64,000 bases of DNA from Entomortierella parvispora E1425 (taxonomy: Eukaryota; Fungi; Mortierellomycota): positions 1,116,001 to 1,180,000 of the forward strand of contig BQFW01000014.1 in the NCBI GenBank assembly GCA_020891255.1, in the 5' to 3' direction. Position numbers and translations under genes: made by a program. Position 1 is the stretch's first letter. Each line of letters begins with the position of its first letter. Shown here piece by piece: positions 1-64,000 of this stretch. The notes below the pieces were generated by a model. The model did not search any database, was not told where the DNA came from, and worked only from the letters and a program-made list of their open reading frames with translations.

Positions 1-194
1 CCTCCTTTTTTTTTAGTCCTCATCACTCTTTTAGTGTTAAGGGCACCAAGGCAGCAGATGGAGCCACCAAGGAATGGGAGTCACCAAAGAGAGGATCCCG
101 GATATAAAAGCGCGTCGTCTATTCAATTCTCTTGCCTACAACACAACTCATCACTCAATCATCCCTCAATCCACCTATCCAATTCCAATTCACC

Positions 195-1040
195 ATGTCC
201 ATTCACAAGGGCCGTAATGCCTCAAGCCTCCTCAAGACCTGTGTCTTGTTCATTGTCGTCCTGACCGTACTTCACCTCGCAGTCTCGACCTTTACCGTTG
301 ATGCCTCCCCAATCGCGCTCGTCAATCGACCAAGCAACCGCAAGAGAACCGAGGGTCCCGTTGATGATCAAGGCGCAACGGCTGGTGCGACAAACATTAA
401 TGCAGCAGCGAGATATGCTGGAACAGCGGTCAACCAAGCTGCTCAAGGTGTGGGTGATGCTGCTCAGGGAGTATCTGAAGGCGCTAGTACCGTAGCAAAC
501 GCTCCTCCAAAGGTCTTGGGAGGCACTACTCAGGGTGACCAAGGCACATCAACTGGCGCTGGAGACGTTAGTGCCGCAGCGGGAGCTGCCGGAGAAGCGC
601 CCAAGCAGGGTACGCAAACTGCTGGCGATGCTGCAAATGGAGCACTCGATGATTCCCGGAGCACAGTTCAGCCTACCAAGAGAGTCTTGGGAGATGCCGA
701 AGCTCCCAGTGCTGAGGGCGGTGTTGCAAAAGGAGCTGCTGACGGCGCTGTCGGTACCATGGAAAAAGCTGCTTCCAAGGGAAAGTTGGGAGACGCTACT
801 CAGGGTACTGACCAAGGCGCTGCGACTGGCGCTGAAGGCAATAAGGGAGCGGTGACCAATGTTGGAGAAGCAGCCGATCAAGTCGCCAATGGGGTGGCCG
901 ATACTGCAAAAGGAACTCTGGTCGGCGCTGGTGCGACTGTGGCTGAGGCTCCTGGGACCGCCGGCCAGACCGTCCACAGCGTCGAAGGAGAGGGAGGGCT
1001 TGCAGGAAAAGCTACAGATGTTATCATTGGGCACCCGTAG
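195..1040 (+). CDS. Secreted low-complexity Gly/Ala/Thr/Asp-rich repeat protein (281 aa), function unknown
   Basis: Single ORF; likely start is ATG 195 (MSIHKGR...). Hydrophobic signal/TM stretch CVLFIVVLTVLHLAV, then repeats such as LGGTTQGDQGTSTGA / LGDATQGTDQGAATGA. Confidence 0.65.
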   Translation: MSIHKGRNASSLLKTCVLFIVVLTVLHLAVSTFTVDASPIALVNRPSNRKRTEGPVDDQGATAGATNINAAARYAGTAVNQAAQGVGDAAQGVSEGASTVANAPPKVLGGTTQGDQGTSTGAGDVSAAAGAAGEAPKQGTQTAGDAANGALDDSRSTVQPTKRVLGDAEAPSAEGGVAKGAADGAVGTMEKAASKGKLGDATQGTDQGAATGAEGNKGAVTNVGEAADQVANGVADTAKGTLVGAGATVAEAPGTAGQTVHSVEGEGGLAGKATDVIIGHP

Positions 1041-1484
1041 TAACTAAACCTCCAGACCATTGTTCAGTGGTAGCCATTAGCAGAAATTGCGAAAGGTCAA
1101 AACTCATCCACCTTGCGATTCACAGCCCTTTTGTTTGACTCTGTTTCATCGGCATTCTCCGCCATAGATGCACATCTCATCTATTCAGCCTATTTAGCCA
1201 ACGCAACAACTTTTATACATAAATACAAATGAACGTGTTTGTTCTGTCTACAGGGAAGACACGCGCGCTGACCACAGTTTATCACTCTGAAAGGAACTTT
1301 TAGATATTTACAAGTGATGAGCTTCACCATCAGAAAAATCGGCGAGACTGGAGGGAAAAAAAGATATTTCCATTTAGACAACTGCTTGGAAGGGTTCTAC
1401 CCATGCTATCTATTAAAAAATAGTGTCTAGCCTACATTATTAACCCTTTTGTCCAAGCCATGAAGCAATTGGTATTGGAGGCCA

Positions 1485-3206
1485 TTAAATGAGGATCTCG
1501 TCTTCATCTTCGTCATCTTCGTCATCATCCGACATATCAGATCTGTCCGACTCAACTTCTTCCGCATCGTCCGACTCTTCCTCCCCAAAGATCATCAAAA
1601 GTGGGTCGTTCTCGAGCATGGGCAGCAAGAACTGTGCGTCCTTCCAAAAGTCCGTTTCCAAATCTGGAATCTTTCCTCCACATTCCGACTCATTCAAATG
1701 TTTGACCAATCCCTCCTCACCTTCCTGGGGCTTTAGGCACGAGAAGCAAACACCCAGAAGAGTCTGTCGACGGATATAGTTGACCAAAGAGATGGTTTGG
1801 TAAAAGTTTAGCCCCATACGATGACGTTCCCCATCAAGATCGAATCCATGCGCCTCCTTCATATGGTCTCGAGTTGCCTGGGCTGAGGGGAAATAAGAAG
1901 CCTCAAACAAACACTTTGTCTTTTCTTCTTCCAGAGCATCGTCCCAATCGGCCCAAGAGTCATCCCGACGATCATCATCCGAGTCGTAACGATCGTGCTC
2001 AAAATTCTCCCAGTTCTTGCCCGGCTCCAAATAATTGATCACGTAGAACTGATCATAGAGGCGGTTCCTGGCACTGATCTTGAAGTGCTTCTTTTTGCGC
2101 ATGTGCTTTCGGAGGACCGCAGGGGATGTAAAGGTCTTTTCGCAGTACAAGCATCGAAGCCTAAAACATATAAAAGAAAAGGGAGGGTAGAAGTGAGTTT
2201 GAGGAGCTCTTTGAATTTGATAATAATATCCAGACTGTTCCTTTCCTTACCCTGTCAGCTTGGCCTCCAACATGTCCAGAAACTCGTTCACGTTCACCAA
2301 GTTGTCGGGAAGTCCAATATTGAAGTTGTGCTCAGCAAACATGTGCTTGAAAAGAATGGTTCTAGTGCGTTGTAGAAAAGAGGTGAGTACATGGCCGGTT
2401 TTTATGGTTGTCCCGTAAACTTATTAACCATGCTGTCCTCTGTTCCCTTTCTTAAAGTCCTACCTATTCTCGCAGACGTTCTTGCAGAAGAGACATTTGC
2501 GCTTCAACTTTGCATCCTCATTTCTCTCCTTTTCCTGTAGCTTCAGAATCTCGTTCAGCTTCTCCCGTTGGATCTCATCCCTCAGGGTGCGATCTGCGAC
2601 CGATACTGAAGGGTCGATCGTATAGAAATCCTCGCCTTCTTCCTTGATAGCTACGTTCTCAATTCCCTTGGCCTCAATCTCCTCTGCCCAGTGGTTGAGG
2701 TAACGCTCCAATAAGATAAACATGTGGTGAATGTTCTTGAAGCTGATCTTGTGCGCCTCCTTCATATGAGCGACCAATGAAGTCGAGTCGGTCAAGGGAT
2801 CCGTGAGGTTGCAAGAGTGGAAAGGACAGTGGATCATGATCACGGCATGGTAGGGAGGTCTTCCTGAGGATGAAGGAAAGTCGGATTGAGACGAATCAGA
2901 GTCGCTGGAGAAGGAGCTGGAGCGTGAGCGCGATCCCTTGGTCTCCTTTGACTTTTCAGCACTAGAGGCAGCAGCATCCTTTTTCGTGTACTTTTTGTTG
3001 CCGCTGCTGGGATTGTAGTGTTGGTGTGGGTTCGCCTGGGCGGCTTTTGAAGCTCCAGAAGTCTGGGGACGCGACTCGCCGGCCTTGGGGGTGGAGGCAG
3101 CAGGTGCAGAGGCGACCGAGGCAAAGGAGACCGGCTTTGGAGCCTGGGGCTTATGGCTGGTCGAGTTCTTGGAGGTGACGGTGGTCCATTCGCCTTCGTT
3201 GCTCAT
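1485..3206 (-). CDS. ZNF277: C2H2 zinc finger protein ZNF277 homolog (3 exons: ~3206-2464, ~2361-2252, ~2161-1485)
   Basis: Motifs CLFC..., HMFAEHNFNIGLPDNLVNV and CLYCEKTF...LRKHMRKKKHFKI...YDQFYVINYLEPGKNW match the ZNF277 family. GT-AG splice sites keep the frame. Confidence 0.85.
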
Positions 3207-3415
3207 GATGGGCGGCAGTGGTGTTGATGAGGTTCCTTTTGAGTCGTGAGACTTGAAGGAGGAAAAAAAAAAGAGTCAAAAAGAGCAGCGCAGATGACTG
3301 GGTGGCTTGGCGCACGTGTGACTGTGGAATGGAAAGGGAGGATGGATGAATGGTGGCAACGGGCGACCAGGTCTTTTATCGGTTGCTCAGCACTTTATCA
3401 AACACACATTCCACC
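3207..3415. promoter_or_regulatory. Short divergent (bidirectional) promoter between ZNF277 and KIN28, with a CACGTG E-box at 3313-3318
   Basis: Head-to-head starts 209 bp apart; the CACGTG is read directly, and its function is inferred. Confidence 0.45.
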
Positions 3416-5243
3416 ATGAGTCTCGTCAGGAGTCATGCAGAGCAGCAGAATGCCACCGTCTACAAGGACTACAAGAAGGACAGGAAGGTCGGAGAGGGTG
3501 CTTATGCCGTCGTCTACCTCGGTAAGGCCGCGTCTCATGCTGTCCTGTCTCGGTCTGAAGAAACTGGACGTGGATGAAATGCACCCATGAATGCATGTGC
3601 ATGACATGCATCTAATGTCGCATGTACTCACTCTGTCTTTGCGCCAACAGGAACACAACTATCGACCAAGAGAGTCGTCGCTATTAAGAAGATCAAGATT
3701 GGTCAGTTCAAGGATGGGTTGGATATGAGTGCTATTCGCGAAGTAAAGACTCTCCAGGAACTGCGACATCCCAACGTGATCGAGGTAGATCTCTCTTTGT
3801 CTTTGTCATGGTCAGATAAGGAAGGAGTCCCAAACCAGCCACTAATCTTCGATGTTATGGATACCTAGCTCATGGAGGTGTACTTTCATAAGACGAACCT
3901 CAACCTCGTCCTAGAGTACCTGGAGTCGGACCTGGAGATGATTATCAAGGATAGGAGCATTGTCTTCATGCCTGGAGACGTAAAACACTGGATGCTGATG
4001 ACACTGAGAGGACTGGACCATTGCCACAGGAATTGGATTTTGCATAGAGTATGTTCATTTGCTCGATAGCCAACCTCTGTCTTTTTTGTTGTGAGTCTCT
4101 CTGATCTCTAATCGGTCTCATGTTTACACCCTGAAAAGGATATGAAGCCAAACAATTTGTTGCTTGGACGAGACGGACAGCTGAAGATTGCCGATTTCGG
4201 TTTGGCAAGGGACTTTGGAGATCGTGGCCGACAGCTCACAGCACAGGTTGTAACAAGGTATTATTGCCTCGTAGATCATCGATATTCGTTAGTGCGTAAG
4301 ATATGTAAATAGGTGTTGACGGCCCATTAATTCTTGTTTTTAGGTGGTATCGTGCACCTGAGTTATTGTTTGGCGCAAGAGAGTACGGATACGGAGTTGA
4401 CATCTGGGCGGTTGGGTGTATCTTTGCAGAGCTACTTTTGAGGAACCCATACCTGCCTGGCAATTCAGACATGGATCAATTGGACACCATGTTCCGCGCT
4501 CTTGGAACACCAACAGAATCCGAGTGGCCTGTATGTCCTATACTTCGTGCGACTAATGAAAACTTAGGCAGACAACATTATGGAAACTTACCATATGCTA
4601 TTGTCTTGTTTTCTTGGAATATCATGTAGGGAATGTCATCGCTACCCAACTACATGCAAATCAAACACTATCCACGGACACCTTTGCGATTGTTGTTCAC
4701 AGCTGCAGGAGCAGAGACGCTCGAGCTATTGGAGAGTATGCTTATTTACGACCCTAACAGGAGGATATCAGCTCGAGAGGTAATACCCATATATTTTCAA
4801 TCACAATGCTCGCTGTCAATACCACGAGATCACATGTGCTGATACTTTTCTTTATGGTTTTATAAGGCTCTTCTTCATCCATATTTTTTCGGCAAACCCA
4901 GACCAACACCGCTAGAGAACTTGCCCAAGCATGTCCGCGAAACACCCGAGGCGGCAAAACTTAAGCGCAAGGCGCATGTTCTGGGTGCGTGAATGTTGAA
5001 TTATTCTACCCTCTTTTACTATGTTCGACAAAGGAAATGACCTTATGGATACCCAGAGCTTCAAAGGAGAGGATCCGATCATTTCAAAACTGGACATTAA
5101 CTCAATTGTGTTGAAATACCTCTTTCTCCCTCGTACTCTATCTCTCTTTCTCTCGACAAACTACACATGTAACTGCAACAGGTGCACTGGATCGGATGTC
5201 AGACGACACCAAGCGCACTGCGCGTGTACTTGATTTTAAATAG
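3416..5243 (+). CDS. KIN28: TFIIH/CAK cyclin-dependent kinase (CDK7/Kin28), multi-exon
   Basis: [21 protein letters not shown] (Kin28-type cyclin helix), HRDMKPNN, DFGLAR...[18 protein letters not shown]. Last exon reads ...TARVLDFK* ending at 5243. Confidence 0.92.
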
Positions 5244-5434
5244 TGAGCAAGAACAGCGCTTTCATAGCCCCATGGCTGGAAACCTCAAACAGAAAATATT
5301 AAAAAAAAAAACGAAAATTCCGAAAAAGTGGCTGTGTTTTCAGGCCAAAAAAAAAGGATTGCGCGAAATCTCTCTTGCTCCATCTCTCACTCATTCTCTC
5401 TCAATCTCTCCCATTCTCTCCCACACACTCTGCA

Positions 5435-6105
5435 ATGATTCTTCTGAAGAATTCACAATTGGCGGTGAAGGTGTCCAATCGCAAAGTGATTCAACAAGTT
5501 CAACTGCTCCTCTCGGCTGCTGGATACCGTGACTGGGACATTGGAGTCTGTCTTACAGGAAATACCAAAGTCAAGCAGCTCAACTCTCAATATCGGGGAA
5601 AGGACAAGGCGACCGACATTCTTTCCTTTCCTTTTGCAGAGGTAGTCTCCTTAAAGGACGTGAGAGGATTGCTTTGGACTCCAATACCTGTCCGGTTGAC
5701 TGATGGTTTTTCTTTTGTTTTCAGGCAATTAAACCCGGTAAACTCCCAGTACCTCGATCGGAAGATGACAAAAATTTGGGCGACATCTTTATCTCTATGA
5801 AGTATGTCAACAACTGGTGTGAGGCAAATAAGGTGGACATCCATGAGCGGTTACCAGTGCTCTATGCACATGGTATATGTCATCTATTGGGATACGATCA
5901 TAACGAGGATCATGACTACGCGGTCGTAAGTGCCACATTTTTATTCAGATCAAACCATTTGTGGAACGAATGCACATCCGATTTACAGAGTCATGACTTC
6001 TTTTTGACATAGATGAAGAGAAAGGAAAACCGCATCCTCAAGAAGATGAGGGATTGGGAGTCATTGCTAGAGGACAAGACAAAGGATAGTTCCAAAACAC
6101 CATGA
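5435..6105 (+). CDS. YBEY: Endoribonuclease YbeY (3 exons)
   Basis: LNSQYRGKDKATDILSFPF, LGDIFIS and the Zn motif HGICHLLGYDH (H3xH5xH). Last exon MKRKENRILKK...TP*. Confidence 0.9.
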
Positions 6106-6221
6106 TACCAAAAGACAACATTAAAAAATGTACCTACATTCAAAGAAATCAAAACGTTTTTATTTGTCAAGATTCCAAAGGAGGGGGAGGGAGAGGAGGT
6201 GGGGGGAAATCATTTTTCCTT

Positions 6222-7868
6222 TTAGTAAAGGGTACGGGCATTGGCTTCCTCGGCGGCCAAATTCTCGGCCTTGAGGATTTCAATCTCGCTCAGCATACGC
6301 TGGCGTTCCTCCTCCTCGCGTTCGTACATGGCCACGTCCTCCATCTTGGCCTGGCGATTGCCCATCCAGCACGCCATCAGGGGCACAAACGCAAAGAGAA
6401 TACAGGCTGTCGTGATGCAGTTCCATTTGAATCCATGCTCCTTGTAGATATAGCCGGCCATGATCGGTCCGATCACCATGCCAAAACTGAATGCAATGTT
6501 GAAGATGGCGAACGCGCGTGCGTACGCGGCCTTGTCACCCGTGCGTCGGACCACTGCCGAGATTTCTCCCAAAATGGGGGCAATGAAGGAGCTGGTGCTG
6601 AGACCGATACCGATCAGGACCACGATGATCGCCCACAGAGGCTTGTTCTCGATACTGAGCAGGAGCATGAAGCAGCCACAGGCTGTCACCGCACAGGAAC
6701 AGAGAACCTTTGCACCATAGCGATCCGAGACCCACCCGGCCAGGGGCGAGATGATAGTGGGCATCGTGAAGGCAATAAAGACGAGACCGACCTGACCCTC
6801 CGTCATGCTGAAGCGGTCCTTGAGATAATAGGGCAATGTTGGCTCCAGAGTCGAGAGATCAAAGGCCTCCAAGGTCGTCACGGCTACGGCGGCAATCATT
6901 CGCTTGGCGGTGATCAATTGCCAGATCGACGTCTTGATTTCTTCTGTGTAAGGGTTGCCTGCAGCAATGGCACGTTCCCGGAGCTCGACCTCGTAGCGGC
7001 GGATCTCCAGGACCTCTTCCGCACGCTCCTCGATCAGAAGCAGGAAGCAAATCATGACAATACAGGCAAAGACAATGCTAAAGTAGAAGGGTGCACGGCT
7101 GCCAAACGCATCGTGCAAGAGACCGCCGATGGGAGGACCGCCAAGAAGACCCATGGTGTGACCGATCAAGGCCTTGCCCATCTGGACACCCATTTCGTTG
7201 GCATTGAAGGAGTCAGTCATCAGGGCAAGACCAAGGGTCCAGATAGCACCTCCGGAAACACCTTGGAAGAAACGGGCAAAAATCAGAAGCCAGTACACAC
7301 GGGCAAAGATGAAAATGACTGTGGCAGCCAAGAGGCCCGCGAGACCGATCATCATGGGAAAACGACGAGATGCCATCTTGTCCGAGAGGATACCAAAGAT
7401 GGGCGAAGCAGACATGATGCCGGCGGCGTAGACAGCGACGAGGATGCCGGTGTCGGTGGAGTCGCCGCCCATCTCTTGAATGATACCGGGGGCGATGGGG
7501 ATGACGATACCGTAGGCAGACATGTCTGTGAACAGGGCCAAGAGAATCGTCATTGTGATGAAATGCTTGGACGTGCGGATTCCATGAAGGAAGGGTTTCT
7601 TCTTCTTCAGAGCGAGGGCACAGCTATCACCATTGGAGGATGCCTTGCGAAGGGTTGTAGGGTATTGCTTCAGAGGGTCGCCTTTCTCGAGGGCAGAAGA
7701 ATCTTCCAAGGAGGGCTCCTTGGACTCTTGGGTAGTCTTCTGAAGTGGGGTGTTCAATCCATTTGCGGTGGCGGCGGAGGCGGTGGAGATTAAAGTGGCA
7801 CGATCTGCGTCGCAACGGCGAGTTGCGGAAAGATTTACGGTGGTGTCATTGAAGGCAACTGGATGCAT
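6222..7868 (-). CDS. MFS transporter, SLC18/vesicular amine transporter-like (548 aa, intronless)
   Basis: About 12 hydrophobic segments; MFS motif A in both halves (GILSDKMASRR, GWVSDRYGAK); DMSAYGIVIPI in TM1. Confidence 0.85.
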   Translation of the reverse strand: MHPVAFNDTTVNLSATRRCDADRATLISTASAATANGLNTPLQKTTQESKEPSLEDSSALEKGDPLKQYPTTLRKASSNGDSCALALKKKKPFLHGIRTSKHFITMTILLALFTDMSAYGIVIPIAPGIIQEMGGDSTDTGILVAVYAAGIMSASPIFGILSDKMASRRFPMMIGLAGLLAATVIFIFARVYWLLIFARFFQGVSGGAIWTLGLALMTDSFNANEMGVQMGKALIGHTMGLLGGPPIGGLLHDAFGSRAPFYFSIVFACIVMICFLLLIEERAEEVLEIRRYEVELRERAIAAGNPYTEEIKTSIWQLITAKRMIAAVAVTTLEAFDLSTLEPTLPYYLKDRFSMTEGQVGLVFIAFTMPTIISPLAGWVSDRYGAKVLCSCAVTACGCFMLLLSIENKPLWAIIVVLIGIGLSTSSFIAPILGEISAVVRRTGDKAAYARAFAIFNIAFSFGMVIGPIMAGYIYKEHGFKWNCITTACILFAFVPLMACWMGNRQAKMEDVAMYEREEEERQRMLSEIEILKAENLAAEEANARTLY

Positions 7869-8785
7869 TTGCTTTCAACGTAGATGTGGATGTGAGTGTG
7901 GAGAATTAAGGATGGAGGATGAAAGGATTGTCCATTACTAACTTGTCAACAGAAAGGGCAAGAGAGAGCGTAAGACAATAGAAAGTGAGTGAGAATAAAG
8001 GGTTTAGAAAAACGAAGGAAGCAACTTCACTTTATAGATGTCTGGCAGAGGACCAAAAGCCGTACCAAATTGGGCAAGCAATCGGGGAACAGAAAATGTT
8101 GCTGAGAATGTTCCACGTCGGGAGAGCGGATAGCGCGGTCTCACCTCTCTCCCTCTTCTGTACTTTGCCACAGTGGGTGTCTCCCTCAGCTAGCCCTCGT
8201 GCTTCTCATTGAGCAATTGCTCTCCTTGCAGATGTTAGCCATGACGACCCCAGTGAGGAAAACAAGCACGGCTGCAGTCTTGATTTAATAAGAAATGATG
8301 TGTGGACGCCGTCAACCCAGGTGAATCCACGTCTCACTGCTTCGCAAATGTGTTGCGATGGAACTGCAGAGATAGGGTACAATCTGACGGCAGTTTAAGT
8401 GAGAATTGGATCATCAGTGTTTGCGCATGGCCTCCCGTGTACCTTTCTATCCGGTCATCATTGCTCGGTAACGATAGTCGTTCGGGTGTAGTGAAAGGAG
8501 CAAGGATGGTCCGTCCGTTCAGGACCATTGCATGCCATCCTGATATGGTTGGGATCACCAGAAAATAGTCGTTGGATGGTTTCTGTTCTCGGACTTCACT
8601 TACAAACGCACCAAGGCTGCTCAGGTGACGTTGCAGCAACAAGTTTTTTTTTTATTTTCAATTGGGACGGCTGGTCCGTGCCAACTGACTGAAAATTCTC
8701 CGCTTTTGGGGTTTTGGACGGTAGTCTTTGGTGGCAAGGACACGTTTGTGGGCTGTGCTGGAGGTATTTAGAACCTGTCGATTCT

Positions 8786-9272
8786 CTAGTCAGTGGCCAC
8801 CTTAGCCGCCTTGCCTGTCTTCTTGATCGCCGCCAGGATTTCGTCCTATAAATTGTAGGTCGTGGTAGGTCATGAAAACATATTAGAGATCTTGCCATCC
8901 ATGAGAACTGGTGGATTCATTTCTCATAGTCGGCAATATACCTGATTCAAAGTCGATGATTCAACAACGACACGCTGCTTTTCTAGAGAAACGTCGAACT
9001 TGTCGACACCTACCATTTTATGGTGAGGGGGAGGTTGATAAGAAAGAATGCCAATTGCATTTTTGCACCTTCAAGGCAACTAGCCGTATTCAATTTACCT
9101 TCTAGCTTGTTGAGAGCTTTGGTCACCGCACCAGAACAGCCACCGCAAGACATGGTAACATCATACTTGTATTCCTAGAGACATGGAAAGTACAGAGTTG
9201 TTGTCAATGGCAAGGAATTGGAGAATTGGACAGACAAATGTCATATTGCTTGTGGTTTGTTCTTACAGTCAT
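8786..9272 (-). CDS. ATX1: Copper chaperone Atx1 (69 aa; exons 9272-9267, 9174-9099, 9009-8942, 8845-8786). Absent from the ORF track.
   Basis: Manual splicing gives MTEYKYDVTMSCGGCSGAVTKALNKLEGVDKFDVSLEKQRVVVESSTLNQDEILAAIKKTGKAAKVATD*, with the MxCxxC and KKTGK motifs. All introns are GT-AG. Confidence 0.93.
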
Positions 9273-9433
9273 TGTTTGAGGAAATGAGTTTGTGTGAATT
9301 TGGGGGTGGGGGGTTGTAGTGAAGCTGCCGATGGTTAGGTAGAGAAGAGCGAGTGAGCGTGGAGGGATGGTGAAGTAGGAGAGAGAACAAGGATAAAGAG
9401 GGATCCTTTTGTACAGAGGGTGCTATGGTGCAC

Positions 9434-9449
9434 GCACCTAGTCCCAACA
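9434..9449 (+). repeat. Left terminal inverted repeat candidate
   Basis: gcacctagtcccaaca; extends to 18/20 if 9430-9449 is paired with 15579-15598. Confidence 0.7.
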
Positions 9450-9977
9450 TAAGCGACACCCATGGACTTCATAAAACGATTGATGCCCTTTTCGCTTCTG
9501 GCCGGGTCCGCAACGTCGCTATGGAGAGAGATGGCTATATTTAAGGGTATTCCCCATGTCATATGCACGTGACTTTGATGGATGCGCGTTTCCGCCTTTT
9601 CGTGTTCTCCGTCTCATTCGTGGTCATTCATTCCCTCCCATTCTTTTCATCGTCCCATTCGCCTCTGCCCCTACTCCACGCACATACACATACACTCGTC
9701 TCCTCCACTTCACTATATCTCAATCCTCCCGAGCACCTACCCGTAATCGCAGCTTCAGTGCGTGCACAGTGTGTATCTCTTTATTGCAAAAAGCAGCATC
9801 TTACCTTCTCCTCTACTTTGTCCATGTCATGTTTGGTAGAAGTTCGAGTTGAAGTTGACTCGGTTGATATTGTCGTCCAGGCTTTGCGCTCTTTCAGGTA
9901 GATTGACATGACTTTCTGGCTGTTGCAGAACAGTTGATCCAGGTTCTAATAGCATTGTAGTCTTTGTCCTTTGTAGC

Positions 9978-12900
9978 ATGGGTGTAGCTAATGCCTTTGC
10001 GCCTCTGAAAGACTGCAAGGCGATCAAAGTCATCGACCCCAAGTCCCTAGATGGGTGTCATATCGATGGATCTGCAGTCTCCTATATCAGACTCAAAAAT
10101 ACAGAAGGCCGTCTTCTCCTCAAAGCGTTCAAAAAGCAAGCGAAGGAAGTTACCGCAGCAAGCATCACGGCTTCCCCGTTGCCCCTGGGAGAATGGGATA
10201 AGGAAAACAAATTGTGGCACTTCCCATCTCCTGAACGGCCTGATGGCTCATTTTCCCAAGACGTATCCGTCAGCGTCCCCCAAAGGATATCCGCTCTTCA
10301 CATCTCAAGCCCATCTTCGACCTCAAACAACAACCCCTCCACAACAATCCCGGTTGTTCCACGACAGCCGCTTATTCAGCCCCCGTCATATTTTGGGCCA
10401 GCCTCTCCTGTGTCAGCTTCATTCCCACCAGTATCGCAGCCACTTCCAGACAACGTCCGCCACGAACTCAATAGAGCGCGCGACGAGATGTTGCCTGTTC
10501 TTGCCAGGTCCATGGACAAAATGTTTGACAACAACTACAGCAAGTCGTCCGACTATATCCATTACGATGGGACACCTACAGCTGAAAAGGCTTTTGCCCG
10601 TGAACGTCGGTTCAAAGCCAGCCTACCCGCATCTGTCAAAATGTCTGACATGCTCGCTTCGACCGAAAGACGGCTTTTACAGTTGGAATCGAAAACAAAT
10701 CTGTCCAACAGTCAGCTTCATCGGCTCAGGAAGTATCTTGGGTGCGTCGTGTTTCCACACTGGCTCAAGTGCCGTAGTGTTGACCCCCGAACAACCAAGA
10801 ATGTTGCCCGTGAACTCCATGACTCTCATGGATGGCGTTCGCACGTCTGCAACGGCCAGTTCGACATTTGCGCTGGAAAATTGGCCCGCGATGACCCAAA
10901 CCTCACGGTGGTGACCACTGACAGTGACCTCATGTTCATGGGGATTAAGGAGTTCGTTCGTTTCCAACCTAGAGGCACCCGGTTCTATTCCTACCCTGTC
11001 GAGGAAATGATTACATTTTGTGGACTTGAATCAAAAGAGCAGTGGGTCGCAGGCGCAGTCGTAAGTCTTAATGACTATGACCCAAGCGTCGGCCGGACGT
11101 CGTTCAATAGCGCCATCAAGGCAATGAAGGCCATCCGAGAGGATTTGCTTCGCGAGGACATTAATCCTACTGTTGAGGCGCATGTAGCTAAATTCTGCTC
11201 GAAGAAAAAGGATCATGTTGAGAATGTCCAGCAGTCCATCAGCAGCTTTGTGAATCTGCAAGAGACGTTTCTTCAACAAAACCAACAGGTCAACGACGTT
11301 CTCGACGACTCGATCCGCAGGATAGTTTTTCGTTTGGGAGTTTTGACGAGCCGGTAAGGGTGAAATTTCACGGAAGACGTTATCCTGTTGTTATAACTAC
11401 CAACCAATGTATTGATCATGACTTGTGCATTGCCACTTTACTGCCATCTTAGGTGTCGTCAGTCGCGCAGGCCCCAATCAGATGAAGGGTCGGCCATGCA
11501 CATGTTTAGCTTTTCGTCAGCCGCGTTGATTTCTCCTCAGCTCGATGCGGTAACGGATAATATCGTCAGCGTGCTGGCACTTTGTCCGCCAGAGCCCGAT
11601 GCTGGCTCAACCGTCGAACTGTTAACACCTCGTCCAGCCGCTACAAGCAGTGATCTCGATCCTGAAGTAAAGCTGAGAAAGAAGCTCCGTCGAGGGTAAG
11701 CCCAATGATTCTGCTGCTCGATGTTTGCACTGAAATACGACAGGCATTTGACCTTTTTTTTTACTCCTATCTTCTTCATGTCTTTATCTTTCTTTAAAAC
11801 ACAGCTATTGTCGGTACTCCTCTGGCCATAAATACTGCCCCAAGGCATTCTCTTCGGTCTACATAAATCCAAGCAAGAACACTGAGCCCATCGGCTGTAG
11901 GAACATGACCATTGGCCGACCTTCTTCCAGTTCTCAAATTCAAGATCATAGTGAAGAGGATGAAGGAGAGGAGGGCGAAGACAGTTTTCCAGCCGATGAG
12001 GATGTTCAGAGCGTCGAGTCTGTCCCTCAGGACAAAAAGTCCAAGGCTGCCAAGGAGAAAAAGTCCAAGGCCGAACAGAAGAAGATGAAGGCCGAGGAGA
12101 AAAAAGCAAGGGTTGCCGAAGAGAAAAAGGCGAAGGTCGAGGAGAAAAAGGCGAAGGCTGCCGAGGAGAAGAAAGCGAGGGCCGAGGAGAAAAAAAAATC
12201 TAGAAAGCGACCGAGCACGACGACCTACGCCCCATCCAAGAGGAGGTCCCGAGACGAGGAAATGAAGGGAAAAGGAGCTGCCGAGCAAAATGCGGATGTA
12301 AAGTCTCGGAAGAGAAATACCACCAATATCATTGGCGACATTGTCGGTGGCCATTTTCCACTAGTCGCGATGAGACCTGGCCGACTCGAGTCATGCCTCT
12401 CTCACAGTGTAAAAAACTCGTTTCCGTCGCTCAGCGAAGACGACCGCACAACATTGGTAAAGTACATGGTCACTGTCATAAGTACCATGGCCAAGGTCCA
12501 TTCCGATCTCCTACGTGAGGGTCTCCTGGCGACGGAGCTCTATATCGCGACTGTATTCAAGGAGTACCCGGCAATTGATGGCGACCAAGCGCTGAGCGAT
12601 GCAGAAGAGAGGAGGAGCCGGTTCAATAATCTCCTAAGCCCAGCGTATTGTGGCCCATTTTTTCAGCGACTTCTCCGTCGAATGATCTACTGGGGCTCTG
12701 ATGACTCTGGACTCGGCAAGACTATTTCAAAGACAACAACAGATGCTGATGATCTTTTCAAGAAGTACAAGAAGCTCACCGAAGCTCGAAGTGCAAAGCC
12801 GTTCTTACCTAATGACGGAGACATTTGTGACAAAGCATTCATCGAGCAATGTGCAAGAGGTCTCTCTGACATGATCGGGAGCCATGTATTCAAATTTACT

Positions 12901-15484
12901 TTGGAACTAAAGAAGAGGGTAAGTCCTTGCAACAAAAGCTATCCTATTCTTTGCGAGCTTCACCATGACTCTAACCACACCGAATTTTTAACTGCGCATT
13001 GTAATAGGTCATTCTCAACAACCCTACCTGGGCTTCCTCTGTCTGTGGAAAGGAACTGTTGAACTCGATCAACGACGACGGCAAGTCTGACAAACACGAT
13101 CGGCTTAGCATGCACTTGATTATGAACATGATGCTTCCTGCAGCAGCTCAGATCAAAACTCTGCCTGAAGTCGGGTTCGGCGACGGATTCTTCACGGTGA
13201 CTGAGCGTCAACTTATTAAATGTCTTCTGAAAGACTGCAGGTTGACCAACAATCGCAAAAAAGGCACAAGTGAGAAGGACCGACAAGCCCAGATTCTCAA
13301 CAGTATTTTTGGAGCAAAGACGTCAGCCGAAGCCAACACGCAGGACGAGGTCGGACGACTTTCCTTCTACCTTTTCCTCAACGGTCAGAATACCAGCTAT
13401 CGCCGTGGGGCAAACGTGCTCTGGGCCAACGATGACTTGAATGCCTCGTCCTCGTCGTCCTCGTCATCTCTGCCATCGAGCAGTACAAAATGTGCTCTGC
13501 AATCGCTACCCCTCCATTCGAGGATGCTCCTCGAGCAAAACGTTGTCGAACAGATTGAGGAAGTCTCGGCGAGACTGGATGATATGCCCGCTAGTGACTC
13601 TAGTTATCAAGCCACCAAGGATGAGCTCAGATCCATTGTACGTGACGGACTCCAGAGCCCTGAACTTTATCAAAGGCAGATCGACGATGCCAGCCCAGGG
13701 TCCAAGCGACAAAAATACATTCTGAGTGGCGATTTCTCAACGAATGGTTACGATCTGCGTGTCATGGCCTACAAACTGACCGAGAAAAAACGAGCTGCAA
13801 AGACAACAGCGTCGAATGTCGCGGCGGGGTCGTTCACTTCAAGTTCCGTCGGTCCGTCTCGGTTGGCTGTGGATGATCCATCCAGTACTGGGCCCATTCT
13901 CTCTACTTCCATCGAGATGGAATGGGAATCAAATCTCCCTCCAAGCCCCGAGAAGCAGACATCGAGTGAGCCACTGCCAGCACCTGCACTAGTATCAATA
14001 GTGGCGTCGGGTGCAGCTTTGCCTTGGTCAACTGCACCAGTTTTGAATGGATGCCCATACATCTATGATGAATTCAACACACAGGATACAATCGACAAGC
14101 TGCACGAAGGCACTGTAGGCCCGCAAATTGGCATCCGAGCTCTTTGTTTGGACCCAGGAGTCGCCTGCACAGCCACAGGCACATTGGTGCACTCCAACTT
14201 TGAACATGATGCCATCAACTTGGTCATTCCTCGCGGCCCCAGAGACACAATCAACAGACGGTACCGCAAGCATCAAAGTAATCTCAAGTCTGCAAAAGGG
14301 ATCCCAGACGTCGAGGCGAGGCTAATGTCGATGAAGCCGGTCCAGGTCGGGATGATTGCCCAGGGAGATCGGGACCAAATCATGGAGGATGTCCAAGAAA
14401 AAAACGAAGCACAGACGGGCCTAGCCATGGAAGACGTACAAACGAGCTCCGGCGATGAGTCATCGCAAAGAGAGACGGGCATGATGACCTTGACCGCAGC
14501 CATGATCCAGGCTGCCCAAGAGTTCGAATCAGCGGTGAAGACTCACATCGTGAGCCAAGCAAAAGAGTCGCCAATCCTTCGAAGTTATTACGGCAGTGTG
14601 GAATTCAAGAAAGACAGGTACCACTACCGCGAAGCTATTCGTCATGATCTCGACTCAGCCACCACTGCAGTTCTCAAGATGCGGCATTTTGTTCCCGATC
14701 GGCAGCCGACGGCGGATGATCTCCGGAGGATCATCAACACTGTGTTGGAGGACCCCGGGAAGGCCAAGAAGGATGTCGAGGCTCTACCAGGGGTCAAAAG
14801 CTACGACTGGATATCCTACCAGAATGCTATGAAAGACTCTGGCCAGCTCTCGGGTGATGAACTCCATGCTTTCTTGTCGTCGGACCCTGTCGTCAAAAGC
14901 CTGGAAAAGATGGCTAGATCATTGTTCAAAAGGGGCTATCTGAGTTTGAATCGTCTCTCGGACCACGATCGTAACGAGTTTCTAGCCTCGCCCTTCATTA
15001 TTGGTGTTGGAGATGGGGATTATCGACGGTGGAAGGGTCAGAGTCATGGATGTGGAAAATTCACAGAGAACTTGATCAGACAGGCAAGTGCTGGCAATCT
15101 ATGAGTGCGAGTGTGTGGGTAGAGTGTTGGTGAAGACAAGTTTCTAATATCTGGAATTTTATTTGGATGAAATAGAGGCGAGATCTGGCCAAGGACCTTG
15201 CCAGGAACAAGGAAAAGAGGCCCACTGTCATCAAACTTGTCAAGATGCCCGAGTTTCGGTCTTCGGTGTTTTGTTGCTCGTGCCACTTTCGCGTGAAAGA
15301 GGAGGGCCGATCGGTCATCTGTGACGAGTGCCACAAGAGCCGCGACCGGGACCACAATTCCGCCACGAATCTGTCGCATGCGGCCATACACTTTCTTCGT
15401 AAACGAGAGTGGCCTGCTCCTCTTGATTTTACAAAGGCGAAGCTTGCGGATCTCGCCGACCACGCCAACAACAACGATGCTTGA
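9978..15484 (+). CDS. ~1705-aa fusion protein: N-terminal FEN1/XPG-like PIN nuclease, Lys/Glu-rich linker, C-terminal Fanzor/TnpB-like RuvC and Zn finger. Exons 9978-11353, 11453-11695, 11805-12918, 13008-15083, 15176-15484.
   Basis: The exons join in frame (5118 nt). PIN motifs: MGV..., HIDGS, HYDGTP..K...RR, GQFD, TTDSDL, NDY. RuvC motifs: LCLDPG, IIGVGDG, MPEFRSSVFCCSC...CDEC...RDRDHNSATN. Confidence 0.85.
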
Positions 15485-15610
15485 AGAATGACTTCAAGCC
15501 ATATTTTTACGGTACGTCGCGCGTCGTATCATGTGATCTGTTAATTTGTTGACGGTTCGTTTTCACTGACTCTTGGACTGTTGGGAATAGGTGCCTGCCA
15601 CTGTACGTGA
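15479..15610 (+). ncRNA. Candidate Fanzor omegaRNA (scaffold up to the right end, guide in the flank)
   Basis: Sits between the Fanzor stop codon and the right inverted repeat. Perfect 8-bp hairpin GCTTGAAG-aatga-CTTCAAGC at 15479-15499. Boundaries are inferred, not observed. Confidence 0.45.
15579..15594 (-). repeat. Right terminal inverted repeat candidate
   Basis: tgttgggaataggtgc, 95 nt after the stop codon of the Fanzor-like gene. Confidence 0.7.
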
Positions 15611-15973
15611 GGCAAATAAAGAACGGAATTGCGCTTTGAGCTCCCAAGACGCCATTTCATCCAGCACTGAAACGCTAGACGCTGAAGCTGCGGCGCGTGT
15701 TTGGCTGTAGACACAGCATCGGCAGCATTGGCAGCATCGCTACTCAAGATACTAACTAGATCAATGCGCGGGAAAGAAAAGAAGCCCGCCCCGCTTCCAA
15801 GGGAGCCGGCCGTACGCCTTCCCCGCATTTGGGACACACGTCGTGTGACTCCACTCTGACAGCTGAGCAGACCCACTCCGTTTGGATACTCAGTCCTCGG
15901 TACATACGCCTCGTTCTTTCTTTTCTTTCTCACGACCCCACTTACCTTCCTCCATCCCTCTCATTGACTAAGC

Positions 15974-17545
15974 ATGACTGGACCACCTGTTACTGGAAGC
16001 CCTTGCATCATTGATTGCGATCCTGGCATTGATGACACCCTGGCCATTCTGCATGCCATGGGTTCCGACAAGGTCGACTTGAAGGCAATCACTCTGACCT
16101 ACGGTAACACCAACATTGACAATGTCACCAGGAATCTCTTTACCATCCTTCATGTCCTCGGTAAGGAAGTCTGTGCCGAAAGTCTTGCAGCCTACAAAGG
16201 CCCAGATCTGGAGAGACTTCACCGTATCAAAACCCTTAGACCCGTCATCGCTGTTGGTAAGTTGACTCTGTGTGTAGAATGTTCATTTTGTAGTACCTGC
16301 TGGCTGACTTGCCTCTTGTTTTCAAATAAAGGCGCCAGCGAGCCTCTTGCTCACAAGACAGTTTATGGTGAGGACTTTCATGGATCAGATGGTTTGGGTC
16401 ACCTTCACCTGGACGATCCTGACTTGGCTCCCACTGACTGGACCGAGATCCTGGGCTTGCTGGACCCCAAGAGAATGGGAAAGGAGTTGGATAGGGCTGC
16501 CGGAAAGTTGGACTCTGAGAAGCTGTATACTCTGTCCAAGAGAATGGCGCACGACGAGATTCTTCACCAGCTGGAGATGGCAGAAACCAACACCTTGACT
16601 TTGATCGCTGTTGGACCCCTCACAAACTTGGCTCTTGCCTACCGTCAGGACCCGATTACTTTTGCAAAGTGCAAGCAAGTCATTTGCATGGGAGGATGTA
16701 TCGATATTCCAGGGTAAGATTATTTTGTTTTGTTCCTATTCGGTGCATCTTATCTTACTTCATGGAAAGGATGTGATACTGACGACATGTTGATGGGTAT
16801 TCTCTTTTTTTTTTTTTACTTCTCGTAGAAATGTTACTCCCATGGCCGAGTTCAACTTCCACGCGTGCCCAACTTCTGTGCACGAGATTCTCCAGGCCAC
16901 AATGAACAAAGATCCTGCAAAGGCTATCAAGCTTTACATGCTACCCACAGATGGTAAGAGTAGTGGAAGAGATGAACATGCTCCTACTGCCTCTGCATTG
17001 CGATGGCATTCTTGGTGCTAATGAGCTGCTATATCCCTGTTATAGTCACCCAAACAGTGTCCATGGAGGCGAGCGTTCTCAAGGAATATATCACGCCGTT
17101 GCAGACCCCTCTCTCAAAATTCACGACAAAGCTCTTGGGCTTCTTGTTTGATCTGTTGAAGAGGAGACTTCATTACACGGCCATGAACCTGCACGATCCA
17201 CTTTGCATCGGATTCTTTATTGACTTGGAACACGAGGCCGACATTACCAAGGTTGGCTGGCAGGTGCAGGAACGGGATATCCGTATTGAGGTCGAGGGCA
17301 CACTGACCCGCGGTATGTTGGTGGTTGACCGCAGAAAGAAGAGCACAAAGTCTGCACCTGGATGTCCATCTCTGACGCACGCAGTGATGAAGGTAAGAAG
17401 GAATTGCGATTGCCGTGTTTGCAGTATAGCAAGGTGATAGCTAGGGCTAACCACAATTCATCGTGAACGATAATAGGCTGATAGTGATCGATACATGGCC
17501 AGCATGCTCAAAGACGTCTGGGGAGTGCAAAACTACATACAGTAG
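15974..17545 (+). CDS. URH1: Inosine/uridine-preferring nucleoside hydrolase (IUNH family), multi-exon
   Basis: IIDCDPGIDD (DxDxxxDD), FHGSDGLG, IAVGPLTNLALA, MGG, AEFNF, NLHDP. Confidence 0.88.
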
Positions 17546-17813
17546 GGTATGACTATAGAGTAGCTGTAATAAGCTATAGAAAGCAAAAAACAGAACAACA
17601 GACAACAGAAAAATGAACGTCACGTGCTGATCTCGGACATTGGACTGCGTCTGCAAACAACAAAAAATATTTTTTTTGCCCTCCCTCCAGAGAGAGGGAA
17701 GAGGCGCCCCTTCTGGGTGTGGGAGCCCTACAAGGAGGGGACGCAGCCCTTGCAGCACGGTTCCATCACCTCTTCTTTCATCCCCCTTCCCCCAATCCCG
17801 AGGACTCGCAATC

Positions 17814-20134
17814 ATGTCGGACCAACTCACCCGTATTGCTATCATCTCTTCGGACAAGTGCAAGCCAAAGAAGTGTCGCCAGGAGTGCAAGAAGTCTTGC
17901 CCCGTCGTCAAGATGGGTACGTTCCTCCCTCTTTCTTTTCTTTATTGGATTCAGGATCAGATTCATACACCTCTCCGCTGGACAATGGCCATGCATGCAC
18001 CGACATCCTATTCATCCGAGCCATGTCACCACTGCAGCCCCACTTGAACATTCTTTTTTCACCTTGCAACGCGCTCACCCTTCCCCCAATCATGCTCCCT
18101 GCTCTTTCTAGGCAAGATGTGTATTGAGGTGTCGCCCAACTCCAAGATTGCCTTCATCTCGGAGGATCTCTGCATTGGTTGCGGTATTTGCGTGAAGCGT
18201 TGCCCCTTTGGCGCTATCCACATTATCAACTTGCCCACCAACTTGGAGAAGGAGGTCACTCACCGTTACTCTGCCAACTCGTTCAAGTTGCATCGTCTTC
18301 CTGTCCCCAGACCCGGTCAGGTTTTGGGATTGGTCGGTACCAACGGTATCGGAAAGTCGACCGCGCTCAAGATCTTGGCAGGAAAGCTCAAGCCCAACTT
18401 GGGAAGATATGACGACCCCCCAGACTGGCAGGACATTCTGAAGCATTTCCGTGGATCAGAGCTTCAGAACTACTTTACAAAGATTCTCGAGGATCACTTG
18501 AAGGCTATCATCAAGCCTCAGTACGTCGATCACTTGCCCAAGGCCGTTTCAGGAAAGGTTGGCGATCTCTTGGAGGCCAAGCAGGAGCTTGACAACCGTC
18601 AGTTGATGATTGACAACCTCGGTAGGCACCCATATTATATTTTCACGATGGCCGCTTCAGGAGCGCGCCGTTAAATGGCACGTCATGTGCTCGCTACGTC
18701 TGAATGCATCTTATCTAACCTTGTTGTTTTTGCGCTCTAGACTTGAAGGAGATTTTGCAGCGTGAGGTTGGACAGTTGTCCGGAGGAGAGTTGCAGCGTT
18801 TCGCCATTTCGATCGTGTGCATCCAGAAGTCTGATATGTATGTACCGCAGGCCGGATCTGTTCAAAAATGCAAACTACGGACGACTGCGTCAAGAAATGA
18901 TCCACCATTGCTGACGACATTTGTATCTATTTTTCAACTGTTCTTAGCTACATGTTCGATGAGCCCTCATCGTACCTTGATGTCAAGCAGCGTTTGAACG
19001 CTGCCAAGACCATTCGCTCTTTGCTTAACCCCACCTGCTTCGTCATTGTCGTGGAGCACGATTTGTCAGTCTTGGATTACCTGTCAGATTTCATTTGCGT
19101 CCTTTACGGTGTCCCCTCCGTCTATGGTGTTGTCACTCTTCCTTTCTCTGTTCGTGAGGGTATCAACATTTTCTTGGATGGAAAGGTCCCTACTGAGAAC
19201 TTGCGTTTCCGTGAGGAATCTTTGACTTTCCGCATTGCCGAGACTGCTGATGAGCTTCAGGATATGCAGAACAACCGTCGTTACAAGTACCCCGAGATGT
19301 CCAAGACCATGGGTGACTTCAAGTTGAACGTCAAACCTGGTCAGTTCACTGACTCTGAGATCATTGTCATGTTGGGAGAGAACGGTACCGGAAAGACCAC
19401 CTTCATTCGTCTTTTGGCCGGTATCATCAAGCCCGATGGTGATAAGCACGTTCCCGAGCTTAGCGTTTCCTACAAGCCCCAAAAGATCGCTCCCAAGTTC
19501 CAGGTACGGGTTTTGTTTTTATAATGGACAACATGAACATTTAATTCTTGGAACTGCCATGTTAATTTCCTTTTTAATCTTTGTTTGGGTCAAATAGGGA
19601 ACTGTCCGCATGTTGTTCTTGAAGAAGATCAAGGCTGCCTTCATGCATCCCCAGTTCAACACCGATGTTCTCAAGCCTATGCAGACTGAGCCTATTATTG
19701 ATCAGGAGGTCGGCAACTTGTCCGGAGGAGAATTGCAGCGTGTTGCTATTTGCTTGGCCCTCGGAGCCCCCGCCGACATTTACCTGATTGATGAGCCTTC
19801 TGCCTACTTGGATTCCGAGCAGCGTATTATTGCTGCCAAGGTCATCAAGCGCTTCATTCTTCACGCCAAGAAGACTGCCTTCATCGTCGAGCACGATTTC
19901 ATTATGGCAACATACTTGGCTGATCGTGTAGTAGTGTATGACGGTCAACCCTCCGTGGAGGCCACTGCTGGTTCCCCCCAGAGCTTGTTGACTGGTATGA
20001 ACAAGTTCTTGTCCTCGCTCGAGATCACCTTCCGCAGAGATCCCACCAACTACCGTCCCAGAATCAACAAGATGGATTCCGTCAAGGATAAGGAGCAGAA
20101 GGCCAGCGGCAACTACTTCTTCTTGGAGGATTAG
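17814..20134 (+). CDS. RLI1: ABCE1/Rli1 ribosome recycling Fe-S ABC ATPase
   Basis: [15 protein letters not shown] and [13 protein letters not shown] Fe-S motifs; GTNGIGKST and GENGTGKT Walker A motifs; two LSGGELQR signatures. Confidence 0.97.
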
Positions 20135-20553
20135 ATCATGCCTGGAAATGGAAAAGCTGCTGGCTAATTTTTTGTGGAATTGGAACATGAAAAGGCCTTG
20201 GTTTCTGAACCTCTGGCCGTTCTGACCATCACAGCAGTGAAAGCCAGGACCGAGAAATAGAGGAAAGGAGATCGAAGGAAGGAAGGGCGAGGAGCATAGT
20301 TAGTGTTATCTGAAAAATATCATAAAACAAGCATCATTTTGTTATTACCAACACACCTGGGAGTCCAGAGTGAAGTGAAAGGACAATGGGCCACGACGCA
20401 GGTCAAGGAGCTGAAGAGCTCAAGGCAAAAAAAATGGTCACGTGAATTTTCACGTCACTTTCTCCTCCGAAAAACTTCGGAGAAGAGGAAAGCGTGAAAA
20501 ATATCAAGATTTGAAGATTTGCATCATCCACTCCACTTCATCACCACATCGCC

Positions 20554-21643
20554 ATGTCTTCGTTCCCAAGAACAGTCAAGGGTTTCTTTGCCCTGGGACC
20601 CGCCCGGTTCTTCCGCCAGCTCAACAACATTGGTGACACCAAGGTCGGAACCTTGGTCGGCACCGACAAGTTTGGCAACAAATACTACGAGAACTTGAAG
20701 GAGTCCTATGGTAAATGAACCAGGACATCTCATCGTCCCAGCCCCTCCACCATTCCATCTCCTCTTCTCTCGACCGGATTGGGCTCAAAGGGCGAGAGAC
20801 ATCATGAGGACAGAGAAACGGGAGATTGATTAGCCCAAACAGCCCGTGCCAGGAATCCCTATCGACCTTGATGTTTTCTCGTCCCTCCGAATTGGATGGG
20901 AGTTGTCGGAGAAGGGGCCTTCATCTTGAGGAAAACTCGGGATGAGTGCACGATCGGACGGAATTCAGGAGCCTTCAACAAGCACATGTGCAGATCGATG
21001 TCAATGAACTCGGCCGACTCGTTACATCGATTCATGGGCTTGTTACCACACGTCTTTGAACAGGAAAACAGAGGACTGGATCCACTATCAAGTACCTTGG
21101 AACTAAAACAAACCCGTCTTTTTTTTTCTTTTTTTTTTCAGGTCGTACCCGTTGGATCCAGTTCGCCAAGGAGGATTCTTTCTTCAGCAGAGCCGAGGCC
21201 AACGCCTCTCAGGTCCCTGCTGAGTGGTGAGTTTCACGGACATTGAGAATTTAAATTGGGGTATAGACAGACTTGGATTCTTTTGGCTGACATCCTGTTC
21301 TTTGTTACCTCAACTTGTTTCCCAGGCACGGATGGTTGCATCGCATGTTAGATGCTCCCCCTACCACCGACAAGTCGATGGTCATCCCCAAGTGGGCAGT
21401 CGAGTACACCGAGAACTTGACCGGCTCGGCCAAGGGTAAGGAACAATATCAATTTAGAAAATGAACTACGACAATATGCGATGCCCTTTTTTTGGTCATT
21501 GCCACAAAAGACGATAGGGTCTGCAGTGAACATTAGAACTCATGGCTTTTTTTTTTTTTTTTGTGCCTGTAGCCTTCAAGACCTACAATACCACTCGCCC
21601 CAAGTTCGTGGCCTGGACTCCCAAGGCCGCTCCCCGCGCTTAA
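20554..21643 (+). CDS. NDUFA12: Complex I accessory subunit NDUFA12 (B17.2/N7BM), 4 exons
   Basis: Spliced product reads GTLVGTDKFGNKYYE...GRTRW...SQVPAEWHGWLH...ENLTGS...AFKTYNTTRPK. Confidence 0.92.
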
Positions 21644-21976
21644 ACGGAACTTTTGAAACGATCATGTCGACCCAATAGCCTGGGCATCTTGTACAGGCCG
21701 CACACTACCTCCCCCCTCCCCCCTTCTCATAGCAGACACGCGATCCCCCCTTACCCCACATCTTCTAGCCTGAAGGTGATCCCTAGAATTATTATAAAAA
21801 AGGCTATGGCTTTGCAATAAACACATTCAATTCCAAAAGATAACTCTTGTGTGGACAAAGCTATCGAACAGGTTGTTTGACAACACGCGGATGCAGTGTA
21901 TCAATTTCACTTTTTTATTATTCAAAATGCCAAGGAAATGCACAAATGACTGTCGAGAAAGACAGGCAGGAGAGAG

Positions 21977-23571
21977 CTACTTGTCCTTGTTGGAAACAGT
22001 TTTGCTCTTGAGTTTGGGGACTGGGGGTGGTGGAGGATCTGCCAAGGATTGAAGCACAAATGCCGAAGACGCCTAAAATATCAAGAAGGACATGGGGATG
22101 TTAGTTCTTTTTAAAAGAACAAAAAGGAGGCACATACTCTCTGTAAAAACAAATTGTCGTTGGTCATTTTTTTTACCTGTGCCAAGCCAAAGATCGCTAC
22201 ACCAATGATAGGAATACTTGTGCCGACATAGAACACGACGCCGAATCCCAAGAGTACACTCTTTCTGTAATTGAACCACTTTCGCTTTTGATAATGGGAC
22301 ATGCCAATCCGAATAAAGTATGGGTCCAACAGCTCACGGGTCAAGGTCCTGCATCCAAAGAATCCCTTGAGCAGATAGATCGAGACACTTCTTGGCAACA
22401 AGAACGAGGTCACTGCAAAGACGACAGCCAAGGGTTTGGATCCAATGGACTGGATCGTCGACAGGAAGGACGCGATCGGAAACGCGAATCGGCCAATGAT
22501 CGGGACCCAAGAAAGGACCAAGAACAACAGACCCCACTTTAGTCTCTTCCACGTCCTGCGCATGTACCGCCACATCTCTTGCCAATGTCGAACCCGATAA
22601 GGATAGGCCAAAAGGGCGGGCGCAAAAGGACCACGATGGTCCATCACATAGAGCGAAGGGGCGGAAGGATCCAAGGTGGACAGACCTTGAGCCTGTTCCA
22701 TCTTTGCATGCTCGTGCTCCTGGATCAACAGATGGTCCGAATACACCAACGCGTCCACAAAGATGTCATCCAGTGGTTGAGGATACAGGTAACGCAAGAA
22801 CAGTAGACCAATCAAGGGAATGGAGCTCATCAGCTCGTGTGCCTTGTTGGAAAAGATCTCGAGACCGCGCTGCGAATCTGACGTATCCGTGTCCATGGCA
22901 AAACTCATCACTCTCAGCAGACTGCCGATCGCCGCCACGGGCAAGAAGAATAGGATCTGGGTGACCAAATGGGCGATCAGCGTGAAGAGCAAGAGTCGAA
23001 GCAGAGTCTTGTACAATCGTCCGTTTCGAAAGTCTGGGTTCGTCAACGCAATGAAACATCCCTCCAGGGCCAATCCCACGCCCTTGAGGAACTCTTTGGG
23101 CTGAATTGGAGACCGCAACTGATAACTCTGAGTGGCCTTCTTTTGTCCAGGCACTTGAGACGCATTGACCCCTTGGATGTTTTGCTTGTGAGGGTGTGGA
23201 CTGACTTGGAAGGCCCCGATTTGATGGTCCAGAGGATTGCTTCCAGAGGCCTGACCGTTGGAGGAACTGCTGTGGTCGTGTGAGGGAGGCGATGAAGGCG
23301 AATGAACGTGGGGTTCATGTTCGTCGTCAGGGTCAATGTCTGAATTGTCATGGACGTCTGCCGTGGCAGCACCTGCACGGACACGCGATGGTGGTGGGTA
23401 TTGAAGTGGGTTATAGTCATCGGGCAGACCGAGATGCGTCGAGGATGCACTCGAGCTCGATCGACGCGCACTCGACGAGAGAGGTGAGGTCGGCGCCAGG
23501 GGTGAGATAGGAGACGTGGGTCCTGACGACCTGTGTCGCGAGTATGGCGGTGGCCCTTGCGAGGTCTGCAT
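21977..23571 (-). CDS. EI24-domain/UsgS-like multi-pass membrane protein (exons 23571-22177, 22072-21977)
   Basis: Long ORF with a Ser/Pro-rich N-terminus, then hydrophobic helices, LTRELLDPYF and the C-terminal GLAQ|ASSAFVL pattern typical of EI24-like fungal proteins. Confidence 0.6.
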
Positions 23572-24006
23572 GGTCGCGAGGAAGGGGCGAGAAAGAGCGA
23601 GGAGAAAGGATGAGGAAAGTGAACGTATCAAGAGGAAAGTGAACGTATCAAGAGCAAAGGAACGAAAAGGGCCTTTTAAGGCATTGCCAAGCCAAAGAAC
23701 AATGAAAAAAAAAACCGCTGTGCTCAGCCATAAAGTGAACATGGCTGCTCTCAAGCCAAGTCGTTGGCCGTCACCGTCGTAGTCGTCGTCAAGGCTCTCC
23801 CGCGTTAGTCAAAAGACCCGAACCTGATCTGCATCTGTGTCTGCATCGGCTCAATGTCAATTCTCATTTCCTGCTCCTCGTTGCATCCCGACCTGCCGAG
23901 GAAAAAGAAGGACCTGTTGTTGTATTTCCAATGCAGTCGTTTATTTGTTACTCTTGATAATGCAGAATCAGTGCTGCCCTCTGCCTCGTCCAAAGGGTCC
24001 ACCCTG

Positions 24007-24617
24007 TTAAAGGAATACCGGATCTAATGGCTCTACCCGCACATTCTCCCAATCTGCTCCTTCGTCCAGTTCTTCGTCCAATCCTCCGATGAGGGCTCTA
24101 TTGTAATATCAAACGAAATGGTCAGCATGATGCGAAAGAGAGGGGACACGCCACGATGTTTTTTCCAAGAGAAAATAGCCAATATAAAACGTACATGGTC
24201 TCTCCTCTCACGACATATACGCCAATTGGCACTGACTTCATGCCCTCTGAAGAAGAAAATATCCTCTCGTGTGTTTGGCTGAGGATAACATTGGCTGCCT
24301 GGTCATATCCGGTGAGTTGACCCTAAAGAAAAAGAAAACAGAATCGCCATGATGAGTCTATCTCGCCTCTACTCAAACTGAAGCATGTCCAGTAAAGACT
24401 ACCAAGAGACAACACCAAGAGACAACATACCACCAGGGTCCGTCCGTCGGTCAAGTATACGAATACGGGCTCTAGCAGGTGGTGATGGATAAGAGATGGG
24501 TGGGTGAGAATGCCGCCTTTTCCTTCCTTGACGCAGTAATTCCCCGAGGATTGATATTCTGGCGCGCTGACAAACAGGAGACATACTGTCAACAAGTTCC
24601 TTCAATAAATCAGACAT
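24007..24617 (-). CDS. LSM8: U6 snRNA-associated Sm-like protein Lsm8 (4 exons). Only partly visible in the ORF track.
   Basis: Manual splicing gives MSDLLKELVDKPVFVYLTDGRTLVGQLTGYDQAANVILSQTHERIFSSSEGMKSVPIGVYVVRGETIALIGGLDEELDEGADWENVRVEPLDPVFL*. Confidence 0.9.
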
Positions 24618-25285
24618 TGTGTGTTGTAATGTGAATCTGAGTGAGAGTGTGTATGTGCAAGGGTCGAATGAGCAGGTCCTTTGGAGGGTCGGGCGTGCTC
24701 TGTAGTCAGCAGGGTGATGGTTCCTTGTAGAGCCTGTGTGTCTGCAGGGCGCGTATTTCTAAGGTAGAGAATGGAACTGAATTGAATATGTCGAGAGCGT
24801 TGTCCTGCGGGTGATGGTGATTCCTGGAAGCAAAGCCGAGTCCTTGCGGGTGATGGATGCGTAGCGTTGAAGTAGAGTGAAAGAGAGAGAGAGAGAGAAG
24901 AGAGGAAGACGCGAGCCAGTCAGCAAGGACATGCATGCATGTGAGTGTCCTCCATCCCCCCCCCCTCTGGCGCCCTGTGATGCGCTGTAAACAAATTCAA
25001 GCCACCGTCCCAGTCTCGACTTTCTTTTGTCGCTTCTTGCACCCAAAGGGGGAAAAGGGTTCTCTCGCAACTGCTCCGCCTTTGTGTATATCTCTCTCTT
25101 CCTTCTCCTCTCCCTCCTTTCCCTCTCCTTCCTCTTCCTTCCCTCACCCCACCCGCATTACCTTCCATCCATCCTTTCACACAGTCCCCAACACCCATTC
25201 ATTCATACACTCATTCGTGCCCAGAGAATCCTCTGCGCCCACCCCCAGAAACCGAAAACACCGAAAAATAATATTATAGAACACA

Positions 25286-26465
25286 ATGAGGAAAAAGTAC
25301 AAGACCAAGTTCCCTGTGGTACGTCCTCCTCTCTTTCCTCCTCCCTTTCCTCCTCCCTCTCCTCCTCCCGCAGCATTCGAAGCTCGGCATCCTTTGTTGC
25401 CGTACCCTCAAGGACTTTTTCTCAAAAGCGCTCTCACTTCGTTGCATGAAACTCAAAACAACTCATGTTGAAAAACAAGTCCCTCATTGGAAACAATCTG
25501 ATCGCGTGGCATCACGGCAACGTGTTGCAATAAGGACTTGGCCTAGGCCCGTTTTGAAATAAGGAAAATTAACCCGCCATTTTTGTTCTTTTCTTTTTCT
25601 TTCCTCGTTTTCTTCATGGTTTCTTTTGGTGCTTTTGTGGATGATAAATTAGGCCCGCATCAAGAAGATTATGCAGATGGACGAGGATGTTGGCAAAGTC
25701 GCCCAGGCAACACCTATTCTCATTTGTAAGATTTGTTTTTCTGTCAAAAGGGGGGAGGAGATCTATGGATCCAATAGCAGGAAACAAACGGAGGTGGGAA
25801 GATTCTACTGGTTTTCACTTTGCTAACCTGGACGTAACATTCCTGTTGTTCTCTTTGTTAGCCAAGGCACTTGAGCTCTTTATGCAATCTCTGATCGACG
25901 AAGCATGCCTGGAAACCCGGGCCAAGAACGCAAAACGACTCACGGCGGCTCACCTGTAAGAACAAAGGAACATTTTTTTTCTGTGCGTGCTGGTGTGTGT
26001 ATGGCGTTTGTGGCGTCTGTAGGTCGATGTCTGTGGGTGTGTGTCTGTGAACCTGAGAACTGATGGGTTGATTTGTTGTTTTTGTCTTCCTAGTAAAAAA
26101 ACGATTTTGGACAAGGATCAATTTGATTTCTTGCGAGACATTGTTGAAAACGTCGCGGATCCTCAAGGAGGCGGCTCAAATTCAGGCGCAGGCGCAGGCG
26201 CAGAGGAAGGTGGTAGCAGCAGTAGTAACGGAAGCTCCAAAAAGGATGTCAAGATGGAGGACGCTGGCATGGCTGAGGCTGATTTCGCAGGAGCAGTCGC
26301 TGCTGCAAGGAGGAAAAAGGCGTAAGGAAGACACTCTATGGAAGGAGCATTGGATACGCTGCAATGTTCTCAGAATTGACCTTTCTTTTTGGGCCTTGCC
26401 ATCTCTTTACCAATTTTCTTAGAAAACCTGCCGTCAAGGATGAGGACGAGGATTACGACAACTAG
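25286..26465 (+). CDS. BUR6: Negative cofactor 2 alpha subunit (DRAP1/Bur6), histone fold
   Basis: KFPV|[37 protein letters not shown]...AAHL|KKTI...FDFLRDIV. Confidence 0.92.
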
Positions 26466-26705
26466 AACAGAAACAAAGAAAAAAAAATACAGGATTCATC
26501 TTTGGACTTTTTTTTTTTATTCTTGTGCGGAGACCCCCTGCTAACAAAGAAAATAAACACGGAATGTAACAACAGCACAATCGGTAAAGCCCGGATCAAA
26601 TCTGTACAAGTGTCTTTGTATTTCGGGGAAAGACAGCAAAAAAATATTTACATGTGGAAATCAGAAAGAAGGAGGGGAAGGACTCTCTCTCTCTCTCCAA
26701 TCACT

Positions 26706-29408
26706 CTAGGGGGAGAAACATGAGGGCTCGAGGCAGGACTGATTGACCTCCCACCGTCGACTCTCGTCAAGTGAGCAGGCGTTTCTTCGGTTGGACATGA
26801 ACTCTTCGTCCTCCTCATCGGCTTTGGTCAGAGACTCGCCCACAAAGACTTGAACATAGGGGCTGGACGGGTCTTGCTCGGCCAGATGATCCTCTGTCGA
26901 CTTTTCTTCGTCAAAGTTCAGGGCATCAATGTCGACCTCAACCTCTGGACTCAGATTAGGGACCCAAGCGTGGACGAGAATCATACCGGCGAGACCAATA
27001 CCGACAAAATAGACCGAAGGCATATCCCAGCATTCTGTCAGAGTCATCAAAATCGTCAAACTCAATGCGGATCCTCCGAGCAAGAGACTTAACACCAATC
27101 CAATCCAGTAGGCTCGGTCGTGCACTTCCTCTTCGATTAGGGGAGAAACGGACTCGTAACGAGCGGCAACATGCTGATCCCAAAGCTGCTGGTACAACAG
27201 TCGGGATTGAGCCAGACCGACAAGGATACCACCGAGACTCAGGGCAATGGCAAAGATCATCAGATCGGTCCAACCGTCAACGTAGGTAAAGACTTGGCCA
27301 CGCGTATGGTCGTGGAGACCCTTGGATCCTCGCATGGACGCCTGTCCAAAGAGTGGACGATCTTGATTGACTACAAGAGCCCGAGGGGACTCCTCTGCAG
27401 GCCCTCCAAAGAGGAGTCGCCGAATCGTCTGGATGGGGTTTCGGAGGAAGGAGCCGGCCCGACGGAATCTGCAGGGGACAATGTTCTTTTCCTCTTCAGT
27501 CAACGTATCCTGAACAAAAGGCTCGAACTTCTTGGCTTGGTCTGGGGTCTCGTCCTCAGACTCGAGTCGAAGCAAGAAATCACGGAAAACATGCTCATCT
27601 TCAGGGTCCATGGTCATAGCCTGGAGATTGTCGGGATCGAACGCATCCTCTACCAAATCATCTGGGATCTCTTCATCCTCCTCTGCTTCCTGTTCCTCCT
27701 GCTTCGACGCCTCAGTGGCAGAGCGCTTGTTCAAGAAGACAATGTCGGTTCGGAACGTCTCAATGGAAGGCCGCTCCTCATTCGTAAAGCCGACACGTTC
27801 GATTACGGTCCAACCATCTTTGCCCTCCACTCCTTCAATAGCCTCATCCATATCGAGCATAGTCACCATCGTCTCCATAAACTGTGCTTCCTCCTCCGCT
27901 TCCTGCTCGAGTCTATGAATCTCCTCTAGTGCCTGTGAACTGTGCTCCTTTGCCTGTTGTTGATGCGGTTCTGGAATGACAAATCCTCCAATGCGGAGAT
28001 TCTTCATGAATGCCGAAGGAGATGGGAAGACAAGATCGTCTCCCTGCGCCGCCGATACTTCTTCCTTCAACAAAACTCCATCCTTGTGCAAGGGCTTTTC
28101 TCGTGGAACATGAATAGGTCCCTCCTCGTCCTGAAGAGCAGGCCTGTAAAGATCTGCCGCTCGAAGGTCTCCACTTGTTCTATCCACCTTGTTAAAACCA
28201 AGGGGTGAAGATACGGCCATCAAGAATGTCCAGGCCAGGAGACTGCCCAACAAAATAGATCGTGGCTTGGGAAGAACTGACCGGACGACCTTTACAGTGA
28301 CCTGCTCCACTTCGAGATTGACCTGCTGTTGTCCATTGTCCATTGGCATCTGCTGAACAACTGGTTCACTTGCTTTCTCATTCTGGGCCATGAGACACTG
28401 ACCCTCAGAGCAGCACGGCGTTCCGAGATCCACTTCCTGTAGCTGGCTCTCTGATCGAGGCGAGACTAAAGTCAGGGGCAAAGTGGGCGGTGCCGCAAAC
28501 TGGGACCAGTTCTGGGATTGAGAACAGCAACGATGACAAGGCGAAGAGGAGACAGACGACGAGGAGGCCGCATCTGAAGGTGAAGTTGGAGTAGAGGCAT
28601 CCAAAGACAAGGGCCCATACCCATGAGGGTATCCTCTCCAAGATCGCCAGACGCTCTGAATGGCCAGGATCGTTGGGCACGATGAAATCATGGATGCATG
28701 CACACTATGGTTGTTGTTGTTGGAGTGGTTGTTGTGTCTACTCGGGAATCGACAGACGCCCCTCCATCCTGCAGCCATGGCGGCAGCCGCAGTACGCGCA
28801 TTTCCTCCTCGTCCTCCGCAGGGAGTATCATAAGCACATACGTCATTCAGGATCGATGCCTCTGCTCCGCGTGCAGCAGCCGCTCGCCGTTTCTTCCACA
28901 GTTTGAACGGGCACTGAAAGGCAGACTCTTCCAAAACACTCATGATCTTGAACAAGGCCAGAGGGATCATGACACCAATACTAGGGAGTAGAAGGATCCA
29001 GGCAGCATTCAGGAAACAACCATCACCATCCTGTTCGCTCAAGGAAGATCCTTCCCACCGAGCCGTATGAGGGGACGGGGACTGAGCTCGGTGTTGTTGT
29101 TGTTGTTGAGCAGTGTAGGCTGTGATGGCCGAGGCCAAAAAGGGAAGAATTGAGGGCAGCAGAAATAAGGATCCTGCAGTCAATATATCCATATGTCTGG
29201 AAAGAGATTTCAAAAGTTGTTCCGTTTGTGAATCTTGTCCTCCGTCCACTGCCTCATGACTCTCGTTGGATAAGAGCAAGTGAAGAGCCTCCTCCTCTTG
29301 TCTGTTGCTATTGGTATGGTTGGCTGTAGCTGCTGCTGACTTGAACGGGTGCCAGGTCCCGCAAGCAGAGACGCAGGACATGACCAATGCTCGTGCAGAA
29401 GGACACAT
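26706..29408 (-). CDS. Orphan multi-pass membrane protein (~900 aa, intronless)
   Basis: Part of a 1013-codon open frame; likely start is MCPSARAL at 29408. Several hydrophobic segments and a large acidic central region. No family recognised. Confidence 0.6.
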   Translation of the reverse strand: MCPSARALVMSCVSACGTWHPFKSAAATANHTNSNRQEEEALHLLLSNESHEAVDGGQDSQTEQLLKSLSRHMDILTAGSLFLLPSILPFLASAITAYTAQQQQQHRAQSPSPHTARWEGSSLSEQDGDGCFLNAAWILLLPSIGVMIPLALFKIMSVLEESAFQCPFKLWKKRRAAAARGAEASILNDVCAYDTPCGGRGGNARTAAAAMAAGWRGVCRFPSRHNNHSNNNNHSVHASMISSCPTILAIQSVWRSWRGYPHGYGPLSLDASTPTSPSDAASSSSVSSSPCHRCCSQSQNWSQFAAPPTLPLTLVSPRSESQLQEVDLGTPCCSEGQCLMAQNEKASEPVVQQMPMDNGQQQVNLEVEQVTVKVVRSVLPKPRSILLGSLLAWTFLMAVSSPLGFNKVDRTSGDLRAADLYRPALQDEEGPIHVPREKPLHKDGVLLKEEVSAAQGDDLVFPSPSAFMKNLRIGGFVIPEPHQQQAKEHSSQALEEIHRLEQEAEEEAQFMETMVTMLDMDEAIEGVEGKDGWTVIERVGFTNEERPSIETFRTDIVFLNKRSATEASKQEEQEAEEDEEIPDDLVEDAFDPDNLQAMTMDPEDEHVFRDFLLRLESEDETPDQAKKFEPFVQDTLTEEEKNIVPCRFRRAGSFLRNPIQTIRRLLFGGPAEESPRALVVNQDRPLFGQASMRGSKGLHDHTRGQVFTYVDGWTDLMIFAIALSLGGILVGLAQSRLLYQQLWDQHVAARYESVSPLIEEEVHDRAYWIGLVLSLLLGGSALSLTILMTLTECWDMPSVYFVGIGLAGMILVHAWVPNLSPEVEVDIDALNFDEEKSTEDHLAEQDPSSPYVQVFVGESLTKADEEDEEFMSNRRNACSLDESRRWEVNQSCLEPSCFSP

Positions 29409-30838
29409 CGTCAGTAGGAAAGAGGAGGGGGGGAATTGACCTCTGGCGAGCCGAACGTGTGGAGAAAGGAAGAGAGATAAAGTCGGCTTTTCAAAGAGTG
29501 GCCAAGATGTATGAGATAGAGTCGTAAGGAGTGAAGTAAGAGAAGATGCCAAAAGTGATAAGCACAGAGAAGATGAAGGCAATAAAAACAAGAAAGACAA
29601 AAAAATGAAGGTATAGGAGGGCAAAGCAAAGGAAAGAGGGATCAAAGCCTGAGAAGAAATGAGAGGAAGGCGGTTTTTATACCGATCAATTGGGGCAGGT
29701 TGGTCGGTCGAAAACAAGCATACGCCTTTTTGCTGGAATGCAAACATGGGCGTGTCTATGTGAGTTTGTTCCGGTGGGTGTCATGTCAAAGAGACCTGAT
29801 ATTCCAAAGTCCTCCAACGTGCCATTGTCCTTTCTTCTTTTCTTTTTTTCCTTGGTTGCACATCCCCAAGACTCGACCACAATCGACCCTTTCCCCCTTT
29901 ATCTTTTTTGCTTTTCCCTTCAGAAAAACCCTGTTTGTGTATCGGTGTTGGCCTTTTTTTGCAGAAAAGGGACTGTCTTGGGCCAAAGGGGATGCCAATT
30001 TATCCCGTAATCTGTCACTGCCTCGACCGGTGAGAAGGCAAAGAGGAGACAGGGGAGAGGTAGGTAAAATGCAAAAAAAAAAAACGACAGGGGTGCAAGG
30101 CAGGCAAGAAATCGCGTGCGCAATAGGCAGTTCACAGCTGCGCTTGCCCTTTATTTGCTTTCCATGGTCATGGTAAGATGGAGCTGATCAGTCAGTCATT
30201 TTTACACCCTGCGCCCGGCATTGAGATTGTCTCCTCTTGTCCAGCCCAGGAAGGTCAAGATCAAAATAAAAATAGCCCCATTCTGCCCTGTGTTGCGCGA
30301 CAAGAGTGTGAGTAGGGGGGCGTCGCGCACAGGTCATCCGGAGTGTCGCCAGGACAAACAAGAACACGTCTCCTTAGCCCTGGCATTTTCTTTGCCCAGT
30401 CTTCCCACCGAGCCTGCGGCCCCTTCTCTTCCTCTTTTGTCGGACAGTTTCTGCAGAGTGCATCGCCGTATCCAGATGATGGAAAAAAAGGGCGAAAAAA
30501 AGGGCAGTGCACACGCTTTGGCATTATTTTTTTGTTGTTGGACGGTAAGAAAGGGGTGCACAGCACTTGTTTGGACGTGTACCTGAGAACGGCGTGGGCA
30601 TATTATAGTCACCAGATAGAAACCTCGACGCGTCCATGATCGTTTGGTAGAGTTGTTTATTGTACAGGTATATTGGGAAAGGGCAAAGAGGAAAAAAAGT
30701 ACATTCTCGTACTGGAGAAAGGAGTACGTGATGGGTAAGGAACATAAGAAGAGCGAGACAGGTACATGAAAGGGAATAGAAAGAGGTACATGGATATAAA
30801 AAGAATCTCAAGGAGATAAGAAGGAGGGCCGGAAAAAG

Positions 30839-31972
30839 TTACAGGGCAACTGTCGCAAGGATGAACATGGCTACACAGACATTGGGTCCCAGCAACAATG
30901 CCAAACCAGAAACGGAGAAGACGGTTCCAAAGATGTCAAAGGTCTTGGACTCTGGCTGAATCACCCATTGGAAGACCTTCATCTGAGAGCCCAACAAGGC
31001 CAGGATCAAGCATGCCAGCTTGAGCAATTGCGCCTTGGAGTAATGCATCTTCTTTGTTGAAGCGGTACGAGATGAAGAAGAGATAGAGGACAGAGTCGTG
31101 GCGTCCTTTTCCTTTTCGGTTTTAGTGTCGTTAACGTTGCGAGACATTCCGTCCTCCAAGAGCTGATCCTCCACCTCCTCAAACTCTTTGTAGAGCTCGC
31201 GTTCCATGACAGTACTGCTGGCAGTCAAGAGTCCAGTGGCCAAACCCAGAGCACCAACGGCGACTACCAACATCACGGTCAAAGGAGTAATCATTTGACG
31301 GATCTTTGCCTTGACTTCAAAGGAGACATCGATGGCGTTGGAGTCGTCCATGGCCTCAGCCACCTGGTCCATGCCTTTGGTCGACCTTTTCAACTCAAAG
31401 AGATCCCTTTGCACCTCATCCGCGGCAGAGATCATGATCCAGAAGCTGTAAAATATCCATTGACTGACTTGAATTCCTCTCTTGGCCGAAATGTACCGAG
31501 AGAACCAGCGGCGGGAGGCCATCCACACTGAGCTTGCCAACATGGTGCTCAGCCAAACCAGGACAGGCAACCAAGTTGAAATTATCAGGAATTTCCAGTG
31601 ATGGCCATGGTGGCCGTGAAAATGGTGGCGATGATGACCAGAGTGAGTCGCGGTGCTGTCCATTGCACCTCCTGTGTGATTTGACCCTTGGTTCTCATAG
31701 TACGGACGGTAAGGTGACTGTTGTGAACTATGATCGAAAGGAGTCCTCATGAACTGAAACTGACTAGCTCTGTTGAGGATGTACAGTTGCCGGCTTTGAT
31801 ACACCACCAGGCCAACAGCAGACCCCATGAGGGCTGCACTGGAGAGCGAAAAGGCCGTGAGGAAGAAGAGCTTGCGAGACAGCTTTTGTTGGTGTTTTGC
31901 GGGTTGGACTGGGGACAATGGCAGCGCCACTGCGCCCTCGTTGTCTTGGACAGATTGATATGAAAGGTTCAT
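30839..31972 (-). CDS. Orphan multi-pass membrane protein (~377 aa) with a His-rich loop
   Basis: ORF from MNLSYQSVQD with about 5-6 hydrophobic segments and HSGHHRHHFHGHHGHHW. Confidence 0.6.
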   Translation of the reverse strand: MNLSYQSVQDNEGAVALPLSPVQPAKHQQKLSRKLFFLTAFSLSSAALMGSAVGLVVYQSRQLYILNRASQFQFMRTPFDHSSQQSPYRPYYENQGSNHTGGAMDSTATHSGHHRHHFHGHHGHHWKFLIISTWLPVLVWLSTMLASSVWMASRRWFSRYISAKRGIQVSQWIFYSFWIMISAADEVQRDLFELKRSTKGMDQVAEAMDDSNAIDVSFEVKAKIRQMITPLTVMLVVAVGALGLATGLLTASSTVMERELYKEFEEVEDQLLEDGMSRNVNDTKTEKEKDATTLSSISSSSRTASTKKMHYSKAQLLKLACLILALLGSQMKVFQWVIQPESKTFDIFGTVFSVSGLALLLGPNVCVAMFILATVAL

Positions 31973-34506
31973 GACTTTTTTCAAGGGATGTGCTTTGATG
32001 AGGTTTTGAGGGAAGGTGCAACGGTGAGGCGGAAGGGTTGGGAGAGTGTGGAGTTGGTTGTGGAAGGGGTCGTAAATGGACAGAGAGGAGAAAGAGACGG
32101 ACTGACTGGCGAGAGACAGAGAGAATGGAAGACGAAAAAGAGAAAGAGGGAGTTGGGGAGCAAGCGCAGACCAAGAGTTGAAATACCAAGGGAGGGCAGA
32201 AAAAGGGCCGCAAGGGGAGCGAGCGGACAACTGCAACGAAATAAATATATATCCGGTTGCGGTTGGTTCATCGCCTCTTCGAGCCTGGTCCAGTGGTTCG
32301 TGGGTCTGGGTTTGTCCATTGCGGTTCTCGTGCGCCGCCTGTCCAACGAGCAAAAAACTCAACTTTAGGCCTGCTGTGAAAAACATAAACCAGAGCGGGT
32401 GGACTCTTTTCCTCTATTTTCTTTCGGAGTGACCTGCAGGTCAGTTCTTTCTGGCTCAATTTCAATATGATTTTCCCCCAGACCGATGCCTTTGAACTCT
32501 CCCACCGGCGGATGAACGATTGAGAAACATCTCATCTTTTTTTATATATTGCATTAACATACGCCTAATGCGTTCATCAGTCACCCTTCCCCCTCCTGAA
32601 TCAAGCAATTGGGCAAGTATCAAAAGGGCAATGGCGCCCACTTTTCTGGAAACGGGAAGGAGTTCAACATGTTTGTGGCTACTGTACAATAATGAAAAGG
32701 AGCGACCTCAGATCCGGCCATCTGCCATGGAAAAACCATGCCTCATTTTTTGATTGTGTGATCAGGCGTGCACCTGCCCCTGCCGCGACCCTGTTGGGCG
32801 AATGAGAGCGGTGCGATCTTTGTTCCTGACCGAGAAATTGCCCAATTTCGCCAAAAATGTTGATTGCGTTTGGTACCCTGCCGGTCCGTCTGTCTGTCCA
32901 CCGACTCAATTGCCCTCATCCAACAATTAATCAACACCCACCCCCTTGCTTTTTTTCTTATTCCTTGCTCCGCCACTGGTCCAAAAAAGATCTCCTTCCC
33001 TCTCTCTCCGACACCTTCTTCTTAAAGCACACTGCTGCGAGCTTGGCTCAGGAGATGGATGACCTGTTGCACGAACAAGTTCACCCGAGCAGGTCTCCAT
33101 GTCCGCTTTTAAAAATGATTTCAATGCAGGTCAACAGCCAAGGAGCTTGCCCTCCAAAGGAAATTCGGAACAACGATGCTGTGCCAGAGTTAGTGTCAGC
33201 GTGCCTGAGGATTTCTTTATTCGACCCTGTGATTCGTCTGAGCCCCTTCTCCCTCTCAAGTTCAGACGAGACTAACGCGTGAATATCTCTCTCTCTCTCT
33301 CTCTCTTTTTCTCTCTCCACATAAACACCACCACCAGACAGCAGTCATCTCAAGGCAGTGCAACGGGTTTCTCCTTTAGACCATGGAGATCTGAGCATTT
33401 TTTAGCAAGATAGCCCCAACTCTCTCTTTTCTTGTTGTCGTTTTTTTTTTTTTGGCACTATTCCTCCAAGCTCTGAAGTTTCGTTAGCATCGACTTGTGT
33501 AGGCTGCCAAAAGGCGATGCTCATCAGGTCCCAAGAGTCCAAAAAAGAAGAAGGAGTTTTAAAAAAAGTCATCAGCCAAACAGGGCTCAATAGAGTCAAC
33601 CGTTCTTTCTTTTGAACTTGACCCTGCTGGACCCAGTTCCCTTTTTCCCTCTTTCTCCATATCCAGCCTACAGCTACATACACCATGTCTTCAATATGTC
33701 TAAAAGAGCAAAAAAAAAAAAAAAAAAAAAGATTCAGTTGAGTGGTGATGTCTATTGTATGTATGAAAAAGGAGGAGAGCCCTCCCCGAACTGCCTCCTT
33801 TGTCCGAACCAATAATGGAAGATGTAGAAAATGGAACGTTGAGAAACAAATTCAGAGTTGACTTTTTGGCCAGGTTTACCCACCAGGGCCTGATCTGGTT
33901 CTTTGTCTTCACTGGCGAGCGAGTGAGCGGAGGATATCCATTTTTTTCTTTCATCTGTTTATTTTAACTCGACCTTTCAACAGGGAACAAAAAGGGCCCT
34001 ATCCTGGGTAAACAGGGTAAACATGTTGCTTGTGCAATCTCTCCAAAGGCCTTGTGGTCCACGTCGCAAGGGCCTCCACAGGTTCAAAATCGAGGATGGC
34101 GCGGTTCGCTCATCACCTTCAAGTTGTATCTGTATCGACATTTCGCAGTCTCTCAGAGGCATTCAACCATCAGAACATTGGGCGCACACTTCAGGGGGTT
34201 TTTTCTTGGGATATGTGGCCTCAAAGACCATCTTTAATGAGAAGAAAAAAAAAGAGAAAAACGAAATGATGAAAAGAGAAATGTACAAAGGGAATATGGA
34301 TGTTTGGTTCATGAATCGGACAATTGATAATAAAGGTGAAAAAAAAAGAGGAATCCAAGTCGAGCAAGATTGAGTGGGTGATTCACCAGGAACACACAAG
34401 GCCACTTTGCCCGTCTTTGGTCAGAGTCTCTCTTTTTTTTGTTTCGCTGAACAACTGTTCATGTCCCCAAACACAAAAAATATAAATGCTGCTCAAAAAC
34501 AGACAT

Positions 34507-36795
34507 TTAGATGCTCTTTCCGATGGTCTCAACACGGAAACCAATCTCGCGGAGCTTGGGGGCATCCAAGATCAAGCGACCATCAAAGATGAAGGCGGGC
34601 TTCTGCATAGAGTCGTAGATCTTCTGGTAATCGAGCTGAGCCATCTTGAACTCGTCCCACTCGGTGACAATAACGAGAGCGGCAGCGCCAGCGCAGGCCT
34701 CGTACGCACTATTGCAGATCTCGACGTGCTTCTCAACTATATAGATATAAAAAGAAAGAGAAAAGAGGTCGTTAGCCAACTGAAACTGAAGACTTTTGTC
34801 CCAAGAACTCAAAATGAAGACACAATTGTTCTAATCGAATTTGGTCTAGCTTACCCTCGGCCTCGTTGGTTCCAACACCGGGCTCAGTCAAGTCGAGCTT
34901 GATCTGCTTGGCGCTGACCTTGGGGTCGTAGATGGCAACGTGGGCACGCTCCTGGACGAGGTAGCTGGAGAGGGTGATAGCAGCAGACTCGCGGGTATCA
35001 CCAGTATCCTTCTTGAAGGCAAAGCCGAGAAGGGCGATGCGCTTGTGGGTGACGGTGTTGAAGAGGGTGCGGACAATGCGGTGGGTGAAGCGCTGCTTCT
35101 GGTACTCGTTCATGGTGACAACAGACTTCCAGTAAGCGGCAACCTCGGGCAAGTAGAGCTGCTCACTCAAGTAGACCAAGTTGAGAATATCCTTCTGGAA
35201 GCAAGAACCTCCGAAACCGACAGAGGCCTTCAAGAACTTGGGTCCAATGCGGGAGTCAGTACCGCAGGCATAGGCGACCTCATCGACATCAGCACCAGTG
35301 GCCTCGCAAATGGCAGAGAGGGCGTTGATGGAGGAAATACGCTGGGCAAGAAGAGCGTTGGCAGCCAACTTGGAGAGCTCGGACGACCACAAGTTCATGG
35401 TAATGACACGCTCCTTGGGGATCCAGCGGCTGTAGACATCAACCAACTTTTGCTGGGCAGCGAAACCCTCGGGGGTCTGAAGGCATCCGATCAAGACACG
35501 GTCAGGGTTGGTCAAGTCGCTGATGGCAGTACCCTCGGCCAAGAACTCGGGGTTGGAGAGAATATCGAAGCGAACGTTGGAGGTCGAGTTGGCCTCGAGG
35601 ATGGTGCGCATGCTCTGGGCGGTGCGGCAAGGAACAGTCGACTTCTCAATGACGATCTTGGGGGTGGTCGCGACCTGCGCGATGCGACGAGTGGCAGTCT
35701 CGATGTAGCTATTAATAACAAGGCAAAGATGCGTAAGTTGAATGCCTTCAGCTGATAACGTATCCGATCTCTTCCTGTCTATTTTGGCTGTCGACACAAG
35801 AATGGGCCCTGTAGGTCCTTCCCGGGCATCTTGATCCTGTCCCAGCTCCTGGTCCTATCCTGATTGCTCCTGATTCGGTAAAGTGTCCTTGAGAAAATTA
35901 AGGAGTAAAATTGCGGGAAATTTCCTGCAGGTCATGGCCCATTGTCCTATGAATCGAAGCACGTTGCTGTACAGGCTGCATGTCTCCCCGTTGACTCCTG
36001 CAAGTCCATTTGCCGACCAATTGCGTCCCTGTTTTTGCAACCACGAACTCCACCGTTCATGCAAACTGAAAACAGCTCGATAAAGTGAAGGAGAAGAGCA
36101 CTTACGCAAGATCAGCGGCCATTCCAGCGCCCATACCAGTCTTCTTGGTGGGGGTGTTGACAGAGACAAAGATGAGGTCGGCATCAATGATAGCCTGGTC
36201 AACGTTGGTGGAGAAGAACAAGTTCTTGCCACGGCGGGCAAAGACGACCTCATCCAGACCGGGCTCGTAAATAGGAAGGTTGTCCGAGTTCCAGGCATCG
36301 ATACGGGCCTGGTTCAAGTCGACAATGGTGACGTTGATGTCGTGGCACTTGTAGGCAATGACGGCGGAACTGGGGCCACCTGGAGACGCAAAGTGGAAAA
36401 AAAAAGAATAAAAACAAAGGGGTCCGTTAGCAAGTCAGTCACTCTGCAGGGTAGTGCTGATGCACAGCAGGGTGTCTTGGTCCGTGTCCGAGTATGGTAG
36501 GCTGTGTACGACCGAGAAGGGATTGATCGGGATTGCACATCCATCTGCCTTCATTCATGGTTTGTTGTTTGCATCCGCCTGTGAATCCTGCGGTGCGTGA
36601 TTACGAAGAGGGCCCCCTGGAGCGATGACTGACTGAGTTGTGGTGACCGAGCTATTATTGTTTTTCCGATGGTTCCTGAACGAGCGGCCGAGTTGGGCCC
36701 CTGTGCGAGAGGGGGACGAGGCAGCCTAGGAGGAGATGATGAACGGGAGGATCCTTACCGACGTAACCGGCACCGATGCAGCAGATGTTGACCAT
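34507..36795 (-). CDS. UGD1: UDP-glucose 6-dehydrogenase (4 exons)
   Basis: [44 protein letters not shown], catalytic [21 protein letters not shown]. Confidence 0.96.
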
Positions 36796-38970
36796 GATGG
36801 AAGAAGGAGAGATGAGGGAGAGAGGGGGAGACAGAGATGAGGAATGAAGCGAGTGATGATGAGAGAAGAGAGAAAAGAGAAGGAAAAAAAAAAAAAAAAA
36901 AAAAAAGAAGAGAGGGACCAGGTCCCACCCCGTATTTAAACCAAGCAGCCTTCAGGCCCTGTGGTTGGCCCGTCTGGGAAAGGATGTCGCAACCTTGCGA
37001 TTTCCAAAATTAGCGTTGCACGAGTGCCGTGCGAGCAAGAGTGTGTGTATCTTCTCTCTATCGTCTGGCTGGCTCGCTCTTCGCTGGTTGCTCCGGGGCA
37101 GAGCGGAGAAGATGGTGCCCTTTTTTCGCTTACTGCTCTCTCTCTCTTTCAATCGCTCGTCTTCATTTCTGCTGGCTCGACATCTGTTTCTAAACTCCTC
37201 TTTCTCGGCCTCTCTGCTCTGGATGAGCAAACAAGTGCCGTTCTTTTTTCTCTTCTTTTTTTCTTTCTCCATCTGGCCAGGGTCCCTAGAAGGCCGTTTT
37301 TCTCGTCCTCTCTTCCTTTGGTCTGTTTGCATTGAGCAGCAATTGAGCAATGGCTGGCCATCTTTTTTTTTTTGCCTCTATGTCTCTATCTCGCCAACGA
37401 AAAAGATGTACCCTGACCGAGTTCAATACCTTGCGCCTTCTTGTCCCCGACAAAGCTCCAAAAGAATAAAGGGGGAGGATGGGGAGGTGTACGCCCTTGG
37501 TCAGGGAACCCCTAGATAACATTGCGCGCCTTTCCTATTTCCAAGAATGAGAAAAATAACAAACAGCGGCGCCTTTGCACTCTGTCTGTTCATGCAGGAA
37601 CAATTTCATAAAGGAAAAAAAATTGGTGGCGGCTGGACACTCTCCCGATGTCAAGTGGAACCAGGACTGTCGAGGGAGAAAAAAGAGGAATGGACACACA
37701 ACAACAAGCAGAGGGCCCTGATCTGGGTCCACGCTCTCTTTTCTCAACCTTCATAGAGTTGAATGAAAGAAACGGAAACCCTTTAATTCTTTTTGCTCTC
37801 ACAGACCATAGAAATGGCCAGTAATTACGCTTATCCGCACTGCTCAGATTCTGTTTTTCTTTGCAGAACATGAACGGAAATTGACAGAACAAACGCATCT
37901 TCCTTGGCTGATGGGTGGTGATGGATCAGAGTAGAACGTTGCGACGACTGTTGGGGTCGTCTTCCATTCACTCGCGGATCTCCAAAGGCATCATTGTCCC
38001 CACCCCCAAGTGCGAGCGCTCTCGATCTGTTCTGCTCATTCTCGCACTTCAATAATCATTGCAGTTATTTTTATCCAAAGACGACGTGCTACCGATGTAA
38101 TGCACTTTGCATTGCTCGACCATGTTCACTTGCCAAAAGCGTTGTTGTTTTTTTCAGCTGTCAATATGTTTCCAGGGACAATACATCATAGCTGCGATTA
38201 CGAGATCAGTGTGGCTTTTCTTTGGTCTGGAACAACGAGATCCATATCCCCCAAAATAGACAATCAAACCTCTGGAACTTCACTTTTCGCCGAAGCGGCC
38301 CAGCCGTTCTTCTCAGAAGCAAGAGGGTCCAGCGACAGGTCTCACATCTCCACTTTTGTCTTTTTGATGGGCATCCCCACTCCGACTGGCTGGGTAAGGA
38401 TCGCTTATGTACGTACCTTCATCACAAACTGTTTTCGTTCGTCGATCAAGAATTTCTTAGCATTTTTCATGGCTGTCTCCCAATTCTCCAATTCATGAGG
38501 CTGTGCGCTTAAGGGAGTGCAGGGACCCCAAGGGAGGCGTTATCCGTGGGCGTTTGTGTTTTTCTTGTCAACTTGCAAATAAAGCCTGCCAAAAATATCC
38601 CACGCCGCTTGGAGCCCTGTGGAGAATATCCGTTGTTCTTTCCCTCCGGCTGTCCAGATGGCGTCAAGCGAGCATGCAAACAAACAGGCAAGGGACAAGG
38701 GACCTGGATCCTTCAATCATTTCAATCAACAAGCCAAAAGCGGCGTTGGATAAACATTGAAGAGTCTGCTTCAATGGTCAGGGCCCTATCCATTGCCCAT
38801 CAATAAAAATCCCAGGAGATGCCTAGGATATCTAGTCTTACGCCCAACCACTCTCCTCCTTGTAGCTGGCAAGGAGTTTTTGTTTTTATTCAATGGACGA
38901 ATGAGGGTAGGTGTATATCTCAAGTGTCTCCAGTAGATTGTAGAGTGTCCAGGCGTCTCATTTTTTGGAA

Positions 38971-39837
38971 TTATGAGGATGATGTTCGGAACATGACATC
39001 AATTCCAATGACATATTTGACCCCTTTCAGAACCCTAGCCGCCTCATGAATCAGATCTCGTTGGAAAACCAAGGCTTTACCGACGCCAGCGTAGACATGG
39101 ATCTTCTTCAAAGGCGGCAATTGAATCTCGTCGTCCATTAAATCCTCATCGGCATCCAACTTGGCCATCAAGTCCGGTGACAACGTTGATTCCAACTCCG
39201 AAGTCATAAAGCTGGTCTCCCCTCCCTGATAGTCCTCATTCAAGTAAATCTGAAAGGTCAATAGACCCAATCGGCCCTCCTCATCCTCGTATTCTGCATC
39301 CATGTGGGCCAGGAACTGATGTCCAGGCTCGTATTTCAAGAATCGTATCTTGGGGTCCAGTCCCACCGCAGTCATACTTCTGCCTCGTGCTGCGCTTTGA
39401 ACGTGGGGTGCCTGTGCAGGGGCGATCGAAGGGTGCACCTGCCGGTCAAAGAAATGTTCAGTTGGGATGAACTTTGAGATACGGGTCCAGAGCGACGCTG
39501 CGAATGCGGGATCGGTCACCTCTGTCCGGAGAGAGTGTCGATAGTCAGCCACATAGGACTTTGGAAAGTCTGGGGATCCTAAACTGAGAAGCTCCTTTCG
39601 GAATCCACCCAGTTCTGCAATCTCAATCAGGGACCGACACTCTTGTGGAGAGAGAAAAGAGTCGATCGTAAAGGCGATATTGTCGCTGGCACTGCCCGCA
39701 ATAGGCTGGCTACCTCCAGCAGTTTTGAGTGGGAGAATTGACGCCTGAATGGTCGAATGCACATGTGCTGTATATTCGGGGTCGAGGACTGTGACCAGGG
39801 TCGACTCCTGGACTGTGTGGGGTTGCTGGGGTGCCAT
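38971..39837 (-). CDS. Prolyl 4-hydroxylase-like 2OG-Fe(II) oxygenase (288 aa)
   Basis: IDSFLSPQEC, RFLKYEPG..F.AHMD (HxD), LTFQIYLNEDYQGGET, ALVFQRDLIHE...KY. Confidence 0.85.
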   Translation of the reverse strand: MAPQQPHTVQESTLVTVLDPEYTAHVHSTIQASILPLKTAGGSQPIAGSASDNIAFTIDSFLSPQECRSLIEIAELGGFRKELLSLGSPDFPKSYVADYRHSLRTEVTDPAFAASLWTRISKFIPTEHFFDRQVHPSIAPAQAPHVQSAARGRSMTAVGLDPKIRFLKYEPGHQFLAHMDAEYEDEEGRLGLLTFQIYLNEDYQGGETSFMTSELESTLSPDLMAKLDADEDLMDDEIQLPPLKKIHVYAGVGKALVFQRDLIHEAARVLKGVKYVIGIDVMFRTSSS

Positions 39838-39958
39838 TGCGAGCGAGTGTGGTTCTCGGGTGGATGTTGTGCTAGGTTGCTGCGGGATGGAATGAGGTTG
39901 TTAATGTTGATCGCGGAATGACCAGCACAGCCGCTGGTTTGGTTGGTGGCGCACAAAT

Positions 39959-41314
39959 TTATTGTTGCAAGCCCTGGTATCGGGGTTTGTTCACGTCGAT
40001 CTGCTTTGCATGTAGCATGAACCAGCTCGCAGACTTGTCTTGCCGGATGTACTCTAGCACTGTTCCAACCCTCCTCTGGGTCAATTCGAGCGGTGGCTGC
40101 AGCTCCAGTGGTGGTGGAGGGAAGACAGGTGTCCTTCGTGCATGACCTTGTACCGGGTTGACTCCTTCATCCTCGACTGTTGCTTGTGTCTCCATCTGTC
40201 GTTGGACCCGGTCATGAACAGTCATACACAGCTGCCAAATCGTACTCCAGTCCCAGCCACTGTTTGCCAGCAATAAGCGCTGACAAGTCTCAACCCACTC
40301 TTCCTCTTCCATGTCCTCCTTGAGATGCTCAATCTCGTGTTCAACCTCTTTCAAATCCGAGCAGAGAGACTCTAGGATCAAGTCGAGGTTGGATCCATTA
40401 CACCAATTATGGTTGATCGATATGGTATCGCCAATGTTATGGACCTGATGCCACCATCCTGAGGGCACAAAAAGAGTCTCTCCTGGGTTTTGATAGATGG
40501 TGAACCGCTTTGCAGTATGGAATAAGGGAAACTGTGTCGCATCCACGTTTTCAATATCATAGACAGTATTGCGCAAGTTGTCTCTGAAAAGATGCTCCTG
40601 TCCAGGAGGAAAGAGGGTCCATTTTTTGATCCCACAGATGTTGGCAGACCACGAATATGATCTAACCGTGAAAGGGGCGAGCATTTATCAGAGATCATTC
40701 AAACCGCCTTTGCAAACAAAAAACGAGTCAAAATACCATTCAAATTGTGCTCCTTCATACCTGTAGACATCTGCATGGAAAGGTGTAAAAGTGGCGTCTC
40801 CTCCACAGTAGACAAACCGATAATCATCATCCAGATCGGTTCTCCGGGTCCAAAACTCGTTCATCCAGTCATCCCGAAAAATTGATGGGGTCTCATAGGC
40901 TCCATAGTCAGGAAAGGCTCTTAGGAAATGATAATCCTTTAGGTAGGTCCTTGAGGGCTCGCCAGCGATGCTCCTCGCCTCCCACTCGTCCAAGAAATCT
41001 TTGAGATCCATGGTCGATCGCTTTTGATCTGTATAATCCCTGGTCGCGCAGTCTGCTACGGGCACCTCTGCAGGTTCTTGGCATAGCTGGTCCCGTAACC
41101 TTTTGAAATCTGGCTTGCCAGTGGCTGAGACTACCCACTGCTGCCGTGCTCGCCAGTGCTCTGTCAGGGCTGGCCCGATCAAGACTGGAATGTTTGGATC
41201 CAGGTACAGAGCACGGAACTGGTCGTAGGTCGGCGGTTCTTTGCAATAAGGGATGCTGCCGATCGCGCTATAGTCGCGGGGTATATGGAGCGTGTCGGAA
41301 GTAGAGGTGGCCAT
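39959..41314 (-). CDS. JMJD4: JmjC-domain lysyl hydroxylase JMJD4 (2 exons)
   Basis: YLKDYHF, DDWMNEFW, DYRFVYCG, TPFHADVY, SWSANICGIKKW, FVPSGWWHQVHN, ISINHNWCN. Confidence 0.9.
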
Positions 41315-41532
41315 GGGAGCAATGATGTTTGATCGCTCGAGGCGAAGCAACAATGAGCGATTGGAAAGTATGGTGGCAAAGAGCAAAGGAATGAATTTTA
41401 TTTTATTTTTTCCATGTGTTTCGATGACGAGTTGAATGCGGCATTGCCAGAAAACAAGACTGAGAATCAACTTGTTTCTTTCTTTCTTTTTCTCCTTCGT
41501 TTCGCTTCAATCCCATCCCATCACATTCGACC

Positions 41533-42891
41533 ATGCCTGTCTGCACACACCGTGGCTGCGAAAAGTCCTACGACGAGGCCTCCAACTCGGACGATGCCTG
41601 CACGTTCCATCCCCAGGGCCCCATCTTCCACGAGGGTCTCAAGGGCTGGTCATGCTGCACAAAGAGGGTCATTAGCTTTGATCAATTCCTCGCCATTCCC
41701 GGATGCTGCACTGGTCGCCACTCTGACATTCCCCGTGAGGAGTTTGCTCCTCCCTCGGACGAGAAGGTCGAGGTCCCTGCCTCCACTCCCTCTCCCAAGA
41801 CTGTTGAAAAGAACGGAACTGAGGTTTACGGAGCTCCTGCCGCCGTTGCTTCCCCCAAGCCCGTCATTCCCACTCCCGCACCTGCTCCCGCTGCCGCTGA
41901 GCCCGTAGTTGAGGAAGAGGACGATCTTTCCATGGCTGTGCCAGTGGGAAAGACCTGCCAGCGTCGTGGATGTGGACAAACTTATGTGTCGGAGGAGGTG
42001 TCGCGTGGAGGCAATGTTGTCTGTCAGTACCACCCCGGTAGTCCCGTCTTTCACGAGGGATCCAAGGGATGGAGCTGCTGTCCCCGCAAGGTCCTCGAGT
42101 TTGACGAGTTCTTGAAGCTCAAGGGCTGCAGAACTACCAACCAGCATTTGTTTGTTGGAGCCAAGGTAAAAACTATTGGGAAATTGATCAGATCAGGGAC
42201 CAAATATTCTTGCCATTCAAATGACGCCAGCCAGCAATTGACTAACAGAGATACGACTCATTTATATTTTATGTGTGTAGAAGGAGCAGGTTGAAGAGTT
42301 GGTCCAGTGCAGACATGACTGGTAAGAGATCGTGCATTGTGAGAGGAGCATGGACTACTAAGACCATAATTTTTTAACTTTTTTTATTCCTTTTTTGTGT
42401 AGGTACCAAACCCAAACCCACATCAACTTGTCGATCTTTGCAAAGAAGGTGGATGCCAAGTCGGCCGTGGTCGAGTTCAAGGAGCGTGAGGTGAACATTG
42501 ACTTGAAGATGCCCGATGGAAAGCGTTTCAAACTTGTCCTTCCTTTGTTCCAGCCCATCGAGCCTGCAGGAAGCACTTTCGAGGTCTTGGGAACCAAGGT
42601 TGAGATTATCATGAAGAAGGGTATGTGCTGGGTACTGGCGGTCAAATTGTATTGCCAGTTTGATAGGGTGGCGTCATGGTCGTGTGCGTTTTCTAATTTC
42701 TCGATGAATTTATTTCCATCTCACGAATTGTCATTGACCCTTTTATAGGTAACGGAATTTCATGGGCAACATTGGAGCCAAGCGAGGGAGCCAAGTGCTG
42801 GACCACGTTTGGAACCACTGGAGGAGCTGGAACTGTCGGCAGCAAGGTCATGCACCTTGCCACAGATTCGCCCCTGTATGCTGAAAAGTAG
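41533..42891 (+). CDS. CHORDC1: CHORD-CHORD-CS Hsp90 co-chaperone (CHORDC1/RAR1-like)
   Basis: Two CHORD repeats (CTFHPQGPIFHEGLKGWSCC, CQYHPGSPVFHEGSKGWSCC) plus a CS domain (HDW|YQTQTH...KVEIIMKK). Confidence 0.92.
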
Positions 42892-43109
42892 AATGTAAAA
42901 ACAAAACAACAACAGAGCAGTGTGCATATCATCAGAATCGACTCGCAAATAAAATGACATAATCAAGTGAATTCTTTTTTTTCTTTCGATGGTATAAGGG
43001 GGGGGGGGGGTGTATGTATGTTGGGATGTGCTTTCCACTATCTTTTTCTGCGAGATTCTTTTTGGAAGCACACGCGACTGACTTTGTGCGTCCTCTGTGC
43101 TTCAGGGAC

Positions 43110-44516
43110 CTAGTTGATCTTGCCAATCTTCTTGTTCACAAGTCCCAGCTTCAAAGTCGTGCGATCCACGTCGCGATCCAGCTCATCCAAAAGTTGGTTT
43201 TGGTTATCGAGTTCCTGTCCGATCGCCAAGCCGATATGCTTTTGCCGTTGGAGGATAGCATTGAACTGCTCGATATGATCGTCTTGTTGCTTCATCTGCT
43301 CCTGCTGAAGGATCAAGAGTCCCTCGTTATCGAGTCCCCGGGTCTGAGAAGTCTCTTGGGTCAGGTTCTGAACCACTCTACCAAATACTCGACGGGGGTT
43401 CATTCGACTGGAGGCACTGCTGGAGGTTAGACTTCCTCCGACCATGTTTCCACTATACGTGGACTCTGCCAGACTGCGGTTATCAGGCATTCCGCGCAAG
43501 GATCCCGGCTGCGAGTTGGAGCCGCCAGCAGCAGACGAGCTCTTGTCCACAAGCAACGCATTCCGGTCCCCAGAACTGGCTGGTACATTTCCTGCCGCTC
43601 CTTGATAACCACCGACAATGCCATCGTTCTGTCGATTCGCCAGGACGAGCTTTGTCAAGACCTCTCGTTCATCCTTGAGTTCTGCCAACATATCCGTCCG
43701 TCGTCTCAGCTCTCCATCCGACATCACGCTGCCTTTCCCGCCACCCCCCGTTTGGCCCATGGCCAAGTTCAAAAGTCCGTTCTCCAGGGTGGGGATCCTC
43801 AAACCCAAGTTGGTGAGAAGCTTCTTGCTCTGGATTGTACAATTATGAGATGCCGAGATTTCGTTCCTTCCCAAATGTGTTTCCCGTCGGTTGATCAACG
43901 ATCGCACCTCCCGCGCCATCCCTTGAAGCGTCCTGTATTCCTCGAGCCAACTCTCGGTCGTAAAGTACTGAGGCGCCGGTCCTGGATTCAACACGGGGCT
44001 CGGAGACACCGGAGACTCTGATGATGCATGCCCTCCACCTCCTCCTAGTCCGAAAAAGTTCAAATGGGACAGCAAGGAGGGCGCTGGTGAATCCCGTCCG
44101 GTCCCAGTGGCAGCAGGTCCATGCACTCCCGGTCCTCCTGCAAAGAGATTGGCCTGGGATCGACCCACAGGCACTGCCAAGAACTCGTTCCACTCGTGTG
44201 TCAATCGCCATCGATCGTCACGATGGGAGAGAATACCTCTCAAATAACTCTCCAGACCCGCTCTTCGTTCCTCCAACAGCTCCGGGTTATCCAGGGTTGT
44301 CTGCCACCAATGCTTTATGGGCAGGGCCATAGGAGGCGGGTGGTCTGGGAAGAGCTCCAGGAATCGCGCATGGAGCTGCTCAAACTCAGAGTAGCGTTTC
44401 CAGATAGACCAAGACCGCACAGCGGCGTGGACCTCGATGCGGAAGACGGTGTGGGGTTTGGGTTCAGTCCGCGTCTCATAGTCGCGGAGATAGATGGCCT
44501 GTAGAGTCTCTGCCAT
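43110..44516 (-). CDS. VAM7: Vacuolar Qc-SNARE with PX domain
   Basis: N-terminal PX (KRYSEFEQLH...LEERRAGLESYL) and C-terminal SNARE motif (QDDHIEQFNAILQRQKHIGLAIGQELDNQN); no TM segment. Confidence 0.88.
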   Translation of the reverse strand: MAETLQAIYLRDYETRTEPKPHTVFRIEVHAAVRSWSIWKRYSEFEQLHARFLELFPDHPPPMALPIKHWWQTTLDNPELLEERRAGLESYLRGILSHRDDRWRLTHEWNEFLAVPVGRSQANLFAGGPGVHGPAATGTGRDSPAPSLLSHLNFFGLGGGGGHASSESPVSPSPVLNPGPAPQYFTTESWLEEYRTLQGMAREVRSLINRRETHLGRNEISASHNCTIQSKKLLTNLGLRIPTLENGLLNLAMGQTGGGGKGSVMSDGELRRRTDMLAELKDEREVLTKLVLANRQNDGIVGGYQGAAGNVPASSGDRNALLVDKSSSAAGGSNSQPGSLRGMPDNRSLAESTYSGNMVGGSLTSSSASSRMNPRRVFGRVVQNLTQETSQTRGLDNEGLLILQQEQMKQQDDHIEQFNAILQRQKHIGLAIGQELDNQNQLLDELDRDVDRTTLKLGLVNKKIGKIN

Positions 44517-44854
44517 GGTTGGTTGGGGAAGGAGAAGAATATGGGGCGGGTGGGATGGCCTTTGTCACTGAGGGAGTGCTGTGGAGGTGGTGCAAAGTGG
44601 ATGTGCTGACAAGGGCTGTTCAGTTTGGACCACTGCAGGGGAGAGAACGAAGCAGGTCAAACTGTGGGAAGAACAGGTGGGAATACAAGTCTAGCAAAGA
44701 AGGGGGTGCTTTTTGTTCTTCTTCTTTCCTTTGTTCAGGTGGCCTGCCTTTTGTGTTTATTAGTGCCGGCAGTGGTAGAAGCGAAGGATGCAAGAGTAGG
44801 GTGATGTGAAGATGGAGGGAGAGGAGAGGAGAGGAGATGGCATGCGCTTTTCCA

Positions 44855-47346
44855 CTAGCCTCGTGACTGCGCTTCGAGGATGTCTAAACGTGTTCGAAAA
44901 AGGGAGAACATTTTCAGTTGGGTCAGTTGGGTCAGTTGGGTCAGTTGGGTCAGGTCCCCAGTCAGCCAGTCAGTCATCCAGCTCTCTCTCTGTCTTTCCT
45001 CCCTTGGATCAAACACTTACCAATAATCCGTTGTCGCATGTCCTCCTCTTCAACAACATCTTCAATGGCCTCACCATCAAAGGTAACCGCCTGAAGATCC
45101 GCATCCGGTTCCTGTACCAGCAGCTCAAACACAGCCAAGTGACCTTCAGCCGCTGCACAGTGCATTGGAGTCCAACCTGTTCGTGTGCATCGTCAAAAAC
45201 AAGTCGGATCATCAATTTTCTGATGAGCAACTGCACCTCAAAAAACAAAAAACAGAAAATGTCATGGACCTGAACGGAGGATTTGGTAATCGTTGTCTCA
45301 TACCTTCCATATCAGCCACATTCACGCTGGCCCCAGACTCGACCAAGAAACGGCAGAGCGCCAGATGGTTGTAGGAGGACGCCAGATGCAACGAACTTAG
45401 TTTCCGAGACGCCGACTGGTGGTTGATAATATCTGCTAAAGATCCCGACTCGCCTTCCTCTAGCACAATGGCGAGCATGGATCGATACAATGCGAGATCT
45501 CCTGTTCTGGACGCGTCTGCCATCAGTGACCACGGGTCAAACGAAACGCGTTTGGAATGCTTTTTGGATTTTGTTATCGACTGTGATGTTGATTCAGTGT
45601 TTGAGCGTGTTTCCACATGCAGTCGAATAGAAGGTGAAGACTGGTAGCTCCGTAGTTTGGGTCGAGATCGCACTGCTGCTGGCGAAGAGGCTTGCGATAG
45701 AGATTCGAGCACTTTCAAGCCAAGAGACCCTGGCTGAGCTTGTTCTTTGGCGAATGCAGACTCAGGAGTTCTAAGAGTTGGCACAGTGCCTATTGGCTCT
45801 TTGATAAAGACGGTGGGCGACAGTATTGATTCGTGATCCTGTTCTGACCCTGGCAATGATTCGGCAAGAAGTAGATCATCGATGCGATCCGAGCTGCCTC
45901 CTTGTGAAGAATTAGATGAGCTTCCATTCTTGGCTGATTGAGACTGAGAATTGCAAGGATTCGATATCAAAAGACCTCCCAGCGTATTGGAGATGCCTAA
46001 CGTTGAAGCTGGTCGTGCCAAAGTGAAACTTTCTAGTGGACTTTGCTCCGTTTGTAGTTCGTGATTGTCATCCAGAAGCGAGAATAAAGGCAAGGTCGAG
46101 GTTGAAGTGGATCTCAAATGACCCAGAGATTTAAAGGAGCTCCAACTTGTCTCCAGTCCTTGCTCACTGGTCGGCGATGTCGGCAATGACTCCTGCCCAA
46201 TGCGTCTATATCTAACAACTTTTTCAAGAAAACAAAACAATAACAATTAGCTACAAGACTTTGGATTCTCACCAACAAAAGGAGAATCACGGCCCACCAA
46301 GACTTACCCTCCGTGAGATTCAAAAACAGTGTCCTGGTCGTGTTTTCGTCGGCGCAGTCCACTGGCTTATACTTGCGATCATTCATCTTGTACACATTCG
46401 CACCTAGATCCAGTAACCGCTTTGTCAGGTCTGCCATGCCCAAGAAGCTTGCCAGATGTAACGTCGTATTCCCATCGCCCCACATCTTGCCCATGAATTC
46501 GTAGAGAATCTTTTTTGACTCCAGCTCGTCCGATGCTTTGACGACAAAGTTCAAGAGGTCCAGTGCAAGTTCCTCATTAAAGAGAAAACAGGCAATCTGA
46601 ATTAGATTCAGGTGGTCAACCGTCGGTCCCAATAGCTCCTTTGCATCCAGCAAGATGTCTGGGTCGTGCCGATATCGACCGTCTGTATTCGAGAGATTCC
46701 AGGTGACAAGGGTCTGAATGACGATTGCAAAGTCGAACGCGTGTAGGATTCTGTCCAGCTCTGGCCGATCTTCCTGTTCTATTGCGTCCAGCATTTGTTT
46801 CCATACAGGAACGGCTCGGGGTGATCCTGGATCTTTGGGCGAGTCAATATGTGAAAGTGCGCTCACGAATGAGTCTTCGGATCCTACAGAGCTACCAGAC
46901 AATCCCCCTGCGACGCCCTTGGAGTGTAGAAATCCTATGACAGATGGTCCGAGTGTTGACGACGACTGTGAAGGCTGTAGAAGAGCTGGCTGTGATAGTG
47001 GCGGCGTCGGGCTGACCGCATCAGGGGATCCTGGCCTAAGAAAGAGCTGTGGTGCAGACTGTTGCCGAGCATGACATGGGCTTGGCTCGGATATGTCTCT
47101 TCGGGACTGCGAGAAAGATGATGACGGGAGGGGTGACGACCGTTTGTCATGCGACGAGGACGACGCACTGCTTTCGACCTTGAACGTTTTGGGTATAGCG
47201 AGAGGTTGGTATCGTATTGGCGACTGCAGTGATTTGGGCGCAGGTTTGGAGGCAGACGCCTGGAGGTATTGTTGCGACAGTCGCTGAACGGTGCCTGCCT
47301 TCAGCTCCTGGAGGGTGTCCTGTTTCTTTGGACGCGCAGTGGTCAT
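44855..47346 (-). CDS. Ankyrin-repeat protein with an RVxF PP1-docking motif (712 aa; exons 47346-46308, 46218-45304, 45176-45021, 44883-44855)
   Basis: Two ankyrin clusters (GNTTLHLASFLG; SSLHLASSYNH and GWTPMHCAAAEGH). KRVSFDPWSLMADASRTGD directly precedes the second cluster. Exon lengths sum to 2139 nt, in frame. Confidence 0.8.
44914..44953. repeat. Tandem repeat (TCAGTTGGG)x4 plus a partial copy, in the last intron of the ankyrin gene
   Basis: Read directly from the sequence. Confidence 0.95.
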
Positions 47347-49610
47347 GGCGCGTGGGGGGACGGCCTTTTGTTTTTTTTGCTGAACTGTTCCCAGAGGAAG
47401 GAAAAGGGATGCCTTGGGCCTGAGAATGGTCTCTGTCTGCAGGCACCACTGGCTTGAATTTGCTTGGTTTGCTGTGGATCAACAGGAACTTTTTGCTCCG
47501 TGCCTGTCTCTGCAGTGTGTCTCTGACGCGGTGTCGTGGTCCCTGTGGCGTCTGGGCTGGGCTCTTTTGAAGGTCGTGGATGCCTCCGACCTAGGCGTCT
47601 GTATCTAGTTGAATGGACTGTTGCAAAAGACGATCGAATGAACAAATGAACAAAATGAATAAATGGGCGGGTGAATGTGGCGATGGAGGGGAATGTGAAC
47701 GGCACGAGGCAGAAGAGGAAGAAGAGGAGAGGAACAAAGGAGAGGAAACAACACTCTTCCCTCCCATGCACTGCACGATAGACATTTTTTTTTTCTTTTT
47801 TTCAGGGGGTGCCTGAGGTGAGTGGATGGGGATGCATGGGTTGAGAGAGAGTCTCTCTCTTCTTTCTTCTTTCTTCTTTCCTCTTCTTTCTTTTCCTTCT
47901 TTCTCACTTTCTCATTGCGCCAGTCATTCGTCTTCATACCTCCATTCATTCTCTTTGTCTTGCCTTGCATTCATTCGTCTTTGCGAGAGGACCACCTCGA
48001 GCCCTTTACTGCCTGTGGCACGCACAGCTGACACGAAGTGGAAAGAGTGTCGACCAGTTGGTCCAGTCCCACAATACTGGGTTTATTCAAGATTCTTTGT
48101 GATCAACAACAGGCTGTTGAATGTCCTCTGGGCTACATTTCACACAGAAATGAGTACGCGACAGGCAAACGACTTGTCTTGTCCTCACGGACGCAAGTAT
48201 TCTCGTTGCTGGCGTGTATTCTCTTTAATGACAATGACTCAATCAACCTTCCAAACTGGTTGGACACACCAATGTTCTTTTCATAGAAAATATAGCTATG
48301 AAATCAGCTATGCCAACTATCGGGGATTGATGTTCGGTAGCTTGCGTCAGAGCCCATGGACCGAGTATCATCCTGACGGCTGTCATCTTGCTTTCTATTC
48401 TCCTGTATTTGCTCCTCTTCATCCAGTTCGTTATCCGTCGTTATATCAGTAACATTGCCCACTTCTATATCTACGTAGCTTCCCAGGTTCAGGTTCCTTA
48501 CCGTAGTCCCTCCTTGTTCATACTTACCTGTTTTTGAAAGGTGCTTTGAACCGCGCTTGTTGCAGTATCGATCAGGCTAGTTCCCACAGCCGAGGATCCT
48601 TTCCGGATGGAGAACGTTTGCTCTTGCTCGAGCCAGAAAAGAGTACCTCTAGACTTGTTCTCTTTCCATCGAGTGCCGCTTTCTTTGCTTGTATGTTCCT
48701 CTTTGACTTGGTAATGGCAGACTTGAAGTCGTGATAGGCGGTCTGCGGCTGAGTACGAGAATTTGACGCAGAATTCTTCGAATACAAGAATATCGGTCTT
48801 TTCAACCCACTCGCGGAGCTCTTTTTAACAGGCATAGGCAAGCTTTAACAGTAGATGCAGAGTTAGATATAGCAGGCAAGGTAACACAGGGAGGGTAACA
48901 AACACATACAACTCGAGGCCGGAGTAAAAACCCCTCAAAGAGGAGCATGAGTCTGGTACACTCGATAGAGGGGAGAAAAAGTACGGCGCGTACTGAGAGA
49001 ACGTTATGCTTTGTAGATGCCGACCTATCGTCTCTTCTTTTGAAAGAAACAGGTAAACCACTGATCTCGACCAGAGGGTGCAAACACGGGCATTACTTGT
49101 ATTAAACAATGCACAAGGCTGCTGGATCCATCGTCGGACACCCAGCAAGTATCAACACCTGTGGACCATCACACAACTGGAAATAACTGGTCCAACCAGT
49201 CAGCGAGCACGCGTCGCGCGTTAAGTGGGGGATGTAACTACGTGAGAGGTGTGTGCATTACATGCTGTGCAAAGAGGACGCAGAGGATGCAAGACGGTGA
49301 ATGAGACTTAATGATACAGCCTACCAATTTGTATAATCCTGCAAGAAATGAAGTAAGAGTTGTTGAATTGTCGAGCAACCAATGGATGGGTAAAGGTAGC
49401 ATCGCTCACAGCATCATACACAGGCGCGCGCCATTGTCACATCATATGGTTTGCGATTAAACACAATTCGGTGACATAATTTGGGCCCAATTTGTGATAC
49501 TTCTTCACCTTCGGATCACCGAGGGCCGATCACTTCTTCCTGGCTGCATTCATTCATTTCATTCTCTCCATTCCTTTCCTCTCCTCTCACAGATCACCCT
49601 ATACATTACA

Positions 49611-50297
49611 ATGGCTCGTCAACGTTCCCGTGCTGCCCCTGCCCAAACCCGCCAGGCTTCGACCATGGCCACTCGCCAGGCTCCCCCTCCCCCTCCCCCC
49701 CGCTGCTCGCCCCGCCCCTCCTCCCCAGCAGATGACTGCTCCCCCCGCACAGCCTGCTGCCATGGCCCCCGCCGCCCCCCAGCAGCCCGGTATGTTTGCC
49801 CAGATGGCTTCTACCGCTGCCGGTGTTGCCGTCGGTTCCGCTGTCGGACACACCATCGGTGCTGGAATTACCGTAAGTCCTATTTTTTTTTTTTGTGCGA
49901 CTTTCGTTGTTGGTGCCTGAAAATTCCGCCCCCAAAGAACATTGTGGATCAAATTTATACACACAAAAAAAACCAGATCTTTCCCTGCGTCGGATATGGA
50001 CCAATCGACTAAAAAAACCGCTTCTTTTGCCATCATGCTTAGTCCATGTTCAGCGGCTCCGGATCCTCCGATGCCCCTGCTGAGCCCCAGCAGCAGCAGT
50101 CTGCTCCTCAGTACCAGCAACAATACCAGCAGCCCATGTACTCCAACGCTGCCGTTCCCGCTGCCACCGGTGCCTCCTGCGAGACCGATGCCAAGGCCTT
50201 CACCAAGTGCCTCGAGACCAACGGAAATGACATGAGCGCTTGCCAGTGGTACCTTGAGCAGCTCAAGGCTTGCCAGTCCATGTCTGCTCAGTACTAA
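49611..50297 (+). CDS. MIX17: Mitochondrial CHCH protein Mix17/CHCHD2, with an apparent +1 frameshift in the C7 run at 49695-49701
   Basis: [24 protein letters not shown] and [32 protein letters not shown] (twin CX9C). The ATG frame and the conserved frame differ by one base. Confidence 0.85.
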
Positions 50298-50552
50298 GGA
50301 TTAGATCATCGAGCGTATTTATTAGTAAAAAAATAAAAATAATGCCAAAAAAAAAAAGTACTCATAGAAGGATCGGAATGCACACGCAACACCCTCTATC
50401 GGTGATCGTCTTGTTTATTGTCATTCATGAACCAAGGTCCTTTACCACTCATCCTCCCCAAGACGCCTGTCATACCTTTTTTTTTCCTTTTTGGGAACGC
50501 CAGCCGCGTGGCAGCCAGAATTTTGCTTTTATTTGTTGAACTTGAATTTTGT

Positions 50553-53500
50553 TTAGAAGGCAAAAGGTGATCGGCCGTCCTTGAGCAGCTCCAGGGAAGA
50601 GAGACGGACACGGCGCAAAAACTCTTGCAACCGACTGGCATCTTGCAGTTCCTTGTACAGCGGTTCCGCTGTTGTCTCGCTCGCCACCATGTTGGCCATC
50701 TCGACCGACTTTGCCAAATACTCGGGAACAATGGATCGACTCTCGTAGTACACCTGGTGGAGGTTCATAACCAGCTCGGAAACATAAATCTGGCGCAATT
50801 GCATCAGCTCCTGATTCCGTCTGACATCTATGTTATGATAAGAGGTTCTTCTGTCAGCACTTTGCTAAAAAAAAAAACTTGTATGGGATTACATTTTCAT
50901 TGTGACAGTGTACCTCCAGGAACCATGCAGTCAGATAGCCATCTTGTTTGAAGCAAGGTCTCAATCTCGGTAATAGCTCGGTGCGCCTTTCCCTACAATC
51001 AAGAAAAAAAAAACAAGGTCATGGTTGGTTACGCTGATTTCAGAGTAGTTTGGTCCGCACAAGCCCTCATTCTAGAAAGCATTTATAGTACCTTAAAGTC
51101 GCTTTCCCATGCATGCTGCTGAGTGCTTGGTGCATCCTCGGAAGGTTTCGTAGACAAAGCATCCTTCCATTCCTCAAAGTACAATCTGGCTGTAAACAAA
51201 TCTCGATAGTAGAGATGCTCGTTCGAGATTGCAGCGTATGCAGGCGAAGATTGCTGAATCTCATGAAGTACGATATCGGTTGGCAGTGAGTTGTATAAGG
51301 CGAAGGCGGTGTTCAGGCGACCTTGGGCTGTGCGGAACGATGGTATTGGTAAGCCTCCAGCATTCAATTCTCAAGCAAAACTATACAAGCCACAGAGGTC
51401 AATAACTCACCCAAGTACTTCCTGGTCAACTGGTTGCTTCGATGCAAGCATTCGTCAAACTGAGAAGAGTCAAATGAAAGCCATTCTAATGCCTGGATAT
51501 GTGCTCGCTCCTGTGATGATACTGGGGATGTCATATTCTTCTTCAAGTTGTCACTAAATCCATCCTGGGCCTAGTAAAAGATAAAGGTTAGCCACATAAT
51601 CCAAAGTGCCATTCCACGACAGACTCCCTGGTGAGCTTACAAAGTCTACATTGATACTGCCCAACAGTCCGTCCACCGTCGCAGCCAGAATGCCTCTGCT
51701 ATCCAATCCACGGTCGTGAAGCATTTTGATTTGGTGCTGACGCTCGCTCTTTGCGCCGTCAATTGCTATAAGAAGGTGAGCGACGAGTGTTATTGTCTGT
51801 GTCCTTCAGGCCAACGCTCACAGCTTGGACGAGTGATGACTTACTCTTCAAATATGACGAGCACGTAGCGACCTGCAAATCATAAGGCAGGTATGAAATG
51901 TAGAGTGGGGCCAGATCGTACTACAGAATACGAAATTGTTAGTACCAAATCTCTCGAAGGGCATTTGTGAACATAACATTTTTTGGAGGCCCACTCACCA
52001 TCTTTTTGGAAATCAGAATGTCGGCATAGGTTTTGATGAAATAGTCCCCTGCAAGCTGAGGGACGTTGGATCCTGTAGACCGCAGCAGCAATACAAAGTG
52101 CGCCAAGAAGCGAAGCATATGTGGCTTCAATGGAGCGCCAGCCTCTCCGTCCAACTTTGCGTTTTGCGCCAATTTGACCAACAGCTGATCCGTTGTTCCG
52201 AGAATAATACTTGTTTGGATCTCTTTGAACATGTCCTTCGCTCCAGCTCTACGACAAAATGCACAATAATCAGGTACATGTCCATCTGGCAAAAAAAGTT
52301 GGTGTTTGCAAGTCTGATAATTCAGTCGTATAATCAATTCTTCCACCCACCTTAATTCTTGACTATCGCTGTTGTTGAGAGAATCAAAGATGTCCTTTGC
52401 GTTCGTGAATTTCGATTTCGGAATAGGTAAGGCCTTGCTTGGCTCTCCCCGATTGAACTGAGAAAGGCGAGCTTCGATCATGCTTTCCACCAAAGAGTTG
52501 TACCGAACCCAAGCATGATCTTCCCAGCTGGAGCACACAGGCAAAACCTATATAAAGAGCAATAGTAAATAAAGAGCTCAGGTGGTGAAGTCCTCTGCAA
52601 TGGATATCAAAACATACCGTATCAACATCTCCAGACAAAGCCCCATAAACAGCACGCTCGAACTGATCGGCGGAGTTATCCTGAGCGAGGGCGTAGCAAG
52701 TTCCTTTCCAAAGTCCACGTCCCTCGTTTCCAACAGGGGCCTCACTTCTGTCATACTGTGGGTCCGTAAACATAATGGAGACGGAGCAAAGTTGACCACC
52801 TCCAATGCTATCGGCACGCCATGATTCGCCTGCCTGTGTGCAGGCTTCCTGAGCCTTTTTCAAATCTCCTCGGCGAACGTACTCCCAAACCGTCTTCAAA
52901 AGGTCCTGTTCGATCCTTTGGTTTTGCTCCGAGGGCTTGAATCCTTCGCGAGAAACAGCATCCGGGTCTCGATTAGTTGAAGCAGTGGGTCGAGACGGAC
53001 TAGAGAACATGGATGGTCTGGAAAGAGACGGTAATGGTTGCGCGAGTTTTGTCCTGATTTGCGGTCTGAAAGGAGGAGCTGTAATCTCCAGCCAGGCCTT
53101 CACGGCAGAGTGGTGTTTAAACTCGGCATCTGTGCTTGCTAGATGCTCAATGAGATCCAAATCAGACCACTGAAGAGCCTCACTGCCCTTATCAATAAAG
53201 GCCTTGTTGTTTGCGAATGCCGTGAAGAGTGTTGTAAGAAGCACCCAAGTCTGGCCTTCTTGTTGCCATAGTTTGTATTCATCCGATGATCCAAATGTTT
53301 GGTGATTAGCATCGGACTCCTTTCGGCCCCCCAACAGTCGTGCCCTACAATCAAAGACTTGTAAGTTGACGGTACATGCGATCCAGACTATACGAGGTTG
53401 CATATTTACCTTGTAAAGCACAACACATCGAATTGTGGTAATACAGAGGCAAAGCTGACATCCTCATTTGACATTCTCTGGCGCCTTTGCACAGCTTCGA

Positions 53501-54073
53501 CCACCCGTGCAAACTTTTGGTGCTCGATCCCAATTTCAAACGACGTGTCCTATAAATCTCATATGTAAGTCAAGCGCCCTGTGTCCCCAAAGCCACCGTC
53601 TCTCCGTTTGATTCCTGGCGACGAATTACCTTCTTGCCAAATGCCTAGAACGAAGTATCATAACGAGGTTAAGAAACAGAAAAGATCTCAAGATCCAGTA
53701 GATATGCCATGTTTCCACTTACGGCTGAGGATAGCTCTCCTGTAGGTGTAGTATCGTTGGCTAGATTATGAAAGAAGTGTCAGTCATTAGATCGCACATA
53801 GGGATCTTTGTGGTGTTCCCCGCGTGTACCTTTCAAGGATGAGGGAGATGCACTATAGTCAGATCGAGGGGAAGATACTCAAGTTAGTACAAGACTCATG
53901 CGACTCTAGTTATTTGACTTGAGGACAGACAAACAAAAGAGAAAAAGCGATTGGCGCGTTTACGTTTGCATGGTCACGTCCATGTTCTTGAAGGCTGAGC
54001 CTGTTGAAACAACAGCGGGTGCATTGCCAGGCAGACTGAATCCAGTGAATGCCTTTGGAGAGTTCCAGGCCAT
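50553..54073 (-). CDS. NUP84: Nucleoporin Nup84/Nup107, multi-exon
   Basis: E.QTWVLL..L, WLEITA, DPDAVSRE, VWEYVRRG...A...C.QAGESWRA.SIGG, FERAVYGALSGD, SWEDHAW, LRFLAHFVL. The start at 54073 (MAWNSPK) is tentative. Confidence 0.85.
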
Positions 54074-54289
54074 GACGATGGTCGATTGCGGGTCAGAGGG
54101 CAGAGGGAGAATCGATGTCCTGGGTCCTGATTTGTCGCGTTGATGCGGTTTGATGCAGAGAGAGAAACGAGATTAGATTGGGCATGTTTTTTTGAGATTC
54201 AAGCATTTTTGTGACTTCGCTTCTGTGCTCGCTACTTTCTGCTTTGTGTGCCTGCGGGCCGTTGTTGAACGATCGCTCCCCACTTCGCC

Positions 54290-55579
54290 ATGCTCGCATC
54301 CCGGACAAGGTCCATCGCCATCGTCTCTTTACGCCGGACACCACTCATCACCCAGAGTGCCATCCGTCTCCGATCGCCCTACATCCCGGCGGCTGTTGCC
54401 CAACGATGCTTTTCAGGAACTGCGATCGCTAATAGCTCGAACAAGCACTCACCCTCCGAGTCGTCTCTGTTCATCCCCGATTCTGCCATCGATACGTTTG
54501 CTGCAACAGACCTTGCATCACTAGCATCGGAGCCAACACAAGTCAATGCTCTGCTTGCCAGTACCCACTACATTCTAGAAGGCATCCATAATGTTGGACT
54601 TCCTTGGTGGGCAACCATCTTCACCGCCACGTTCTTGCTCAGGACAGCAATCACTACCCCGGTGGCCATCTACCAGCAACGAGCTATCGGAAGGATGATG
54701 GCACTGACGCCTGTTCTCCAAGCATGGCTTCAGACCCTGAAAACCAGTGTCAGTATTGATCACAAGCTTAAGGGCAGAGACTATGCAACATTCAACTCGG
54801 AAATCCAGAACGCGGTACGATGAAAAGATGTCGAAATGCCGCTGACCTATTTCATGCTCTCGATCGTCTTCTGTATTGTATACTTACTGTCTTCTTTGAT
54901 TTAGTACCGTGCAAAGGTCAAGGAGCTGTACTCTGCCAATAGATGTAATCCACGCGTCAGTTTCCTTCTCCCTTGGGTGCAGATCCCACTCTTCATTACG
55001 ATGTCTCTCACAATCCGTGGCATGACAGGATATCCGCTGCCGTTCATAGGCGATTCATCTCTACCCTTGGAGCCAGGATTTGCACAAGGTGGAACATTAT
55101 GGTTTACAGATCTGGCTGCTTCAGATCCTACTTGGATAATGCCCATCGCCATTGGCGCGACAAATCTGCTCAATGTGGAGGTAAATGAGGCGAATCAAAA
55201 GATAATTGCTTCATACGTCCGACCCGGTCAGTGACTAACTGGAATTTATGTCGATGTCGTACAGCTGAATGGCCTCATGATGAGCAAAACCCCTACCAGA
55301 AACCAGGTTATCTTCCGTAACCTTTTCCGAGCATTGTCCATCAGTATGATCCCGATTGCCCATGAGGCGCCAATGGTGAGTGCAGCTATCCTCATCAATA
55401 GTGTGATGCCCTATTGTCGACATGAATTAGTTGCTAATCCTGGATTAAATTCATAGGCTATCTGTCTGTATTGGCTGTCCTCTGGCTCATACAGTGTCCT
55501 CCAGAATCTCGCGTTTAGGGTCCCTTCAATTCGCACCTGGTTGAAAATGCCACCACTGCCAGCAAAGGCAGCGCCATAG
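54290..55579 (+). CDS. COX18: Oxa1/YidC-family insertase Cox18
   Basis: Mitochondrial presequence-like N-terminus; LEGIHN.GLPWWATIF.ATFLLR, LLPWVQIPLFI, GGTLWFTDLAASDP, LYWLSSGSYSVLQN. Confidence 0.85.
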
Positions 55580-55710
55580 AATAATAGATAGGTGCCTTTA
55601 ATGGTCGATTAATGTACAATATGGAAAAGTAGAGATATGAATGCGATGTGAGGGGAATATGCTAGAGAAGGAACATTGTTGAGAATCGATCGATTGTTGA
55701 GGTCTGGTTC

Positions 55711-56419
55711 TTAGGAAGACATAACAACGTCGTTGTCCTTGTCGGTGGTGGCGGATGGTATCTTGGCATTGTTGCTATCGTCGTCGCCACTGTGGTCAGT
55801 TTCGCCCTCCTCCTCTGCATCTTTCGTGACGTCCTTGTCCAAGTCCATCATGACAATGGTGGGCTTGACGGTCTCGTCAGGCTTTTTGCCCTTGGGGTTG
55901 ATAATAATATCGTCCTCTGTCACGTCCTTCTTCATGTCAAAGACGCCCAGTCCAAGATCCATCTCGATATATTGTTCCCCGCTTTCTTCATCTACGTTTT
56001 CGATATCGACAGACTTTGGGTCCTGCTTCACCATTTTGTCGAGTTGATCGTTCGCGTCTTTGATTTTGGGTAAAAAGTCTTGAAGGCGAGCAAGCACTAA
56101 TAGGCGAGTAAAAGAAGAAGAAAAAGTTCAATATGGGCGGTGCTAGAGCAAACTGGATCGATGATGAGCCACGGTATGCTCACTTACGGTCAGACTGGAC
56201 CTTGAATGTCTTACGCTCGCCCACGGGGACTGCGGCAGACGGCTTGGCTTTGTCGTCCTTGAGGAGCTTTGCTGTTGTTTATGCAAGGCAGTAATAGTAG
56301 ACTTGTTAGTTGAGTCCATTATGAGTCAGAATTACGAAATGTATGTGATCAGGGTCAGCAAGAGAAGACGTACAGATGAGCTCGTCCTTGGTAGGGAGGT
56401 CCAGAAGAGGATTTGACAT
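55711..56419 (-). CDS. NOPCHAP1/DUF4598 (C12orf45-like) snoRNP assembly chaperone (3 exons)
   Basis: LLARLQDFLPKIKDANDQL...DIENVDEE..QYIEMDLGLGVF; the spliced start is MSNPLLDLP. Confidence 0.75.
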
Positions 56420-56655
56420 TGTATTGTGTTTGGGTAAGAAAAGAGGGAGAGGACAGAGACAGCAATGCAACATGCATGCTTCCGCCCCTTGTCCACAGGC
56501 AGTGAAAAAAAAAAAAAAAAAGAGCCGAGTGGTGGCGCATTAAGGGGCTCACTCCAAACAAACAATCAATATTCTGACTCTCTCCTTCCTCCATAAAAGC
56601 GCGGTCGGTGCATCCATCTCAGCCTCACCATCTCTTTCTTGCCCTATTACATATA

Positions 56656-58505
56656 ATGCTGGACATCAATCTCTTCTTGGAGGATCGCGGAGGCGAGCCC
56701 GAGCTCATCCGTGAATCCCAGCGTCGCCGCCACGAGTCTGTCGAGCTCGTCGATGAGATCATTGCTCTCTACGACGACTGGAAGATCTGTATGTCTCACT
56801 CAATGTTTCCACTGACCCTGACCAACCTCAGATTCTTCATTCTGAAGCACGACGACCGTCCATGAAATGGTTTATCGAAGATAACGCAAGGATAGAGGAG
56901 AAAGGAACAAGACCATAGATCCAGGACTTCAGCTCCTTCAACCAGCCAGTCACACCGATCGAACCTCACATTAACACATCAATATCCTATACTTTTTTTA
57001 TCTGTAGGCCGTTTCACCATTGACCAATTGAACAAGAAGTCAAACGCCATCCAGAAGGAGATTGGAGCCAAGATGAAGGTATATCAAATGGAAATAGCGC
57101 CCCCTGTCCAATGCTGGCAGGTGCGCGCTCAAAAACTGGGATAAAGAGAATATGAAGCTCACCTACATTTTTCTCAATTGATAGGCCAAGCAGGATGCCA
57201 CTGCCGAGAAGGAGGCTCGCGCCGCCTGCAAGAAGGAGGCTGATGAGCTCGAGATTGACCTCAAGGCCAAGGAGGCCTTGTGGACCGCTAAGCTTGGATT
57301 GATTGGAAACTTGGTTCACGACTCTGTTCCCATCTCTGACAACGAGGTTCGTCCTGGAATTTATTGGTGGCGCAGCGAAGGTGCACCATGTAGACAGGAC
57401 ATTGTTGCTGACTCTTTCTGGTATGACTCATTGACAATAGGATAACAACGAGATTGTTCGCACCTACAACCACAACGATGTCGCCCCCGCTCACCAGCCC
57501 AAGATCTACTCTCACGATGAGGTCTTGTACCGTCTTGGAGGTTACGATCCCGAGCGTGGTCACAAGGTTGCCTCCCATCGTGGATACTTCTTGGTCAATG
57601 CTGGTGTTGAGCTTAACATGGCTCTTGTCAACTACGGTCTCAGCTTCTTGGGTAAGCGCAACTACACCAAGCTCCAGACCCCCTACTTCATGAAGAAGGA
57701 GGCCATGGCTCAGACCGCTCAGCTGTCCCAATTCGACGAGGAGTTGTACAAGGTCACTGGTGAGAACGAGGATATGTACTTGATCGCCACCTCTGAGCAG
57801 CCCATCTCTGCTTTCCACGCCAACGAGTGGTTCGAGCAGCCCAAGGAGCAGCTCCCTGTCAAGTATGCTGGTTACTCGACCTGCTTCCGCAAGGAGGCCG
57901 GTGCTGCTGGTCGTGACACCTGGGGAATTTTCCGTGTCCACCAGTTTGAGAAGGTTGAGCAGTTTTGCTTGACTGAGCCTGAGAAGTCTTGGGAGATGTT
58001 TGACCACATGATTGAGAACTCTGAGGACTTTTACAAGTCCTTGGGTCTTTCTTACCGTGTTGTCTCTATCGTCTCTGGAGCTTTGAACAACGCTGCCGCC
58101 AAGAAGTTCGACTTGGAGGCCTGGTTCCCCTTCCAGGGTGCTTACAAGGAGTTGGTCTCATGCTCCAACTGCACTGACTACCAGTCCCGCAACTTGGAGA
58201 TCCGCTGCGGAATCAAGAAGATGGGTGACCGTGAGAAGAAGTACGTCCACTGCTTGAACTCCACCTTGACTGCCACCACTCGCACCTTGTCCTGCATTCT
58301 TGAGAACTACCAGACGCCCGAGGGTGTCCGTGTTCCCGAGCCCCTGATCCCTTACATGGATGGACGTGACTTCTTGCCCTTCGTCCGCGACTTGAAGAAC
58401 CCCAAGGTAATATGTCGAGCTTGCTATGATGTGTCATGAGCAGCGTTCTTATATGGTCTGAACCTCATCTAACATGTGTCCTTTCACGTTTTAATATAGA
58501 AATAA
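56656..58505 (+). CDS. SES1: Cytosolic seryl-tRNA synthetase
   Basis: MLDINLF, IGNLVHDSVP, YLIATSEQP, motif 2 FRKEAG...GIFRVHQFEKVEQF, ELVSCSNCTDYQSR, HCLNSTL.ATTR. Confidence 0.97.
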
Positions 58506-59871
58506 GCGAAACGAGGATTGTACGATGATTTAGTGCCTGCTTTTGGCACAGAGGATGACCCTTGAACCATTGCACCCATTTGTTCCTGGGAGCGATTGGG
58601 AAATACTACCAATAAATTGTAGAAAAGGAACGCGTCAAGTCTAAATGAGGGTATGAATATGACAATACGACAAAGCCGGTGCAACCCTCTTTTGGGTAAT
58701 TGCAGCTATGTGTGATGGGCGCAGACGTAGGCGTAGTCAGCGGTCGTTTGTAGTTGAGACTTTGTCGGACTGACGCTTTTGGATCTGATAAGAAAGAGGG
58801 AAGAACAATAAAGTCATTGGCAAGTGTAGAGCGATTGGATCGGAAGAAGGCGAGCCGAGCCTTAAATGTCCGCCTTTAGCCTGTACGCCACGGTGTAGCG
58901 GGCAATTCAAGGCCATTGGAACCATAGCTCCACAAAGAGAAAAGAGGATCTGATAAAACAAACATTGAGGCAAATAAAAAACAGAGGGCTATCCCTGCTG
59001 CGCTGTTTGGCATGGCAGTCCGTTTTTGGTTTCAACCACGTTGCTCCTTGTTTTCTAGGTTTACTCCGCTGTACAGTAGTCGCTACCCAGAACCAGATCC
59101 TTGGCATCGTCAAGAAAGGGAAAAAACAAAAGGAAGGACCGGGCCAAAGTATCGCCGATCAAAGAACAACAGAGAAAAGCAAGAAAAAAAGAAGTGCGTT
59201 GCACAGATCATCAAGGTACCTGTCGTTGATGTGTCAGACTAAGAAACAATGCATTGTGCGACCATGCCATTTGATTTGACTAGCTTTGACACACTGACGT
59301 TGCGAAAGACGAAAAGAGAACGTGGTGTTGTGGCGTTCTGAGCAAAGTGTCAATTGACAGGGGCCTGTACGTTGACTATTTTCGGCTGAAGAATGATCTC
59401 TAAAGAAAAAGAACAAGGACATGTGAAGGGCTGGCTAGTAAAGATCTTCAAATGGTACGTAACCAGAGCTACAGCAGAGCAAGTCTGCGAGATGAACGCA
59501 TGCTCGATCGCTGTCTGCAGATCGAATCCAGCACCCGACAGGGTCCGACAGGAGGGCGGCGAATGAGCGAACGTGAATGCAGAGACCAGAGCAGCAGACG
59601 CGCAGCCAAATGAAAATGACTTGATCTGAGAGACAATTGGCAAAGGAAGCAAGTCACCCGTCTCTTCTTTTCTGCGCTTCTATTTAACATCTTGGCCTTT
59701 CCCTCTTCCCCTCTCTTCTCCATCCTCCCGGCTTGACCCTTCCCTGTCCCGCCTCGATCCTACCTTGTTTTTCCATTCACTCGCCTTCTTTCTCTGCAAC
59801 CTCAGTGTGCTCTTGCTCATCCCTGTAGAACTTCCCCCCTCCCCTCTCCTTTCAAAATAACGTCCACAGCC

Positions 59872-61655
59872 ATGGCCCAAGACGCCGTCGAAGACTACGA
59901 ATATGAGGCATTGCCCGAGAATTCTTCTCTCTCTGCCAGCTTGCTCGCCGGTGCCTTTGCTGGAATTGCTGAGCACGCCATCATGTACCCTGTCGACTCG
60001 ATCAAGGTAGAGGATCGCTGAACAGTCTGTGAAAATTCAAGACAAGGACGGGCGATCGATTCTCGATACCAAAAAAAAAAGGCTGGAGCAGGAAGACTGT
60101 CTTCTCCTTGTGGTTCTCCTTGTCCTTGGGACTCTTGGAACCATACATATGAGGAGGAGTCTCTTTGAGGATGGACGATCAGGAGCCACCTGGATTCGTT
60201 GGCGTGAGATGGCATCACTGCAAGGAGCAAGGCCAGCCAGATCAACCTGATGGGACACCTGGCCGACATGGATGTGTTTCATGTAGACAAGATGATCCCA
60301 TCTCAGAACAGAAGGGTTTTCTTATTTCTTCGTCTATACCAGGAATGAATGGATGTTTCTGTGTTTCATTTACTTTGGATTGGACAACCCCATCGGCAGA
60401 TGCAGGAAGCTCACAAAAAAAACTTTTTGTTCATGGGCGGGAAAAGAAGCTTTTTTTTTTTTTTTTTTCTATTCAGTCAAATAGAGATCGAAAAGGTTCC
60501 TTCATACTAAACCGACACTTTTTTCATGCATCTCTTGTAGACCAGAATGCAAATCCTCCAGCCAACACCTCAGGCTGTGTACAGCGGTGTGATCAATGCC
60601 CTTTCAAAGATCTCGACAACGGAGGGCCACAAGACGTTGTGGCGTGGAGTCAACTCTGTGATCTTGGGAGCAGGACCTGCTCATGCTCTCTACTTTGGAA
60701 CCTATGAATATGCCAAGCATGCCTTTGGAGGAAACGAGTCGGGACATCATCTCATTGCTGCCGGTAAGGAACGATTACCTCCCCCGAAAAAAGCCAAGCA
60801 ACTTCTTTGGAATCAACAACACTCGGGATCATGACGAGGAAATCCATCAACACCCACCGGGACAGGACTCTCCCACCAGCTAGGGAAAGAAAGGAGCAGA
60901 GACCGCGGGAAAAATACAATTGCACAATGGAGATAAGGATTCACGAGCAGAAATCTAGAAAGGCCAAAAAAAAAGTGGGCGACCGTGCGACACTTCGGAT
61001 TGGATGAGAGGAAATCGAGGGGGAGCTATCTTTTTGTCTCGAAAGGTTGTCCTAATTCTTTTCTTCTTTTCTTCTGTCTATTCTAGCCTCTGCTGGCGCC
61101 TGCGCTACAATTGCCAGTGATGCATTGATGAACCCATTTGACGTGATCAAGCAGCGGATGCAGGTCCATGGATCCGTATACACAAATGTCATGGACTGTG
61201 CTCGTAAAGTCTATGCTACTGAGGGCATGCGAGCCTTCTATATCTCATATCCTACTACGTTGACCATGACGATCCCCTTCCAGTCTCTCCAATTTGCGAC
61301 ATACGAGTACCTTCGCAAGGTTTTGAACCCCTCAGGACGCTATGATCCCATGACTCATATCACCGCTGGAGGCATTGCCGGTGCTGTCGCCGCTGCTGCA
61401 ACCACACCTCTCGACGTGGCCAAGACACTGCTCCAAACTCGAGGCGAGGCCACGGATGTGAGGATAAGAAACTGCAATGGTCTTGTGGAGGCCTTCAAGC
61501 TAATTTACCAGCGTCAAGGACTGGCTGGTTTTGGCAAGGGTCTTGGTCCTCGTGTTGTGAGTCACATGCCCTCAACTGCCATTTGCTGGAGCGTGTATGA
61601 ATATGGAAAGTGGTTCTTGAACAAGAGCAATTCTGAACCCGTACCCATGCATTAA
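59872..61655 (+). CDS. MRS3: Mitochondrial iron carrier (mitoferrin Mrs3/4)
   Basis: DYEYEALP, AGAFAGIAEHAIMYPVDSIK|TRMQ, LWRGVNSVILGAGPAHALYF, NPFDVIKQRMQ, YPTTLTMTIPF, TPLDVAKTLLQ. Confidence 0.93.
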
Positions 61656-61942
61656 AGTAGCCATCCCCTCTCATCTCCCTACTCATATATTTATTTCCTT
61701 TTCCTTTGACCTGTAATGTGCTTTTTTTTTGTTATTTCTCGTCTTGACCACTCTCCGCTTCTTGTATCATACACAAATAAGTTTTATATATAAAAAAAGA
61801 TCCCACATTCATCAATGGAGAGGGTGCTTCGGTACTTCATGACAAAATATATTACACTACATATGAATGGGTAAAAGCGAGGCGTTTTCAAATATCAAGT
61901 AAAACGTTCGATGGATAGATAGACACTATATAAAAAGGGGCC

Positions 61943-63700
61943 CTAGTTGGCCAACTTGAGCGCCCCTGACGCAGTCAAGGCATGGTAAAGATCCTCCAAA
62001 AGATCATCCACATCTTCAATGCCTACACAGAGGCGGATCAAATCCTCGGGCATGGCACGCTCTGCGCGAACTGCCGCTGGGATACTGGCGTGAGACATGC
62101 GACATGGCATACTATGAAAGAGATGGGACGCAGGCGATATTAGTTGTATATCCAACAATGACTACCGTGGCCAATAGAAATGGCAGCATCAATTGCATGG
62201 AGAGGGACCTTACCTGATAAGAGAGTTGACACAGCCAAAGCTTACACTGATACCCCAGAGACGAGTCAGCTCGACCAACTTCTCACTCAACTCCACATTA
62301 CCGGTTTCAAAGCTGAGGACAGCCCCTGGTCCACGGGACATCTTTGCGTGCAATTCGTATTGGGGGTGGGTCTTCAAACCAGGATAATGGACCTTGAACT
62401 TATGCGCTTGCAAAAAGTCGGCGATCTGAATGGCATTGGCTTGTTGACGGTCCATGCGCACAGCCAAAGTCTTCACACCTCTCATCAACAGCCAACAGTC
62501 GAAAGGTCCAAGTCCAACTCCAGTGGCATTGATTGTGAAGTAAATTTTCTAATGATCAGCAACAAACATGGTTAGCCAACTTGCATTTTGAGAAAGGGCG
62601 GCGATGCATATGCGCGCGCGAGATTTCATGCCACAGACGCAGATATGTTCAGTCTCTCACCTCGCCAATGGCATCATCCTTAACAGCAACAACTCCTGCC
62701 ATGAGATCGTGGTGCCCACTGAGGTATTTGGTTCCAGAGTGGTAAACGATGTCGGCACCCAATTCCAGGGGCTTTTGAAGGTAGGGAGACATCATGGTGT
62801 TATCAACGACGACAAGCGCGTTGGGGCATCGTTCGTGCACAATCTCGGAAATGCGAGGGATATCAGCGACCTTCATCAAGGGGTTGGTGGGTGTCTCGAG
62901 CAAGACCAATCGGGTCTTTTCAGAGAGGTAAGGGATGATGGTTTCTGAGTCGGTAGTATCGATGTGGTGTGTCTTGACATTGTTGTGTGTAGCCAAGAAG
63001 CTCAAGAGTCGGTTGGTGCCTATGTTGGAGCGAATCAGGTAATAAAAAAAGCGTTGAGGGACAAAGGCAAAGAAGGAGGATGGTGAGTATCGAATCGATG
63101 GGCGACGATTTCCCAATCAACAGTCCAAAGGCTGATCACATCATTTTAGAGCGAAAATTTCCCATGCGATCTATTCGCCGTGGGATCTGGTTTTGGTGTG
63201 TTGTGTGGGTTTCTTACCTCCGTAAAGGTCGTTTCCGGCAATGACTTCCTCACCCGCCTTGACAAGACGAGTGATGACATCCAAGGCAGTCATACCGCTG
63301 TTGACCGCAAAGGCTCTCTTTGCAGACATGATCTTGGCCAAGTGGTTTTCTATTGAAGGAGAAGGAATATGACGATCAGCTACCGAGCCTTGATGCAAGT
63401 GACTCTTTTTTTTTGTCCTGCGCCCGTCGGTCGGAGTAAAGAAACAGGTGCAGGGAGTGCAAAATGGACGTGTAGGGAGGGCTAGGACGACCTACCGACG
63501 TGGGAGCGAGTGGGGTTGCCCGAGCGGGAGTAGTCATACTCGCCCATCTGTGTTGAAGATGACTGCTTGAAGGTCGCTGTTTGGTAGATGGGCATGGAGG
63601 CTGCATTGTAGCTGTCCTTGGGACCCTTGCCATCAGAGTTGTCGACATAGACGAGCTCTGTGGCGGGTCTGTACTTGATACGGGTGGTGGAGTCAACCAT
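61943..63700 (-). CDS. STR3: Cystathionine beta-lyase (Cys/Met metabolism PLP enzyme)
   Basis: PIYQTATFKQ, YDYSRSGNPTR, LETPTNP, VVDNTMMSP, YHSGTKYLSGHHD (PLP Lys), ISVSFGCVNSLI, SHASIP, IRLCVGIED. Confidence 0.92.
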
Positions 63701-64000
63701 GGTGATATGTGAGTGTCTGCTGTGAGGGAGGAAAGAGAAAGAGAGCGAGTCCAGGAGCAGTTAGGTCGGTGTAGTGGGGAAAGAGAAGAGAGGAGGATGT
63801 GGTTGAAGAACAAAAGAGGTGAGACAGCCAGCCAGCCAGCCAGCCTATATCTCAGAATCAAGGTTCTCCACAGGTGCTCCCCACCGCTGCGAGTCATCGG
63901 CCATCACCCGCTCGCGCCATTTTGGACATTTCACAAGTCACGTTTTTGAGAACATCGGGCAGATATTACACCCTTAAGACACCAAGGGAGTGACTGCTCT

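Follow-up and report, generated by a model that had tools for sequence, protein, structure and literature searches.

The five exons between positions 9978 and 15484 (+ strand) of the 64-kb stretch of Entomortierella parvispora DNA analysed here (the window) form one gene, which is transcribed and spliced and encodes a protein of 1,705 aa in one open CDS of 5,118 nt. By profile and by predicted fold, its N-terminus is a FEN1/EXO1/XPG-family 5' nuclease. Sequence motifs support the assignment of its C-terminus to the Fanzor1-type TnpB-like proteins (zinc ribbon, RuvC-III and a rearranged catalytic Glu), and locus comparisons indicate that the gene is carried by a TA-flanked transposon (Table 1). 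Our overall best explanation, to which we give a probability of about 0.5, is that this fused gene of a mobile element encodes an enzyme that would combine a guided cut with flap removal or resection. We found no description of a FEN1-Fanzor fusion in the literature searched, which lay outside the subscription journals.

The intron borders were taken from contigs of run X1, on which the spliced-transcript evidence rests and whose label, "DNA?", is a guess. These contigs, at least 99% alike to the locus, skip the four introns precisely, with GT..AG or GC..AG at all borders. They are fragmentary: each exon junction is bridged, and all five exons are never on one contig. The sequence-only reading had joined four large + strand ORFs and one small exon into a CDS, and the same length and residue numbering were recovered from the X1 splicing. 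Relatives that are 44-46% identical have introns at the same four positions and share the GC donor of intron 4. The donor position of intron 1 also occurs in loci L003 and L002, where the coding sequence of exon 2 is weakly conserved, and the last exon comes after the main ORFs in L003-L007.

Automatic annotations of relatives divide the locus into at least two genes, and the PIN ORF has a genomic stop codon, as expected if a stand-alone PIN nuclease (9978-11357) adjoined a separate Fanzor starting at the ATG at 11905. However, this apparent stop is the TAA within the GTAAG donor of intron 1 and is spliced out, and one X1 contig links 78 nt of exon 1 to exons 2 and 3, joining the N-terminal exon to those downstream. 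The peptide 5' of ATG 11905 is conserved, L003 and L002 have no Met at that position, and the distant relatives L005 and L006 hold the PIN, middle and RuvC-I/II parts within single uninterrupted ORFs of 1,168-1,196 codons. Two separate genes are contradicted by these data and highly improbable; we regard it as nearly certain that the product is one fused, functional protein.

Table 1. Features of the PIN-Fanzor gene and its element (positions in the window).
Feature	Position	Strand	Remarks
Whole element	9424..15605	+	6,182 bp including TA at each end (9424-9425, 15604-15605); limits by comparison with L001
Element termini		+	Left TA/TGGTGCAC..., right ...GCCACTG/TA; comparison with L001 and other loci
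Left terminal inverted-repeat core	9434..9449	+	GCACCTAGTCCCAACA; pattern search
Exon 1	9978..11353	+	FEN1/XPG-family (PIN-like) 5' nuclease domain (predicted), residues 1-459
PIN key residues	exon 1		D30, D197, K204, R211, Q294, D296, D315, D317, D366; family alignment
Intron 1	11354..11452	+	GTAAGG..TTAG, 99 nt; skipped in X1 contig bridging exons 1-2-3
Exon 2	11453..11695	+	81 codons, linker; X1 contig
Intron 2	11696..11804	+	GTAAGC..ACAG, 109 nt; X1 contigs and relatives
Exon 3	11805..12918	+	Acidic, then Lys/Glu-rich linker, then conserved helical region
NLS-like KKKSRKRP	12190..12213	+	Residues 669-676; exon 3 linker
Intron 3	12919..13007	+	GTAAGT..ATAG, 89 nt; X1 contigs and relatives
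Exon 4	13008..15083	+	WED/REC-like region, RuvC-I, long helical insert, RuvC-II position
FSTNGYDLRV (WED-like)	residue 1154	+	Exon 4
RuvC-I Asp in LCLDPG	14151..14153	+	D1293; exon 4
RuvC-II position IIGVGDG	14997..15017	+	Residues 1575-1581; Gly replacing canonical Glu
Intron 4	15084..15175	+	GCAAGT..ATAG, 92 nt, GC-AG; position conserved family-wide
Exon 5	15176..15484	+	Alternative Glu, zinc ribbon, RuvC-III; stop TGA 15482-15484
Alternative catalytic Glu in MPEFRSS	15251..15253	+	E1629; exon 5
Zinc ribbon CCSC/CDEC	15272..15331	+	C1636/C1639...C1652/C1655; exon 5
RuvC-III Asp in RDRDHN	15350..15352	+	D1662; exon 5
Hairpin over stop codon	15479..15499	+	8-bp stem, then CATATTTTTACGG; locus comparison
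3' UTR intron	15512..15590	+	GTACGT..AATAG, 79 nt; ends 15 nt before right end
Right terminal inverted-repeat core	15579..15594	-	GCACCTATTCCCAACA; pattern search

The FEN1/XPG pattern proposed for the N-terminus was borne out by profiles and folds, with an active site that is incomplete. The family profile matched FEN1, XPG, EXO1, Rad2 and GEN1 in the PDB (E 1e-9 to 1e-4). Foldseek searches with the AF2 model of the exon 1 domain (pLDDT 84.5) returned the anticipated fold: the best 50 PDB matches are all FEN1, EXO1 or Rad2 (E 8e-8), and the best 30 in AFDB Swiss-Prot are all FEN1 (E 4.7e-9). Pfam XPG_I matched in 10 of 39 relatives. The Pfam search of the 1,705-aa protein itself gave no XPG match, the sole match of exon 1 being XRN_N, below threshold; XRN2 is present among its fold matches. 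The domain shares with FEN1, EXO1 and XPG (Rad2) the motif series MGV...D, hFDG-PT-QK-A-R, GEAD, DSD, NDY. In alignment to hFEN1 (numbering from PMC6009646), six of the seven carboxylates are retained, together with the equivalents of the arch residues K93 and R100, and the +7/+14 spacing of D197/K204/R211 is that of hFEN1 D86/K93/R100. Unlike these enzymes, the fusion has a disordered insert of 66 residues (91-156), and Gln294 at the position of hFEN1 E158, a substitution found in 7/7 members of the gene's subclade. This exchange might alter the catalysis of the PIN domain or weaken it. FEN1, EXO1 and XPG bear PCNA-binding or repair-factor tails; the domain is here fused to a probably RNA-guided nuclease.

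The same PIN-to-Fanzor order was sought in relatives and found in clades only about 25% identical, including the single-ORF distant relatives. Those with known names are all Mortierellaceae, and by these sequence comparisons the architecture is conserved across the family. Every module is under purifying selection: relative to L008 (dS 0.5-0.8), dN/dS is 0.25-0.33 for the PIN domain, 0.32 for the middle, 0.23 for the WED/REC-like region, 0.15 for RuvC and 0.17 for the last exon. These values bear on whether the PIN domain is attenuated and mainly a structure-specific module that binds DNA (e.g. flaps, R-loop junctions) or recruits proteins, or whether the protein is a selfish passenger with a nuclease role only as in ordinary Fanzors. 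The subclade-wide loss of a metal-binding Glu and the missing Pfam XPG match would fit such a role, but the dN/dS of the PIN domain, the near-invariance of the six carboxylates and the K/R pair in 33 sequences, and the intact GEAD of a distant clade argue against it, and we consider it rather unlikely.

At the C-terminus, all the motifs listed by the sequence-only reading were found, D-P-G (RuvC-I) and G-D-G (RuvC-II position) being invariant in the family alignment. For the last exon, the Fanzor/TnpB layout is supported by Pfam PF07282 (TNB zinc ribbon; 27.1 bits, cut-off 26.3), by NCBIfam TnpB models (6.8e-6 to 1.9e-4), and by the seven-locus profile, which matched ISDra2 TnpB (2.5e-6) and mimivirus Fanzor2 (2.8e-6) in the PDB. 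MPEFRSS had been read as RuvC-II; its Glu is present, but the canonical RuvC-II position is a Gly. In the profile alignment E1629 lines up with E467 of mimivirus Fanzor2, and such a rearranged Glu agrees with Jiang et al. 2023 (PMC10530073) and with the conserved G/E of Bao & Jurka 2013 (PMC3627910). Sequence-profile searches did not recognize RuvC-I/II, and sequence comparison with PDB Fanzors detected nothing outside the last exon. The RuvC-I/II fold has moderate support from models: Atlas neighbours of the exon 4 region are RuvC/TnpB/Fanzor clusters (0.93-0.95 to TnpB/Fanzor clusters), and the AF2 model of the RuvC part (pLDDT 60) placed SpuFz at Foldseek ranks 1-4, yet with E >= 0.1, below the tool's confidence line. 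VIA gave Z 6.8-7.3 against Cas12/Fanzor RuvC domains (SpuFz: Z 6.8, 3.5 A, 153-161 residues), below its confidence line of Z 8.

Fanzor1 proteins (SpuFz1 of Spizellomyces punctatus, PDB 8gkh; PpFz of Parasitella parasitica) are likewise eukaryotic, intron-containing and transposon-borne. They share with the fusion the C-terminal D...[ST][ST]xx-C4 zinc ribbon...RD motif, a Gly at the canonical RuvC-II position followed further on by the alternative Glu, and an NLS-like basic stretch. Their solved chains have roughly 600-750 aa, whereas the fusion adds, on the N-terminal side of the core, a complete FEN1-family domain and about 700 more residues. Its RuvC-I Asp and [ST][ST] lie 338 residues apart, against 125-275 in the Fanzors of Bao & Jurka (PMC3627910). 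Its middle linker is disordered and Lys/Glu-rich, with the NLS-like motif; the helical region of exon 3 is conserved in 14 relatives, and family searches with it gave no match. Prokaryotic TnpB (ISDra2 TnpB, E. coli InsQ), also an accessory nuclease of mobile elements, aligns over the zinc ribbon and RuvC-III (DRDEN for DRDHN in the fusion). It differs in having the canonical RuvC-II Glu and a Tyr in place of the alternative one, in lacking a 5' nuclease domain and introns, and in residing in IS200/IS605 rather than in a TA-flanked TIR element.

The limits of the element are those within which DNA identity to E. parvispora locus L001 (91-96%) is confined, the neighbouring genes being unrelated. 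Its terminal inverted repeats are imperfect; the pattern GCACCTANTCCCAACA occurs twice in the 64 kb, inverted, once per element end (0/100 shuffles gave two matches). The terminal motifs adjoin unrelated flanks in L003, L012, L013, L014 and L015, and the L003 lineage has at least five insertion sites (~99% identity), with termini TA/TGGTGCAC and CACTG/TA throughout. No empty site was seen among X1 contigs. The PIN-Fanzor gene is the only cargo, and no transposase is encoded in the 6.18 kb. This lack of other coding content would suit a PIN nuclease that acts as the mobility enzyme, cutting or resolving the ends instead of a transposase while the Fanzor targets. We find this very unlikely: longer relatives (8.75 kb) carry, inside the same termini, three extra ORFs that are conserved in two lineages and have weak IS630/Tc1-type transposase signals (HTH_33, DDE_3, IS630), and the TA flanks and CAGTG-type ends suit Tc1/mariner chemistry. 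Moreover, non-autonomous elements that have Mariner TIRs and TA duplications and carry Fanzor1 alone are documented (PMC3627910). Among Mariner elements with Fanzor1 cargo in that study (PUl-4, PGv-1), some also lack a transposase, and in PGv-1 a second nuclease accompanies the Fanzor; there it is a separate GIY-YIG protein, whereas here the FEN1-family domain is covalently fused and conserved so.

X1 contigs show that transcripts cross the right end of the element into the flank. The contig that continues through 15605 lacks the 3' UTR intron, so part of the 3' region is removed in at least some transcripts; L003 has an acceptor equally far from its element end. Pairing in the stem of the stop-codon hairpin is preserved, in L003 through compensatory changes and in L001 through a G-U pair. 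The 3' region has no folding advantage over its shuffles (z 0.01), and an Rfam search for a guide RNA in it returned nothing. As the right-end RNA belongs to a long spliced Pol II-type transcript needing processing, the PIN domain could act on RNA, trimming or maturing a guide from the long mRNA or 3' UTR transcript, in a role akin to RNA processing by PIN-like and XRN-type nucleases. The XRN_N and XRN2 matches are in line with this, and the Glu-to-Gln change might mean an altered substrate. However, in both sequence and fold the domain matches DNA enzymes (FEN1, EXO1, Rad2) best, rather than XRN or RNA PINs, the K93/R100 equivalents are retained, and the wider family has the complete FEN1 carboxylate set; we deem action on RNA unlikely.

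Engineered Cas9/Cas12-exonuclease fusions are laboratory constructs in which a programmable nuclease is tethered to a 5'-3' or 3'-5' exonuclease, biasing repair outcomes. The FEN1-Fanzor gene differs from them in being natural and maintained by selection. Our preferred reading is a cut followed by resection. The RuvC core, which we think reasonably likely to be an RNA-guided DNA cutter, would, by analogy with other Fanzors and TnpBs, take up RNA transcribed across the right end of the element and cut DNA matching the flank, i.e. the empty site that excision leaves behind. The fused FEN1/EXO1-like domain, whose action on the DNA break we hold to be plausible but tentative, would then take off a 5' flap or resect the 5' strand at the break. 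Repair would thereby be steered to homologous recombination from the copy still bearing the element, and we propose that the element would therefore be retained or spread.

The plus strand between window positions 9978 and 15484 carries four large ORFs in different frames (459, 385, 681 and 79 codons). Enumeration of the frame-preserving introns with GT or GC donors and AG acceptors led to a five-exon model, which we compared with the contigs of sequencing run X1, whose label 'DNA?' is a guess. The X1 contigs are at least 99% identical to the exons and lack precisely four stretches, corresponding to introns 1 to 4 (see the table). One contig of 971 nt runs from 78 nt of exon 1 through exon 2 into exon 3, a second joins exons 3 and 4, and another joins exons 4 and 5 through the stop codon. 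Hence, the transcript check proposed in the sequence-only reading finds all four junctions bridged, though by a run labelled 'DNA?', and the read-defined exons give the anticipated product of four ORFs and a small exon, a CDS of 5,118 nt encoding 1,705 residues with the same numbering. A fifth intron (15512-15590) is absent from one X1 contig that extends past the end of the element into this locus's own flank, and this contig is therefore not a processed DNA copy. Given this spliced contig and the uneven depth, X1 is effectively a transcript assembly. Another candidate for intron 3, 12919-13052, was rejected because the reads end the intron at 13007.

Features of the PIN-Fanzor gene, of its product (residues of the window protein, with their hFEN1 equivalents) and of related elements
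Feature	Location	Strand	Details
Intron 1	11354-11452	+	99 nt, GT..AG, skipped in X1 contigs
Intron 2	11696-11804	+	109 nt, GT..AG, skipped in X1 contigs
Intron 3	12919-13007	+	89 nt, GT..AG, skipped in X1 contigs
Intron 4	15084-15175	+	92 nt, GC..AG, skipped in X1 contigs
Active-site carboxylate	D30		hFEN1 D34
Active-site carboxylate	D197		hFEN1 D86
Arch residue	K204		hFEN1 K93
Arch residue	R211		hFEN1 R100
Active-site carboxylate position	Q294		hFEN1 E158
Active-site carboxylate	D296		hFEN1 E160
Active-site carboxylate	D315		hFEN1 D179
Active-site carboxylate	D317		hFEN1 D181
Active-site carboxylate	D366		hFEN1 D233
PIN core			dN/dS 0.25-0.33 vs L008
Middle region			dN/dS 0.32 vs L008
WED/REC-like			dN/dS 0.23 vs L008
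RuvC			dN/dS 0.15 vs L008
Last exon			dN/dS 0.17 vs L008
Extra ORFs of long element	L003 182-3066; L002 5249-7180		weak HTH_33, DDE_3 and IS630 transposase signals

The reading of this region as two genes is disfavoured. The apparent stop of the PIN ORF is a TAA within the GTAAG donor of intron 1, and the same is true of L003 and L002, the loci of relatives that are 44-46% identical. The X1 contigs join the exons, and the peptide upstream of ATG 11905 is conserved, with no Met at that position in L003 and L002. The positions of all four introns are kept in these relatives, L003 also has the same unusual GCAAG donor at its last intron, and the exon that follows this conserved intron was found in every locus examined. 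The reading with the best support is that of one polypeptide chain, FEN1-like and Fanzor in its two parts, that is functional and serves a Tc1/mariner-like transposon. The database proteins of the family (P0001-P0010 and P0031-P0064) all end at, or read into, the last intron, just after 'NLIRQ/LKKK'. This conserved and partly GC-AG intron systematically truncates the automatic gene models, which hides the TnpB-like zinc ribbon in annotations. Since automatic annotation splits or truncates the genes, partly owing to the same intron, the family is invisible as a fusion in protein databases.

The N-terminal domain had been described as FEN1/XPG-like, and both profile and structure searches agree with this. 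The family consensus contains the FEN1/XPG motif series, and a profile of 33 sequences retrieved FEN1, XPG/Rad2, EXO1 and GEN1 from the PDB at E-values of 1e-9 to 1e-4, with no other family ranked above them. The window protein has no match to Pfam XPG_N or XPG_I at the gathering score. XPG_I is found at E ≤ 0.01 in 10 of 39 relatives (best 6.6e-5), and the two bit scores given, 15.9 and 16.2, are below the gathering cut-off of 24.9. The AF2 model of the domain is confident (pLDDT 84.5). As expected in the sequence-only reading, Foldseek returned FEN1, EXO1 and Rad2 for the top 50 PDB matches, with E-values down to 8e-8 and a TM-score by target of up to 0.52 (on EXO1), while the top 30 matches among the AFDB Swiss-Prot models are all FEN1 (E 4.7e-9). 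Model and profile both assign the domain to the PIN-like N and I domain fold with a helical arch. A comparison of the PIN and last-exon profiles, made as a negative control, revealed no relation.

Six of the seven active-site carboxylates of hFEN1 (numbering from PMC6009646) are present in the window protein. The seventh, equivalent to E158, is a Gln in this protein and in its six closest relatives, and a Glu (GEAD) in the wider family. The residues K204 and R211 are nearly invariant, follow the second Asp by 7 and 14 positions, as do the hFEN1 arch residues K93 and R100, whose role is given in PMC6009646, and align to the K and R of Methanocaldococcus (M.) jannaschii FEN-1. By motifs and predicted fold, the domain is a member of the FEN1 superfamily with one metal ligand changed. 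We tentatively prefer the inference that it acts on a DNA break, by flap removal or by 5' resection favouring recombinational copy-back; the rival roles are RNA processing, binding only and a part in transposition.

At the C-terminus, the proposed TnpB/Fanzor layout is supported above all in exon 5. Exon 5 matches the Cas12f1-like TNB zinc ribbon of Pfam (PF07282) at 27.1 bits, above the cut-off of 26.3 (E 4.7e-6), and three NCBIfam TnpB models (IS200_TnpB, 6.8e-6). Its profile, built from seven loci, retrieves only TnpB, Fanzor and Cas12 chains from the PDB (E from 2.5e-6, for TnpB), and D1293, E1629, the four Cys and D1662 occur where they had been placed. The labelling of MPEFRSS as RuvC-II stands only in part. 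Its Glu, E1629, is invariant in the seven loci and falls in the profile alignment on E467 of the mimivirus Fanzor2 (9b0l; ApmFz2), the alternative catalytic glutamate of Fanzors, in which the canonical RuvC-II site is Gly or Pro (Jiang et al. 2023, PMC10530073). However, the canonical RuvC-II site of the window protein reads IIGVGDG, with Gly for Glu, and E1629, 48-50 residues downstream, is the alternative Glu. We distinguished Fanzor from TnpB by a canonical Glu changed to Gly or Pro together with an alternative Glu ~45 residues downstream, which places this protein with the Fanzors. The arrangement also agrees with the conserved G and E of Fanzor1 described by Bao & Jurka 2013 (PMC3627910). 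The parts of the Fanzor motif from the same work, D-X(125,275)-[TS][TS]-X-X-C4 zinc finger-X(5,50)-RD, are found in order (D1293, S1631-S1632, C1636/1639/1652/1655, R1661-D1662), with a spacer of 338 residues between D1293 and S1631-S1632 that exceeds the published 125-275.

Support for the RuvC fold itself is weaker than for the zinc ribbon and the alternative Glu. RuvC-I (I/L-D-P-G) is kept in both clades, and the model of exon 4 alone, RuvC-III being on another exon, has the expected order of strands and helices (b1-b2-b3-a1...b4-a) at a pLDDT of 60. The expected structural match was obtained in rank: SpuFz, the Fanzor1 of Spizellomyces punctatus, takes the first four places among 350,542 chains in Foldseek, yet at E-values of 0.1-0.4. 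VIA-align gives Z 6.8-7.3 to Cas12/Fanzor RuvC, under the tool's caution line of 8, with 3.5 Å over 153-161 residues for SpuFz. In a language-model atlas, both the parvispora core after splicing and the segment taken from the window fall among TnpB/Fanzor/RuvC clusters (0.93-0.95). Neither the exon-4 family profile nor a four-sequence profile of the complete core retrieved TnpB or Fanzor from the PDB, and local hhalign of the family cores to E. coli InsQ, a TnpB, reached only 40% probability, limited to the zinc ribbon and RuvC-III. A homology search with InsQ returned only near-identical E. coli variants. Single-sequence searches of Pfam, PDB and NCBIfam with exons 1, 3 and 4 gave nothing useful, and the atlas matched the middle region only weakly, to coiled-coil look-alikes.

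An exhaustive HMMER search with exon 1 identified 70 relatives. Seven of them are 1,104-1,375 residues long and only ~25% identical to the window protein. The domain order, which the sequence-only reading had suggested looking for in other genomes, recurs in these: segments like exons 1, 3 and 4 follow each other in six of the seven (the exon-3-like segment was not detected in P0058), and two loci, L005 and L006, are single uninterrupted ORFs in DNA. The named relatives all belong to the Mortierellaceae (Entomortierella, Mortierella, Linnemannia, Benniella, Haplosporangium, Gryganskiella), and thirteen loci come from JGI metagenomes; IMG/VR and prokaryotic genome contigs yielded no relative. 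The dN/dS ratios against L008, a relative with 72-79% amino acid identity and dS of 0.5-0.8, show that both predicted modules, FEN1-like and Fanzor, are kept under selection.

The gene resides in a discrete multi-copy unit with conserved termini and unrelated flanks. The window and L001, another E. parvispora locus, are 91-96% identical in DNA only within ~9424-15605, and their neighbouring genes differ. Both copies are present in X1 with their own flanks, so that L001 holds a paralogue of the window's element. This copy (L001 6222-11646) is decayed: the parts matching window 10596-10667 and 12778-13467 are deleted, its RuvC-I Asp is Gly (LCLGPG), its 3' region has lost 17 nt, and 9 nt are inserted. 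No piece of X1 is more abundant than the right end of L001 with its flank (depth 151). X1 transcripts otherwise matching the window carry at 15453 a 9-nt insertion, CGCCGACCA, as in L001; this tandem repeat adds Ala-Asp-His and may reflect an allele, a third copy or a collapse in the assembly. Five contigs of the 46%-identity lineage have a common right end followed by five different flanks, and in two of them the left flank differs as well. Every copy reads flank-TA-TGGTGCAC...CACTG-TA-flank, and the window has exactly two occurrences of the TIR core, one at each element end and in opposite orientations. The TA at both ends of every copy (seen in filled sites only), the CAGTG-type right terminus and the imperfect TIRs are compatible with the Tc1/mariner type. 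Elements that carry only Fanzor1 and have Mariner ends and TA duplications have been described (PMC3627910). The terminal motifs of the window's clade were not found in the distant clade. An inverted repeat in L003 (2506/8725) lies within an ORF and was discarded as a chance occurrence.

We found no empty site in X1 or in other runs with the same species label, the latter holding only diverged relatives without the flank. Aligned to window 10100-15500, runs X6 and X8 give gene fragments 85-95% alike at depths of 60-190 and nothing of the flank; they apparently represent related multi-copy elements from a different genome. No DD(E/D) transposase was detected in the window's element or in the whole 64-kb window, where the element is flanked by an exon with an HMA domain and by a nucleoside hydrolase gene. 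A PIN domain acting as the transposase is disfavoured. The element of the 46%-identity lineage is longer (8.75 kb) and has, upstream of PIN-Fanzor, three extra ORFs that the window's 6.18-kb element lacks. These are conserved at 56-80% in M. claussenii, and their sub-threshold but concordant matches (DDE_3 0.011, IS630 0.0088, HTH_33 0.0028) suggest that these ORFs may belong, as exons, to a very divergent transposase of the Tc1/mariner type.

The stretch from the stop codon to the right end of the element includes conserved non-coding sequence. A hairpin of 8 bp extends across the stop codon (window 15479-15499; L003 8562-8585), with a stem that differs in L003 and a pairing preserved through compensatory changes, and it is followed by a conserved T-rich block, GCCAT(A)TTTTTACGG. 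X1 transcripts cross the right end of the element. Thermodynamic folding of the 3' region gave no signal (z 0.01), Rfam gave no match in it, and part of it is the fifth intron. A guide (omega) RNA at the 3' end of the element, and RNA-guided DNA cleavage, are putative, by analogy with known systems. The fifth intron, in the 3' UTR, is 79 nt long (GT..AG) and ends 15 nt before the right end; L003 has an acceptor at equal distance from its element end. The contig lacking this intron (region 15591-16099) has a depth of 69, versus 16-25 over the ORF, and runs into the downstream IU_nuc_hydro gene (15974+), whose mRNA may start inside the element or read through from it. A different conserved non-coding block stands right after the stop in the distant clade (L004 8792-8860, L006 5627-5690; ...GCAATACTAGAT..CCCC); it bears no relation to the one in the window's clade and is a candidate guide-RNA scaffold for the distant clade.

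With a probability of roughly 0.3, the protein would be a homing machine of natural origin with two nucleases, RNA-guided and of a 'cut-and-resect' kind. As a class of eukaryotic OMEGA effector it would be previously undescribed, confined to Mortierellaceae and actively proliferating there. The Fanzor core would be guided by RNA from the spliced transcript reading through the right end of the transposon and would cleave the vacated site, and the covalently attached FEN1/EXO1-like domain would resect the break, forcing copy-back by homologous recombination.

In the literature outside subscription journals, we found no paper pairing Fanzor with an XPG, flap-endonuclease or PIN-like fusion, with Mortierella or with Mucoromycota, nor do the principal surveys of Fanzors mention a FEN1/PIN-Fanzor fusion. 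Within this scope, the fusion is probably new to the literature, though its novelty is not proven. The closest system described before is a Mariner element in which a GIY-YIG endonuclease adjoins Fanzor1 (PMC3627910). There, the second nuclease is separate, whereas here the FEN1-like domain is covalently joined to the Fanzor.

Fanzors are, to our knowledge, the only eukaryotic RNA-guided DNA nucleases, and what they do naturally in eukaryotic transposons has, as far as we know, yet to be clarified. They are under development as compact genome editors, and editors that bias repair towards resection are at present made by artificial exonuclease-Cas fusion. Here, evolution has covalently added a predicted structure-specific 5' nuclease to a Fanzor, and recently active transposons have spread the result, suggesting that RNA-guided cutting and end processing are mechanistically linked. 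PIN-Fanzor would give a natural template for editors favouring resection-dependent outcomes (homology-directed repair or defined deletions), and would make 'homing by break-induced recombination' testable in a eukaryote.
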